Source: Chara braunii
Lineage: Eukaryota; Plantae; Charophyceae
Assembly: GCA_003427395.1 (NCBI GenBank)
Contig: BFEA01000001.1
Coordinates: 13,528,967 to 13,592,966, forward strand
Reading direction: 5' to 3'
DNA: 64,000 bases
The notes below the pieces were generated by a model. That model was not told where the DNA came from. It saw only the letters and a list, made by a program, of their open reading frames with translations, and searched no databases. The position numbers and the translations under genes were made by a program. The first letter of the stretch is position 1; every line of letters starts with the position of its first letter. Below are positions 1 through 64,000 of this stretch, in pieces.

Positions 1-376
1 AGTTTAAGTCCAATTTGTCTACCATTCGATTGACCATAATCTTACTATAGACGGCTTGAGTGTGAGCATGTCTGTTGGGATGCGAATGGTTGCGAGCATC
101 CCTGAACACGAAAAAGTTTTTCCTTATCACTTACACTACCGCAGTAGTTAATCCTTGTTGCTTTTCTTATTCATTTTATTGTTGATTGAATCAGACCGTT
201 ACTTCGGCAAAATGTTGATAATTAAAAGGAGCAGCCATTGAATAGTTGACACTCGATTAGAATGAGCACCGAGTGCGGGCAAGGAGGATGATCATGGAAA
301 AAACAACAATCGTAATTTAATTGTGTTCGTCATATCCATGGGCATTGCAATTGTTAGCTTAGTAATTGGTCCCCAC

Positions 377-1106
377 CAGGGTTACCGGCATTCGGGACGG
401 GCAAGTCACCCGAACCCAAACGCCCAACTGTTCGTCAGCCGAACGCGGAAAAAAAAAAAAAAAAAAAAAACGAATTCCAAAAAATCTGAAACAAATATAT
501 GTTATACAGAAAAATAAACAGAACAACATTTGCCTCAACTTTACATCCAAATTATTTACCAAATTTGAAATAAAAATAAAATACTCAAAATAAATAATAA
601 TAATAAAAATTAAAAAAAATAAAACAAGAATTAAATTATTGAGTGGGCGAGCACGTTTTGGACATTGCCATCTTTGGTGATTTTTCATTTTTTTTTGGCT
701 GTGACAAATGCCATGAAAATTTATATACGTATACCTTACATAATAGAAAATATACAAATAAAGTTAAAAAAAAAATATAATGTTTTTCATGCCCCAAAAT
801 AAAAGAAAAAAAAAAATAAAAAATTAGTGAGTGGGCAAGCAAGTTTTGACACCACCATCTTTGCCGATTTTCCATTTTTTTTTAGCTGAACAGAATGGCT
901 TGAAAATTAAGAGGGCGATACCTTACATCACAAAGAACTCACAGGAAATGTTTTAGAAAAACAAAATAATATTAGGTGCCAAAATACGTTTTTGCGGGGT
1001 CTGAACCCCTTCAGGTTCGGGCCCCGTACGGGGACCCAAACACCCGAACGCCCGAACGTCCGGGGGTCATCTTAAGGGCCTCCGTACGTTCGGTCTGGCA
1101 ACCCTG
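377..1106. mobile_element. Non-autonomous hAT-type DNA transposon (~730 bp)
   Basis: TIRs CAGGGTTACC / GGCAACCCTG. 8-bp TSD GTCCCCAC (369-376) vs GTTCCCAC (1107-1114), 7/8 match. Subterminal CCCGAAC motifs, AT-rich interior. Confidence 0.85.
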
Positions 1107-2468
1107 GTTCCCACTGTAATCATCGTCGCTACTTATACCATGATAATATGATTGTTGTTCCACCTCGTGATCACCATCATGTAACTCTATAGTCAAGGAC
1201 GAGTTCCTTCACAACCATTGTCTACTTTCCCTTCTTCGTGATCGAGTTTATGTATGTAGTGAAATCGGGCAATGGAGCAAAGAGGAAGGAGACAGGAAAC
1301 CAATACACTTACATGTCTCGTCTGGGTGATCCTGCTGTCGGTTTGATATATTACGTAGTGAGGTGCCGTCGACAACAAGTTACTTGCAAGACTCCATCAA
1401 AGGAGCGCCAAAAAGGATAACAGTCGAAAAGGATAACAGCCCGTTAACGACCACACATCATGACTATTGAGCACTGATGGGTATTACTCATCGGGCAAAA
1501 ACTGAGTCACACGCTCGTAGCAATGGGATGCGGCACACCAAGTAAAACGAAAGGTTATACCATGATTGTCTTTATGATTGAAAGAAAAAAATATAGTGTG
1601 TTTCATTAGAGTATCAGTATATCGGTGTGTTCATGGTTTTCGTGCTCCTGTTTTGTGACTTTCTCTGTATCAAGGAGCAAATCCAATCACATACAGGGGG
1701 ATATAGGCGAATGTGATAGAGATGGGATGAGAGAAAAGTAGAGAGGTTAGGAGAGTACTTACTTAGTGAGGGTCGAGGAATGCATGCCAGACATTTAATT
1801 TTTTTATCCCATTCATAAAACACATGATCTTTCATTACTTATTATCGTTTTGTAACTGATGGGCATAGCAGAGATTCTAACTACCACCATAAGAAAAACT
1901 TTCCAGTGTTCAGAGAAGTCCTCATGTCTATTTTTATTATAACCTACAATTAAGAAGGATTGATGACATGAGTACAGACACAACGGGTGAGGTATGTAAA
2001 GATTTTAAAAAAATGAATGTTATTGGTGAAGACTATATCGAATTTGTTTGAAAATTAATGCAAGGACTTGAGGTTATTCAAGTTTAAAGGGGTCCTTACT
2101 TCGCTCGTTACAGATTTTTAACAACTGTCGTGATGATATCCTTTCAGCATTGCTTATTTGAGCTCAACAATTTACTTTACTAGGCTTTGATGTTCAGGGA
2201 ATTGATGTTTTGGATCATCAGCAACACCGAGCACATAACCAATTTGTTCCCACGACAACCATCTACTTCTATCAACCATTATTATTCGTCGTTGGAGGTT
2301 GGATATTATATAAGCAGTTGTTTTGTATCAAGCCCAAGCGTTCGTGTAATATTTGAAAATCCTTTTGCCAACTCTTGATCAACCCCTCATTGATCTTACG
2401 AGTCTTATCATTTTTTTTTTTTTTTTCTTCTCCTCTATTACTTTGATAAGCTTTATCGAGTGAAAAAC

Positions 2469-3100
2469 AGTTGGTGAAATCCTATCTGGACCAACATGCG
2501 TTGCATATCTCCATGACCTCCCAAGTCGACCCGACTGTCGGATCTCTATCGAGAATCAAAAGGAGTTACAGAGGTAAGAAACATGTACATAAATCAAAAC
2601 GCACATGAAAGTATACAGTATATACGTACTCTTACAACCCACTATAATTTGTTTGACTTCACTTTATCGTTTATATATATGTATATATTTTAACTTTAAG
2701 TTCGTTTGCAGTATTCATGTACATTTGACTTATTTTAATATTTGCTTGTGATGATTTGAGTTTTATAAGGTTTAACACTATCACATGATAGTTGGTAAAT
2801 TCCTATCAAAACCATAATGTGTTGCGTATCTCCATGACCTCATAAGCCGATGAGATTATTCGATCTCTATTGAGAATCATGAGGAGAGGCAAATAATATG
2901 TACATAGCTCAAAACGCACATTAAAGTGTACCATACAAACGTACTTTTACAACCCACTATCATCTGTTTGACTTCACTATATAGTTTATACTCTTTTGTT
3001 TATTTTTTTTAGCTATAAGTTCGATTCCATTATTAATGCACACTTGATTTATGTTGATGTTTATGTGTGATGGTACGAGTTTTATAAGTCTGAACACTAT
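2469..3100. repeat. Diverged ~320-bp tandem duplication
   Basis: AGTTGGT..ATCCTATC...GTTGC.TATCTCCATGACCTC...TTACAACCCACTAT recurs at ~2469 and ~2789. Confidence 0.8.
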
Positions 3101-5150
3101 TAGATAAATAGTATTCTATCTGCTTTATTTATTGGTTTATGAAAGGTTGGAGAGCGTTCCATGGTATTTGGCTTATTCATGTCGGATGACCCAACTAAGC
3201 GATTTATTTTAGTGTTTTCTAAAAGGCTAAGCAATAATGTACTCTATCACGGTACCACCTCTTGTTCTACTTGGCGCACCAAGTAGAACAAAAACTATTT
3301 TCATGATAGAGTTGTTGAATCACATCGTATGTTTTTTGTTTTTTGAAGGGCTAGGCGAAATCTCTTATGAACAAAGATTATTGTAAGTCGATTAGTTGCA
3401 AGTTTAATTTGGATACTTCCTTCCTTAAGAGTATAGTTGCGAACAATCCCGTTATGTGATTATTTAAATCAACAACTTCCCTAAGACAAAATTAAGATTT
3501 ATAAAATTTGCAACTCAAGTACAAACTTTCAACGCTATCCTTACAGTTTCAACCTTCTCCTTCTAGTTTCAATCCTATCCTTTCGTGTGATCGTGTTTAA
3601 TCCCCCTTCTTTTAAATAATTGTAAATATGTTTCGTTTTCTAGATCTTTTTCTTATTGATGATCGTAATTCTATTTTAACTTATATCCTTATTTGGAATT
3701 TGTATTTACTATTATAATTAATAAACATGGTATCTATTCGTACGCTTATGATTCAAATGTCGATGTTTCTACATCTGTTCATAATGTCTTCAGTTTCTCG
3801 TCCTCTTTCAATTTTATACATTTCTCTAATCCATTCTCAAAATCATGTTCACATTCTTTTCCTGTCCTTATTCTTTGATATCGATTCATACTGCAACTTC
3901 GATTATAATCATTGGCATGCCTATTGTGACGGTTATCATGTATGAAGTCATATTGGAAAAGAAGTTTGCTTCTTATCGCCATTAAGCTTTAGGACCACTT
4001 GCGCTACTTCACATTTATGAAAGCAGAATTTCACAAGATGTGTGAACTTCCCCCCCTTTTCATATGAAGACATTCATGCTTGTAGAATCATCTCACGTGC
4101 TACACTTATCTTACTTGTTATTACGCTTATTTTTTTTCGTACTTCATCTTTTCTCTTATAACCATAACATTTTATCCTACCTCCTCTTTCTCTCTTGTCA
4201 ATTGTTCCCATTGTCATATACGTACTGTAGGTTGTAGGAATACCCATAATTGAAACTCTTATTCCACTCATGATTTCATATTGTCACTTCGTTTTAGTTA
4301 TGTTTATGATTATAATTTTTTGACGTGTTTGTAATACCATTCATATTTCATGTACCTTCGTGTTTACTTTTCCTCATTTTTGCAATTACATCCAAGCATG
4401 TTCAAGCTACTTTCAAGCTACTTTCATAAGTCCGAATCTTTTTTTTCTCCCAATCTTTTTCATCTTCTACCTGCATGGCGTTCTCGGGACAAAAACCCCT
4501 GAGAGGATTTCTGCCCGAATTTTTTTAAGGACAGACACTGTCCGACTCTTTTTTGTTGGATTGGGATACTTTATGAGAATGACTTTCCCTAAGTTTATTC
4601 AGACTAACCCCTTGACTGAGAGACTTCTACTTTTTTAGAATCTGACGTCGTTGATATACGACGTCGTTGACGTTCAATCGAAACAATGGGAGCCGGCAAT
4701 ATGGCCTGTCATCCACCGTTCCCGATAAGGCCGCGAGACATGCGAGCGGTGGGAGCATTAGTGTAGATTTATACTATCTAAAAGAGTGTCGAGCGACATA
4801 AGTCGTAGGTGCGTTGATTTTTTATGCCGCGTCGTGTATACGGCGACGACATGCATGCCGTACCACTAGACGGTCGCCTTGCCGACGGTGGTGCAGCTGG
4901 TCCGAGTCAACAACGGAAAAACGGTACGTAAAGCCTGCTAAAGCGTTTGAGGGGAAAACGGTACGTAAAGCCTGCTAAGAGCCAGCCCATTAGGTACGAC
5001 AACAGACTTTCACCCAACAGGTGCTAGGATCGAGACCGTCGACAATATCACCGGGCTAGTTCCTTTTGGAGCTGCCCCAAATAACGAGGGCGACTGTTTT
5101 CCGGTCGTACGCTAGATCGTACAGCCAGTAACAATCGCGCCAATCGTTGG

Positions 5151-5203
5151 TGGCCGCCGCGCAAGGACAACACACATAAATCGAGAAGTGGTCCAAATTT
5201 TTT
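5151..5203 (+). pseudogene. U6 snRNA 3'-half fragment
   Basis: TGGCCGCCGCGCAAGGACAACACACATAAATCGAGAAGTGGTCCAAATTTTTT aligns to the plant U6 3' half (TGGCCCCTGCGCAAGGATGACACGCATAAATCGAGAAATGGTCCAAATTTT). Confidence 0.8.
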
Positions 5204-5391
5204 CCCGTGGTGGATCCCCGACAGGGTCGAACTCAGGTCTATGTCTCAACAATTTGGTGGGGGGGGGGGCCAGGGCCCACGGAAAGCCCTGCATTGCTGA
5301 CAGGATATGAAAGAGGGGCAGCAACTGTGAAAAAGGGAGCAGCCTCGTTCACCAGGCACCAACTGTGAAAAAGGGAGCAACCTCATTCACC

Positions 5392-5462
5392 TAGCTGCAT
5401 CTGGATTCAAACTTGAGTTTGTGTTTCAACAGTTCAAGGGTGCCCAATGACACTATGAACTG
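5392..5462 (-). mobile_element. tRNA-derived SINE family 1, head fragment
   Basis: Reverse complement contains CCCTTGAACTGTTGAAACACAAACTCAAGTTTGAATCCAGATG, matching the family head with a degenerate B box. Confidence 0.55.
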
Positions 5463-6030
5463 TAGTAAGGGAAAACCCATTTTCATTAGGATTCAAGCTT
5501 ACGTTTGTATTTCAACAGTTCGGGTGTAAACAAATTTGACATGGCCATTGAAAAAGAAAAAATATACAGGGCCGTACAACATTAGCGTGAGTATGAAGTG
5601 AGAGAGGCAGTTGATGCCTCATGTAAGGTTTTCCCTGCCTCGTTGACAAGTCACCTGGAAAAAAAAAAAAATAAAAAAAAATTCAAAGTTTCAAAGAATA
5701 AAGGTTATTTTTCTTGTTTTTTTGGTTCGCGCCAGCATTGTTTTGGTGAACGAAATTATTTTTTCTGACTTTGAATGTTTTTCTGTGAATGCGTGGCCAC
5801 TTTCCCCACGTGCTTGTTTTTTTCAGATTATATAGCGGGTTTTTAATTAGAGTCGTCAAAATTGGGATACTTTCTGGTACCCCTACTTGATTGTTATGGG
5901 GTTTGAACTTGGGTTTGCCTTTTAGAAGGAGGGGTGGATGAACGGGCATTGCTAAGCATACCCCGCCAGCAAAGTCGAGCTGAGGAAAAACAAGGTGGTT
6001 TTCTTTTATTTTATTTTTGTATTAATTTTT

Positions 6031-6234
6031 CCTTTCTTTTCTTTAATTTACTGTTCTTCCGCTTTTTGAAAAAAAACAAGGTTGTTAAAGTAATGATGAA
6101 AAGAAAAAGGGTATCTGAACCTTGAAGTTACATCCTTTCTTTTCTTTAATTTATTGTTCTTCCGCTTTTTGAAAAAAAACAAGGTTGTTAAAGCAATGAT
6201 GAAAAGAAAGAGGGTATCTGAACCTTGAAGTTAC
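6031..6234. repeat. Near-perfect ~102-bp tandem duplication
   Basis: CCTTTCTTTTCTTTAATTTA...GGGTATCTGAACCTTGAAGTTACA occurs twice back to back. Confidence 0.9.
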
Positions 6235-6939
6235 AGCAGACTGTTGATTTCAACACTCTGCTGAAAATGGCTTTATACAACCACTTCAAAGCTACTACTA
6301 GCCAGGGGTGGCGAATGATCGCCAACCAGGTGCAACTTTGAGCGATTGTATAAAGCCATTTCCAGACCCAGCTGCACTCAAGGCCCGGCTGCACCTGGCT
6401 CGGGATCGGAGGCCAGACATTCACTCAGAGGGGCGTCGACGAAGTGGTGGCATTCACGTTATACTGTCTATGACACCGTAGTAACGCATTAACATTGGTG
6501 GCGAGCGGCGGCGACATTGAGATGGCATCGACCGCTAATTTAAATAATGATTGTCGGGTCCCTTGCAAAAGTCATTCACACGAAAGTTAGAGAGATAGTG
6601 TAGAAACCATTCAAGCAATATATTTTTTATATTTTATAAATATTATATAAAATATATAATAAAAATTTTATAAATAAAAAAATATAAATATAATATACAT
6701 AAATATAATATAAAATTAAAAAATCGTTTATTTTCACGGTCTAGTTTGCAAAATTCAACTGCTTCATCTAGCAAACTTCGTATCCTCCCTCTACTTGAGT
6801 TGGGAGATGACTGCATTTCTTTTCTAGCAGTTAGTGTGAGGCGAAATGAAATAACTTGGCAACACATCTCATCAAGTCGAAAAGATATGTCATCCCTATC
6901 ATTTGGCAGGCAAAGCGAAGATATTTTGGTACGATGGCA

Positions 6940-7537
6940 TTTGAATATTGCTATACTATGCATGTTGATCATGTTTTTCTCCTTTTATTAATAAATATTA
7001 TTTGAATAAAAAGATAAAGTCAACTTAACACCTGAATCTTCTTAATTTAAAAGTGTTTTATCCGAGTAACTCTTTCTCTTTACGAGAAGGGGCTAGGATC
7101 ACTCGATCCTTACACTTGGAATATCACGTTTTAGTTCACCAGCATATGTTCCGCTTCCTGGAAGATCAACGCCCCAGAGACGAACGACTTTCGGGTGCAC
7201 TTTGGTGTTCTACCATGCATACCTATGCTACAGCGAACCAGCAAACACTCTCGTCCGCCCTACCTCTAAAATTGCATTATAAAAGACTTCGCACGTGAGC
7301 AGGTAGCTCAACTATATGCCTCAAGGGTGGTGATAGGCCCTTAGGGAAAGTAAGTTCTACCCCACAGAAACCTATCCTTTCATAAGGGACTGTGGGATGT
7401 ACGACTGGCGCACTCGATCGGAGCGGAGGGTCGGCACGAATTACAGTGTCATCTCCGAGTTGTCACTGGAAAGTTGAACTCCTACGCGTGGCAGCCGGGA
7501 CAACCCTCCCTCACGTGGAGCCTGATGCACTCGACAA
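6940..7537 (+). repeat. Interspersed structured repeat, copy A (homologous to 44413-45050 on the minus strand)
   Basis: Collinear shared blocks: GAAGGG.CTAGGAT, CCTATGCTACAG.GAAC, GGTAGCTC, CCTATCCT, TGGCGCACTCG, AACTCCTACG, GATGC.CTCGACAA. Confidence 0.75.
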
Positions 7538-10500
7538 GGTATTTTAAGTTTTGCTTTTATTTTTGTACTATAACTTACCAATTCTTATCGTTTGACTTTT
7601 CACATCTATATATACTTTTAAATTTATTGTTTTTATTTATTTTGGTTAACCTCTGATTTTCTCATTGCAACTACTTATATCGTTTTTTTCCATTACTAGC
7701 CTCACCGATTCATGCATATATTTCATCCGAGGGCATCGCCCCTATCTTTCCTGTCTCTTTTGCTTGTGCACACTTTTTTTTTCCCTTTCTTCACCTAAGC
7801 ATGATTCTAACCATATACATTTTGTCTTTTGTCATAAATAAGCGCATGCAGGATGTACAGAAAAAAACAAGGGGAGGATGTAAAGATAGAAGAGAGGACA
7901 AGGAGAAGAGGACGAAACAGAGGAGAATGTACTCGGCTATTTACTTTATGCTTTTTTGCATTTGACAAAGACAGTGTATTATGTTTGCTGAAAAGATAAG
8001 ATCATGTGGTTCCCTTCTCATTTCAACTGTTGCTGAAAAAATTGGCATATAAGATCATGTGGTTCCCTTCTCATTTGCACTGTTCGAAGTTGGCGCATCT
8101 ACAAGTCGAAGGGGAGGGTGAGGTCGAAAAGGGCAAAGTGATGGAAAAAAAAAGCAAGATCCAAGGAAATCATAAGCGAATTCCTGCTGGGTAAGGAGTT
8201 TGCTCCTTTTCACCATTAGGCCTGAAATCCTCTTGCGCTAGTAGTTCGCATTTGTGAAAGCCGAAGGTGATTCCCTTTCCATTCTCGCGTGCAATGTTTG
8301 TATTCCGACTGTTTGAACCTGACACATCTAAAAGCGAAAGAGGAGGGCAAGGTTAAACGGGGCAGTGTGATAAAAAAAGAAAGGAAGATGGAATAAGGGA
8401 CGAGGATAAGAAGAGAAAAAAAAAAAGGAAAAAAATCATAAGTGAAGTTATGCTGGGTAGGGAGTTTCCTCCTTATCATTAGGCTTGAGAGCCTTTTGTG
8501 CTACTTCCCATTTATGAACACATCGTTCGTAGGATGTATAATACTTCAAATCAAGACAATTGCCCATAGTTTTCCACTTCCTTTCTTTTGGAGTGTAACA
8601 ACTCTAAAAATCAGCTACGTGGTTCTTGTTGGACAGTACAAGACAAGTCGTGCAAATTTCTATGGAGGTCATTGTTGTAATGAAATCATTGTTGAACTGC
8701 AAGTTCAGCTTACCAAGTTGACACTGCCAGTGAAGTCGTAATAAATGCCATTTCCACTACAACAGATTGTTGCCTGTTTTTTTTTCTGTAACCTTATTGA
8801 TGCCCACTGCCAGTGCTGTACTTCTTCCTTGTTTGAGATTGGTCCTTGCGTAGATTAGTTTTGCCGAAACCAACATCGCAGGTGAGACCGCTGTTATTGC
8901 GAAGGTAACGTCCACCATTGTCTGTCATCACCTTCGCAATAGCAACGGTCTCGCCTGCAATGTTCGGGCTTCTCATGAGAATTTTTAAGAGGTTGCAAGT
9001 GTCGAAGGTGCTTTTAGCCGAATAATTTTGAGTTTGCAACAACAGTCTACATTGCAGTAAGACCATGTGCATCCGTTGAGATTGATAATTTTGAATTTGT
9101 GGCATCACTCCTGTTGTACTAGTGTGGATTAGTGTTGTTGAAACCAACATTGCATGTGAAACTGCCGTTACGGCAAAGGTGACGCCGAACAGTTCAAATG
9201 ATGATAAGTACTTCTTGAAACACTAAGAGCGGGTTACACAATTGTGTGTTTGTGAATCGACTAACTCCCTAAGCGGTCGAACAAGGCATCGAAGAGGCTG
9301 ATATGATTGTGGGTTCATTCTATGTTATCAGGCCCTGCTTACACAACCCCCTGCCTGTCCAAGGTTGTTCGAGCGAACAAGCAGTTCAACATCCTCCCTT
9401 GTACTTGAGGCCCGAAAACCCAAATTACGCAAAAAACTAAAATGAAAACTTTTGCCTTCGGGTCCTTTATCGAATTTATTTAGACTCTTGAAACTGGAGT
9501 TGTCTAGGCCTGGACGTTCACAACCACCCTCACTATCCGACCAGAACGTCCTACAATCACTATCCGACCAGAACGTCCTGCAATCAGATGTCTGGTAGCC
9601 TAGGTTTTATATCTTTCTTTTTTAATAAAAAAAGTCTGGTTTGTTACAGAGGTTGGATACTAGACAAATGGCAATCATCCACAGTACTTGGTCACTTGGT
9701 TGTCCAAATGAACCCCTATGAAGACCCCACCCACCCTTCCTCTCTCTTTTTGCCCTTGCACACTCCCATCCCCCCTGTTGTACCCTAATGTAACCACCCA
9801 AGAACATCACCAATCACCATCTTGGCGGGGTCATCCGACCAGACCGCAGTTGAAGGCTCCTGGGCTAAACAAACACCCCAACCCTCTACTCAACCCCGGT
9901 TGAAGCAAACACCGTGCAAGCCGATTGCATGGAGACTTCGAGAGCTAAGGTGTGAAGATGCTACTACAGGACTTCATGTCGGTGCCTAGTGACTATTATT
10001 TAAATGTGCCATGATCATAGAGAGCTGGAAATTCTTTGTTCCCTCAAATGTCCCTGAAGCCCGTTTCAGCCCCGCAAATAGGTGCAACATCTCTTGACAC
10101 CACTCTTGACCTCCCCGACATCCCGTACTAAGGAACTGCTATGCCACCGTCCACCCTGTGCTAGGTACGAGGATAGCCGACCCTGAGTTATGGACTGCAA
10201 CTCTACCATCCGTTCCCTCGCATATCCCTGGAGCCCGTTCCGATTTTATTCCTACTGGGTTTTCAAATTGATCAGACTACACTGTAAAGATGATATTATA
10301 ACCATTTGATCGGCATAATCCATGGGGACTATTCTACATTTTGTCATGGGTTTAAGCTGTCCTTTGCCGTGGGTCTCTCCATTCAAAAATCCCTGCTCTC
10401 ACAGTGCACTCAACAGTTTCCTGATGGGTGCATGCAACACCAATTGTTTCCTTCTTGCATACTTTCTTATAACTATTTTCTGAAGCAAGTTGGACTATAC

Positions 10501-10544
10501 CCTAAAGGGTGATACGACCATGTGGTTATTGTCGTTAGTTGAGT

Positions 10545-11150
10545 TCGAAAGTAGGATATAAACCGCACACAAAAACGTCCTCCTACGTGTGTAGATATAG
10601 GCTCATTGGTTTTGAAAGGGAGGGTAATACCACCACGGGTTTATTTTCTTTAACAGTAGGATATGATCCACACAAAAGCCATCATCCTACATGTATAAAT
10701 ATAGACTGATTGGTTTCGTATCACAATAGGATAGGAACCCTAAAAACAAATATTCTATTTTGTGCATATACATAGATTGTTTCTTTTTGAATTAAAGTGG
10801 AGGAGGAATCCCAAAGATTGTCTTCCAACTATGCGCATGTATTTTGATTGTTTGATTCTGAAATACAATAGGATAAACGACAACCCCAAGAGGGTCATCC
10901 TACCGTGTCCATGTATTTATAGACTGTTTGATTTTGAAATACAATACGATAGGAACGCCATCCTACTGTGTGCATGTATTTGGATTGTTCGAATTTGAAA
11001 TATAACATAGTAGACTGAGAGACGACCTTTAAGGGTCGTCCTACTGTACTCATGCATTGCAGTGCGACAAGAACATCGTCCTGCTCCATGCACGTATTTA
11101 GGTGGGTGGTCTATTTTTAAAACACACGAATTTATTTTGTAGGAGTTACA
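10545..11150. repeat. Degenerate ~65-75-bp tandem array of GTAGGAT...ATCCTAC hairpin units
   Basis: Repeated (A/G)TAGGATA ... TCCTAC ... ATGTA ... AGACTG/ATTG..TTTGAAA modules. Confidence 0.65.
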
Positions 11151-11744
11151 TTGGGGATGTCTTTCGTAGCTTAGCCACGTAGTAGTCCCTAACGGACTCG
11201 TCAAGCACTAGATAAAACATCCGATAACAAATCTCGTAGCTTAGACATATAGTAGTCCCTCACTGACTCATCGAGCACTACATAAAAAATGAATGGATGA
11301 GGAGAGCAGTTCAAAAAATAGATAAACAAATGCACAAATGCTGAATTGAAAAAAAAAATAAAAAATGGGGCAGAATATTAGCCCGGTCAGAAGAGTTAGA
11401 TGCGGCCCACCAAGTCACGCTGCCAGCGGGGACTCAGTAGCCTTGGGCCCAAGAGTACGATGCCTCTCCTAGAGGGTGCACGTAGGAGCCCCTAGAACGC
11501 TACACCCAACCTCTGGGTCTGGATATGCTAAAAAGATACCCGTGCTGGCCAAAAACAATCCAATGACAGCCAAACACACAACACGGAATCTCTAAAAGTA
11601 ACTTCGAGGCCAGGTCCAATCCCTTTCTGCGGATTTTCCATTGTGGTCCACTCTTTGTGGAACAGACATCAACAGTCGGTGCTATGACACTTGACTTGAA
11701 TTTAAATTGCAGAGCAATACACCGCCCCTCCCTATCTGCCGGTC

Positions 11745-12440
11745 CTACACTCCACCTCCACTTATCCATCCTCGTCCCAACCCAACCCAAACCCCACCAA
11801 ATCACAACCCAAACCCCACCAAATCACAAACCCTAGAGGCCCGCAACTGCCTCGGTACTCCTAAATACCCCTTGCCACTACCCCTCACCAACCCCCTCGC
11901 CACTCATCCCTTACCCAACTCTCACCTAGGCCTACGTTATCCTCGTCCACACTCATCCCTCTTGTCAAGTTTATTCCCTGCGCAGATTTTCCGACCGACC
12001 ATACCACCTACACCCCACCACCATGACCCATTTTTCCATAAATAATATACACTGCACACCACTCCACCTCCACTAACTCCATCTTACTCCCAACTCAACC
12101 CAAACCCCACCATCACACCCCTAGTCCCCCAATACTCCTGCATCCCCCTTGCCACTCACCTAGGCCTATGTTATCCTCTTCTACCCTCATCCCTCTTGTC
12201 ACTATCATTCCCTGCATGTTTACACTCCGCGCAGATTTTCCAACTGACCATTCCACCTACGCCCCATCACCACCTACACCCCATCCCCATGACCCACTTT
12301 TCCATATAACTAGTACACACTGCAGACCACCATATCAGATTTTCCAACTGACCATTCCACCTACGCCCCATCACCACCTACCACCCATCCCCATGACCCA
12401 CTTTTCCATATAACTAATATACACTGCAGACCACCATATC
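11745..12440. repeat. C-rich nested tandem duplications (~310-bp and ~105-bp periods)
   Basis: CACTCCACCTCCACT...CACCTAGGCCTA.GTTATCCTC occurs twice; CAGATTTTCC.AC.GACCAT.CCACCTAC...CATGACCCA occurs three times. Confidence 0.75.
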
Positions 12441-12707
12441 TGTCTGTATACATCACTACAAAAACAACTGTTACTCCAAAGTATATAGAAACACACTACT
12501 GCCTCTTACCAGCCAGGCCCAATCTGCATCAGGCACTGTACACCCTAATCCCTCTCAGGGCGGGCAAGTCTCTCTACAAGCATGCAACACCTCAACATAT
12601 GCCTGTGTGGGATCCTCAGAGACTTTACGAGGAACTACTAATTATTAATATAAAAGAAAGACCAATGACTTATACGTACGATAGATACCTTTGTTTGCAT
12701 GTAGTGT

Positions 12708-12808
12708 CGTATTATTATAGTGAACCCGGGCAAAAGCCGTGGCCTTCGGCCTACAAAGAGGGGCGTATTATTATAGTGAACCCGGGCAAAAGCCGTGGCC
12801 TTCGGCCT
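12708..12808. repeat. Perfect 45-bp direct repeat x2 with an 11-bp spacer
   Basis: CGTATTATTATAGTGAACCCGGGCAAAAGCCGTGGCCTTCGGCCT at 12708-12752 and 12764-12808. Confidence 0.9.
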
Positions 12809-13483
12809 TCCTTCCCTTCGATACCCCCGCTCTTTTTTGGGCTTCCTCTTTTGTTTCATCTCGCAGCTCACCTTTTACCATGCCTCCGATCTACAACAAG
12901 GCTCACCGAGTGGATTGTGGTTGACCGCGAGCTATTTGAGCTATTCACATCTTGTAAGCGTAATCGCCCACTTGCACGCAATGGAAAGAAAGCACAGTGA
13001 AAGGGGAGGTATGCTCCTGTTCATTTTCAGCATGTCTTCGGCTTAAATTTTGTGTCTTCTGTGAATGATGCTCACTCGTATACATTTAGTAGTGCCAAGG
13101 GGGGAGTGGTGGAAGAGAAGACGTTCTACACGAGGAGGCAGAAGGGGAAGGGCAGGGAGAAGGGACAGAACAGAAGAGAACCAAACTTCACAGGAAGGAG
13201 TGGGGGAGCGGGATGAGAAGTTCTACACACTCCGAGGAAGGGAGGGAGAGGTGTGCATCTGGTGCTCACGTGTGTGTGTGTTCAACACAGCAGGGGGTTT
13301 GCTGTCCTGTCCGTATGCACACAACTCGAACAGTCCTGTGAGCATGCGTGTGTGCGCATGTCTGTGTTCAAAACAGCAGGGTGTGCTGTCGTGTTCGCTA
13401 TGCACGACTCCAACATAAAACCCAGGATTGTGATTCATCAGACTTTCACCGATTCGTCAAGATACTTGCTCTTTCTTTAAGAA

Positions 13484-13618
13484 AAGGGCCGCAACCCTGA
13501 CAAACACAAATCAAACACAAAAACCACGAGCTGCGCAGTAATCCACGCTGGGCCTCGGAGATTCGAACACAGGTCCATAGTTCAACATTTGATGGGTGTA
13601 CCTACTGAATTAAGGCCA
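13484..13618 (-). mobile_element. tRNA-derived SINE family 1 copy
   Basis: Reverse complement has A-box-like TAATTCAGTAGGTACACCC and B box GTGTTCGAATC. The tail matches the family (plus strand AAGGGCCGCAACCCTGA). Confidence 0.55.
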
Positions 13619-14774
13619 TATTCTCAATGACTTTCCTGGATGTATCCGCCTGCAACTACAAGTTGGGGTGCCTCCGGCCACAATGGCATCCCAAGCTGAG
13701 TCAAAAAATGTTATAGTGTGAGTATGTCCTAAGGCCTTTCCGTCACTTGTTCATCTCTCCGTTGGCCTGCCAGAAATTAAAATTGCACACACGGAAACGA
13801 AACAAAATGCAACAAAAGAAAAAACCTCCCTTGCATCTGTTTCTTGACCCGCTTGAAAAAAAAACTACACACCCATACACACCACGGAAAAACACAAACA
13901 CGTCATCCCTTGCATCCGTTTGTTGGTCTGTTTGAAAAAACAACACACCCAGAAACTAAACAAAACGCAACAAAGAAACACAACCACATCATCTGACATA
14001 CCTTCTTTCACTTCTGTTTCGTCTTTTTCGTGTAGTGGATAAAACCACAGAGATAGCAAGGGTATGATAAATCACGCCGCATCAGGAGTATGTTTTACAT
14101 GAAACGCACAAGTTTGCATTGGACGGGTCCCGCAAGAGCACGAACATAAAAACGTGGCTCCCATCCAGGTGTTCGAGAATTGCCTGAGAGAGCAAGCGAT
14201 GGCCACCCAGATTCACTTGAAGGGCTATATCTGCACGAGAATTGCCACTCCCAGGCTAAAAGGGTAATTTGCAGGCGATAAGCTTCTTATCGCCGGGAAC
14301 CACACACCTTTCATCCACACACCTTTCATCCACACACCTTTCATCCACACACCTTTCATTCATTTTTATTTTCCGTTTTCTTTTTCTGGGGAAGATGAGC
14401 TCAAAAGGTTGCCATAGTTGAAGTATTTTTTTTTCCGCCCCCTCCCGGAGTCCCTGAACTGCTTGCTCTTCTAATACAACAACGCATTTAGTTTTTTTTC
14501 ATTTCACTTTCAACGTCCAAAGCGGCATTTCCTGAGCCAAGCAGACCAACGGCAACATCACATCACCAGCGTTCCACCATGAGACACTTCCGTCGTCACA
14601 ACTCACTCGAACCGGCGAAAGTGTGTTCAAATCTCCTGTCATTTGTGTGCAAATAAAGGATAGTTTTTCTATACGTAAAACAAGAAAAGGTTTAGCGAAA
14701 ACAAAACAAATAAAAATCCACAAAAAAAACAAATTCTTGATTTCTGCATAAGCAAATTCAATAGGTATGCCCTT

Positions 14775-14980
14775 GACCTTCGCAGATCCATATCATGTAC
14801 ACTTTTGACAGATGTAGTGTCCTAAATCTAGGCTAGAAATTCCATACCCTTTACCTTCGCAGATCCATATNGTAGTGTCCTAAATCTAGGCTAGAAATTC
14901 CATACCCTTTACCTTCGCAGATCCATATCATGTACACTTTTGACAGATGTAGTGTCCTAAATCTAGACTAGAAATTCCAC
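14775..14980. repeat. ~75-bp tandem repeat spanning an N (possible assembly gap duplication)
   Basis: ACCTTCGCAGATCCATAT...GTAGTGTCCTAAATCTAG.CTAGAAATTCCA x3, with an N at 14871. Confidence 0.8.
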
Positions 14981-15587
14981 TGTCCTCTATCTCACTCCAG
15001 TGAACCGGTTCTAAAAGCATTCCACCAGTTCAGCTGTGGCTACTTTCACCGCTTCACGCCTAATTCACCGCCTACGTGTGCTCAAAATTCCATAGATAAG
15101 TAACATGACAGTGACATTTATAAGAAAGATTTCTGGAAAGATGGCTAAAAAATCTTTGTCAAACATGGAGGTACACAATATAGCAATCACAGGAAAGAGT
15201 AAATAATATAGCAATCACACGAAAGAGTAAATAATATAGCAATCACAGTCAGGAGCATACATGAAATAGAGAGTAGCTTCTGGAAACATTGGTATTGAAA
15301 GGTCCAAGAAACAGACAGTGCGTCACCACCACAACCTGCTAGGATCTTCTCATCCTTCCTCCACGGAAAAAGAAAATAGATAGCATCACGGATTCACCGC
15401 ATGACAAAATCAGTACTACACATACCTGCATAAGCAATGTTCAATCAGCAGGAAACCACAGAAAAGTACGGCCACTCGCCCTAGCCAGCGACCGCAGAGC
15501 TGTTTGGGGCCCTCAGAAACTTTACGCAACCCATCTCATACAATTTTCCACGTAAAGAGTATGCATTTTTAGAGTATATATATATAT

Positions 15588-16055
15588 CGTCACAAACAGA
15601 ACTGCCCGGTAAACCGTTGGCAGAGAGAGAGAAGAGGACAACAAACGAGGGGCTGTGACAAACTGTTTCGTCGGAGTTTCACCGACTCATCAGGAGGCTG
15701 AACCCTCAACAGTCTGCAGAATCCCCTCACTGATTACACTGTAAATGATAATCTACCCTAACCAAAATCAAAGTAGACTGTCACTCACCCACACCAGATG
15801 GAAAACTCTACAGACTGTCGGTTCACACCCCATCACAAGCCAGCAAAACATCCACGAAACAAAGAAAGGTCTGTCACAGCCAAAAAATACACTCCAGACA
15901 CGCCGCTGGCACTAGAGGCACAGCATGGCCGCCTAGTATATATATCGTCAAATAGAACTGCCTACGGTAAACCGTAGGCAGAGAGGGAGAAGAGGACAAC
16001 AAACGAGGGGCTGTGACAAACTGTTTCGTCGGAGTTTCACCGACTCATCAGGGGG
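15588..16055 (-). mobile_element. Hammerhead-bearing non-autonomous retroelement (retrozyme/Penelope-like), 1.3 tandem units of ~358 nt in (TA)n
   Basis: Direct repeat 15588-15693 vs 15946-16055. (TA)n at both ends and at the internal junction. Intact type III hammerhead; no ORF in the supplied track. Confidence 0.8.
15659..15716 (-). ncRNA. Type III hammerhead ribozyme (intact core)
   Basis: Minus strand: CAGACUG-UU^-GAGG(GUUCAG)CCUC-CUGAUGA-GUCGG(UGAAACU)CCGAC-GAAA-CAGUUUG. All three stems pair. Predicted cleavage is after GUU, between 15708 and 15707. Confidence 0.9.
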
Positions 16056-16969
16056 TATATATATAGTATGCATTTATTGAAATAGTTAATAGTTATTTAA
16101 TAGTTATTTCTTTGCCCGATATCATACAGTTACAATGCTGGCAAGTCTCATCGAGTGTCTCCAACCACTCTGGTCAGACCTCTACGAAGAAATATGGTGG
16201 TAGACATGCTAATTGTACACAATTTCCCAAAGCTAATATATAAGTAAATCTTCTAGATGCTGTGTGATGTTGGGGTTGGGTGGATCCAGCATACCAGCGT
16301 ACTAGGGCACCCTTCTGCTGGTCACATAAGAAAGGAGGAATCGTCTGAAGCATTGCAAAACCAAAATTATCGCCCACTATTGGTCTTGAAGTAGGACCGA
16401 TCTACTGAAGGTGAGAGGGAGGCCCATTAGACAGGTCCAGTCTATTGGTGGGCAGCTTCACCTGCCGGGAAACTGGCCCAGCGTCCCATGTGCAATATTG
16501 GAGGGATTCAGGTTTCAGATCCCCACCCTTCTTCCTAGTTACATGTACCCTTTTGTTGCTTGTGGCTCCCTGCTTTCTTGACCTCCTGATAGCAACTTCC
16601 ATCCTCTCCACCCTGGGTGAGACTTGGGCTGCCTAAGTTAGACCGGGCATGCACAGGCTGCTCAGTTAGAACTTAGTAGGGCCATCGAACCCCGACTCAC
16701 CTACTGGGGATTGTTACTTCTTGCTTGGTGGTCCTGTAGGTTTGTTGATGGGTTTATTCATATTAGCCCTCGATCTCTAACTACAGGGGCATGTTCCTTA
16801 TTACATGATTGTCTTGTTGGTTTGCTGGTGGGCTTATATTTCCATTAGCCCTTGATCTCTTGTCACCAAGAGTTCTACCATATACCAACCCAGCTCAGAT
16901 ATCTCTTCGTCACACTCAAAATTGCTTGGACAATTCCTTCGTCACTCGACATATACCTTGATTGACTCG

Positions 16970-17420
16970 AGGATCAGACATTCAACAAACTACCATCCAA
17001 GGCACCATCATGTTGGCTTATGCAAGTGCACACTGACACACTCCCGAGTATTCACACACGTACATATGAGATGTTGAACAAACTACCAACGTCGGTGGGG
17101 CATCACACTGGCTTCACATATGAGATGCACAAATCAGACAGACGCTCAACAAACTACCATCCAAAGCCACATGACCTGGCCCTGAGTACGCACACCAGTA
17201 CATATGTGACGTTTGACAAACTGCTAACTCAGGTGGCATCGCGTTCGCTTCACACATGAGATGTACATATCAGATGTTCAACAAACTACTGCATGACGTT
17301 GGCTTACGCATGCGCAAGCACATACTCCCAACGTATGCACACAAGTACATACGAGAGGTTAAAAAAACTACCCAACCTTGGCAGCAACACTTTCACTTAC
17401 ACATGCGGTACATACTGAGC
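16970..17420. repeat. Degenerate tandem array of AACAAACTACC modules (alternating two-unit pattern)
   Basis: About six GA.GTT.AACAAACTAC... units, alternately followed by GGCTTA.GCA..GCAC or GCTTCACA.ATGAGATG. Confidence 0.6.
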
Positions 17421-18640
17421 AGTACACAGAATATGCAACTCCCACGACATACAAAGGGTCGAGTACATAAACAAACCAAAAAAAAACAAAATCAAAATAA
17501 ATCCTGTGAAAAAACATGGTAAGGACGGAGAATACCAATAGAGACAACTTCTGCCTCATCAAGAAAATCTAAGCTATATTCGAAAAAAAGAAACGAATAG
17601 AAAAAGACGAAAGGTAAAAAAAACGTGTTCCCATACCTATTTGTGGATACGTGCTGAATATGTGAGTATGTTCACTCCTGTACATACGTGCAGCAAACGT
17701 GAGTATGTGCACTCCTGTACGCATGACCCGCGTACATATATGCCATGTCACCCAGCGACCAAATTTAGTCTTTTCCTTCAGAAATTGAAGTGTCCAAACA
17801 TATTCTGAGACACCAGAAAATGATACAACAATAGATGCGAGTTTTAGGCGACCTCACACCATCCTCCTTCCACAGATTCCTCTCCTCATTGGCCAGATCA
17901 GGAAACCCGACCTGCACATTCGAACACAGACACAGACTGTAAAACCACATCTCCTATCAATACAGGAGTTCCTAAAAAAATGCGCTCAAGATGAAAACTC
18001 GCGGACATCTGCAGCTTGAAAGACAGGCCACAGAGTTTTTTCTTTTTTTCCGGAAGAATATTTGAATCAACTCAAATAAACCTGAACTCAGGACAGATCA
18101 CCTGCTGCTTGGCAGTGAGTCAATCAAAGCCACTCAGACACGACCTCGGTCCACCATCCTGCTCTCTAATCAAACCGTATCTACCCTACCAGAGCGTACA
18201 AAATCCAAGGTTGCAACAATCACAATTAAAATCACTATCACAACAAAAACGTTTCACACGTCAACTGCACTTCCACACGTCCACAAGGCAAACCACCTAC
18301 ATCTTCACCCATCCATCCGGCCACCATGAAAGCCAACTTCTATTCCACTTTATTCCTGCCCAATGTAAGACCCCTCTGTGACAGAGTACCATGCTTCTTC
18401 TTCCATGTCCATGAGATAAACCAACTCTCACCCGCCCGGAATCCCACCAGCTCACTCCCAACTTCTCACAGGAGTTGTTACACAGCCGCTTGGTTCAACA
18501 GGCCATCCCAGTCCACTTTCTCGAGCTGAATCATGCACCCACCAGACAGGATCACCTTACGCTCTATATACCTATCTACCCATCAAAAATGGCCCTCTTA
18601 CCAAGCTTCGACGGGCATCGGATGCTGTACGGTTGCAGGT

Positions 18641-18679
18641 TTATACAACCTCTCCCAAGAAATTTTCTGGCAAAACGAT
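18641..18679 (-). CDS. DRE2: DRE2 probable last coding exon ([12 protein letters not shown])
   Basis: Acceptor TGTGCAG, phase 0. The 12 residues match the length and V/I-x-L-x-x-N-F-L pattern of plant DRE2 C-termini. A GTAAGA donor ~40 nt after the stop suggests a 3' UTR intron. Confidence 0.72.
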   Translation of the reverse strand: MVLPENFLGEVV

Positions 18680-21600
18680 CTGCACATGAGCAAACGATAG
18701 TTTCTCCGGGTGAGCTCATAAACAGCACGATCACAGCTTGATGCCTACAAAAGAACAGTTAAAACAACGATTTTTTCCTTTCCATCTCTTCCACTTTTCC
18801 TTAAAACAGCTTCCACTGCTCAGCTTCACAGGAGGCGGAGCTGCATGACAGGAAACTGTCACACGTGGTTCTGAGGGTACGGGCCCAGTACCAGTTGGTT
18901 TAAGGAACTGTGAGCTGTTATTACCACATTCTAAGTTGATATGCGATGCCACGCCATCGGTGGCACATCGGTGGCAGACCCCTCACTGCAACTTTTAGAT
19001 CCCGTAAACGTGACAAAGCTATTGAAGGCTCGTTGGTTAGACCATCAGTACTTCAATAGGAAAGCGTTTTTTGTTTTTTTTTTGTTTTTGTTTTTAAGTT
19101 TCTCAGTGTTCTCACCCTCAAAAGAGGAAAACCGTCAGATAAAGAGAGCTGGTTAACAGAGGCCTCAATTTTCAGACCACTTGTCAGGCTATTTATAACA
19201 AAACCCAAGCAGATAAAAGTCATAAAACTCCTTCGTGTGACGAGCCCATGGTATTCTTCTTTGGTAAAAGGCAAAAGAATAGCATGCCATATGAGCTGAA
19301 CTCGACTTGTACACAACCGGAATTTTAGGATGAACAGTGCTAACAGACCTCAACATCAGCAGCAGGCCAAAAAATATAAATGCACACATGCTGGCTCGTC
19401 TCTGTCTTTGGAGTGCAGAGAGGAAATTTGCAACAGGAAAAAGAGGCTCGTAGGTACTAGGCTTCGCGTTGTCTACATGCCAGCAGCACTATTCATCCTG
19501 GTCCTTAGAAAACAATGAAAAAAATAAAAAATTCATGCTGGTCTTCGCAAAAGGAACGAAGTTCAAAGAACTCATATTCCGAAGCCTAGCAAGTCTCTCG
19601 TGAGCTTGAGATGCATTCACCACTCATCAACCTCCTTCGTAGAGCTGTGAAGCAGCCTTTGGACATCGCCAGACCTCTCTCGAAATGTGCAAAATGAGAA
19701 TGAACTTCACATTCGAACATAGCCAGATGCACCCGCCACATGTGTCAACTCCACACTTCGAGAGAAGGTGTGGCAACAAACACCCTTTACCCTTGGAAAG
19801 GAGACGGCTCAGGGTCACTGTAACAATGCAAGGGCATTTCATTACTATACAAAACTGTCATTTGCTATGGTGCATCGAACAATTATACAAAATTGTCATT
19901 TGCTACAGCGCATCGAACAATTCAGTGATGTTTTGCTACAGTACAAAAACCATTTCAGAACAACTCACGTTTTCACAGAACCTTCTGCTTGACATGCATT
20001 CAAGCAAGCAAAGGATGCGAGACATGCAAAAACAATATGATATGGTCACATGCTGCACACCAACGTATATACAATACATGCAAGTAGTATTCAAACAAAC
20101 GGAACAGAAGTCCACTGGCAGAGAGGCACACGTAGTTACTGATCAAACGTGAGTGAAAATGATAATGACGCTTCCAATTTCGCTCAGCATAGCGCACAAA
20201 TTCCCATCTCCTCTGCATACTGCAAGAGTTGCAGCCTTTCTGAGTTAGAATCTAGATGACAGAGCAGGCAGATAAGAACACGCGTGTGTGAGGTGTTGTA
20301 TAGGTCAAACAAACCTTCTCGCCAGGCTTGAAGGGAGGTAACCCACGGTAAGGACAGCCGCCACACCTGAACGCATCTCCGAGGCCACACTGCGAGCATG
20401 AAAACGAGACCAGAAAGTACGTCAACCAACAAAACCTGTCATGCGAACTTCAAAACCAGGCAAGAGAGAGGGTATGAACGAGTGTGAAGTACTTAAAACC
20501 ACCATTCCAAAATCCGGCATGGCCAGCGTGGGGACCCACAGATCTGGAGCCATAACTCCAGGAAGATGACATTATACTGTTTGTGAACTTATGTTCTTGC
20601 TCAGAAGAGCATCTGAAGAGTGAAGTTTCCGAACACTATTTCACAACTTCGAAGGTTCATTTATCACCCAAGACACCAGTGCGCTTCAAGAGCTAGCTTA
20701 TTTTGTAAGAGACGGCAAGGTATAAAAGCCCACAGCTATCCATGTGATTTCAGCCAACCCTGTGTCAGATACCACGCTCCTCCCCCATGCCGGCTATGAA
20801 GACCAGGATCGTTTTCCCAGAGCACCCTTCGCCAAACAAAACCAGCAGCTAATTTTTGACAAATGTTAAACCTGCGCTGTTTCCATGTTTCTGCAGAGAG
20901 ACGTCCGCTCACAGGGCCGACGAGCCAATGGAAACGCCATCGAGCACTACTCAAAGGGTTTACGTGTTATCCGTCACTGTGGTTGGAAATCTGACAGTCA
21001 CAAAAGACCAGAACAATACACAAAAGTCTATGCGACCTCAAATATTTGGGAAGCATACACGAGCACAAAGTGTCGGTCCAGGAAAAGCTGGGCAAACATG
21101 CATAATTCCACAGAGTCAGGGGGAGTGAGCTGCATGGTTTTGAACTCCTGATCGGGATAATCAGAGGTCTAAGTGATGGTAGTGGGCCAGTCATGGACTG
21201 GTGGCCATTCCAGCGCGTGGATCCTCGACTCATTGCCCTTGGCCACCAATCCATAAGCTCTACATAAACTCTAGTATGTAGAGTAGATAGAGAGTGAGAA
21301 CCGGAACTGGAAAGCATATACACTCCCGGTATCCACCTCTGTCACAACTCGAGGCAAGTGGAAAGATGAAGAAGAGAACTGAAACACAAACCCCAAGAAA
21401 AGCTGCATGAGGTCACGCAGCTCTCCACCTATATCTCGAAGCCTTCGTTTCGTGTTTTAAACAACTTGAGCACGCGAGGATGACATGCCCAGCATTGGAA
21501 CACAGAGGACAGTGAAGGAGATCAACAGGGTAACTCACATTGCCACAGTTTGACTGTGGGTTCTCCAACATATCCTTTGTGAGAACCGGTTTTACTCCCT

Positions 21601-24600
21601 TTGCTTCTTGCTCAGCTCGTCCGCAAGTACAGTTCTTGCATGCCTTCCGCACACCACCACTCCCGACCTCGCAATCGTCATTAGCAGGAGCTGCACATCC
21701 AGGCAACATCAGATCAGATACTGCGTCACTCTCCTCGTCATTCCACCTCTAATACCCCTCAACATGGCACAAGTCTAACGCCCTTACTCATCAAAAGGCA
21801 GCAGCAATAAAAGCTGAAATTGGTCACACAGTATCAGTTATAGACAACTCAATATTTGCAATCTCAGAGAGGTATATAGTAAAGAAACCAGGCTGAAAGC
21901 ATAGCAGAAAGCGAAGAATACATAGAAAGACAAATAAAAAGTTGCAGAAGGAAGCCTATTGACACAGTACCTATAATTATAAAAATTTATAAGACAAAAA
22001 AAGGAACGAAGCTGCAGAAGGAAGCCGATTGACACAGCTACCTGTAATTATAAAAATTTATAAGACAAAAAAAAATTATAAGACAAAAGAAGGAACGAAG
22101 CTGCTGAAGGAAGCCTATTGACACAGCTACCTATAATTCTAAAAATTTATAAGACAAAAAGGTCACCAAATCAACACCAAAAATGGAGGGGTGTCTCAAC
22201 ATTCTCCACCAGAGTGCCTTGAAGTCCCAAACTGGAACTAGTCAACTAAACATCAAACCCAAAAGCTCAAGCCCAGATCATCATCATATACTCTCAAATG
22301 CCAAACACCCACTGACCACAGCTGAACACACACCATGTACATATCGAAGATAACCATTCCACCACCACTGCACCACTGTCAGAGCTGACAGCCAATGAGG
22401 TCAGAGGTCGACAGACGATGAGCCAGAAAAAAATAGACAACCACAGGTAGTCAAAGAACACAGTGGTGTACATACGATGACTGGACAAAGCATGCCATGA
22501 ACCTCATCAAGCCCTCTACAGAGAGAGTCTTTATCCCTTCCATAGAAGGGCCGAATCTCAATCAGAGGGGAACTCGGTGACATTCACCACTACCATTCAG
22601 AATTCGAGAAAATTGTCGGATAACATCGAAAGTTAAGTTCCGAGTTCGGGAGAGTCGTGAATTAAAATCCTTGGGATTATCCAAAGAATTCTCTTCTAAC
22701 AAAATGGGACTCGGAGATGGCTGCAAGGGCGAAAATAGAGCAAATTGCATGTTCAAGAATCAACTTGATTTGTTCATTCCCAGGCGGTGATCACAGGCCA
22801 TCAGCTCCCGTACAAGTTTTCACCTACAACATCCATGCCAGGGATGGTCACCCAGGTCAGTGGTGGTGACAGCTTGCCCCACAGATTGCCACCCTTTGAT
22901 AACACCAGGCATCCCCACTCCAGAGATCACACGCCCAGGGAGAGTACCAGCTAGCCAGTGACCGCTACCCCAGGGTGGAGCAGGGTGGCCTTTGGTACGA
23001 GGATGGACTGAAACGCGGTTGGGGTGGGACTGAGGGTGGGATGCGAATGGTGAGGTGAGTTGTGGTGTGGTGGAACCACCACTCCAGTGGGGTGGAACAG
23101 CCACGAGGTGAGGTGCAGTGATGACCAACCCCCCTAACACCTGTAACAACTCACCCCTACTGCTGTATGTGCATGCTACAAGAAGTAGGCTAGGAATGCA
23201 AGTGACCGTGAGGTTCTGGCGTGAGGTTGTCTTGTTCTGGCATTCCGTCCATTTACATGAGTGAAAAAAACAATGGTGGAAATGCTCTAGCATGTTTTCA
23301 GTGCTACGCAGGTGGCTGATCGGATATACTGGTGGTTTAAGCACAAAGAACCAAGCACACAGATCTTTTTCGAAGTGTCCTCGGAACTGAACTCACATTG
23401 AGACTCCTACTCTTTAGTGACAAAGGCAACATACAGAGTATATGCATGAATATGTGTGTTCGTGCTTTTTCGTCTTTTTCTTTTTTTTTTTCCAGGCCAG
23501 AGCAAAAGCCCACGACACCCCAGGACAAGCTCAGTTAAATCCAGCGGACGATTGAAGTGCATAGCTAAGCAACCAACAAAAATGTGTTAACAGAACTTAA
23601 ACATCCTTCATGACAACAACACTGGTGGAGCTATTACCCCTGCGCATGGATGCTCTTCGAGTATGTCATTCCAGCCAAAAAACACCCCTCCTCTCTGGTC
23701 AGGACAAAAATTTAGCTCGAGGCTTGAGATTCACACATGCTGGAGTGGTTGCAGCTCATAGATCTTCCATACCTTCAATGGAGGGCTGATCTGCTTCGTC
23801 ATCGTCCAGGAGCTCATCTTCATCAATCAGTTCATCATCGTTGTTTTGCATTGAGATCTGGACAACAGATGACCCTCCTTTATGGGATCCATTCACTCCA
23901 TTGGTACTAGGAGCAAGTTCGCTTAAATCATCAACACTGAGCTTCACCGGGCCAGCCACAGTGCCCTTCACTGGTCTTCGCAAAGAAAATGATGTCCCAG
24001 TTTCCCATTGGGGTTTGCGAGCCTTAACCTGCTTGAACAAAACACACGCGTTCAGGGTCCAGTCTCACATACTACTGCTCAAGTCTCAGAGGCCTTCAAC
24101 TGGAAGTACTTACGCAAGCCATGGCATAAGTCAGTCTGCCAAAAACGCCCACATGGTCCAGTCTCACAGACTACTGCTCAAGTCCAGGGCCACATGATTC
24201 ATAAGAAGTCGACCAAACACCCATTCTAAGGCATAACAGGCCAAGAGACCAATTTTGACCGGGCAATTGCGACGCACATGTCAAACACAATCAACGAGTC
24301 CGCAACTTCAAAACAGTGACCAAAGGGAAAAGGGGGGCTCAGAAGAAGCGAGGTTTCAACAGAGGATACAATGCAGCACTGACCGATGCTTGGGCTGAAC
24401 CAGCAGTGTCAACCACTCATAACGAGAAGCTATCTTTCACAACGGAAGCACATTTTACTGTTGTGCAAAGCTTTACCAAAGCTCGCATATAACGGCATTC
24501 TGCAATGAGCCGCACAGGTCACTGCCTGAGATCCCTGCAGTTTCCAAGACAACGCTGTTCTTTTTGTCTGTTTTCTGAGAAATCGGTGTCCAAGTCTGTC

Positions 24601-27600
24601 CTGCTGTGATCCGAAGTGATTTCCAAAAGTGCATGTGCAGTGTGAACGTCTGGTCGAAGGCTGGATCCGTGTGCTAACTCTGTTGGCTCATGGCTGCGAC
24701 CTACTACTAACATGCAAAGTGCTAACTCTGTTGGCTGTGTGTGCGTGGCTGCAACCTACTACTAACGTGCATGTGCAGTGCTAACTCTGTTGGCTGTGTG
24801 TGCATGGCCTCTGTCCTGCTGCGACCTACTAACGTGCATGTGCAGTGTGAACGTGTGGTCCGAGGCTGGGTCCATGTGCTAACTCTGTTGGCTCTGTGTG
24901 TGGCTGTGCCTCCGACAGAGATAGACGTCGAGAGGCAGGATGGAAATTAGCAGCAGGAGTAGGATATGCAGGGCGGGGTAGTCTGGAGCTCAGGGACAAA
25001 AGTAGAATTGGCAAAGACCTGGTAGGATTTTTTGACAACTTTCGTAGGCCCTGAGAACTGGTAAGGCTTAATGGGTACTTGTGGCATTCTGAGCCACACG
25101 GACCCCAGTTAGAGCCAACAAATAGGCAGGGTAGGCCTAAGGGACGACGGTTCAGATGAGGCCCAGATAGGCCAGGACCACGGCGGTTCAGGCAGGCCAG
25201 TGGTAGAGGCACAGGCCAACAGCCACAAGGCCGGTACCGCTCCAGCATAGGACCTACCGACGGCGCTGCAGAGGCTGCCGCATTTAGGCGCCAAATCCAG
25301 TTCGAATCTGGACCGTCGATTCAGATCAACCGTCCAGGCCGATAGGTACCAGCAGGTAGGAGGCCGGCCCAGCACTACAAAAGGCTGGGTACCAGCCTCA
25401 GTAGAGGTTAGAAGTTAGTACGGTTGGGTTAGTCTTCAGGATTAGCGCAGCGTTCCAGCGTTAGTACGATTAGCGCAGCGCTGCAGCATAGCGAGGAGCA
25501 GCGACGAGAGCAGGAGTTCAGCGGCAAGAGGATCAGCGCAGCGTTGGGCACAGCGCCAGTTGCCGGCCCAGCCCCCCTTGCAGCACCATAGCTACCGTGG
25601 CAGGTCTTCCTCCCTCTTCTTCCTCCACCGCTCTCTCTCTCTCTCTCTCTCTCCTCCTACCTTCTCAGTCTAAGGCTACTTCTGGGTTCTCGTACGGGAC
25701 TACTATGAGTATGAAAGATGGTTACGAATCCTGACGACATTGGAGACAGCAACATTGGGACTATAGGTTGACTACTTGTGGGATCTGATTTCATCTGCCT
25801 CTGGAGATGTATTTGACATTGTGAGATCGATATCTGAGACATTGTGGGACACTGTATTCGCAACATTTCGGATTCTCACCATCTCTGGCATTTCAAGATA
25901 CTATCTTGGAAACATCAAGTTGACGTCATCTTCCCTCTCCTCCTCCCTTCGTCTCTCTCCTCCCTCCATTCGTCCGTGGATGTTCTCAGACCCTGGCCTT
26001 TCGTCTGTGTCCAAGGCCAGGGCTTTCGCACCCCGATGAATGATTGAGAGTGTTCGATTGCAGTCCGAGTCAGGTCAGAGTCAGTCCATGTATCTCAAGA
26101 CTTCCGCTGTGATTGTATTTACTCTGCATTATCTGGTTGGTTCTGGGAATCTGCGCCATACTTATGACTGTGTTTCACGCGTATGCAACAGCACTCCAGT
26201 AGTCGCCAAAACGAGACGTGATTGCCCGCACCTAGTAGGGTACTAGGCTAGATACAGACCCTGAGGCCAAGTTGCAGGCTGAAATGGTGTTCCCTCCAAG
26301 AGGGACCTGGCGGGCCTCGTGCACCTAAGAGAGGCCGGGTAGTGCTGGGTGGCACCCGGCCAGAAGGTACCAGAGGCCAGGCAGCCGAAGTACATGAGAG
26401 AGCGTAGCGTGTACAATAGTACACTTCGGTTCAAACTTGCGCTTTATGCCGCTCCAACCACAGGGTGATGTTGGCAGAATACTTGAGGTGAGCTGGGGGG
26501 TGATGGTGAAGACCTCCGTCGCTATGGAGAATTGATCGAGAAGTGGTAGAGGTAGGCCTACGGAGGTGAGGGTGATGGACCTCTAGCCGGCTATGGTGGA
26601 CCATTAAAGGCAGGGGGAAGAAGGAGATGGGAACCGGGAAGGACACTAACCTTCAGACCATCTTCAGTCCCTTGCTTGGTGCTGCATCTAAAAGGCCCCT
26701 AACCAGGTACCAGCTAAGCTGGGACTTCATCCGAGAGTTTGGCAATGGCAGGTGGGGACTGGAGAGGCTGAGTAGAGTTTGCGTTGTCCTTTGACCATCC
26801 GTGATGCACATGGACGATCCGCCATTTACCTACCAAGGGCAGGCCAGTGAGGTTATGGCCGAAAGGAGGGCTCTTGTGTGTGCTGGCAGTAACGGGGAGT
26901 ACTTGCTGTCTAAGACAATGATGATGATGAGGGGGACGAGGGAGAGATGACATTGTTTTCCACTTGTGTTTATCTTCCTCTTCTATTGTTCATTCCCTCT
27001 TGTCATACTTCTGCTCTCAATCACTTCCATTTAAGTTGCAACGGAATGGCATTCTCTTTGTGAGCTCTTGCACTGGGAGATGACCAAGGATCATAGCAAT
27101 CGTTGCGACGATATCACTTACAGCGAGTGGAACAAGAAGAGGCCCGTATGACGAGCCAACCGATGCATCTGTCACCCCCACGAATCTTGAAGACAGACCA
27201 ACTTCCAACAATGGGTCCAAAGCTTGACTTTGAATAAATCCACTCAAAGTCAATGCTCTCTCCAAACCCTCCTTCGATTGCAAGCTGCCAGCCAGTGTCC
27301 CTAATCTCTGACAACAGTCATATGGTAGAGCACACACGACCAGCAATACATACACAGCCACACCAATCATCAATAAGACTGCTGCAGTCAGAAAGTCCTT
27401 GTACAGTCATGTATATAACACACACGACCAGCAATACATACACAGCCACACCAATCATCAATAAGACTGCTGCAGTCAGAAAGTCCTTGTACAGTCATGT
27501 ATATAAATACGTACATACTTGTATATCTAAAAATACGTCAAACAGAACTGACCGCTAAACCATTGGCAGAGAGGGAGAAGAGAACAACAAACGCAGGGCC

Positions 27601-30600
27601 ATAACAGAACTGCCCGGTAAATAGTAGGCAGAGAGGGAAAAGAGGAGGACAACAAACGAGGGGCTGTGACAGACTGTTTCATCGGAGTTTCACCGACTCA
27701 TCAGGATGTCGAACCCTCTGCAGTCTGCATAGTCCCCTAACCGGTGAGGCTGAACACACTACAGTCTGCAGTCCCCTAACTGATGATACTGATAAAAGCA
27801 TCAACGACTGCCTGTCAATTGCCACCCTGAGGTGGGAACCAACCACTGCGCTACCCTAAGGTGGGCACCAACCACTACCCTCAAGGTACCTGAGACGGAA
27901 ATCAAAGCAGACTATCGCTCACCGGCACCAGAAGGAAAACTCTACAGACTGCAGGTTCACACCCCATCATAACATAGCAAAACAGTGAAAACACCCACGA
28001 AACGGAGGTCAGTCACAGCCAGAAAATACACTCCAGACACACCGCTGGCACTAGATGCACAACACGACATGACCGCAGATTGATGGCCCCGATCGCTGCC
28101 GTTCCACCTGACCGGAGAAACCATAGCAGGGAGCTATCAAAGTCCAGAACTTTCTTCTTTCCGATCATCCATGTCCAAAGCAAGAAAGACGACTCACATC
28201 ATGTCAACCACAAATCCAGGTCCATGAATATATTCACTTACCTAAAACTACAATCATCATAGAAGCACATCACCTAGACATATCCTCTCTATGGAAAGCA
28301 GCACTATATAATGATGGAAATGCTCTCCCAACTTACAAACAAGCCATCTTTATATCGCATTTTCCCATTACTTTTCTCAATTAAAAATTTGGACCATTTC
28401 TCGATTTATGTATGTCATCCTTGGCGCAGCGGCCATGCTGATCTTCTCTCTCTGTATCGTTCCGATTTTAACGGATTTACCCAAGGACAGTTTCCCATTA
28501 CTATCTGTCCTGGTATCTGCTAATAACATATAGCCTGTTGCTTGCTATATTGCTGTTTTCCTTGTTTACTATCCTAGTTTGACTTCTCGTTGGCTGTTTT
28601 AGTCTTTTGGTATACTGTAGTTTTCCTCGTCCCTTGACATTCTAGTATGCTTTGGCACTGCCTTACTACTACCGTCTTCCCCCGAACATAACGCACCCTG
28701 ATAATGAATGTACACGAAACGTTTTCGGTCTGGTACAGCCATAAAGAGGGTGCATTGTGGTCGGGGGAAGAAGGTAGATTCTGCAGCTTTGCCTTGGAGC
28801 TCACCTTAGCGCTCAGCTCAGCATACGGGTCCACGCCGTAATGCTGGACAATACTCTCGAGGAAACAGTCCTGATATCCGATTGCCACTTGCTACAAACC
28901 TCTCCGGGAACAGACTGAACAAGAGCAGCTGGGCATTGCTCGTCTTGGGGCCATTTTCTATGTCCAGCTGATGTCTTATAGACACGAGGCAAATTTCGGA
29001 CGAGGGGACAGTTGGGGAAAGTGCACTGAGGATCACTTACGTGACAGGTGCTTCGATTGAAATTGGAAATTCCATCTTTTCTTGGGGTTCAGAGGGAGGG
29101 GGGAGGTTTGGGGGGGGGGAGGGGAGGGAGGAGGCGGGGAATGCAAGAAAAATGAAAGTGACGACATAGGCCAGAAACAGGTTGGAGATGGCTCTCATCC
29201 GGCCAGCAAGTCTCACGCTAAAGAAAAATTGCCTATTTTTGACAAATCTTCTCTCCCTTACAAATACGAAACGAGGTCATCCATCAAACATGCGTTCGTA
29301 CTTTGGGTATTCACAAAAAAAACGAATTTTGCAAGACCATCACCGTCATTGTGTTAATGTGTGGATTCCCTAATTGGAGCCACAAAAGATGTCAACAGGA
29401 GCTAGTGCCAGTGCAAGCCATTCGAAGTAGGAATAACTCAGGGCATACTCACACGGGGACCAAATGAACCAAAATCCCAAAATTTGAGGCATTTTTGTGG
29501 TCACACGGGGTTGGCCCTGTACCCAAATGCCTCAAATCGTGACCAAATGTCAGCGGCCTGCGAGGCCGCGGGGGTACCCTTTTTGAGACCACCTCCAGAG
29601 GTGGTCTCAAATGACCAAACGCTTTTTTCGTTTCCTTTCCTCAATTTGTAGAAAATCGTAGAAGAATAAGACAACCAGCCGAAGTTGTTTTTCTTTTCTT
29701 TTTTCTTTTTTTTCTTCTTCTTTTCTTTGGTGTCCCCTCGTGTGACCACACGACCTTGCCCTGAGTGCAAAGTGTCAGGGCTTATACACATCTAGATGTG
29801 TATAAGAGACAGCATTAGCGACCGCTACAGTACAAAGCAGATGAATCCAGAAAACCAGAAGACCGACTGTAAAATTGGAAAGATACAGAGAAGATTAGCA
29901 TGGCCCCTGCCCAAGGATGACACGCATAAATCGAGAAGGAAAGATTGAACCAACACGACAATTGAACCAACACGAAAACCAGAAAAGATCGACTGACGAC
30001 AAATCCGAAGGAAATGATTGCGCCCGCTACAGTACAAAGGAGATGAATCGAGAAAACAAAAAGACCGACTAAAACGAAACCAGAAGGAAATCATTGAACC
30101 AACACGAAAACCAGAAAAGATCGACTGACGACAAATCAGAAGGAAATGATTGAACCAACACAATAATTGAACCGACGCCGAAAAGGAGATCGTTTGGCAA
30201 ACCATGGTCGGAGCGTTTAACTAGATGAAAAAGACAAAGAGAAAAGGGTGGGGTGCTTGCATCGCGCCAGCTGATTGACCCAGTGGGCCTCAAGTCCATA
30301 CATTATGCATGGCCCGCAGAAATTTCCGCCGGCCGCCCAGTGGATGAAAAATTCAGGGGCTCCAAAAAAAAAAAAAAAAAAAAAAACAATTCACGGGCAA
30401 GGCGCGCGCGATTCCATCGCAGGCCTGTCTCACGGTGCTACCGTCGACACCAGCCGATGCTGAGGCACGGAATGGGGAGGACATGAACGGCTGCAAGCCG
30501 CAGCTGGGCATTTTGTAGGGATAGCTGCGCCCCCAATCCACCCCTCTAGAAAACGGCTCCTCGGAGTCGCTACTTCCGCTGGGAGAGAAAGAAATCTCGA

Positions 30601-33600
30601 AGAATTTTCTCGTCCACTTGCGCACTTCCGCTTTTTTCTAAGGCCACTGGCCGGCGTGAGGGAAAAGTAGAGCAATCCGCCGCTTGATTAGGAGGATGGA
30701 ACAAGGGACGTAGACTGGCAGGAAAGGAGAGGGGACGGGGAGAAGACCAATCCAAGCCAGTAATAGACGTGTATTACTAATTAAAAGGGAACTGCGACTG
30801 CACTTTACGCAGTGGAAGACAAATCAATGACAAAAAACTTAACCCAGTGTAAGACAAATCAATGACAGAGTGTTTCAACGATTGAGAAAGTGAAAAAGCG
30901 AGGAAACCCCATCAACGATCGACTGTTTTAAGGAGCTTCAGCGAACATCCGAAGGTGACTAATAAGGGATAATAATGGGAGTGAAAGAGAGCGATCAGTC
31001 GTCGCGATGATCTAACTGAGGGAGAATAAAAAAAGCCACCGAAAAGAAAAAGAACTCCCTGGGACCAAATCCATGATCGTGCTGTTTCAACGATAGATGA
31101 AGTGAACAACGTGGAAAGCTAGGCTACCAGAGTGGCCCGGGTCCACTTGCCCGGCCGGGCCAAAAAGCGAAAAAAAAAAAAACGATTTTTAAATTTAAAT
31201 TTTTATTCAAAATTTCAACGATTGGTTGTTTTGAAAAGCATCAGCGAAGATCCGAAGGTGAAAAACAAGCGATAATAATGGGAGGGGAAGCGATGAGTCG
31301 CGATGACTCGACTGATGGAGACAAGAAAAAGCCACCCACCACTCCCTAGGAGGGATCGTTAGACCTTCACTCACTTTATCTTTATCAGATTACAGAAGCA
31401 AAATCAACGCGGAGAGGAGGACGCTAGAGAGTCCGAAACGAAAAACATCCGAAACTACACTCGAACGACGAACAGAAAGATAGAGGGATAATCGGACTCT
31501 GCCCATCAAAGCCATAATACTACTGTAATAATCGTGGCTTACTGGGCACAAAAACTTTCCACTCACCGTCGATTCCGCACCGACGGGACTTCGCCGACAA
31601 CAGGGCTCTTGAATCGTAACCTCCCCTCCCGATCGAAGCACTCTGTTGAACTCGCTTAACAGGGGAGCAGTATGATGACCCGGAACCTCCGCAACGCTCA
31701 GAATCACATCCACGGACGACGATTCCAACGCGAGTTTCATGCCTGCGGCAGCAAGTCCACATACCGCCCAAAACCGCGCGCGCGAGCGCGCGGACACACA
31801 AACGCACATACCAGCCCGCACGTGAGCACCCAGAAACAATTGCAGATACAACGGCAAAGGCAGAGGGCTGGCGAGCGATACTCCGTAAGAGGGGAGGGGT
31901 CGTGGATGGGAAGAGAGGGGACACGCCAGAGTCAATCCAACATGCACCTGACAAAACTTGAATAAGCAGAAGCATGAAGAACGGTAAGTACTGCGGTCGC
32001 ACAGGCGGTCACACATGCTATCGATGCTAAACAACAACAATCTACATGCGATGCGATTGTGTGCCTGCACGACCGGTTACTCTTCCGTTTCTTCCGTCTG
32101 CTGTCCTCTCGAGAAGAAAAAAATTTGCGAAAAAAAACACAGAGCTCGTGCGAACACGGGCTCATTAAGTAGTATAGCAGTTCCTCACTCGGAGCAAGAT
32201 ATCGTACATCACACGGCATTCCAACTTTGAGTAAAGAAAAGAGCAAGGCTGTCGGCAAAGGGCAGGAGTGGGTCGGAGCTCCTGCAACTCCTACCTTCGA
32301 TACAACCATCCCAATCCTATTCAACATTCCAAATCATTGATCCATTCAAAGGACGCCTGCACGGCAAGGTTGGACGTCTCGGGATGATTTCAGACAAGCT
32401 CAACTCCTCCGCTAATCCTCCCGGACCAGCACCACCACCTCTGCTGTTGTCGCCCTCACCAACGAACCAAAACACCATAGCAAAAGACATCTCGCACATC
32501 ATCGCCCCCCCCCCATTGTCAATTGCAACCCTTTTATATTTAGCAAGCAATCTTAGGACGCCCGCACGCACGCCATCGTCATCACCCGACCCCCCCCCCA
32601 CACTTTCCTTACGGGAAAATCATCACCGCCCCCCCACACACTTTTCCTAACGAGAAATTTATTTCAAAAACTCAAGATCCGCCCACATTATAAACAAACA
32701 TTCAACCCAACCCCTCACCTTGACTTTATCTCCCCTCTTCGCCCTTGATTTCCGAAAATCACGCGTTCTACGAGCTTCAGCGACCACTCTACAGACGGAT
32801 GAGCTACCGCGCCAAACACTAAATCCGTCGAAGGAATTCAATTTGGATTACACACCAAACCCATTACGGCAAAGTACATGCGCGATTAGATCGATCACCA
32901 TCTGACTGGGGCGACCACTGCTCGCTTGCTAATTGGCATCATTTCTTCAACCCCCCTCATAGTCGCTCTTCTTGGTCGATTGATTAGCAACTGATCGATC
33001 AGCACTCACTCCCATTGACTAATCAATCGTTCTGATCAGCACTCACTCCCATTGACTAATCAATCGTTTCGCTCACCTCGACATAGATCGATCCATCGCC
33101 AACTCCTTGGGCCCACTAAAGAAACCGAGCTGGTCAATCAGTTACTCGTCGTAATCAATTGCTCGCCGTAATCAATCCGACCGTCATCGCCCAATGGACT
33201 GCGTCCATTACTCGGTCGTCTTGAACGCCGTTTGATAATCGCTTGCTGAATTGACAGCTCGCCTAATCCATACGCGCCGTAATCTTTCATAAGACCCGCC
33301 GTTTGATAATCGCCTGCTGCATTTACTGCTCCCCTACGTCTGTCTATCGCGGACGTCGATTAAACTAATCCATTCGCACCATAACCTTTCATAAGATCCG
33401 TCGGACAACAGATACCCCGATCCTCCCCACCTCGTCAGTTAGTTAAACAACCAATCAGTCAAGCAATCATAGCCAATCGAGCTTCCATCAATCTGCGAAA
33501 CAATCAAGCCGACCGACCACGTTCAGCATTTCAAATGACAGACTGTACAAGCATTCAGTTTGTCGTTCGTTTCCCAAGCCGATTAATCATCTTTCAGTTT

Positions 33601-36600
33601 TCGTAAAACCCCTACTCTAATCACAGCCGAAAGTAGAACAGGGTGAGGCCGCAAAGTCATCATACTCGAATCAAGAAATCACTACGGAGGTTTCATTGAA
33701 AACACCGAACGACCACACAGCCCAATCTACCACGAGTCATCGCCAAGAAAAGGCGACATCAAAAAAAAAAAAAAAAAAAAAAAAGAGCGACATCAATTTC
33801 AATGACTACCGTCATCGTCTTTTTTCCATATCTTCACTACGACATACAGTATTACACTGATTGGTTAAGAAACAGGTACCCTTCGCACTGATTGCAATAA
33901 CTACCGGCATCGTCTTCTTTCCATATCTTCATTCATCAACTCTTTAAAATCGACGTATCCACTATGAAAAAAAAAAAAAAAAAAAAAAGAAGAGAAACTA
34001 GGAGCTACCTCGTCCGAAACCAACCACTCACGTATACAGGGCGATCAGTATACACAGACACTAACTCGAAGCCATCATCAACCCTCAAGTGTTGTTTTCA
34101 GCTCGACGTATAGCGCATGGTCGTTATGCAGTGGATTCAGGACAACTTCAACCCCCACTGGGAGTACGTGCCCATGCCTTCTATTCGCGGGTGAACGGCG
34201 TGTACTAAACGAGCCATTCGCCATGTGCTAAATTCAAATTGTCATATCGTACAGGAGCGCATTTGTTCGAACAGAAAAACAAACAAGAGGACAAAAGAAA
34301 AAAAAAAACAAAGCCGGAATGAACTATAGGACAAGAAAAAAAAAACAAAGGCGGAATGTATAGCAGAAGAAGCGCAAAACAACGAGGAATACAGAAAAAC
34401 AAAACGAGGGGGCAGAATAAACTACAGGAAGAAGACAAAGGAGGACTGTATAGCAGAAGCAGCACAGAACGAGTACATCTTAAGCATAGACAACCGCAAA
34501 TCATCGTTGATTTACGAATAACATCTCATATCGCGCAGATAACCCGTTAACAGCAATCGAATACCATGGATAGAAATTTGTAATACAGTGTTTCACTCAT
34601 TTGCTTCCAGTGGAGTTCGGACTCGGATATGTACTTCAACAGTTAAGGTGCGTGTACCAACTGAGCTAGGCCAGTTGGTACCTTCAATTTTACGGTTCAC
34701 GTGAAATTCAACCCCCCGCCAACACAGCTTCTTTTGACAAGTCCGCAAAGATACTGCCCTTCTCCATTCGTTCAATTTCAATTATCATGCCCACCTAATC
34801 TGCTATCCCTCCATGCCCTCACACTCGGGTTAGTCTGACCACTTAATCACACACTTAATCACACACAGGGAAAAATAAAACCGAAAAACGTGCCGCATCC
34901 GAGATACAAGTCACTGGACCATTCAATGCATCAACACGCACATGCATAACTACGCTCTTGCACAACTACATCTTCTTCGACTGGCAATTATACAGTCAAT
35001 TACTCGTTCCACGAAGTTGCGCGCCATGACGGTCACCATCCGACCACCATCATCTCTATCACCACCATCATCATATCAACCATCCGACCACCATCATCTC
35101 TATCACCACCATCATCATATCATACAACTCGTCACCTCTACGACCATAACACGACAAGCTCAACAGCTCATACTCATCACCGATCCGTACATACAATCAC
35201 TCTCTCACAACCTCCACCCCTTACGCCCGCCTTTTTCACGGACGTACACTGCGCGCATGCATACTAGCAACGAGTCCGAACCTCGTTGATTCACACCTTA
35301 CACACCCGTGAATACATGCGCAAAATCCTCAACATCAACAAGTCAAAGGTAGATGCGAAGAGTAAGGCTTGTCGTTTTTTTCTGATGCCGGCTAACTTCG
35401 GAGAGACGGTCCTCTTCTCTCGCTTTCCTCCCCCCGCCCTCCCCCAAAGAAAGGAAGAGCGATCGCCCTCGTTCAATCAGATACGCAGCAGTTTCATTCT
35501 GTCTGCAAGCGGGCACCCCATGACATTCCTCTCCTCACACAACGATGGGCTTTCTACAGATGAAGGACAGCCCACTTGGGTGGCCTATAACAGAAGAACG
35601 AGATCAGGAAATCGCATGCCGCATGACAGGTGAACATCAAACTGATGACTGCCACAATCCATAAAACGAGGGATACATGGAAAAAGCTGGGAAAAAAATA
35701 TGACCGCGCAAACGCTGGACGGAAAGCGTCCCACGGCTTCTTTCGCCCCTGGGCATAACAGACCAGATCTGTTCTCTCTCTCTCTCTCTCTCTCGAGCGA
35801 GCGAGCGAGCGAGCGAGCGAGCGAGCGAGATCACACACAAATCCACGCTCCTCGACTGAGATGCGACAAACGACACCCGACTACCACTAGGTAACCACTC
35901 CGCTGGAGTGGAAAGGGCGAGAAGACGCGAAACACAGAGACGGAAAGAAAACAGGATCCCGAACGAGACTGCGGTAACAAAGGTTTTCACACAACGAGAG
36001 ACTTCACATATCGAACGTGACACTTCTCTCTTCCTTTTCTTTCCCACCTGGTGATTGAGAGGAGGGCTGAAGGAGGACCAGAGGACAGTAGTGAACGGCT
36101 GACCCAGACACACAGCCCAGTCTCAAAGGCCGCTTCCATCAGACACAGTTGCTTGCCTAAAACATTCTGAATTCTATTAAAAAAAATCCTTGGCACGCAC
36201 AAGAAGATGTACGCACCCATTCCCTCCTCCCTTCCTCTTATTCGCATTGCAACCATTCCTCTTTACTCATCTACCAACAGCCCTCACCCCCCAGCCGCCC
36301 GCCCCCAAACACTCACACTACATACACACGCACACGCACGCACACGCACGCACACAAGCGTACACACACGCGCACACGTCCGTACACACTCCCACCCACG
36401 CACGTACATGCACCCGGACGCACACACCCCCCATGCACACACAAGGAAACATAGCGGATGCAGCGACCGTAGACCATACCTTGTTGAGAAGACGAATTCG
36501 TAACGACGGAGATGTCGTTCAACCCCACACGCGAATCAGCTTGGAAAGAGCTAACAATCCGCCCCGTCAAAACCTGTGCAGACGTCAGGACCAGGCCATG

Positions 36601-36618
36601 CCTTCTCGCGTCCTCCAT
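18641..36618 (-). CDS. DRE2: Anamorsin / Fe-S cluster assembly protein DRE2 (CIAPIN1 homologue); spliced CDS join(36618-36480,31742-31567,27307-27122,24028-23773,21690-21539,20389-20315,18679-18641), 340 aa
   Basis: Exon lengths 139+176+186+256+152+75+39 = 1023 nt. All introns are GT-AG with matching phases (1,0,0,1,0,0). The protein has an N-terminal methyltransferase-like region, [15 protein letters not shown], acidic linker [15 protein letters not shown], motif 1 C-X10-C-X2-C-X-C ([17 protein letters not shown]) and motif 2 C-X2-C-X7-C-X2-C ([15 protein letters not shown]), then [13 protein letters not shown]. These are DRE2 hallmarks. Confidence 0.95.
20315..20389 (-). CDS. DRE2: DRE2 coding exon 6 ([25 protein letters not shown])
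   Basis: 75-nt phase-0 exon missed by the ORF track. Acceptor CGCAG, donor GTTTGT. Diagnostic anamorsin C-terminal motif. Confidence 0.96.
21539..21690 (-). CDS. DRE2: DRE2 coding exon 5 (Fe-S motif 1, ...[13 protein letters not shown]...ENPQSNCGN)
   Basis: Acceptor TGCAG, donor GTGAGT. Diagnostic [12 protein letters not shown]. Confidence 0.96.
21935..22160. repeat. ~75-bp tandem repeat x3 in DRE2 intron 4
   Basis: GCAGAAGGAAGCCTATTGACACAG.TACCTATAATT.TAAAAATTTATAAGACAAAAA repeated. Confidence 0.85.
23773..24028 (-). CDS. DRE2: DRE2 coding exon 4 ([16 protein letters not shown]...[22 protein letters not shown])
   Basis: Acceptor GCAG, donor G|GTATGG. Conserved KP.W..G.SF.L and LIDED.LL motifs. 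Confidence 0.95.
24630..24900. repeat. Modular repeats (GCTAACTCTGTTGGCT x4, GCGACCTACTA, GCATGTGCAGTG) at the edge of an unclassified insertion in DRE2 intron 3
   Basis: Motifs seen directly; termini of the larger insertion could not be resolved. Confidence 0.6.
27122..27307 (-). CDS. DRE2: DRE2 coding exon 3 ([28 protein letters not shown]...VPLA)
   Basis: Acceptor TGTCAG (phase 0), donor [16 protein letters not shown] motif. Confidence 0.88.
27331..27506. repeat. Perfect 88-bp tandem duplication just upstream of the DRE2 exon 3 acceptor
   Basis: CACACACGACCAGCAATACATAC...GTACAGTCATGTATATAA at 27331-27418 and 27419-27506. Confidence 0.9.
27536..28076 (-). mobile_element. Second, older copy of the hammerhead retroelement (DRE2 intron 2), with internal duplications
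   Basis: Collinear with 15588-15935: CGTCA.AACAGAACTG...GAGGGGCTGTGACA.ACTGTTTC.TCGGAGTTTCACCGACTCATCAGG...AAATACACTCCAGACAC.CCGCTGGCACTAGA. Confidence 0.85.
27670..27727 (-). ncRNA. Type III hammerhead, probably inactive variant
   Basis: CAGACUG-CA-GAGG(GUUCGA)CAUC-CUGAUGA-GUCGG(UGAAACU)CCGAU-GAAA-CAGUCUG. U16.1 is replaced by C and stem I has a mismatch. Confidence 0.7.
28383..28488 (-). pseudogene. Full-length retroposed U6 snRNA pseudogene in DRE2 intron 2
   Basis: Reverse complement GTCCTTGGGTAAATCCGTTAAAATCGGAACGATACAGAGAGAGAAGATCAGCATGGCCGCTGCGCCAAGGATGACATACATAAATCGAGAAATGGTCCAAATTTTT. Flanked by a 12-bp direct repeat TTTCCCATTACT (28361-28372, 28491-28502). The ACAGAGA box is expanded. 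Confidence 0.9.
28672..28774. mobile_element. Tc1/mariner-pogo-type MITE (~103 bp)
   Basis: TIRs CCGTCTTCCCCCGAACATAACGCACCCT / AGGGTGCATTGTGGTCGGGGGAAGAAGG, TA on both sides. Confidence 0.8.
29441..29761. mobile_element. Possible PIF/Harbinger-type MITE
   Basis: Ends GGGCA...TGCCC with inverted subterminal TCACACGGGG / CCCTCGTGTGA. Flanks TCA / TGA are not an exact TSD. Confidence 0.4.
29781..29812. other. Nextera mate-pair junction adapter (two Tn5 mosaic ends head to head); assembly contamination
   Basis: CTTATACACATCT+AGATGTGTATAAGAGACAG equals the junction adapter lacking only its first 6 nt. Confidence 0.95.
29870..29937 (+). pseudogene. Internal U6 snRNA fragment embedded in a ~200-bp tandem repeat
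   Basis: TAAAATTGGAAAGATACAGAGAAGATTAGCATGGCCCCTGCCCAAGGATGACACGCATAAATCGAGAA has 2 mismatches to plant U6 over 68 nt. No 5' stem or U-tail. Confidence 0.9.
30912..31340. repeat. Diverged ~130-bp direct repeat (period ~300 bp)
   Basis: TCAACGAT.G..TGTTTT...TCAGCGAA.ATCCGAAGGTGA...ATAATAATGGGAG...AAAAAGCCACC at ~30912 and ~31215. Confidence 0.75.
31567..31742 (-). CDS. DRE2: DRE2 coding exon 2 ([48 protein letters not shown]...)
   Basis: Acceptor GCAG, donor [14 protein letters not shown]...[10 protein letters not shown] is the methyltransferase-fold motif of DRE2. Confidence 0.92.
34595..34681 (-). mobile_element. tRNA-derived SINE family 1, head
   Basis: Reverse complement CCAACTGGCCTAGCTCAGTTGGTACACGCACCTTAACTGTTGAAGTACATATCCGAGTCCGAACTCC has A box TAGCTCAGTTGG and a degenerate B box. 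Confidence 0.65.
36480..36618 (-). CDS. DRE2: DRE2 coding exon 1 ([47 protein letters not shown])
   Basis: ATG at 36618. Donor G|GTATGG is phase 1, matching the exon 2 acceptor. Length and pattern resemble plant DRE2 N-termini. Confidence 0.8.
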
Positions 36619-37279
36619 TGCGATGATCAGGCCGATAAAAAGCCAGTCTCGCGCAAGACTTGCAAATTGCCGTGGCCAGAGAACAGCCGCCAACCGAGAG
36701 GAAAGTCACGATTACGGTGGCACTGAGATGTCAAACCTTATTGACGCTCACCGCTCACTACCTCGCCTCCTCGTAAATGGCGGCGACCGTCGTCCACCAG
36801 CGCCGAGAACGCACGACAGCAGGGCGGCAGCACGCCGATGGCTAGCAGTACCTGCCGAGACCTGACTTTTTAAGGGATCGAAGGCGCACGATGAGCGCGA
36901 GGTGTTTGAAAAAGGAACGACAGGAGGAACTGGCACCAACCACAAGAAAGTTCACTCGTCCGCTCGGAGCCGCAGGTTTGTCCGAACAACACGAAGGAAT
37001 TGACACAACAGCCCGGCCGCGGACGCGCCTCAGTTGTTACGACAGAGAGAAATGGCAGAAACGGGCGCGCACGTGTGTGTGCGTGCTGCGCGCGTGCCTC
37101 TGCGTGTGCTGTGTGTGGTTAGAGTGTGTGTTGCTTTGTTGCTTTGTTGCTTCGGTTCCTGATTTGCGAAAAATGCTCCCGTGGTTAGAGTGCGTGTTGC
37201 TTTGGTTTCTGATTTGTGAAAAATGCTCGCGTTCCTATGCTGCGAGAAGACGAAGATGATAGGATATTCGCAGCCCTAA

Positions 37280-37579
37280 GGGCTGCAGTTCGTAGGCCTC
37301 GTATACTGGGGTAAGGGGGTTGCCGCGTCGGTGTCAAGGTGGCGCGAATTTTTGTGGTGGGCGACCGCTCAAAACGGAGTATAACCGGGGTGGAAGTTGT
37401 GGGTGAGCGGTCCTTCGCTGTTTTCTTTTTTTTTCCCTCGTTCAACAGTCCTTTCCCAACATGGGTGTGAGTGCGCCCATCAGTCAGGGTTGCGTTTTAT
37501 TATGCCCTTGAGACCTTCAACGTCAATTCAATTGACTTACCATGAGGGCAGGGGTGCCCAGCCCGTAGTTTGTTCGGTG

Positions 37580-37620
<41 letters not shown>

Positions 37621-37792
37621 CATTCGAGCCATGCACGCAGAGAGATATGGAGAGGCTACTTCCATCGACAGGACGAGCAAACTCATAATGAATCTATGGA
37701 AATATACACTGCTTTTCAGCCATCCGCGCAGAGAGATATGGAGACGCTACTTCCATCGATAGGATGAGCAAAATCAGAATGAATCTTCCGCT

Positions 37793-37841
<49 letters not shown>

Positions 37842-37897
37842 ATTTGAATGAGCAGAATCGAATGAATCAACCGCTACAATATGGAAATATACACTAC

Positions 37898-37959
<62 letters not shown>

Positions 37960-38125
37960 AGTGTGTGTGAGATAGAGAGAGAGAGTTACATCGATAGGAT
38001 GAGCAACGCACCGGCCAACAGGTAAGTCTCCAACCCCGCAGCTGACCTCACGCTACTTCCATCGATAGAATGACCAAAACCGAATGAATCTTTCACTACA
38101 ACATGGAAATATACACTACTGCACT

Positions 38126-38156
<31 letters not shown>

Positions 38157-38863
38157 GAGAGAAAGAGAGAGAGAGGAGGGGAGGCAAAGCGCGGGTGCCG
38201 TTTCATCAATTTCCAATGACATGCGTCAAACATTTCGACCAATTTTTGCCTACGCACCGTTTCCAAAGGTATCGTTTCAACCATTACCATCTGCCTGCCG
38301 CCCAGCGACCCCGCCAACAGCGGTCCTACACGATCCCGCCCCTTGCTAGGCCCCAAATCTCAAAATGCCCACCCTCCCGAACGATCACCGACGTTGAAAT
38401 TTAAAGTGATGTTGAAATGTCTAAGGGGGGGGGACGCAACCTTGACGGGCTGCAAACTTTCAACGTCGGTGGTCATTCGGAAGGATGGACAATATTGAGG
38501 TGAGGGTTTAGCAAGGGGCGGGGCGGGCGAAGGACCGGTAGATGCCCACAAGAGGCCGAGGATGCAGCGATCCTTGAGTTTGACATTTCAAAATCGGAAC
38601 ATCGTGGGAGGTCGGGGAGGCCGAGGAGGCTGCGGTCATTGAGTTTTGAACATTTCGAAATCAAAACGGTGTATGTCCACTTTTTCGAATAGAAAAGCAC
38701 TTCAAATAGAAAACATGCGTTTTGTATTCGAATACAACGTATACCCTTTCTCTTCAAATTTTGAAAAAAAAAAAAATTGTATTCCAATAAAACAATACAT
38801 TTTCTTTTTTTTTTTGCGCTTGCCCTTATACACCCCGTCACCGACATGTTGCATGCTGCAGGG

Positions 38864-38947
<84 letters not shown>

Positions 38948-39108
38948 TCACTCTCACATACACACACATACACACACACATTTTTCTGCCTATTGATGGG
39001 GAGCAGTGTCGGGCACGACGATCCCACACCTTGCGGCAAGTATCGGACCTCACGGTTGTATCAACCAATTGTTCACTTTCATTCATATTACACTTATTGT
39101 CGCAGCCC
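37280..39108. mobile_element. Non-autonomous PIF/Harbinger-like element (~1.83 kb) upstream of DRE2
   Basis: TAA TSD at 37277-37279 and 39109-39111. Termini GGGCTGCA / CGCAGCCC. Interior holds (AG)n, (TG)n and repeated CTACTTCCATCGA modules. Confidence 0.6.
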
Positions 39109-39141
39109 TAAGGTAGTCTAATCAATGAGACTAAGAGCTAA

Positions 39142-39209
<68 letters not shown>

Positions 39210-40654
39210 AATGGCAAAATTGAAATATGGGTCAAATTACGGCAGCGATCTATTTTGCAGTTGGAATAATTTTTTTTAATTTATTTAGCGTTTTTCCTAG
39301 AAAGAGCAAAACAAAATTTACGAGTACTCCAATTTTTAGATTTTTTCACGCATTCTTCTGAGCGTGAAAGCTTACTGAATTTGGAGCACGTTTTTAGTTG
39401 GCCCAGGCATGGCTGATTGGCAAAAATGGAAAATGTGTCGAATCGGCGCAGCGATTCTTTCGCACTGTAAATTTTTTTTTTTTAATGTTGTATTATTATT
39501 TATGGAAAGAACACGACCTCATCTATGGATTCTCAAAATTTCAGATTTTTGTGCATGTTCGTCCGAGCACAGAAAATCACCAAAGTTGCCTCTTGCAAAA
39601 CGCGTATTTCGTTGTGTCTGACCTCCCTGTTTTGAGAAGATGGGGCTCAATGCCTGGGCCTGAGGGCCCTTTTGCAGTTCACATGCCCGCACTTCTTTTG
39701 GGGGTCCGCTTCTACCCGAGGACCGGTCCAACGCCCACCACTTCTTTTTGGGGTCCACTTCCACCTGAGGACCGGTCCTTCCTTTTTCCAAAAGTCCCGA
39801 TTCTACCAGAGCTAGTTGTAGGTAGTCCGCAATTTTGCCAAGGACCGGTCCCCTAATTTTTTTTGCCCCTTGATAACCCACTTTACGTCCTGGTCGCCCG
39901 CTGCCAAAAATGCGACATCTTGACACAGACGCGGAAGCCCACTATACCGCAGCCTAAGGGTTGCGAACACTTTCAAATTTTTCAACCATACATTCTTTTT
40001 TTCGACTTAGTCATTTAGTCTGATCTGATTTCAGTGATTCAAGGACCATTTTGACCGAACACAGACCCTTTAGACAATGACAAAAAAATCATAAATTTAT
40101 TTCAATATAAAGGTCGGTGCAAAGTGTGGGTGTCAAGGGTGAGTAAGGGTTGAGTTGGCGAACCAACCTGTTACCATAAGGCAACAGCATGTAGTCTTGC
40201 ATAGACTCATAATGAGTCATTTTGAAAGTTAAGGTGACATGCAATCACATACATGTCAACAACTTGAAGGTTTTAACACCCCTCTCTATCGATAACACCC
40301 TGCATGAAGTTCAGTAATATATACTTCAAATCCAACGGGGGACAACTTCTTTTTAAAAAGTAGTTTCTTGGATTTTCTATCTGATTGTATCTAAGAGATA
40401 ACTATTCAATTCAAGTAATTTAAGGAAGTTTAATATTTAATCAGACTAAATGTAAGTAAGCAGTATAAAGACCCTCACCGAAGTCTTCATCATACTACCT
40501 ACTAGTCAATATGGATGCAGTCGAGCAACACGACGACTCACACTTGAGTCTTTATCATGCCGCTTTATGAACGCGACTAACCTATCATCGAAAAAACAAC
40601 AGAAAAATTTGCATTGGTGCATCCATCTTGCCTTCTTTGATTTAGTTTTAGTTT

Positions 40655-41690
40655 GAGTATACGTGATTAGTAGATTGACTCGTACTGGAGTCTCCTACCA
40701 CTTGTTCAACACCAGACAATCCATATTTGAATAAGTAGTTAAATAACTCATACTGGAGTATCTAACTACCATTTCAATACCAGTCAATCCACACGTATAC
40801 AAATAGTAGGATAAACACAAGCGAAATAATATATATATGTGTGTTTTTCAGACAAGTAGTAGGATCACTCAGACTGGAGTATCCCACTACCTTTTTAAAG
40901 TAAACGAACAGTAAAACAACTCACACTCGAGTACCCCGCTATTTGTTTAGTTTCCAACAACTAAACCACATCACACAAATTAGTGTAGACTTCAAGGTAG
41001 TAATAGGATGACTATCACAAAAACTCCCTACTACTTCTTGAACACTGCGCAACTTAACTTCAAACAAGTAATAGGATGATAATTACATGAGTTTTCTACT
41101 TATTTTTTTAATATCGCACAGACTCACTTCAAACAAGTAATAAGATTATTTGAAGTTAGTAATAGGATTACTATCACATGGGCTCACTACTACCTCTTGA
41201 ACACTACACAACTTAACTTCAAACAAGTAATAGGACGACCCTTACAAAAGTTTCCTACTACCTTTTGAATATCCAGCAGGCTAATTTCAAACGAGTAATA
41301 GGATGACCCCACAAGAGTCTCCTACTACCTGTTCGAGCGGATTATATGTAAGCAAGCATAAAATCAGAAGTAGGATGACTCACATAGGAGTATCCTAACC
41401 TTTTTTTCATAGTCAGTTAATTTAGATTCAAAACGACAATAGGTCGACCCTCACTAGAGTCACCTACTATCTTTTGAATATAGCATAGTCTGACTTAAAC
41501 AAGTAATATGAGGACTCACACAAAAATATCTCACCACTCGTTCAGTCCAAATGATTTAGACTTAGACAAGCAATAGGATGACCCACACATGGGTCCTCCA
41601 CATCCCGTCTGTCAATCTAGCAATCTAAGATATGTATACATGTACAAATGAGTAAGAGGATGTCCCTCTCACTGGAGCCTTATCCCATCA
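40655..41690. repeat. Degenerate ~60-bp tandem array of hairpin units
   Basis: Approximate consensus AAACAAGTA.TAGGATGACTCACACTGGAGTATCCTACTACC repeated more than 12 times. Confidence 0.8.
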
Positions 41691-41752
41691 CTCGTTACGT
41701 AGAGAGATGGTTAATGGAATGCATCGAAATTGAACATTGATATACCTTAAAG

Positions 41753-41784
<32 letters not shown>

Positions 41785-44412
41785 AACAATTCGAAAAAAT
41801 ATGACAAAATATATATATATATATATATATATAAACAATTCGAAAAAATATGACAGTTTCAGTGAAAAATCCGTCGAAAATGACACCACCTATTAACCAT
41901 AATCAGCATTCATACATTAACCTGATATAAAGCAATTGATGGTAGTACAAACGAGGTGCATAAGATAGGAATGAGAAAAAAATCGCCTACCTCAAGGTTC
42001 CCGGACTCCAGAGTTCCTTCTGAACTCTAGCAGAGCTCCCGCAATTGATGGGCAACATGAAGTCCCGCTAGATACAACCTTAGTATGGTTTGATCAGAGT
42101 GACATTCTGCCAATTATTTTTTCATCAGAGAAGCCTTACAGATAATTAAAGAGGTTTGAAGAATAATAAAATACAACTCTTAAAATGGGGGAGGGATCAC
42201 TCAATAAATAACATAGGAGACATTTAACGTTTTTTGTCATGAGGGCGTAAAAATGACAGTCAACCGTTATTAGCGGCTCGAAACTTGCATTCTTCTTTAC
42301 ATCCCTTCCCCTTCTTTCCCTCTCCCTTCTTCCTCTGCATGGTCGCCATTCCTACCTCCACACCCTTTTTCCCTGATGCCCCTCGCTCACTTATCCATTC
42401 TTCCGTACTCGTATCCTTCAAGCCTGTACCATGCGCGTTCGTCTTCAATGTTAAAGAAAGGGGGAATAATGCCAGGAATACGAGTGAGAGCGACAGACAA
42501 AAATCCAAATTGCAAAAATCACGAAGTAGCCCAGATAATCATGTACCCAGCAGAGAGCTCAATGCACCAAGATACCATCCAAAGAAGAGCAATACAATAA
42601 ACTCAAACATCAATGCGGACGACTCTGACCACACCAACATAGTATCCAATGTCGCTCCTCCCGATTGACGTTCAATGCCCACTCTACTCTACTCAACCTA
42701 TCCACACTTATCTACGTTTATGCAACTGTATCACATTGAAGTTGAAGACCAATGCACGTGACGTCACCACTAATGCAGGTCGTCAACGTACACCATGTAC
42801 ATTCCTTTCTCCTCTATCCTTCACAAACACATACATACCTCTTCTTGTAAGAGGCTTATAAATGATAGTCTACTAAGATCGCAAGGTTTGCATGAGTAAA
42901 ATCTACAACTTTTCTCAAAGGTATCTTTAGACTTTGGGCGACATAGTGAGTGGTGAGTCCTTATTCATCAGTCAAATGCATTCCTCGGCAGACTGTCTGT
43001 CCAGGTTCAACATCTGATATGTCAACGAAAATCCTATGAATCGTTCTGACACATTCATGTTTTTTTCTGTGGAGTTGTGTATAGTGGTCATGATAAGACA
43101 CACACACATATACACGCACACAAACACTTACTAATGAGAATCTCATTGTCCCTACCTATCATCAGATTGGACCCATAAAAAAACAGAGGTAGAAAAAGGA
43201 ATCGTGTCGAACTCGACTGTGATTTTATTTTCTGAAATGACGTGAGAGATGTACAATAAGTGAAAAACTTACGAAGCATGTACGTACTTTAGAACAACCA
43301 GGAGGATACGCACATGAAGCCAAGTTGGCCTCTCTCTCTTGTCTCTTCCTCCTCTTTCTTCCTTATTATGTGGATGCATTCTCTTTCTCCAACACGTGAT
43401 CGTTTTTTCATTTTCTGTGCACATTGTTATTTTCTGTCTCCACTCGGTTATCCTCATCCTCAACACTTGCCTAACTGTACTTTTGTCTCTTTTCTCGTGA
43501 TATTTCCTCCATTTTCAAGCTCGACTTCATTCTCCTCTTCGTGAGCCCATTTCTTTCAACCTCCATGTACATGCTCTCCTTTATCTCCTAAGTGTATGTC
43601 CTCTTGTTGTTTGCCCCTACGCTATCCTTTCTTATTATTTCTGCCCCACTTATCTCCTTCACTTACGTTCGTTGTTTTTTTCCCCCCTTTTCTTTGCCTT
43701 CATCATACTCGTTTTTTTCTTATTGGATCGACCAGCAATGATGGTCAAATTTCGTATGCATCTGACCACAATAACGTTCACATACTTGAGAAATAATAAT
43801 AGTAAAAAATATAATAATAAAAAAATAAAATGAATAACAAAATCAGCATCACTCATGATAGGTATTGTGATCATGATCATACTCGGGTGAGGCCATAATT
43901 GGGATGACATCGATTTCGGTTTGGAACATAATCTATTTTGTCAGAGACTCGGATTATAACGAAGATAACTATGTCACCTAACAATATATAAACAACGCGA
44001 AAAATCAAATAATAAAAATGAATGTATACAAATTATATTTATGGTCCAATTCATTTATAATAAGGGTGTTATGTATTCAAAAACGGTGTCATTCACGAGT
44101 AAGTTTGCTCATTGATTTCCTCGAATTCGCTCCTACCTTTTTCTTCTTCTGTCTTTTGCCACCCTCGACATTTATTTTTCCTCTTCTTTTTCTTCACCGT
44201 TCGCTCTACCTTCGTCCCCCCTCTCCTTCTTTCTCCACTTCTTCCTCCTTTGCTCCTCGTGTTCAACATCGTTGTCCTCTTGTCGTTCGTCACTCACATC
44301 TCCTTTAGTGCATATTTTGTCTCATTGAATACTTCTTCTTCCCACATGCACTTTAATTCCCGATCATTTGCTTCTCCTCCTTTCGTGCCTTCATGCTCTC
44401 ATACAAGAGGTG

Positions 44413-45050
44413 TTGTCGAGCGCATCGGTCCAGCACAGCACAAGCGGGGCGGGACCTTCTCGGTCGCGTCACGTAGGAGTTGGTTTATTCGTCATCGAGA
44501 CATATACATGGAGTTTCTGCAAGTCGCTCAGACCGAGTGCGCCAACCATACCTCTCGCGAGCCCCTACGAGAGGATAGGGCCTACGCGAGGCACGACTTA
44601 CCTCCACCTTACGGGAACTGTCACCTCCTTCGGTGGGCGTATCCCCGTCGAGCTACCAGTCTACAGTACGAAAGCTAATCAGCTGCAATCGCAGAGGTGG
44701 ACCAGTCGAGGGCATTTCTCGTTCACTGTAGCATAGGGGGTACACACGGTTTCACACCTCTATTGGACTCACATGCGAACCGACACCTTGGGGGGCTGAG
44801 GTCCCAAGCTCGACCCGTCGCCCGTCGACTAGGACGCACGAACACGCCACTCTAAAGACATAAAAATTAAAACACACACACACACACGGACAACGACACA
44901 AACAAAAAATGCATACAATCCTAGTCCCTTCAGTACCTATCCCATAACTTTCCGATGCGAAAATCGGATAGGCCACGCGCGCGAGACTTAGTATAAAACC
45001 GAGCGGACGCAGGACTTTCCCATATCGACTAGCAATATATGAATATGCAA
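44413..45050 (-). repeat. Interspersed structured repeat, copy B
   Basis: Reverse complement aligns with 6940-7537. The adjacent 44950-45300 region contains several strong hairpins. Confidence 0.75.
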
Positions 45051-45473
45051 TCAGCCACGATGATGAAGTATTATGTAGTACCCATAACCAAATAGTCCCT
45101 CGTGGGCTCGAGTAACGCTTATGACACTCAAGTCTCAAACTCGAAGTATCGTGAGGGTCTACCCCTTCACGATATTGCACGACTGAAGGAACAACCGTGC
45201 GGCCTCCGGGCCACCTCCGGCCTTTAGGCTGAGTGTCCCCGTGGGCAGGGGAAATAGACTCTGCGTGGGGGGGTGATCCCTTCCATGCAGAGTCTAGGAC
45301 CTGGGATGTCCTGGACGAGGACCACGAATCCAGACCCATGACCAACGTCCGACTAAAAAATCTTTAAAAAGTAAACAATCGGTAAAGGAAGAGAATTCTC
45401 CTTTCTTTCTCAACCTTGATCTCAATTTAACCCTTAACCGTGGACTCCTTAGGCCACACGAAAACCCAAACAT

Positions 45474-45477
<4 letters not shown>

Positions 45478-45552
<75 letters not shown>
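45478..45552. repeat. (TA)n microsatellite
   Basis: About 37 perfect TA units. Confidence 0.98.
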
Positions 45553-45555
<3 letters not shown>

Positions 45556-45642
45556 GGTAACCGACGTTCAGGACGGGCGGAACGCCCAAACCCGAACGCC
45601 CAAACGTATGGGACCCCTAGGGGATGCGTTCGGCCGCCCGGA
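45553..45642 (+). mobile_element. Truncated end of a hAT-type element related to 377-1106
   Basis: CAGGGTAACCGACGTTCAGGACGGGCGGAACGCCCAAACCCGAACGCCCAA is similar to 377-430. No partner TIR was found. Confidence 0.65.
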
Positions 45643-45842
45643 TGTTGGTGCGTGCATATGACCGTACTCGTCGTACTGAGACATCTGCTCCTATTCAACC
45701 AACTGACCCTTTTCCTCCTCCTCCGACAGAGGAGATCGCCGAGGACGAGTCTGCTCCCTCTGAGGTCGTTCTTCAGCAACAGACGGACGCCTCCGCACGT
45801 CCACAACGCACTCGTCGATGCCCTCGACGTCTTGACGATTGA
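45643..45842 (+). mobile_element. Probable LTR-retrotransposon remnant (integrase C-terminal tail)
   Basis: Pro/Glu-rich frame ending SARPQRTRRCPRRLDD*, resembling the R-x-x-R-x-R-R-x-P-x-R-L-x-D tail common after LTR-element integrases. No RT or IN core is present. Confidence 0.4.
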
Positions 45843-48184
45843 CACTTTGATCACCTACTATCTCCCTACTGACTCACACCATTAGATACTCCATCATCAT
45901 CTTATTCCGGATGTCAGCGTTTTGTGGCTTTGCATCCATATCGACTCGACTTCTACTTCATCGACGTCATCGACTACTTCGACGACTTCAGCTACCTTAT
46001 CGACTTCAGTCACCTTATCGGTTTTAACTACTTTGGACGTGACTCCCTGAGTCCCCCCCCCCACACCACCACCCTACCCTATATATTCCATGTATATTCA
46101 CTTAGCTGGGTCTCCTTGAGTTGGGCTCTCCCTTGGTATCGCATAGGCATTGAGACCGTAGTGTTATCTTGGCTTCCCTGCTCCCAGATTTAGCTCCTCC
46201 CTTCCCCAGTCGGTGAGTTGTGTGCATGTTTCCCTCACCCACTTCCCTCATCACCCTAGTGTCGGCTCTTGCATGCCTTCAGTTAGGCATATCTCCACCA
46301 TATTCCAGGCTCCCTTTTTCCATGGTCGACCCTGCATGGTGTCACCCTTTTGTCGAGCATTACCCGCCCTGATGGTCTATCTGTTAGGGTCATTGGTTTT
46401 GTTTCGCTACCACTCTCTCACCTTGAGCCTGATGACCTATCCTACTTGATGTGTGACTGCCCTTAGGAGTTTAAATTCTTAGGCTGCATTCACCCCCTTT
46501 GAGACCATCCCATTCTTAGTGGTTCAACGACATGATATTATCTTATGACATATTGTTTTTTTTCCTTTCAGCACTGAGGCTATTCAAGTTGTCTTCAGGA
46601 CTTTAGGATTGTATATTGCTACATTTCATTTTCTGTTGTTAGCTACGATGTGTATACCAGACATTTGCTTTTCATTTGACATTATGTAGCTTAGACTGCA
46701 TCGCATGGACTCCGCATGGAGCGTGCTCCACATCTTAGATTTCTTAGCTTTCTTTATTGCAAAGTTCTGCTGCTTTTGCGGATAACGTGTTTATGGCTCT
46801 TGCGATCCATTACAGGTCTGAGGATCGTGGAGCGGACCCCCATCTACCCTGGCCTACAACCAGGGTCTGTTTGGCCATTTGCCAGTTCGGCCTGCAGGAC
46901 CAGGTCGTGGCCTGACCCCACACGCCGTGTACTATTCCAGTCTAGTCCAGTCTTGCCCGGTACCACTGTCGGTACGAGGCCATTCCAGTCCAGTCTAGTC
47001 AGTCCGCTGGGGGTATACCCCAACTGTTGTTTGTTTTTCATCATTTTTCACTTTTGCACATCTTGAAGTACGTGCGTGTTGAGTCTGCGTTGGGGTTGTG
47101 CTGTCCCTTCCAGCTCCATCTCTACCTCCTCCTTCGCCAACCCTTCTTCTCCATCCTGACGGACCGCCATCCCGGCGGGTCCGACACACATGCACAATAT
47201 TTTTTGTTGATCCTGTCTACCATCTATAGATAAGGGAACGCGCTCGGGAGGATTAACGAGAAAGAAAACTCGCTCATGCTTGACTTCAGTTAAACTTTGT
47301 GGAATGACTTGAAAAATGTATTATAAATCGGAGTTTATCTGATGCACATGGTCGTTGCTCGATTACGAAGGAGTGCACGCGTCACCAGGTGAGCCTTTTC
47401 TCCCCCCTCTTTCTCCCTCTTATTCTTGTTCTTCTTTTTCTGCGGACGATCTTCATCCTTCGACGCGCTTTTTTTTCTTCTTGTTTTTTTTTTCGTTTCT
47501 TCGACTATGTGCACTTTTTTTTTTTCTTTGTCCCGCAATCGCCTTTTCCCTTTTCGCATCTTTGCCTCCTTCTAGAGCCTTCACACTCGTCTAACTTCTC
47601 GCGCTCTTTTCCTCTTTTTGTACTCGTCTTCTTCTTGATATGTGTGTTCCTCCACTCTCGTTTTCGCCTCCTTCCCGTTCATCGTTTTTTTTCTCTCGTT
47701 CGTCTCCTTCTCCTTAGTGTTCCCTCATCCCCCATTTTTCTTTTTTGTTTGTCCTCGGTTCCCATTCATACGTGCACTGTCAATAATTACAATTAAAAAA
47801 TGGATGTATATGTTCGTAGTCACGTCCATATACGTTAAAGTAACATAAATTATACATAAAATATAAATAAAAATAAAAATACATCTAAATAAAAAGAATA
47901 TAATATATATGTCAGGTGCAGTCTACTTTCGTCCACAATTATTTATGCAACAAGCGTAAAGCACAATACAATACCTTTGTACTTGCTTCGACAATGTACT
48001 ATGAATGAACTGCACAAGGATTGAAAGTTTAAATTCACTTTTGCAGGCGAAACAAATCTAGCGGTGATGCTTGAAACGCCAATTTAGGCCTTGTAGTAGG
48101 TGTCGATTTAGGCCCTGTAGCCCGGTAGAGCTTAAGGTCGTTAGAAGTCTGGCAGACCCGGTACCAACCGGAAAAATATAAGTC

Positions 48185-48790
48185 TCATACTCTCAGTCTA
48201 ATTTTAGCAGTAGCATCTTTGGAAAGTATGGTGAGGTTAAGAACGGGCAAAAGTTCAGTCAACAGGCCCTGGGATACCGTTACCGGTCCGGAGCCGACCA
48301 AAATGTCAATTGAGCCGTTACGAGGCTCCAAGGGAAAACACACATTATTCAAGACCCAACCATCTTCGAAGGCATGAATGGTGTCGTCGTTTACTTTTTT
48401 TAAGGGGAATCTCGTGTTATCCTTCAAGACGGAGACCATTATCTCCTTCAATCAATTTGGCTTTAATCTGTCCAACAACGTGTTTAACTTTAATTCAAAT
48501 CCCCCTCCTTGTATGGCCATTTCTCTTGGATCCAGGTCCACAGGGTATATGCCATTGCCAAAGCATAACGCCAACAATGCCCAAAAGTAGTCTTCATCTT
48601 CTTAGTAGCCCCGTTGTTCCGCTTGTCCGGTGGGTGGGAACTGAGCACTGTTCCTATTGTTTACATCATCTTCCATCTCCTCCATTGATGTATGATATCC
48701 TACTTTCTTCTATGAAACTTCTCAACAGTTCTCTCTAGGTCTATCCACGACCCAGTATACAAAACTCTCCAATCCAAACTCTCCGCAGTG
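48185..48790 (-). pseudogene. Decayed protein-coding fragment of unknown family
   Basis: One frame reads MEEMEDDVNNRNSAQFPPTGQAEQRGY*EDEDYFWALLALCFGNGIYPVDLDPREMAIQGGGFELKLNTLLDRLKPN*LKEIMVSVLKDNTRF...AKIRLRV*, with globular composition and two internal stops. Confidence 0.45.
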
Positions 48791-49042
48791 GCACGCGGGT
48801 AGGTTGTCACCCGAACTGTCAGCTATGGATGGTGAAGCTTGCCACCAGCACCAGTTTGCCCCGTCGACGGGAAAAGAGTCAAGAATCCTGAGGCACTATG
48901 TCGGCTATAGTGACTTGGTTGAGTGTAGGGTGCCGGGTAGCACCAGGGCAAAGAGCTTAGTGCCGGCTGGAGTGTTTCCTTGCAGTCCCCATCTTGGGCC
49001 TTGGGCGTACATTTCTTCCCCCCCCCCCCCCCCCCCCCCCAG

Positions 49043-49335
49043 AAAATGGGCAATGGCCTTGAGATTTCATCATTGAATTGACCAGCCACAGGTAAGTCAG
49101 AATTATCTCATTACCAACTACCAACTGCTGGCCTCAGTTGGTACATCCCTGAATTGTTCAAATACAGACTCAAGCAGATGAGTAGAATCGAACAGTACAA
49201 TTCTGGATTACCTAGGGCAGGTCAGATCCATGATATCTCAAGAAGGCCTCATTCCGTCCATCTGGTTGCGTCTGGATTCGAACCTGGGTATAGCTACAGT
49301 GGCGTTGTTGGTCTTGGGTGTACCATTCAGCCCCA
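49043..49335. mobile_element. Cluster of SINE family 1 pieces (minus tail, plus copy with deletion, minus head)
   Basis: Minus tail AAATGGGCAATGGCCTTGAGATTTCAT; plus copy GGCCTCAGTTGGTACATCCCTGAATTGTTCAAATACAGAC...ATGATATCTCAAG; minus head TCTGGATTCGAACC...GGGTGTACCATTCAGC. Confidence 0.65.
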
Positions 49336-49935
49336 CGGACTTGATCCCTCGTTCTACTGCGCATTTGTTCAGTCCCTGTTTCGCCCCCGGGAGATTGGGT
49401 GGTCCACAAAGTACGTGCTGGTTGTGCCGCAAGTTGGATGTCTGGGCGGGGTTTAGCGCAGGCTTGTGTCGCTTGCCAGTTTGGGTGGGGGTGTGCGCAG
49501 CGTTATGCCGCTGGCGTGTCGGAGGTCATCCATCATCTGCGTTCCATGAGCAGCGGCAGCTCAGCCCCTGGCCTTCTCCGTCGTCTTCGACCCCCCCTCC
49601 TCCACTTCTGCGTCAAGTGGCTACCTTAGTCATTCCTGACGGTAAGCTCATTCCTCTCCATCTCCTTTCTCCCTCCTATTACCCTTCCTTCGTTGTCGTG
49701 TGACCCTTTGGGCCTTTGGGCCTCGAAATGTGCGAAAAACGAGAGTTCACCGCCATGATTTTTGTCTTTTGTGCATGTCGAGAGCAGTGCAGCGAGGCCC
49801 TTTGGCGCCCCCGCCGCGCTCCCGTTCGGTATCTTCATCTTTGTCAGCATCTCCCTCGCCGCCTTCCTTTTCTTCGCCTGTCTCCATCTCCTCTGCTTCC
49901 GCTCACCGCTTTCCTTTTCTACCGGTAGTCGATTA

Positions 49936-50057
49936 GGCCCCAGTTGCACCACTCATCAGCGGTAAAGGTTTTGAACTCATCTGGACAAATTCGTGTCCAG
50001 GTGCATTCAAAAAATCCTGACGGAATCAGACGGATGGTGAGTGGTGCAACTAGGCCC
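49936..50057. mobile_element. Tourist-like (PIF/Harbinger) MITE, 122 bp
   Basis: TTA TSD on both sides. TIRs GGCCCCAGTTGCACCACTCA / TGAGTGGTGCAACTAGGCCC. Confidence 0.88.
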
Positions 50058-52315
50058 TTAGTCTATGTGATGTTAGGTTGACGACGAGGACGAGCGGATG
50101 AATAGGGAAAATAACGAATGGCGACGGCGAGGACGACGGAGGGTAAGAGAGGGAGAAAATACTTATTTAGGTGGAGGGGCAGGAAATTTCTAGAGGGCTA
50201 GGCGAGGAGAGGTGGATGAGAAGACAAGGAGGGAGAGAAGGAGAGACGGAAGTAGAGAAATAGGTAATGTGTGGTAATTGGATATTTTGTGACAATATAT
50301 ATAAAAGAAAAAGAGACAAAAAGAAAAAAAGAAAAAAGAGAAAAAAAGAAAAAAAAAAAAAAGATACGTTGATCTGTGGGATGTGTTATTTGCTTTGTGA
50401 TAATTGGATTATCTTTCTTTCCCTATCTTTCTTTCCCTGTCAGGTTTGGTTTCCTCCTCCCTTTCTTTACCTCTTTGCCTTTTGGCTGCGTGCAAGTGGG
50501 TCCTTGTGACACACGGGGATGGGGGCAGCCAGCGCTCAACCTGTCATCCACGTGGCTGGCCTTGTACGTAAGAGGTTATGAACAGGTGGAGCTTTCCTTA
50601 CGTCTTCCCCTTCCCCTTTTTTTCCTTTTCTTTTTTTCTTTCCCCTTTTTTTCGCTTCTGCGCTCTGATTCACAATGTGACAATATATATATTTTTTTGG
50701 GAGTGTGTGGTAATTAGAGATGCTGGTTCCCTCCCTTTTGAGACTCCGCTCTGTTTATCCTGCGGGCGTTTCCGGCTGGGGTAGGAGGCTGGGAATCGAA
50801 TCGGCAGCAGCGCCTGGCTCTGATGTGCGTGCGGCTTCTCACCCCCGTTTATCGTCGCGCCGGCCATAACTTTTTTTCGGGCTTATCGCCTTTGACGCTC
50901 GGAATCGTCCCCCTTGATCTTTCAGTCCATCCTCTGCTCCTCCCACTGCAGCAACCCGTTAGTTAATTCTTTTCTTACCTCCTTTTCGTGCTCCTCTCCT
51001 GTTGTCATTGTCCTTCTCTCCTCCTTCTCCTCCTCCTTCTCCTCCTCCTTGTTACTCCGTTGCTCTCCTCGTAGCCACCTCCTCCACCGCGGCTCTTGTC
51101 TTCATCTGCTTCCTCCCCCCCCCAACATCTCCTCATCCTCCCGTCTTCTCTTTCCTTGTCGCCTCCTCTTCCTCCGTGTGGTCCTTCTTCTACGTGATAG
51201 CTTGTTGCTGTTGAATATGAGAGGGCAAAGCGGAAAGATAACGTCGGCATGTTATGAAGTGTGGGGACGGCGTAGGGGATTGGTGGGAGAGTGAAGGTAC
51301 ACAAGCTAATGGGAGGACAAGAGGAGAGAGGACGACGCGATGGCTGTGAGGATGAGGAGGTGAAAAAATGACCGGAGGAGATATCGGTAGTTTTCGGTGA
51401 ATGGTTACAGTATGTACGTATATCACCCTGCACGTTATTTATGGTGCTGCTTTGCGGGTCTGATGGTAGGTAGCATACTTACTCCCGCCAGCACTTTTGT
51501 CGACGTATCTGGACGCAATTACGTCTGGTTCTGCATGTATCTGGCTGCAAGTCCGTCCAGAAATCAACCGAGAAGCTTGTGTGAGTATCTGCCGTATTTA
51601 TGACCGCTACTGGATGCACCTGACCGCGATTACGTCTAGTTTGTCCTCGGCGGCTGCATGACCAGCAGCAGAACTCGTCCTCCATGATTGCTCACCCTCA
51701 CGTCTTCGTCCTTCACCTGCTCTCACTTCCTTCCCCCTCCGGTACCTTGTCGCTTTCAACGACTCCTACCTGGTCACTTCTCGTCGATTGGCAAGTAAAA
51801 AAATAGCCATCGTACGAGTAGAGTGCTGCTGCTCTTTCCTCCCTCCACCCCCTGTTCCGCATGTGTTCCCGTCTTCCTGTCCTCCTCACTTCTCCTAATC
51901 TTCTCCTTCCACGTGTCCACCTCTCGCCTCCTGTTCCTTGTGTTTGTCCCATCGTCTCTTTGTCACCGCCGTTCTTGTACGTCCATCCCTGTTTTACTTG
52001 GTTTCCCTTCATGGTCCTCATCCGTTCTCTCTCTTCCGCGCCCTCTCCTTGATCTGGCTCTATCGCGCCGCCTCCTTGATCTGGCTCTATCGTCCACTGC
52101 TTAACGTATCGTCCTTTCTCTCCATTGCATTCCCCCATCATCATCCCGCATTGCCCGTTCTGTATATCGCCACAACCATGCTATGCGCTGCCTCCTTGAT
52201 CTTGGCACATCATACTGGATGTGGTGGCCCGTGGATAAATCGGTGGATAATCAGTTGTGCTGGATGAGAGCGGAGTGTGCGACTACTGCCTGTGTGGCGG
52301 ATGCCTTGTGTAGTG

Positions 52316-52364
<49 letters not shown>

Positions 52365-52428
52365 GGATACTACACCCTTGCAGGGGTGGGGTGGATATCA
52401 GGATCGGCATGGATCCAGTTTTTGTACG

Positions 52429-52505
52429 CCGTGCCATGGCTGTAGTGGTTAAGAGGCTCGGCTCTTGAGGCTGAGGGCGCCGGTTCGAAACCGTGCGTGC
52501 ACGGA
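52429..52505 (+). mobile_element. tRNA-like head (SINE family 2 or tRNA pseudogene)
   Basis: Acceptor-like CCGTGC/GCACGG, A box TGGCTGTAGTGG, arm CTCGGC(TCTTGAG)GCTGAG, B box GGTTCGAAACC. T-stem is mispaired. Confidence 0.6.
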
Positions 52506-52535
52506 GGAGGTCCTGTGGCTGACAAAGTACAGACT

Positions 52536-52900
52536 TGGCTCTATCGCATAGCATGTGGTGACGATATACAGAATGGACAATGCGGGATGATGAGGGGGAA
52601 TGCTATGGAGAGGAACGGCTATATATGTTACAAAAGGAGTTGCCTTATATGATTTGAATTGGCACAACTATACCTGAATGCGAGGAGAGAAGACGAGATG
52701 ACGTTCGCTCTTCCGCGCCGCCTCCTTGATCTTGGCTCTATCGCATAGCATGTTGGTGACAATATACAGAATGGACAATTGGGGGATGATGATGGGGGAA
52801 TGCTATGCAGAGGAGCGGCTATACGTTATGATGAAAGAGTTGCCTTATATGATTTGGGTTGGTGCAGCTATACGGATACGAGGAGAGAAGACGAGACGAA
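52536..52900. repeat. ~197-bp tandem duplication, partly inverted relative to 52110-52187
   Basis: TTGGCTCTATCGCATAGCATG...ATATACAGAATGGACAAT...GAGTTGCCTTATATGATTTG occurs twice. The reverse complement of its first part lies at 52110-52187. Confidence 0.8.
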
Positions 52901-53204
52901 GGGGGAGGAGAGAGAGGTGGAAAAAGGAGGGAAGTCGGCGGGCAGTCGTCGATTTCCAGGCGGTCAGAAGAAGGAACAAGTAGAGAGAGGTGGTGCTCAT
53001 CAGCGATGATGTATCTGGCGAGAGATCGTCGGGAAGGGTAGTCTTGTGGGGGGAAGAGGATGTAGTCAATCACAGCTGCTGTACCTCAGTACGCTTGGAT
53101 CGCCACGTCCCTGGGAGATTGTCTCATGTGCTCACCCTCGTCGATCGCCTCCGTTCTTTCAGCTTGATCAACGTTCAGCACTTTTCAAACTTAGACTCTC
53201 TCTC

Positions 53205-53610
53205 TCTCTCTCTCCCTCCATCCCTCTCTCTTGTTCCTCCTATTCGCTGACGTGTGTCCCCGCCGCCTCCTCGTCTGCAAGGCTTTTTCGATCGACCCAA
53301 CGTCTCTGTGCACATCCACCTTGTATGGAAAACTCCGGTGTACGTATCCTCCCCATTCTTCTACTTAGCCGCATTATGATGCATCGATTTCCGTCCCACA
53401 GATTCCCTTCTCTCTCCCTCTTTCCCTCCATCCCTCTCTGTTGTTCCTCCTATTCGCTGACGTGTTTCTCCGCCTCCTCCTCGTCTGCAAGGCTTTTTCC
53501 ATCGACCCAACGTCTCTGTCCACGTCCGCCTCGTCTGGTCGATTCTGGTGTACGTATCCTCGCATTTTTCTACTTAGCCGCATTCTGATGCTTTGATTTT
53601 CGTCCCACAA
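53205..53610. repeat. ~207-bp tandem duplication
   Basis: CCCTCCATCCCTCTCT.TTGTTCCTCCTATTCGCTGACGTGT...CTACTTAGCCGCATT.TGATGC occurs twice. Confidence 0.85.
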
Positions 53611-53751
53611 ATCCCCGTCTCTCTCCGCGATTTCCCTTTCCGACCGACCTTGTCCTTGTATTACTGTGATACTCTTGTCTTGCTCACTCTTGTCTTGCGC
53701 ACTCTTGTCTTGCTCACTGATAAAAGTATGTTATGTTTGCCAAGACCCAAA

Positions 53752-53815
53752 TCCGTGGCCTCACGGATTCGAACCGGTGATCTCAGCCATAACAGCTGGA
53801 TGTCTTAACCAGACT
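53752..53815 (-). mobile_element. tRNA-like head, SINE family 2, inverted copy
   Basis: Reverse complement TGGTTAAGACATCCAGCTGTTATGGCTGAGATCACCGGTTCGAATCCGTGAGGCCACGG parallels 52446-52504. Confidence 0.6.
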
Positions 53816-53824
53816 CCTTGTGTT

Positions 53825-53863
<39 letters not shown>

Positions 53864-54381
53864 CACACTCCTGAATCTCTTATCTCCCGCTTGCACGTCC
53901 TGGGGCTGCGAGTCGTCTCGGTCATCAGCGTGCCTTCTCCCTCTCTCTTTCTCTGTGTCCCTTTTTATTCGCTCCTCCCGTACGTTCCCCCATCCTGAAT
54001 CTCTCTCCTTATAGATCTTAGCACAGAAAGGAAGTTTGGAGGACACTGAAAGAAATCATTCCGGTGTAAGGGGTATGTATGATAAACGTGCGAGAACGGC
54101 TCAGAAATACTAAGGGGTGAATAAAAAAGACGGACGTTAATGACCTCTGCCTGTTACCGATCCTGGAGAACAGGCAATCACGCAAGTCCGTGAAAACATC
54201 ACGTCTTGCAAAGTTGGAACGTGCGATCCAAATGGTTTAAAGTTTGTCAAAGACGTTGGAAAACAAAGGGTGAAGATTGAAACCGGGTTTTGGCGAATTC
54301 CAGGAAAAAAAAACCGAAATGACAGCGATTCGGTAGTGGGTAGGTCATGAGAAGAGCAGCAGTGATAGGTCATGAGAAGAA

Positions 54382-54508
54382 GAATTGAACTGAATTAAAT
54401 CAAATTGAATTGAATTGAATCAAATCAAATTGAATTGAATTAAATCAAATCAAATCAAATTGAATTGAATGGAATGGAATGGAATGGAATTGAATGGAAT
54501 GGAATTGA
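54382..54508. repeat. Pentamer microsatellite grading from GAATT/AAATC to GAATG
   Basis: Seen directly. Confidence 0.9.
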
Positions 54509-54561
54509 AAAGAATCCTACATTAAAAAAAACAAAAAACAAAAAAAGAATCCTACGTCACG

Positions 54562-54632
54562 AGCCGATCTCAAGGATCGAACACGCGACCGCTCAGATGG
54601 GAGTTGGACGGTCAACCCCACCTCGGCACGGA
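54562..54632 (-). mobile_element. tRNA-like head, SINE family 3
   Basis: Reverse complement GGTTGACCGTCCAACTCCCATCTGAGCGGTCGCGTGTTCGATCC has the same head as 54775-54818. Confidence 0.6.
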
Positions 54633-54679
54633 ATACTCTGTGTCCTCGTCCGCACCCAGTTACGGTCACACCCAGCTAC

Positions 54680-55210
54680 GTGCTGGCACCCTCCTCCTCC
54701 TCCTCCTCTTCTTCTTCTTCTTGTTCTTCTTAAGTATAGGGGCTTAACTTATACCCCAGTCAGCTTAGCCGTTTGGTTGAGCGTCCAACCCCCATGTGGG
54801 AGGTCGCGTGTTCGATCCTTCATGTCAATTCCGCGTCGATTCATGTGGGAGGTCCTTGTATAGCAGGCTGTCTGCGTCCACGAGTCGGAGACTTCCCACC
54901 TACCGGCAAAGAGGAAGCAGCCTAAATCGACGTACTTGAACCGCGGAATTCACATGAATCGATGCAGAATTGACATGAATCGAACACGCGACCTCCCACA
55001 TGGGAGTTGGACGCTCAACCAAACGGCTAAGCTGACTGGGGTATAAATTAAGCCCCTACAGTCTTCCCCCGAATACAACGTACGGTCATTATAGCTGAAT
55101 TTAGACTGAAAAGATACACCAAATTCAGCTATAATGACCGTACATTGTATTCCGGGGCAGACTGTAGAATTAAAAGAAGAGGAGGAGGAGGAGGAGGAGG
55201 GTGCCAGCAC
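54680..55210. repeat. Fold-back inverted repeat with a tRNA-like head in each arm
   Basis: Left arm 54680-54848 (GTGCTGGCACC(CTC)n...GGGCTTAA.TTATACCCCAGTCAGCTTAGCCGTTTGGTTGAGCGTCCAAC...GTTCGAT...ATTCATGTG) is mirrored by 54951-55210. Spacer is ~100 bp. Confidence 0.85.
55059..55164. mobile_element. Tc1/mariner-pogo-type palindromic MITE inserted in the right arm of the fold-back
   Basis: About 45-bp TIRs starting CAGTCTTCCCCCGAATACAACGTACGGTCATTATAGCTGAATTT, TA duplicated. The left arm shows the empty site. Confidence 0.88.
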
Positions 55211-55265
55211 TGCTTTTCGTACATCCTTCTAATGAACAAGCATTACACTTCCCCATGCATTACTA

Positions 55266-55368
55266 CCGTCTTCCCCCGAACATAACGCACCCTAAAAATG
55301 AATGTACACAAGCTAAATTTCCGGCCAGATACAGCCAAAATAAGGGTGCGTTGTGTTCGGGGAAAACG
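55266..55368. mobile_element. Tc1/mariner-pogo-type MITE, same family as 28672-28774
   Basis: TA-CCGTCTTCCCCCGAACATAACGCACCCT...AATGAATGTACAC...AGGGTGCGTTGTGTTCGGGGAAAACG. Confidence 0.8.
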
Positions 55369-55559
55369 TGCACATTGCCCGACGCCGCTTTTCGGCCAGG
55401 AAGTGCATCTGGCACTCAGGGGCTTTCTCCCAAGATCCGCATCACGGCACCCACCTCGCATTTCAACCACTGAAGAAGAAGAGGAAGAAGAAGAAGAAGT
55501 AGAAGAGGAAGAAGAAGAAGAAGAAGAAGACGAAATGACAACGTTTTAAGAATGAAACA

Positions 55560-55712
55560 GCACCAGTTAGAATACCATCCTAAACTGTTGAAATACAGAC
55601 CTGAGTTCAAACTACAGTGAGAGCAGATGACTAACATACTACATGCAATTCTGAAGTACATAGGGCCTGCCAGCTCGATAATGATATCTCAAGGCTGCGG
55701 CCCTTATTAAAA
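55560..55712 (+). mobile_element. tRNA-derived SINE family 1 copy
   Basis: AACTGTTGAAATACAGACCTGAGTTCAAAC head; tail ATGATATCTCAAGGCTGCGGCCCTTATTAAAAAA. Confidence 0.65.
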
Positions 55713-56214
55713 AAGGAAAGAGAAATTAAAAACAAAGGGGGGGGGGGGGAGAAGAATACCATCCTAAATGGACGGGATGCAACGAACGTGCATTTCATAA
55801 GGAGCACTGATCAAGTACATCCGACTCTTTGAATGTCTAGGAGAGCACATAGCAGCGTTTTTAAGTCGTTATTGAAAAGATGCAGCCAGAGATTTCGGGA
55901 TTCTACTGCTGATGACGCTATGCATGCGCTTGACCCATGACCGGACGCAAAGAAGGGAGTGCAATCAGTGGAAAGGAAGTAAGCAGCAGCAGCAGCAGCA
56001 GGAGGAGGAGGAGGAGGAGATGGAAATGTGAAGAAGAAAATGATTGTCGATTGACATGTAGATGTCGTCGATCGGTCATGGTGAACATGGAGATCGAGGA
56101 GAGTTGGTGCAAGTGCAAAGGGAGGGCTACGTGTATAAGATGAGGGCAAGGCCAGATGGCCCCTAAATGCTCAGTGGGTGGTCGAGTTCCGGTGGCCGAA
56201 AGGCAATATCAGGA

Positions 56215-56278
56215 GCATGCGATTATCCTCCTGATGATGCCGAAGAGCACCCGGTGGAAACATGTAGAGGACGTGTGC
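56215..56278 (+). ncRNA. Type I hammerhead ribozyme with minimal palindromic stem III (Penelope-type)
   Basis: GCAUGCG-auua-UCCUC-CUGAUGA-UGCCG(AAGAGCACC)CGGUG-GAAA-CAUG-UA^-GAGGA-CGUGUGC. Stem I has 5+7 bp around a bulge; cleavage triplet GUA. Confidence 0.8.
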
Positions 56279-57258
56279 ACGGTATTGGAGTGTGAAAACA
56301 CGGTTGTATGATCGGACTTGTTATACTAGTAATACATTTGCAATTGCCTGTGCAGAGCAAAGAGCAATTGGCCATTGCTTGTCATTCTTCTTCCTTCTGC
56401 GTTATTGCCGTGTCACTCTTGTTCCTTTCTGCATTATTGCAGTGTGTCTATTGCCGTCTCTCTGTATCACTCGATTCTGTACTTCACCCTTCAGGAGAAG
56501 GCAGGCCCGACACGGCAAGCCTGTATCCAATGGCCGTTCAAACCATCAGTACACGGCCCCAGCCTTGTGGAAAGAACTCGTCGCCACGGAATTCAAATTT
56601 CGGGCCCGTCCAGGCCACGGAATTCAAATTCCGGGCCCGTGCGGGACGGGGCGCGGCTTGGTGGGGCAGGGCTTGGTGGGGCGGGGCAGGCGAGGCACCG
56701 TAGATAATCAAATTGGCGTCCCCCCGAAGCGGCACCGGCATCAGCCTGACACCCACGGCCGATGTATGGGTGTGGGTGTACTGCCGGTTTTACGGACTTC
56801 CTCTCCTCTGCGTCTGCAGCGGCGACGGATTCCTACCTCCTTACCTTTTTCATGGATCGCATGTGCAGTTCCACCTTGGAAAAAACTGCAGCATTGACAT
56901 CCTGTGCCCGTCGAGTCTGTGTTTGATTGACATACAGACACTCTTGGCTGTGAATGCCGTTGTCTTTCTTTTCCGATATTGTTATGACTGGATTGTATCA
57001 TCATCGTGGCGCGTGTTGTGTTTCCTCACTGTTTGCATCCTGACCATATTTAGTGGCAGGTCCGGTTTGGCATGCAGGATTTTATAGAACGTCATGGCCC
57101 ATTGTTGGACTCTGTTGTTCTCAACTGCGAACAACATGCACTTCGGTAATTGCTCTTCGCTGGCATGGGTAATCATGAAGTGGGTTGGAACGGCGATTCA
57201 GTACGATTTTGAATAAAAACTCTCTCTCGCTCTCTCATATACGTACATCATGTCGTTT

Positions 57259-57326
57259 GTCCTTCGGGACGTCCGTTAAAATTGGAACGATACAGAGAAG
57301 GAAGATTCGCATGACCAAGAAATGGT
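57259..57326 (+). pseudogene. U6 snRNA pseudogene with internal deletion
   Basis: GTCCTTCGGGACGTCCGTTAAAATTGGAACGATACAGAGAAG(GAAG)ATTCGCATGACC then AGAAATGGT. The ~30-nt ISL segment is missing. Followed by (TTC)n, poly-T and Ns. Confidence 0.82.
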
Positions 57327-57342
57327 GTTCTTCTTCTTCTTC

Positions 57343-57373
<31 letters not shown>

Positions 57374-57540
57374 TCCCTTTCAAGGTANATTNTTNTNTGG
57401 TCATNTTNCGGCTGNTTTTNTNTTTNGTTACACCATTCTCACGGCTCCTTTCCTATCCACATTAGTCTTTCATCGCCTTCCCACCTTTTTTTTTTTTCTC
57501 TTTTTTTTTTTGGTCCTCCTTTCTTTTTGATTTCCTATAA

Positions 57541-57682
57541 AAATGGGCGACAGCCTTGAGATATCATTGTGGGAACTGCCCTGCTTTCCCAATTCACGCA
57601 TTTCTGGTTGGTTCCATCTGGATTCGAACTCCGGTCTGCACTGCAAAAGTTCATGGGTGTACAACTAAGCTAAACCTGTTGG
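57541..57682 (-). mobile_element. tRNA-derived SINE family 1, near full-length (~140 bp)
   Basis: Reverse complement: A box TAGCTTAGTTG, B box GAGTTCGAATCC, tail GGGCAGTTCCCACAATGATATCTCAAGGCTGTCGCCCATTT. Confidence 0.72.
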
Positions 57683-59197
57683 TGTCTCCTTTCCACTTCT
57701 GGCTTTTATACAATCGATCTTCCTTCCCTTTTGGTTGGTTTTACTCCACATGCGACAGTGGTGACCCCTTGAGAGTTTTAGATAGCATATCACCCTTTGC
57801 TGAGATACCCACTTGCAATATTGGACAACACGTGCGAGGCTTTACTTTCACAGAATACATGTCCTGTCCATGGCATGCGACCGAAACAGCCGCGATTACC
57901 CTTCTACCTCTCTGCTGAGAGACACACATGCAAGGAGCTGGTGAAAGTCCCTTGTTTTGGGGATAGAGGCGAACCCTTGAGAGCTTCTTTTGGATATCAT
58001 GACCCCCCTTCACTGAGACAACTGACCGTAGGATGGTACTACAAGGCATCAAACGTAAGCTCTCGGTTTTGCGTTTTGCTGCCAGCAAAAGAGCACTGAT
58101 TACACGATTTCCTTGGTCTCATGTAAGTCCCATCTGTTGTGATCCTCTGCAGGCATAACCTGTCAGGTGGACTGCAGGGAAGGAAACCTTAATGTGTTCA
58201 TGAAGTCCCCCGAAAGCTGTTCGTGATCACCATCAGGTAAGTGGGTTCGTCCCTGAGATTTGTGGCTTGTTGTAGAAACTCTGGGGATGATAGATTGTCG
58301 CGGACATATGCGTAACACGCAAGGCACCCATTCTTCAAGACAGGGTTCTAGCCTGTGTGCCCTCATATTTGCTGAACACACTATTACGTAAATATCCATG
58401 GGCGTGGTGAATCGTCACAGCGAACGCTCAGCCTGTGTGTCTCAACTTGAGCAAAAGGTCAGCTCCGAAGCCGGTAGGAGGAGAGAGCAGAAGTGCTAAA
58501 TTTGTTTGTTATCCGTCTGTATGTATATGTTGATTGCAGATGCTGAGTACGCACGTTCATTACCACGGCTGGTGAAGCTTCAGACAGTGTCGTAGCTGGG
58601 ACGTCTTTGCTACACTATCTGTTGCTGTCGACTAGCGGGAGGCCTGTTTTGGGTATCAGCTCAAAGTGCAGTGAAGGCGGAGATCAGGTGCAAGTAGGCT
58701 GGTGCGAATTTACCTGGTGAAAAAGGTACTGGTCGCCCCTCTGCGCGTCCATCATGCCGTACAGTGGAAAGAGCACGCTTGCTTTGGTGTGTCGTGTCTC
58801 TGCCACTGTCGCAGGGGTGTCATATGGATTTGTCAAGCTTCAGGCGCTCAAGGCCATGGCTCCAGCGAAGAAGAAGGTTAAGTCTGAATCATCTAAACAC
58901 TAACGCTTATGTCTCTTGGGGAGGTGCTGCAGCAGTGGAAACAGTGATTGCATGAGAGCTATGGAGGAGATTTGTACGGCTATGATGTGGACTGTGGCTC
59001 AAGTGCAGGTGGCAGCGGATGGTGGAAGGGAGGGGATTATATGGAGAGAGATTTTTGAGTGTGAGAAACTCGGGGGTTGACTGGCTTTTATGTAAGAATT
59101 TACCTCTGGATTCTTTTGTTGCTTTTGTGATGCTCTCATGGATTTGTGGTTTGACCCCTTTTCAAGGGAGTGGGTAGGGTTTGGGCAGGGGGGGAAA

Positions 59198-59233
<36 letters not shown>

Positions 59234-59545
59234 GCGTGGGAGAGGGGAAAGGATGGCTTCCAAGGAAGAAGATGTGTCGTATGTGAATGCCATGGACTAT
59301 TCACATGGTCACATAGGCATCATTATCATTTCCATTTTGCGAGGTGCAGGCAGGCAAATGGCGCTCCTTGAACAAAGACGAGAAAATGATTTGCAATGAA
59401 GTTTGCTCTGTTCCCACCACACTTCGAATTCCCACTTGCTAACCTGAGCTTGTCTCAGTACGTTCTCACTACTTTCTGGGATCGATGATTTTATTTCAGT
59501 TGGAAAGGAAAAACATTTCAAAATAAGCCAATGGAAGTTTGTCAA

Positions 59546-59547
<2 letters not shown>

Positions 59548-59620
<73 letters not shown>

Positions 59621-59621
59621 N

Positions 59622-59697
<76 letters not shown>
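59548..59697. repeat. (CT)n microsatellite spanning an N
   Basis: Seen directly; length is unreliable because of the gap. Confidence 0.95.
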
Positions 59698-59700
<3 letters not shown>

Positions 59701-61419
59701 CATCCACCTTCCTTCCTCTTGCTGCTTCCTTCGGTCAGCGGATTACTGTTTTGTCTTTTATTAACTGCTACTTCCTCTCTCCCTCTCTCCTCTTGCCAAT
59801 TGCATGGCTATTGGCAGTGCCATTCAAGGAGCAACTCTCTGGTGCTGCTTTTCTCTGGTGCTCCCTTCCTCTCTCCCTCTCTCCCTCTCTCCTCTCACTG
59901 ATGGCTGTGCCATTCAGTCAATCAGCCCCAGAAGAAGCCCTTCGGGGCTGCCAGAATGTTCCACATACCAATACTGCAAGCTGCGGGCAGGCATCACCTT
60001 CTGTTCAAATGTGCAGAACGCAGCTGACGGATAAGAGGTGTGTGGATAGTCTTCAGCAAGCCTGAAAGAGGGTGGGGAATGGGGATGGAGAGGAAGGAAG
60101 GTTAGAAAGGTCCTCACCTGAATTCTCTCATCTCATTGTACAGGTACGACTTGCATATGATGACAACTCTAGAAGAAGGTTTTGTTATGCCATTGCCTCT
60201 TAAGGACATTTCTCACATCTTGATGTAGAGAGAATTGAACACCATTGCGAAACCGGCAATGTAGTGATGCACAGCTTATCTCCAAAGGTATACTGGCGGG
60301 GCTGGTGTATATGATCAGAGTGCAATGTTGCACAGATTTGCAGTCCATATCAGAAAAAGATTCAGAATCACTGAGCTTGGCTCCAAACCGAGCCCTTTTT
60401 TTGTCTTTTTTCCCCCCCCAAACTGAGCCCTTAAAGCACCACCTCACACGAATTTCAGTAGAGTGCTCTCACCGGTTTACGCGGTAAGAGCATTTCGAGT
60501 TGGGGCCGGGCTGGTAGCGAAACCGGTACGCCACTTTGAGAAGGCGCAGTTGCAGGTTCGCAAGAGTGGGAAGGTAGGTTTGTCAACTAGGTTTGTTGTG
60601 TGAACTGGTGGTTCAGACCACTCATGGTGCCAATCTGACCAATTGTCATTTGATTTGGAAAGACTGGTTGAGTGCATCGAATTCGTGCAGAAAAGGACGA
60701 GTTTCGGATATCTATTAAGACTGCATGTAAACAGAGACATTTCTCAGACCTCGGTGATTCAGCTGGACTTCGCATGCTCTGTATGCGTTCTGCACCTTCT
60801 TTTAAAATTGAAGGGTAAATTGCAGGTTTGGTATTTTACTTATCATTATGCTTGTTATGTGAAAAATTGTGAGTGTGCATTGAAATAGGTGCTGTCAAGG
60901 TATTCACATTTGGCAAGTGGCGGAATGAGGTTCACACTTCCTAACACAACTCGGCAGTAGACAGAAAACCCCAATGAGTAGAAGGGCGTGCATCTGGAAC
61001 TTGAAACATGACAAAGGACGTCTGGAAATGGATTACCCTGTGGCATATGTGGTAGTGACGGACGACATAGTGAAGGCGGCTATTCTCAGACCCAACGTAG
61101 TCAGGGCGGCTATTCTCAGGCCCAGCACCCTCACTGGCCAAGACATTCTCAAGTCAGATATGTTCCCAGATTGCTTTCCCCCAAGCAGGATTCCACTCGG
61201 CACTTGCGTCTGAGAGCAGATGCCGAGCATACGGCTGCGCATTCTGCTGTGCACATACTGGGAGTAGCCTTAGTCCAGGCACCCCATCAGAGTTCCATAC
61301 CCTTAATCCAGGGATCTCCGTTGCACCTCCGTATTGCCAGTGTTGCAGCCGAGCTCAAGGTCACTAGTGAATGACAACCGCAGGGATTCCCTTTTCCGCT
61401 CAGCTCGCAGACCATGGAG

Positions 61420-61630
61420 AAAGGACACCACCTCCAGGATGAAGTACCGACGATAAGGCCCACAGGTTTCGACAGATCAGCTTTGAAAGCTTGTCGGGTC
61501 CTCGAGGGCAGTCGAGAACAAGAGAACCACACCTCCAGGATAAACGTCTGATCTTAAGGCCCACAGGTTGCTACAGGTCAGCTCGGAAAGTTCGTTTGAT
61601 GCTCAAGGTCAAGTATGAACGAGAGAACCC
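61420..61630. repeat. ~105-bp diverged direct repeat
   Basis: CACCTCCAGGAT.AA...TAAGGCCCACAGGTT...ACAG.TCAGCT..GAAAG occurs twice. Confidence 0.7.
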
Positions 61631-61899
61631 GGGATGGGGTGGCTCACTCACCCTGAAATCACCACAATAGGAGGGAGTACCCGTGCAGGATAAGTTGGCC
61701 GTCGTGCCCAAACTCGTGCCGCTAAAACGAAGCTTCTTGCGGTACGAGTCAAGCATGCTTCCGTGAAGCTATTATGCAAGCTTCGACGGCCTGGGAATCG
61801 GAAATCATTGTCAACAACAGTTCCAGCCCCTGGGCGAAAAGGCAATGCTCACCCGAGCAGCAGTTCCCTTTTCAGCACCAGCACACACACCAATTACCA

Positions 61900-62435
61900 G
61901 ATACTCAAAGAACAAGCAAGCAGTTCGAGTTTTTGTTATAGGCTTACCCTGCCTCCTGGACCTTGCTCAACATGGACTCTGGGCAAGTTCACTAAGTACC
62001 AGACCATCAAGGAAACATACAATGCAACTTGAGCTTTGTTTCAAGTGTAACAGGGTTCTTGACTTCGATATCCTCGCACTAGAGCAAGCGCACTACTCGA
62101 CAGAGCTCCATGAGATTTGACAGAGTAGCTCGACCTTTGTTACAGGCACACCCCGACCTCCGGGCATATGCAACACAAGCTTCAGACAGGCTCACCGAGT
62201 GTCAGAACCTTGAGGAAACAGGCAATGCAGTTTAAGCTTTGTTCCACGCTTAAAGATTTCTCAAGTTTAACATACACTCGCTTGAGTGAGCACACCAGTC
62301 AGAAGAGCTTCAAGAGATTCGAAAGAGTTGCTCGAAGTCTTTATCACAGACACACCCTGTCCATAGGGCATACCTAGAGCGTTGGGCAGGTCAGCCCGTT
62401 CCCGAAACCTCGAAGAAAAGGGCAGTGCAGCACAC
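61900..62435. repeat. Diverged ~204-bp tandem repeat (about 2.5 units)
   Basis: TTGTTA.AGGC..ACCC...GGAAACA..CAATGCA..TT.AGCTTTGTT at ~61933 and ~62137, with a degenerate third start at ~62340. Confidence 0.7.
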
Positions 62436-64000
62436 CAGACCCGTTGGTCAGCCTTAGCTAAAACTTGGAAATGACACCAATGACTATCGGTTTGTCATGA
62501 AACATTTACGGGTAAGCTCGCCAAGTAACAGGGACAGACAATGCAGCTTGAGACTCACTGACTCGCCTTAGCACAGACTCGACAAAGGCAGCAACATCTA
62601 TCAGCCTCGTAAAGAGAGTGCTTAGTTCGCTAGTAACCAGCCCTTCTAAGAAACCCACAGCTGGTGACCTGTCAACTCACCTCGGCACGAGCTCAGTGAC
62701 TGCACCAATGGGTGCCGGATTCCAGCACCCAGTGCTCGGGTAAGTGTACTAATTACTTGACTCCAACGCTGCAAGCCATCCTACCCTGAGGCGGGCTTTG
62801 ACTGTAGTGTCAAGCTGAGCTCCTGGGGGCGGTAATATTGAACAGAGAGCTCGACCTGATTAACCAATGATGCGAAGTTTCAGAATTGGTAATGGCATGC
62901 TAGCTTTGAGCAAAGTTCTCGAATCGATGTTGGTGAGTGAAGATGCAGCCGACTTTAGAATAGCAGGGTGCTCCATCGACCCTTGACCATTCCACCTTCG
63001 TCCGTGCTCTGGGCACTCCAGGCATTGTCGCAAGTGCTTCGCTGCTCCGTACTCACTATCTCCCAGCCACGCGCTATGACCCCATTCCCACTTGCCCCCA
63101 GCTCGTGTTCGCTCCCTGTCCATCTTCGGTCTCCAAGCCTCCTATGCCATAGCCTCCTTGAACAAACTCCCCATACTCGAACTGAGGGTCGTTCCACTCC
63201 TTCGCTCCCTTAACCTCCACCCGCTTCTCCCTCCTACAACCCTTCTCCCCATGTATGGTCGCTGTAGCGCATGCTGACTTTGAAATACACTTGTGCTCCC
63301 TTGTGCCCGTCTCTTCGATGGTTGTGCCTTTCTCACATATGCGCTATCCCCCTCGCTGTCCTCGTAAGCTCATGCTGAAGTCGATGCAGGTGGGGGGTGG
63401 AAAGCCCTCTCAGCCCCCATAGCAAAAAAACTTCCCCCGCCCTCAAGAAAATCAGGGCTCAACCACCTCCCCACCCCGCCGCCCTCGTTCGAAGAACAGC
63501 AAAAACTCAATCAATCAACCAATCAGCCCATCAATCATCCAATTAAACCACCACTACCCCCGATGTTGAAACTTCGGCTTTCCTGGCCGTGCGGACCGGG
63601 TTTTACTGGGGGGAGGGCGACCGGCAGGTGCAGGTGGGTCCCGTCCTGCAAATTTCAAATCGCCAACTTTGGCGGGTTTTCGCGCTCAGAAGAATTTACA
63701 AAACTGAGATTCTGTAGATTAGGTCTTGATCTTTCCAGAAAACAATGACAGAAAAATGAAGAAAAAACATCTAGATTCTAGACCGTGAAATAAATGTCAT
63801 GCCAATTAGTTGCATTTTCCATGTTTGCCACTGTACCACGTGTGGGTCAACGGAAAAAGTACCCTGACTTATCTCCGGCTTGGTTTCCGGCTTTGCTTTA
63901 AGAAAACAAGTGGACCTGCCGCAGCTACGCTGCGGCCGAAGTGGGGGGGGGAGAGGAGACGGAGGAGATCGTCGCAGAATGTTGACTTTTTTTTTTTTTT

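What the first reader, a model, noticed from the sequence alone, without database searches (positions are those of the whole stretch)
15588..16055. Small (TA)n-bounded retrozyme-like element: 358-nt unit with a type III hammerhead in partial+full tandem arrangement
Seen: an intact type III hammerhead (15659-15716, minus) inside a 358-nt unit with no evident ORF. A partial copy of the unit's 3' end lies upstream on the minus strand, and its 5' end stops ~10 nt short of the predicted cleavage site. (TA)n occurs at both outer ends and at the unit junction. A perfect hairpin CTGCCTACGG-TAAA-CCGTAGGCAG lies near the 3' end, and a second family member lies 12 kb away. Established: plant retrozymes with type III hammerheads are typically larger LTR-type elements with PBS/PPT, whereas short tandem retrozymes and Penelope pseudo-LTRs usually carry type I hammerheads; Naiad/Chlamys Penelope-like elements insert into microsatellites as partial+full tandems. 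Inference: this element pairs type III chemistry with Penelope-like architecture. It may move through a ~358-nt self-cleaved, probably circular RNA primed at its (UA)n tract on genomic (TA)n and copied for more than one round. It may be an undescribed family.
Basis: partly seen in the sequence, partly recalled or inferred. Interest (0 to 1): 0.9.

Follow-up and report, generated by a model that had tools for sequence, protein, structure and literature searches.

The report
Hammerhead-ribozyme retroelement copies in Chara
Two stacked, truncated copies of a very abundant non-coding jumping element of the stonewort alga Chara braunii, whose RNA carries a self-cutting hammerhead ribozyme hidden inside a long viroid-like hairpin; it is an algal variant of known ribozyme-bearing retroelements, not a new kind of system.

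Summary
A type III hammerhead lies at 15660-15715 (minus strand): Rfam 45.8 bits, just under the 48.5 cut-off, E 1e-8. Its repeat has a 358-nt period, and a 111-nt tail-only copy upstream starts 10 nt after the cleavage site. (TA)n sits at all three junctions, and a decayed relative lies at 27.5-28.1 kb.

The window is Chara braunii. This scan has flagged the same family many times on other DNA of this genome.

New findings here:
- The "358-nt unit" is itself 5'-truncated, because other copies run on upstream.
- An exact 11-nt direct repeat brackets the whole composite, outside the (TA)n tracts. This looks like the target duplication of target-primed reverse transcription, not of an LTR integrase.
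- The RNA folds into an 89-bp rod (z -9; 18 G·U pairs against 1 A·C mismatch). The rod buries the ribozyme, at a cost of +38 kcal/mol to form the active fold.
- DNA depth suggests roughly 10^4-10^5 copies. RNA reads are strand-biased and enriched 3' of the cut site.

A circular RNA and multi-round copying are not shown, and this locus cannot release a unit-length RNA. The likely mobiliser is one of the hammerhead-bearing Penelope-like elements reported in this alga, but I could not test that link. Verdict: new variant of a known kind.

The parts
16065..16075 (-). Upstream copy of the 11-nt direct repeat AAATGCATACT (a target-site-duplication candidate; about 16 nt if two mismatches are allowed)
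   Evidence: There are exactly two exact copies in the 64 kb, both on the minus strand and both just outside the outer (TA)n tracts.
16056..16064 (.). (AT)4A tract between the flanking repeat and the partial copy
   Evidence: Read directly.
15945..16055 (-). Tail-only (5'-truncated) copy. It holds the ribozyme core without the cleavage site or the helix III 5' strand, then the pyrimidine-rich tail and the terminal GACGA.
   Evidence: 93% identical to the main copy over 121 nt. Rfam scores it only 22 bits. Alignment.
15958..15981 (-). Perfect 10-bp hairpin with a UUUA loop; this form is a minority variant of the family's 3' tail hairpin
   Evidence: In one search table 4, 2 nt are 'left out' at 15963 in 646 of 707 RNA reads and in 70% of the DNA depth laid at that place.
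15937..15944 (.). (TA)4 junction between the two copies
15587..15936 (-). Main copy (350 nt), itself 5'-truncated relative to the family
   Evidence: DNA contigs of other copies run on beyond 15937/15938 into sequence that matches copy 2 upstream (table 7).
15651..15881 (-). Long imperfect RNA hairpin (rod) of 89 bp. Its 5' arm is a G·U-rich mirror of the ribozyme arm and acts as an 'anti-ribozyme'.
   Evidence: MFE -159.1 kcal/mol, z -9.15, against -91.1, z -2.8 for the opposite strand. 18 G·U pairs against 1 A·C mismatch. The active hammerhead fold costs +38 kcal/mol when the arm is present and about 0 when it is absent.
15658..15717 (-). Type III hammerhead ribozyme; predicted cut after GUU, between 15708 and 15707
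   Evidence: Rfam RF00008, 45.8 bits, E 1.1e-8; fold.
15602..15623 (-). Tail hairpin in the family's majority form (8 bp with a bulge)
15575..15586 (.). 3' (TA)6 tract after the terminal GACGA
   Evidence: This is the constant end of genomic copies (tables 5 and 5c).
15558..15568 (-). Downstream copy of the 11-nt direct repeat AAATGCATACT
27540..28110 (-). Second, older family member. It has internal duplications, a dead ribozyme (GUU changed to GCA) and extra 5' sequence.
   Evidence: The rod is largely kept, with two double-sided compensatory changes.

Best explanation
The locus holds two dead, stacked copies of a very abundant non-coding retroelement family of Chara braunii: a 350-nt 5'-truncated copy and, upstream of it, a 111-nt tail-only copy.

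The family's RNA is the window's minus strand. It consists of a leader, a roughly 230-nt G·U-rich rod, a pyrimidine-rich tail with a small hairpin, and a terminal GACGA(UA)n. The 3' arm of the rod holds a type III hammerhead.

Inferred mechanism. A reverse transcriptase supplied in trans copies the RNA into DNA by target-primed reverse transcription, starting from the (UA)n end. The most likely source is one of the hammerhead-bearing Penelope-like (Chlamys or PLE-X) elements reported in this alga. The process leaves a long target duplication, 11 nt here, and frequent 5' truncation.

Copies pile up head to tail with short (TA)n between them. Either the enzyme jumps from one RNA to the (UA)n end of another within one event, or later insertions land in the (TA)n left by earlier ones.

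The 5' arm of the rod keeps the ribozyme folded away in full-length RNA. RNAs that lack that arm fold the ribozyme and are cut at GUU|G. This would yield the very common tail-only copies and could trim read-through or multimeric transcripts. Release and circularisation of a unit-length RNA from true dimers is possible but not shown.
For: Organism: a window exon is 100% identical to Chara braunii protein CBR_g263.

Ribozyme.

Retroelement anatomy:
- The 3' end is constant and the 5' ends vary. In the DNA run, many joints run from different 5' truncation points back to 15575 with 2-12 nt of TA between them (tables 5 and 5c).
- Summed contig depth is about 2.6 million over the 3' part, about 1.1 million over the 5' part, and about 16-40 in unique flanks (table 2).
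- That fits three copies in this 64-kb window.

Target duplication: an exact 11-mer occurs only at the two flanks.

Non-coding; no transposon protein domain in 109 ORFs.

Selection on RNA structure:
- z -9.15 on the sense strand against -2.8 on the antisense strand.
- 18 G·U pairs against 1 A·C mismatch, where neutral decay of an inverted repeat predicts about 1:1.
- Copy 2 compensates on both sides at the two pairs that involve the cleavage site.

Ribozyme masking: +38 kcal/mol with the arm, 0.1 without it.

RNA:
- 6227 of 8.9 million oligo-dT reads map, against 0-3 reads in the flanks.
- There is a 5:1 strand bias in the orientation expected for ribozyme-sense RNA.
- RNA per unit of DNA depth is about 7 times higher 3' of the cut site than 5' of it (table 2).

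Literature:
- Chlamys-2_cBra has a canonical 3' hammerhead.
- A second PLE type in C. braunii also has one.
- Non-autonomous Chlamys derivatives form pseudo-LTRs and head-to-tail insertions.
- Naiad and Chlamys elements favour microsatellites (PMC8557442).
Against: - No autonomous partner was examined.
- No pile of read ends was reported at the cleavage site (table 6).
- 61% of what was laid from the RNA run continues into unrelated sequence, so much of the RNA signal may be passive read-through of embedded fragments.
- Antisense reads are also 3-4 times enriched over the 3' part.
- The ribozyme scores below Rfam's curated threshold, and its activity is untested.
- Depth sums are not true copy numbers.
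- Published Chlamys elements prefer (CA)n or (C)n, not (TA)n.
Confidence: 0.6

Rival explanations
1. A unit-length, self-cleaved and circularised RNA is the template. It is primed at its internal (UA)n on genomic (TA)n and copied for more than one round, giving the partial+full tandem in one step. This would be a retrozyme in the strict sense.
For: - A single 11-nt flanking repeat encloses the whole composite.
- The partial copy begins only 10 nt after the cleavage site.
- The RNA is rod-like, as retrozyme and viroid circles are.
- A 456-nt metatranscriptome contig has the same 30 nt at both ends, which gives a 426-nt cyclic path. A second study shows the same tail-to-head junction (table 8).
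Against: - The upstream copy has no cleavage site, so this locus cannot give a unit-length RNA.
- The main copy is 5'-truncated, so the 358-nt period is not the family's unit.
- The two copies differ at 5 or more sites in 111 nt, including a 2-nt marker that most reads and contigs laid at that place lack (table 4).
- An extra (AT)4A lies 5' of the partial copy.
- A cyclic assembly path arises from genomic tandem repeats or DNA carry-over just as well as from a circle.
- The raw reads were oligo-dT selected, and no back-joint was seen that is absent from DNA.
Confidence: 0.2
2. A SINE-like element mobilised by a non-Penelope partner, for example a LINE that ends in or targets (TA)n. In this reading the hammerhead is a passenger or a processing signal.
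For: - 5' truncation, a long target duplication and a simple-repeat tail are equally typical of LINE-driven retroposition.
- Published Chlamys elements prefer (CA)n or (C)n rather than (TA)n (PMC8557442).
- Two U6 pseudogene-like copies lie beside copy 2. Retro-copied U6 is a known by-product of LINE-type machinery; that point is my own knowledge.
Against: - In eukaryotic retroelements, hammerheads are so far tied to Penelope-like elements and retrozymes.
- Penelope-like elements with canonical hammerheads are reported in this very species.
- No LINE with this tail is known to me, and none could be tested here.
Confidence: 0.13
3. A plant-type LTR retrozyme or a solo LTR of one.
For: The hammerhead is type III, as in plant retrozymes, and the host is a streptophyte.
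Against: - There is no pair of full LTRs and no internal region.
- There is no tRNA-Met primer site within the element or its flanks.
- The flanking repeat is 11 nt, not 4 bp.
- 5' ends vary while the 3' end is constant.
- The element ends in (TA)n rather than TG..CA.
Confidence: 0.02
4. A DNA-level repeat. Read on the plus strand it could be a Helitron-type element, starting TC, ending CTAG and lying between A and T. Alternatively it could be a plain satellite.
For: - On the plus strand the main copy starts TCGTC after an A and ends CTAG before a T.
- Helitrons can form tandems.
Against: - Other copies continue past the 'CTAG' end into conserved family sequence, so that end is not a terminus (table 7).
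- A flanking 11-nt duplication is present, whereas Helitrons make none.
- The structure signal is specific to one RNA strand.
- The hairpin would sit at the wrong (5') end for a Helitron.
Confidence: 0.03

Closest known systems
Hammerhead-bearing Penelope-like elements of Chara braunii (Chlamys-2_cBra and the EN-less PLE-X type) and the non-autonomous Chlamys derivatives such as MRC1 of Chlamydomonas (Craig et al. 2021, PMC8557442)
   Same: - Same host species.
- The hammerhead lies near the 3' end.
- 5' truncation, partial tandems or head-to-tail insertions, and association with microsatellites.
- Very high copy number.
   Different: - This family is short and non-coding.
- It associates with (TA)n rather than (CA)n or (C)n.
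- It has a long anti-ribozyme rod.
- Sequence identity of its tail to those elements could not be tested here.
- The paper's main text does not state the hammerhead type or describe short derivatives in Chara.
Metazoan non-LTR retrozymes (Cervera and de la Peña 2020, PMC7229834; Li et al. 2026 preprint, 10.64898/2026.07.22.740005)
   Same: - Non-coding repeats of 150-450 nt with one hammerhead per unit.
- No LTR, PBS or PPT, and target duplications larger than 4 bp.
- The RNA is highly self-paired.
- They are proposed to be non-autonomous derivatives of Penelope-like elements.
   Different: - Those carry type I hammerheads, occur in animals and form long tandem arrays that are expressed as proven circular RNAs.
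- Here the hammerhead is type III and the host is a streptophyte alga.
- Copies here are mostly dispersed, truncated or stacked, and circles are not shown.
Plant LTR retrozymes (Cervera et al. 2016, PMC4918200)
   Same: - Type III hammerhead in the green lineage.
- Non-coding.
- The RNA is structured, with the ribozyme masked.
   Different: Plant retrozymes have two LTRs of about 350 bp, PBS and PPT, 4-bp duplications, circles of 600-1000 nt and Gypsy-type mobilisation. None of these features is present here.
Hammerhead viroids (Avsunviroidae) and viroid-like satellite RNAs
   Same: - Similar size (about 350-430 nt).
- A rod in which the hammerhead is paired with a complementary segment and is inactive at equilibrium.
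   Different: - Viroids are not encoded in the host genome and carry ribozymes in both polarities.
- Here the element is genomic, at very high copy number, with a ribozyme in one polarity only.

Membership tests
Hammerhead ribozyme, type III (Rfam RF00008) | Conserved core (CUGAUGA, GAAA, NUH cleavage triplet) with helices I and II closed by loops and helix III open | tested here: met
   Alignment to the covariance model over positions 1-54 of 54. The minimum-energy fold of the 66-nt RNA forms the three helices. The triplet is GUU.
Hammerhead ribozyme, type III (Rfam RF00008) | Score at or above Rfam's gathering threshold (48.5 bits) | tested here: not met
   45.8 bits, and absent from the gathering-threshold scan. 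The shortfall is small, and E is 1.1e-8 in the local search.
Hammerhead ribozyme, type III (Rfam RF00008) | Self-cleavage at the predicted site | not testable with these tools
   Indirect evidence only: a step in RNA depth at the site but no pile of read ends (tables 2 and 6).
Plant LTR retrozyme | Two LTRs, each with a hammerhead, flanking an internal region with PBS and PPT | tested here: not met
   The arrangement is a 111-nt partial copy plus a 350-nt copy, with only (TA)4 between them. No tRNA-Met PBS lies near the element.
Plant LTR retrozyme | 4-bp target site duplication | tested here: not met
   The flanking direct repeat is 11 nt.
Non-LTR retrozyme (as defined in metazoans) | Short non-coding repeat unit (150-450 nt) with one hammerhead, arranged head to tail | tested here: met
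   The period is 358 nt here. Many head-to-tail joints appear in the DNA run (tables 5 and 5c). No ORF exceeds 59 aa.
Non-LTR retrozyme (as defined in metazoans) | Type I hammerhead | tested here: not met
   The topology is type III.
Non-LTR retrozyme (as defined in metazoans) | Expressed as a unit-length, highly self-paired circular RNA | tested here: inconclusive
   Self-pairing is strong. A 426-nt cyclic assembly path appears in a metatranscriptome (table 8), but tandem DNA would explain it equally well. The raw reads are oligo-dT selected.
Non-autonomous derivative of a Penelope-like (Chlamys/PLE-X) element | 3' end shared with an autonomous RT-encoding Penelope-like element | not testable with these tools
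   There is no RT in the window. The consensus sequences of PMC8557442 are not held. The collections available here do not contain Chara.
Non-autonomous derivative of a Penelope-like (Chlamys/PLE-X) element | [quoted passage not shown] | tested here: met
   (depth profile and joints); for this locus.
Non-autonomous derivative of a Penelope-like (Chlamys/PLE-X) element | Insertion bias for microsatellites | tested here: inconclusive
   (TA)n lies at every junction. At this locus, though, the tracts sit inside the 11-nt flanking repeat, so they may be the element's own tail rather than a pre-existing target.
Helitron | Conserved 5' TC and 3' CTRR termini, a 3' subterminal hairpin, insertion between A and T without target duplication | tested here: not met
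   The family continues past the putative CTAG end (table 7). A flanking duplication is present. The hairpin would lie at the 5' end in that orientation.

The most novel reading that the evidence does not exclude
Chara braunii may carry, at roughly 10^4-10^5 copies, a viroid-like RNA of about 420 nt. It would be a G·U-rich rod with a single-polarity type III hammerhead held off by a built-in anti-ribozyme arm. It would be released from dimers, circularised, and retrotransposed by Penelope-like enzymes. That would be a type III, Penelope-dependent 'non-LTR retrozyme' in the sister lineage of land plants. It would bridge animal non-LTR retrozymes (type I) and plant LTR retrozymes and viroids (type III).
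Probability: 0.25. Interest if true: 0.75.

Novelty: new variant of a known kind. Interest (0 to 1): 0.5.

Why it matters
- Evolutionary link. De la Peña and co-workers proposed that retrozymes, and ultimately hammerhead viroids, descend from Penelope-like elements (PMC5680766). A streptophyte alga with a type III hammerhead in a Penelope-style, non-LTR, rod-shaped element is the kind of intermediate that idea predicts.
- Ribozyme control. The strand-specific, G·U-rich anti-ribozyme arm is a clean natural example of a hammerhead switched off by its own transcript. It gives a simple bench test: the truncated RNA should cleave and the full RNA should not.
- Annotation. The family makes up a noticeable share of a 2-Gb genome. 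It seeds (TA)n tracts, and its fragments are present in poly(A)+ RNA.
- Limits. The individual locus is dead, and the general class is already described.

Tried and rejected
- Rfam at gathering threshold found no hammerhead. Only the permissive local search did.
- A metagenome scan with the 29-nt ribozyme core returned two phage-like contigs. They carry a bona fide but unrelated type III hammerhead (53.6 bits) that shares only the consensus core.
- A family-specific 26-mer gave nothing in the viral or prokaryote genome collections.
- I looked for a reverse-transcriptase seed in the window, to reach Chara Penelope-like loci. 109 ORFs of 85 aa or more gave no transposon domain.
- The supplementary files of Craig et al. 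are not held for the journal version. For the preprint they contain only machine-read protein alignments, so the published hammerhead and tail sequences could not be compared.
- No convincing flanking duplication was found for copy 2.
- Common family variants at paired positions mostly keep pairing, but only 5 of them were informative, which is not significant.
- The Helitron and LTR-retrozyme readings were considered and rejected (see the rival explanations).
- An alleged type I hammerhead at 56120-56335 has no Rfam match at E <= 1.

Full report
**What is there**

All element coordinates below are read on the minus strand.

The region reads, from upstream to downstream:
- an 11-mer, AAATGCATACT (16075-16065)
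- (AT)4A (16064-16056)
- a 111-nt partial copy (16055-15945)
- (TA)4 (15944-15937)
- a 350-nt copy (15936-15587)
- (TA)6 (15586-15575)
- six bases
- the same 11-mer again (15568-15558)

The repeat period is 358 nt.

Rfam's type III hammerhead model matches 15715-15660 over its full length at 45.8 bits, E 1.1e-8. That is 2.7 bits below the curated threshold, so the whole-window gathering scan lists only two U6-like hits. The core, the three helices and a GUU triplet are intact, with the cut predicted between 15708 and 15707. The isolated 66-nt RNA folds into the hammerhead as its minimum-energy structure.

The upstream copy begins 10 nt after the cleavage site. It lacks the site and scores 22 bits.

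A third, older copy lies at about 28110-27540. It has a mutated triplet (GCA), internal duplications and a duplicated tail.

Nothing longer than 59 aa is encoded.

**Whose genome**

An exon at 31393-32070 is 100% identical to 'hypothetical protein CBR_g263 [Chara braunii]', an anamorsin homologue. Earlier notes of this scan had named the same alga. They record that the same hammerhead family was flagged many times on other pieces of this genome.

**Family-level evidence from public reads**

DNA run of the same organism:
- Summed contig depth is about 2.3-2.6 million over the part 3' of the ribozyme, and about 1.1-1.5 million over the 5' part.
- Depth in the unique flanks is 16-42.
- These sums are not copy numbers, but they point to the order of 10^4-10^5 copies. 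That agrees with three copies in this 64-kb window.
- The 3' end is constant, near 15575.
- 5' ends are scattered. Many joints link a truncation point (15601, 15639, 15658, ... 15705/15706, 15744, 15838, 15907) back to another copy's 3' end, with 2-12 nt of TA between them (tables 5 and 5c).
- Contigs of other copies run on beyond 15937/15938 into a consensus that matches the sequence upstream of copy 2 (table 7). The '358-nt unit' is therefore a 5'-truncated copy, not the complete element.
At 15963, 2 nt are absent from 91% of the RNA reads and 70% of the DNA depth laid there (table 4).

**A flanking duplication**

AAATGCATACT occurs exactly twice in the window, once at each outer flank and on the same strand. 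With two mismatches the repeat extends to about 16 nt.

This is the signature of target-primed reverse transcription, as in LINE-, SINE- or Penelope-type elements. It does not fit an LTR integrase (4-6 bp) or a Helitron (none).

All three (TA)n tracts lie inside this duplication. At this locus they therefore seem to have been brought in with the element's (UA)n tail, rather than being a pre-existing microsatellite target.

**One event or two**

- For one event: there is a single duplication around the composite, and the partial copy starts close to the cleavage site.
- For two templates: the copies differ at 5 or more positions in 111 nt, including the 2-nt marker that most reads and contigs laid at that place lack. 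The main copy is also truncated exactly at the junction, and an extra (AT)4A precedes the partial copy.
- Two readings fit all of this. The first is one integration in which the enzyme jumped from the 5' end of one RNA to the (UA)n end of another. The second is successive insertions into the (TA)n left by an earlier, possibly tail-only, insertion. I cannot tell these apart.
- Rolling copying of one circular template fits less well.

**RNA structure**

- The 362-nt sense RNA folds at -159.1 kcal/mol, z -9.15, with no shuffle as good.
- The opposite strand gives -91.1 kcal/mol, z -2.8.
- The core is an 89-bp rod (15881-15651). In it the hammerhead arm pairs with an upstream mirror segment.
- The rod has 18 G·U pairs against a single A·C mismatch. 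Neutral decay of an inverted repeat should give these in about equal numbers, so the binomial probability is about 4e-5. This indicates selection on the RNA of the ribozyme strand.
- Copy 2 keeps 73 of the 89 pairs. It changed both partners at the two pairs that involve the cleavage site.
- Forcing the active hammerhead fold costs +38 kcal/mol in the 362-nt RNA. It costs about 0.1 kcal/mol in RNAs that start at or below 15790.
- The upstream arm is therefore an anti-ribozyme. Another first-stage note on this stretch suggested this, and the energies here bear it out.

**Expression**

- In an oligo-dT RNA run of the same species, 6227 reads map out of about 8.9 million sampled. The flanks get 0-3 reads.
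- Reads whose first mate lies on the plus strand outnumber the others by about 5:1. In the usual stranded libraries that means RNA of the minus strand, which is the ribozyme strand. DNA carry-over alone would give 1:1.
- Sense-strand RNA depth per unit of DNA depth is about 700 (arbitrary units) from 15606 to 15683. It is about 100 from 15710 upward, with the step at the cleavage site.
- Several things weaken this. No pile of read ends was reported there (table 6). Antisense reads show a 3-4-fold step as well. And 61% of what was laid runs on into unrelated sequence, so much of the RNA is probably element fragments embedded in other transcripts.
- Two metatranscriptomes from different studies (soil and rice paddy) contain contigs in which the tail is joined to the element's start through 67-68 other letters. 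One 456-nt contig carries the same 30 nt at both ends, which is a cyclic path of 426 nt (table 8).
- That path could be a circular RNA, a transcribed tandem array or DNA carry-over.

**Comparison with the literature**

- Craig et al. 2021 (PMC8557442) report very abundant Chlamys Penelope-like elements in C. braunii.
- One type (Chlamys-2_cBra) has 'a canonical 3'-HHR', and a second, endonuclease-less type also has canonical hammerheads.
- The same paper describes pseudo-LTR partial tandems, microsatellite targeting ((TA)n for Naiads, (CA)n or (C)n for Chlamys), and non-autonomous derivatives with head-to-tail insertions in Chlamydomonas.
- Animal non-LTR retrozymes are 150-450-nt tandem units with type I hammerheads. 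They are expressed as self-paired circles (PMC7229834) and are argued to derive from Penelope-like elements (preprint 10.64898/2026.07.22.740005).
- Plant retrozymes carry type III hammerheads but are LTR elements with PBS and PPT and 4-bp duplications. No PBS is present here.
- The Chara family thus combines the plant-type ribozyme topology with the animal and Penelope-type architecture.
- I found no paper describing this short family or its anti-ribozyme rod.
- I could not test the key membership feature, a 3' end shared with an RT-encoding element. The window has no RT, the published consensus sequences are not held, and the searchable collections do not contain Chara.

**Verdict**

The locus is a pair of dead copies of a real, very abundant, non-autonomous hammerhead retroelement.

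The specific claims are not supported at this locus. These are a 358-nt unit, a circle made here, multi-round copying, and priming on a pre-existing (TA)n.

I class it as a new variant of a known kind. The most interesting parts are the strand-specific anti-ribozyme rod and the possible evolutionary bridge between Penelope-dependent and plant retrozymes.

Noticed in passing
window 28383-28490 (-) and 29845-29952 (+): Two U6 snRNA-like sequences score 69-71 bits and carry insertions and substitutions, so they look like pseudogenes. One lies about 270 nt upstream of hammerhead-element copy 2, on the same strand. They could be retro-copies made by the same machinery, but I did not analyse this.
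   Followed up: no
L002 3440-3494 (+) and L001 8195-8250 (-), metagenome contigs Ga0114903_1000585 and Ga0114902_1000484: A bona fide type III hammerhead (53.6 bits) sits between two small ORFs of a phage-like contig. Its 29-nt core and helix II are identical to the Chara ribozyme, with no other similarity. Identity of the core alone is therefore not evidence of kinship.
   Followed up: partly
window 55900-56600: Another first-stage note claims a type I hammerhead at 56120-56335. An Rfam search of both strands at E <= 1 finds no hammerhead there.
   Followed up: partly
window 15720 (table 7, run X18): A soil metatranscriptome contig joins an Illumina adapter end directly to position 15720, 12 nt upstream of the predicted cleavage site. 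This hints at a recurrent fragment end there. It is unexplained.
   Followed up: no
window 15450-15527 and 16126-16200: Both flanks of the composite have DNA depths of 750 to 23,000, against 16-42 for the unique stretches beside them. The insertion therefore sits inside or next to other, less abundant repeats.
   Followed up: no
window 41756-41855 and 40850-41604: The unit (TA)n followed by AAACAATTCGAAAAAATATGACA occurs twice, 49 nt apart. Next to it lies an array of roughly 68-nt repeats. This may be another simple-repeat-associated element.
   Followed up: no
window 31393-32070 (-): An exon of the Chara braunii anamorsin homologue (CBR_g263), 100% identical over the aligned part. I used it to identify the organism.
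   Followed up: yes
window 27690-27780 (-): Copy 2 carries an internal duplication of the left half of the hammerhead (helix III and helix I strands) and a 62-nt duplication of the tail. A metatranscriptome contig (run X18) shows the same kind of insertion, so a longer subfamily exists.
   Followed up: partly

What the first reader, a model, noticed from the sequence alone, without database searches (positions are those of the whole stretch)
15651..15881. Built-in 'anti-ribozyme' mirror gives a viroid-like rod fold that could switch the hammerhead off
Seen: three collinear complementary blocks pair most of the ribozyme with a segment ~100-200 nt away. They are GGCTGTGACA (15651-60) with TGTCACAGCC (15872-81), TGTTTCGT (15664-71) with ACGAAACA (15854-61), and TGAACC..ACAGTCTGCAGA (15699-720) with TCTACAGACTGT.GGTTCA (15807-25). 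The same blocks persist in the 27.6-kb copy, including a U-A to C-G compensatory change at the cleavage triplet. Read on the plus strand, the mirror looks like a vestigial opposite-polarity hammerhead (CAGACTGTC, GGT-TCAC-ACC, ...CGAAACA) lacking CUGAUGA. Established: viroid and retrozyme circles are protected from re-cleavage by alternative folds that sequester the hammerhead. Inference: this is a two-state RNA, possibly descended from an ambisense double-hammerhead replicon.
Basis: partly seen in the sequence, partly recalled or inferred. Interest (0 to 1): 0.8.

Follow-up and report, generated by a model that had tools for sequence, protein, structure and literature searches.

The report
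Wobble-rich antisense lock on algal hammerhead
A short non-coding jumping element of a (reportedly Chara) alga carries a self-cutting hammerhead RNA and, just upstream on the same RNA, a G-U-rich mirror copy that zips it into a 97-base-pair rod and should keep it from cutting. This design is already described for plant retrozymes and viroids, but here it sits in a different kind of element.

Summary
The three blocks are exact. The whole stretch 15651-15881 folds on the minus (ribozyme-sense) strand into a 97-bp rod: -124.2 kcal/mol, z = -12.5, against -64.1 for the plus strand. The two arms differ by 22 G-U-type mismatches and only 1 A-C-type (p = 6e-6). That means a strand-specific RNA structure, not a neutral DNA palindrome.

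The hammerhead alone folds correctly. Next to the mirror its active fold is 39-44 kcal/mol worse. Because the mirror lies 5' of the ribozyme, the modelled nascent RNA never shows the active fold.

The 27.6-kb copy keeps the rod, with two adjacent compensatory pairs, although its ribozyme is dead. RNA reads show that the family is transcribed mainly in ribozyme sense and that its consensus pairs even better.

The lock and the "quasi-hammerhead in the opposite polarity" are both published for plant retrozymes and viroids (PMC5680766). This scan also reported the same design on another copy in this genome. New here are the host element (non-LTR, Penelope-like, (TA)n-targeted, type III hammerhead) and the 5' position of the lock.

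Not supported: descent from an ambisense double-hammerhead replicon, a reachable second (active) state, and a circle from this locus. Family-wide covariation could not be run.

The parts
15651..15881 (-). Whole rod hairpin of the element's sense RNA (97 bp, 22 G-U pairs)
   Evidence: MFE -124.2 kcal/mol, z -12.5; pair list; plus strand only -64.1
15660..15715 (-). Type III hammerhead ribozyme: helix I 4 bp with a 6-nt loop, helix II 5 bp with a 7-nt loop, helix III 7-9 bp, intact core, GUU triplet
   Evidence: RF00008 45.8 bits, E 3e-8; the isolated 70-nt stretch folds as a hammerhead
15707..15708 (-). Predicted self-cleavage site (between 15708 and 15707 on the minus strand). Read variants at position 17 are U, C and A, never G
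   Evidence: Rfam alignment; variant table
15807..15881 (-). Mirror arm (antisense lock), transcribed before the ribozyme. Pairs with helix III 5' strand and cut site, helix I, core, helix II, CGAAAC and the 3' flank
   Evidence: mirror plus hammerhead duplex -88.7 against -38.2 kcal/mol for the two folded apart
15721..15806 (-). Apical part of the rod, not ribozyme-related. It is the most polymorphic part and carries a ~128-nt insertion in the 27.6-kb copy
15574..15650 (-). 3' tail of the element ending in (TA)n. Together with 15651-15707 it forms the ~127-nt part that is 10-20 times more abundant in reads
   Evidence: depth table
15882..15938 (-). 5' remainder of this copy. The family consensus runs on beyond 15937, so the copy is 5'-truncated at a (TA)n junction
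   Evidence: loose ends at 15937/15938 match 28079-28110 of the 27.6-kb copy
15940..16053 (-). Upstream 5'-truncated copy in a partial-tandem, pseudo-LTR-like arrangement. Its hammerhead lacks helix I and the cut site
   Evidence: (22.2 bits only)
27662..28020 (-). Second copy of the rod. Its ribozyme is probably dead (C at 16.1, G-U at 10.1/11.1), the 5' half of the hammerhead is duplicated, and the apex carries an insertion

Best explanation
The stretch is the structured core of a short, non-coding, Penelope-like (non-LTR) retroelement that inserts in (TA)n.

Its sense RNA (window minus strand) carries a canonical type III hammerhead. About 90-220 nt upstream on the same RNA lies an inverted, wobble-rich copy of that hammerhead. 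The two zip into a 97-bp rod in which the substrate strand, helix I, the catalytic core, helix II and the CGAAAC box are all paired to the mirror.

The substrate strand (15717-15709) therefore has two near-identical rival partners: the helix III 3' strand (15666-15658) and the mirror (15818-15810). The mirror wins by about 40 kcal/mol. It is also transcribed first, so the ribozyme is held off in any RNA that contains both.

Shown here: the rod, its strand specificity, its persistence in a second copy and in the transcribed family, and the energy gap.

Inferred: the lock is kept by selection on the RNA. Its benefit would be to protect full-length (or circularised) RNA from self-cleavage, so that complete copies and not only the 3' cleavage product can be reverse-transcribed. 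G-U pairs rather than perfect pairs keep the fold one-stranded and avoid a perfect DNA palindrome or perfect dsRNA.
For: - The rod is far beyond chance and is strand-specific: -124.2 kcal/mol (z -12.5) against -64.1 for the plus strand.
- The arms differ by 22 G-U-type and 1 A-C-type transition mismatches, binomial p = 5.7e-6. The second copy gives 8 to 0.
- The hammerhead alone folds correctly (-22.7 MFE against -21.4 with the hammerhead enforced). With the mirror present, the enforced hammerhead fold costs +43.7 (231 nt), +39.0 (358 nt) and +38.6 (circle) kcal/mol.
- Nascent-chain folding gives P(hammerhead helices) = 0.000 and P(rod) >= 0.99 at every length. A transcript that starts at the apex, without the mirror, folds the hammerhead.
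- Between the two copies, 63 pairs are unchanged, 7 are kept by a one-sided change, 2 by two-sided compensatory changes and 8 are broken. The compensatory pair at 15818/15709 keeps the rod while destroying the essential A15.1-U16.1 pair of the ribozyme.
- Of the 10 family variants in RNA reads that are transitions at rod positions, 9 keep or create a pair on the minus strand. The two letters that nearly all reads show (15758T, 15780A) improve the rod to -128.9 kcal/mol.
- Reads lie mostly in ribozyme sense: first mate on + is 4-8 times first mate on -.
- The same lock is described for plant retrozymes and viroids (PMC5680766).
Against: - Only two copies holding both arms could be compared, and the second is decayed. 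No family-wide covariation test was possible.
- Concerted changes in an inverted repeat can arise by template switching, without selection.
- A strand-biased RNA-level mutation process (A>G, C>U) would give the same wobble asymmetry.
- No cleavage assay or structure probing was done.
- The oligo-dT RNA libraries show no pile of ends at the cut site, so neither cleavage nor its suppression is shown in vivo.
- Most family copies start at or just 3' of the cut site (10-20-fold depth step at 15703-15707). If that reflects cleavage, the lock is leaky or is opened in vivo.
- The energy model ignores proteins, helicases and folding kinetics.
Confidence: 0.6

Rival explanations
1. The rod is selected, but for something other than controlling the ribozyme. 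Candidates are RNA stability or retention, a block or pause signal for the reverse transcriptase, or a hairpin diced into small RNAs that silence the family. Sequestering the hammerhead would then be a side effect.
For: - The rod extends 86 nt beyond the ribozyme-mirror part (15721-15806).
- The rod is kept in the 27.6-kb copy although its ribozyme is dead.
- The starts of truncated copies (15669-15707) all lie inside the 3' arm of the rod. They stop just before its longest uninterrupted helix (15708-15726 with 15801-15819), as a reverse-transcriptase roadblock would also predict.
- Both strands are read at about 1:1 to 2:1 over 15703-15806.
Against: - The mirror is specifically an inverted copy of the hammerhead and covers it end to end.
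- Short copies without the mirror are the most abundant, so the rod is not needed for mobilisation.
- No small-RNA data could be examined.
Confidence: 0.2
2. The mirror is a neutral relic: an old head-to-head (inverted, 5'-truncated) insertion of the kind Penelope-like elements often make, fixed in the master copy and now decaying. It would have no function.
For: Penelope-like elements often insert with an adjacent inverted truncated copy, which gives inverted repeats (PMC8557442). The mirror read on the plus strand aligns with the whole hammerhead, core included.
Against: - Neutral decay should give G-U-type and A-C-type mismatches equally, yet 22 to 1 is seen.
- The arms do not extend to the element's 3' end, as a head-to-head pair of 5'-truncated copies would.
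- The family consensus pairs better than this copy.
- The mirror arm opposite the ribozyme has only 2 variants at 8% or more in 75 nt.
Confidence: 0.15
3. The mirror is a vestigial hammerhead of the opposite polarity, and the element descends from an ambisense, viroid-like double-hammerhead RNA replicon.
For: Read on the plus strand, the mirror has a helix III strand, a GUC triplet, a small helix I hairpin and CGAAAC in hammerhead order. In register its core reads as CUGAUGAG with three substitutions and one inserted base. Avsunviroid hammerhead arms have this layout (PMC5680766).
Against: - Any full complement of a hammerhead must look like this.
- There is no Rfam hit on the plus strand at E <= 10.
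- The plus-sense helix II cannot pair, because the G-U pairs become A-C.
- No CUGAUGA appears on the plus strand in either copy or in read variants at 8% or more.
- The element is DNA-encoded, dispersed, 5'-truncated and (TA)n-targeted like a retroposon.
- The literature sees the causal arrow the other way: retrozymes offer a quasi-hammerhead from which viroid-like RNAs might arise.
Confidence: 0.04

Closest known systems
Plant LTR retrozymes (Cervera, Urbina & de la Pena 2016; review PMC5680766)
   Same: Non-coding retroelement with a type III hammerhead. In the RNA the hammerhead sits in a long stem paired to a highly complementary sequence, said to 'most likely help to prevent self-cleavage'. 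That stem gives a 'quasi-HHR in the opposite polarity'. The RNA is compact and more than 70% self-paired (here 73% of the unit and 84% of the rod).
   Different: There are no LTRs carrying complete hammerheads, no tRNA-Met primer-binding site and no polypurine tract. The repeats are a 113-nt partial tandem, the insertion is in (TA)n, the unit is about 358+ nt rather than 600-1000 nt, and the host is reportedly a charophyte alga, not an angiosperm. A circle was not shown for this locus.
Hammerhead arm of Avsunviroidae (e.g. PLMVd, CChMVd) and viroid-like satellite RNAs
   Same: The ribozyme sequence is locked in the most stable fold by pairing with the opposite strand of a rod or arm. That opposite strand reads as a hammerhead in the other polarity.
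   Different: In viroids both polarities cleave and the RNA replicates RNA-to-RNA. Here only one polarity has a ribozyme, the other is dead in core and helix II, and the element is genomic DNA.
Hepatitis delta virus rod and 'attenuator' control of its ribozymes (Lazinski & Taylor 1995; from my own knowledge, not read here)
   Same: A distant complementary segment across a rod suppresses a self-cleaving ribozyme, so cleavage depends on folding order.
   Different: The ribozyme class is different, and HDV is an infectious RNA with a coding region.
Chlamys Penelope-like elements of Chara braunii with canonical hammerheads (Craig et al. 2021, PMC8557442), and animal non-LTR retrozymes as non-autonomous derivatives of Penelope-like elements (bioRxiv 10.64898/2026.07.22.740005)
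   Same: Frequent 5' truncation, partial tandems (pseudo-LTRs), microsatellite targets and a hammerhead near the terminus. A non-autonomous element is derived from a terminal sequence.
   Different: There is no ORF here. The published scheme pairs non-LTR retrozymes with type I hammerheads in animals, whereas this is a type III hammerhead. Those papers do not describe an antisense lock, as far as my term searches of them showed.

Membership tests
Hammerhead ribozyme, type III (Rfam RF00008) | Conserved core (CUGAUGA, GAAA), A15.1-U16.1 pair, NUH triplet | tested here: met
   All core positions are present and the triplet is GUU. Family variants at position 17 are C and A, never G.
Hammerhead ribozyme, type III (Rfam RF00008) | Helices I and II closed by loops, helix III open; score at or above the family's gathering score | tested here: inconclusive
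   The topology is met. The score of 45.8 bits is just under the gathering score of 48.5, with E = 3e-8.
Hammerhead ribozyme, type III (Rfam RF00008) | Self-cleavage at the predicted site | not testable with these tools
   No pile of RNA ends at 15707/15708 in two oligo-dT libraries, which is not decisive.
Plant LTR retrozyme | Two LTRs, each with a complete hammerhead | tested here: not met
   The upstream repeat is 113 nt and lacks helix I and the cut site (22.2 bits).
Plant LTR retrozyme | tRNA-Met primer-binding site (tested) and polypurine tract (not searched for) | tested here: not met
   No match to the primer-binding-site motif within 2 mismatches in or near the element. I did not search for a polypurine tract.
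Plant LTR retrozyme | Hammerhead paired to a complementary sequence in a long stem of a compact RNA | tested here: met
Non-LTR (animal-type) retrozyme | Tandem units each with a type I hammerhead; unit-length circular RNA | tested here: not met
   The hammerhead is type III and the tandem is only partial. One RNA contig from a rice-paddy library closes on itself with a period of about 426 nt. That fits a tandem or a circle and cannot tell them apart.
Penelope-like element, non-autonomous derivative | 5' truncation, partial tandem (pseudo-LTR), microsatellite target, terminal hammerhead | tested here: met
   read against the description in PMC8557442. Sequence identity to an autonomous Chlamys element was not tested.
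Ambisense viroid-like replicon (Avsunviroidae type) | Functional hammerhead in both polarities | tested here: not met
   No plus-strand hit at E <= 10; no plus-strand CUGAUGA.

The most novel reading that the evidence does not exclude
The lock is an RNA-selected switch installed upstream of the ribozyme. The hammerhead of this Penelope-type element would then be off by default and fire only when a factor (a helicase, the element's mobilising reverse transcriptase, or an antisense RNA) peels off the mirror. That would give the long-unexplained hammerheads of Penelope-like elements a regulated role. It would also show in a streptophyte alga the 'quasi-hammerhead' intermediate from which ambisense viroid-like RNAs could arise.
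Probability: 0.12. Interest if true: 0.65.

Novelty: new variant of a known kind. Interest (0 to 1): 0.35.

Why it matters
The role of hammerheads in Penelope-like elements and their non-autonomous derivatives is still open (PMC8557442). This element has an intact type III ribozyme next to a built-in inhibitor. Its genomic progeny are mostly the 3' fragment downstream of the cut site. That makes one question directly testable: does ribozyme cleavage help or hurt propagation, and does the lock tune it?

The design was known from angiosperm retrozymes and viroids. Finding it in a non-LTR element of a (reportedly) charophyte alga suggests either convergence or an older origin in the green lineage.

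The conceptual gain is modest. The mechanism is published, and this scan has already reported it on another copy.

Tried and rejected
1. More family copies for a covariation test.
   - One metagenome scan with the 29-nt ribozyme core gave two contigs (L001, L002). They are an unrelated phage-like type III hammerhead between small ORFs with no mirror.
   - Two scans of genome contigs and two of viral contigs, with mirror and ribozyme patterns, gave nothing.
   - blastn of the window found only the three known pieces plus one short fragment at 27521-27612.
   - An R-scape-type test was therefore not possible.
2. Plus-strand hammerhead: Rfam at E <= 1 over 14500-17000 and at E <= 10 over 15780-15900 gave nothing.
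3. LTR-retrozyme primer-binding site: no match.
4. RNA ends at the cut site: none listed in two oligo-dT raw-read libraries. This is uninformative, because cleaved 5' fragments and circles are not poly(A)-selected.
5. U6 chimera idea for the 27.6-kb copy: rejected. The U6 copy at 28383-28490 has its own 12-bp target duplication.
6. My first shuffling script timed out. It was replaced by the tool's dinucleotide shuffles and mononucleotide shuffles.
7. Organism identity (Chara braunii) is taken from earlier scan notes and was not tested. I ran no further search on it. Pfam scans of the seven longest ORFs gave only sub-threshold hits.

Full report
**What is there**

The window is eukaryotic; it holds two U6 snRNA copies. 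Earlier notes of this scan name the genome as Chara braunii. I did not test that.

At 15660-15715 on the minus strand lies a type III hammerhead with a complete core: RF00008, 45.8 bits, E = 3e-8, just under the gathering score of 48.5. The predicted cut is between 15708 and 15707, at a GUU triplet.

The locus 15574-16053 is not a two-ribozyme unit. Read on the minus strand, it starts with a 113-nt 5'-truncated copy (16053 down to 15940). The hammerhead of that copy starts at CUGAUGAG and lacks helix I and the cut site (22.2 bits). A (TA)n junction follows, then a 358-nt copy (15938 down to 15581), then (TA)n.

RNA reads run on beyond 15937 with a consensus that matches 28079-28110 of the second copy. 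The 358-nt copy is therefore itself 5'-truncated.

Partial tandems, 5' truncation and microsatellite targets are the signature of Penelope-like elements. The Chlamys clade of those elements is published to carry canonical hammerheads in C. braunii (PMC8557442). I found no tRNA-Met primer-binding site. I did not search for a polypurine tract.

**Checking the observation**

They are only the tips of the structure.

- The minus strand of 15651-15881 folds into one rod of 97 pairs (40 A-U, 35 G-C, 22 G-U), with 84% of bases paired.
- Its energy is -124.2 kcal/mol, against -67.2 +/- 4.6 for 200 dinucleotide shuffles, z = -12.5.
- The plus strand reaches only -64.1 kcal/mol, z = -5.2.
- The rod survives when the 358-nt unit is folded as a linear molecule (-159.0) or as a circle (-154.9).

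**Strand specificity**

I aligned the ribozyme arm with the plus-strand reading of the mirror arm, without any folding. The result was 75 matches, 22 mismatches that are G-U on the minus-strand RNA, 1 that is A-C, and 7 transversions.

Neutral, strand-symmetric decay of an inverted repeat should give the two transition classes equally, so 22 to 1 has p = 5.7e-6. The second copy gives 8 to 0, although that count is not independent. The mirror arm is 69% G+U in sense orientation.

This points either to selection on the structure of the ribozyme-sense RNA or to a strand-biased RNA-level mutation process. I favour selection.

**What the mirror does to the ribozyme**

Every part of the hammerhead is paired to the mirror: the helix III 5' strand with the cut site, helix I, C3-A9 of the core (all but G5), helix II, CGAAAC and the 3' flank.

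The substrate strand has two near-identical rival partners: ACAGUUUGU (helix III 3' strand, 15666-15658) and ACAGUCUGU (mirror, 15818-15810).

| RNA folded | Result |
|---|---|
| 70-nt ribozyme alone | hammerhead fold (-22.7 MFE, -21.4 enforced) |
| 231-nt rod, hammerhead helices enforced | +43.7 kcal/mol |
| 358-nt unit, hammerhead enforced | +39.0 kcal/mol |
| 358-nt circle, hammerhead enforced | +38.6 kcal/mol |
| mirror plus ribozyme as a duplex | -88.7, against -38.2 for the two folded apart |

The mirror lies 5' of the ribozyme in the RNA. Folding the growing transcript at 14 lengths gives probability 0.000 for all three hammerhead helices and at least 0.99 for the rod pairs. A transcript that starts at the apex, without the mirror, folds the hammerhead.

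So the "off" state is well supported, within the limits of an equilibrium energy model. A reachable "on" state is not.

**Conservation**

The 27.6-kb copy (27662-28020, minus) keeps the rod: -154.1 kcal/mol, z = -6.4. This holds despite a ~128-nt insertion at the apex and a duplicated 5' half of the hammerhead.

Of 80 comparable pairs, 63 are unchanged, 7 are kept through a one-sided change, 2 are kept through two-sided changes and 8 are broken. The two compensatory pairs are adjacent:
- 15819/15708, G-U to U-A.

The first of these puts C at position 16.1, which breaks the essential A15.1-U16.1 pair. With G-U at 10.1/11.1 as well, that ribozyme is probably dead while its rod was preserved. Template switching between the arms could produce the same pattern without selection.

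**RNA reads**

Two oligo-dT raw-read libraries of the same organism label lay thousands of reads on the unit.

- The first mate lies on + 4-8 times more often than on - over most of it. For the usual stranded protocol this means ribozyme-sense RNA. That is an inference, because the protocol is not on record.
- About 60% of the laid reads run on into unlike sequence, so many come from copies embedded in longer transcripts.
- Depth is 10-20 times higher from 15573 to about 15702 than upstream. The steepest step is at 15703-15707, and many copy-start junctions lie at 15669-15706. The bulk of the family is therefore the roughly 100-127-nt piece 3' of the cut site, which lacks the mirror.
- That pattern fits reverse transcription of the cleaved 3' product. 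It equally fits reverse transcriptase stalling inside the rod just before its longest helix (15708-15726 with 15801-15819).
- No pile of ends at the cut site is listed.

Of the 10 listed variants (8% or more) that are transitions at rod positions, 9 keep or create a pair on the minus strand. The two letters that nearly all reads show instead of this copy's (15758T, 15780A) turn a G-U and an A-C into Watson-Crick pairs and lower the energy to -128.9 kcal/mol.

The mirror opposite the ribozyme has only 2 such variants in 75 nt, and none restores CUGAUGA on the plus strand.

A 456-nt contig from a rice-paddy RNA library is 99% identical to the unit and closes on itself with a period of about 426 nt. 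That is compatible with a tandem or a circle.

**The 'vestigial opposite-polarity hammerhead'**

In register, the plus-strand reading of the mirror is the hammerhead with G-to-A and U-to-C changes, a few transversions and one inserted base in the core. Any end-to-end complement that tolerates wobble must look like that.

Rfam finds no hammerhead on that strand even at E <= 10, and its helix II cannot pair.

The mirror is best called an inverted duplicate of the ribozyme. Whether it ever cleaved cannot be told. Descent from an ambisense RNA replicon is not supported by anything I found.

**Comparison with what is known**

de la Pena and Cervera (2017, PMC5680766) state two things.

The present element fails the LTR-retrozyme tests: it has no LTRs with full ribozymes and no primer-binding site. 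It also fails the animal non-LTR retrozyme definition, which requires a type I hammerhead (bioRxiv 10.64898/2026.07.22.740005). It fits a non-autonomous Penelope-like element.

Another follow-up of this scan reached the same reading on a different copy of this genome (s1-570277). The scan has therefore found this design before, on other DNA.

**Verdict**

This is a real, strongly supported, strand-specific RNA rod that should silence the ribozyme. It is a known design in a new kind of carrier, with the lock placed upstream of the ribozyme. Family-wide covariation and any wet test remain to be done.

Noticed in passing
window 28383-28490 (-) and 29845-29952 (+): Two U6 snRNA copies (68.6 and 70.8 bits). 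The first is flanked by a 12-bp direct repeat, TTTCCCATTACT, at 28364-28375 and 28491-28502, which suggests a retro-inserted copy. The second is followed by 60-nt repeats at 29961-30152.
   Followed up: partly
L001:8195-8223 (-), L002:3461-3489 (+): Two metagenome contigs carry a type III hammerhead whose core plus helix II (29 nt) is identical to the algal one. It sits between small ORFs in a phage- or bacterium-like context and has no mirror. This is probably convergence on a common helix II.
   Followed up: partly
window 27700-27900: The 27.6-kb copy has a tandem duplication of the hammerhead's 5' half. The upstream duplicate keeps U16.1 with a GUA triplet. The copy also has a ~128-nt apex insertion made of two similar hairpin-forming repeats.
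   Followed up: partly
window 27521-27612: A further short 3' fragment of the same element lies directly downstream (minus sense) of the 27.6-kb copy. This is another partial tandem.
   Followed up: no
window 15581-15937, run X18: A 456-nt contig from a rice-paddy RNA library is 99% identical to the unit and overlaps itself at both ends (period about 426 nt). Soil and freshwater metatranscriptomes also hold part of the element's words.
   Followed up: partly
window 15669-15707: The starts of truncated family copies cluster in the 45 nt just 3' of the cut site. One junction (15679 joined to 15577 through ATATG) is very common, which suggests an amplified or highly expressed tandem of short copies. 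Short copies starting at 15697-15702 hold a complete 'enzyme strand' of the hammerhead.
   Followed up: no
I did not look further.
   Followed up: no
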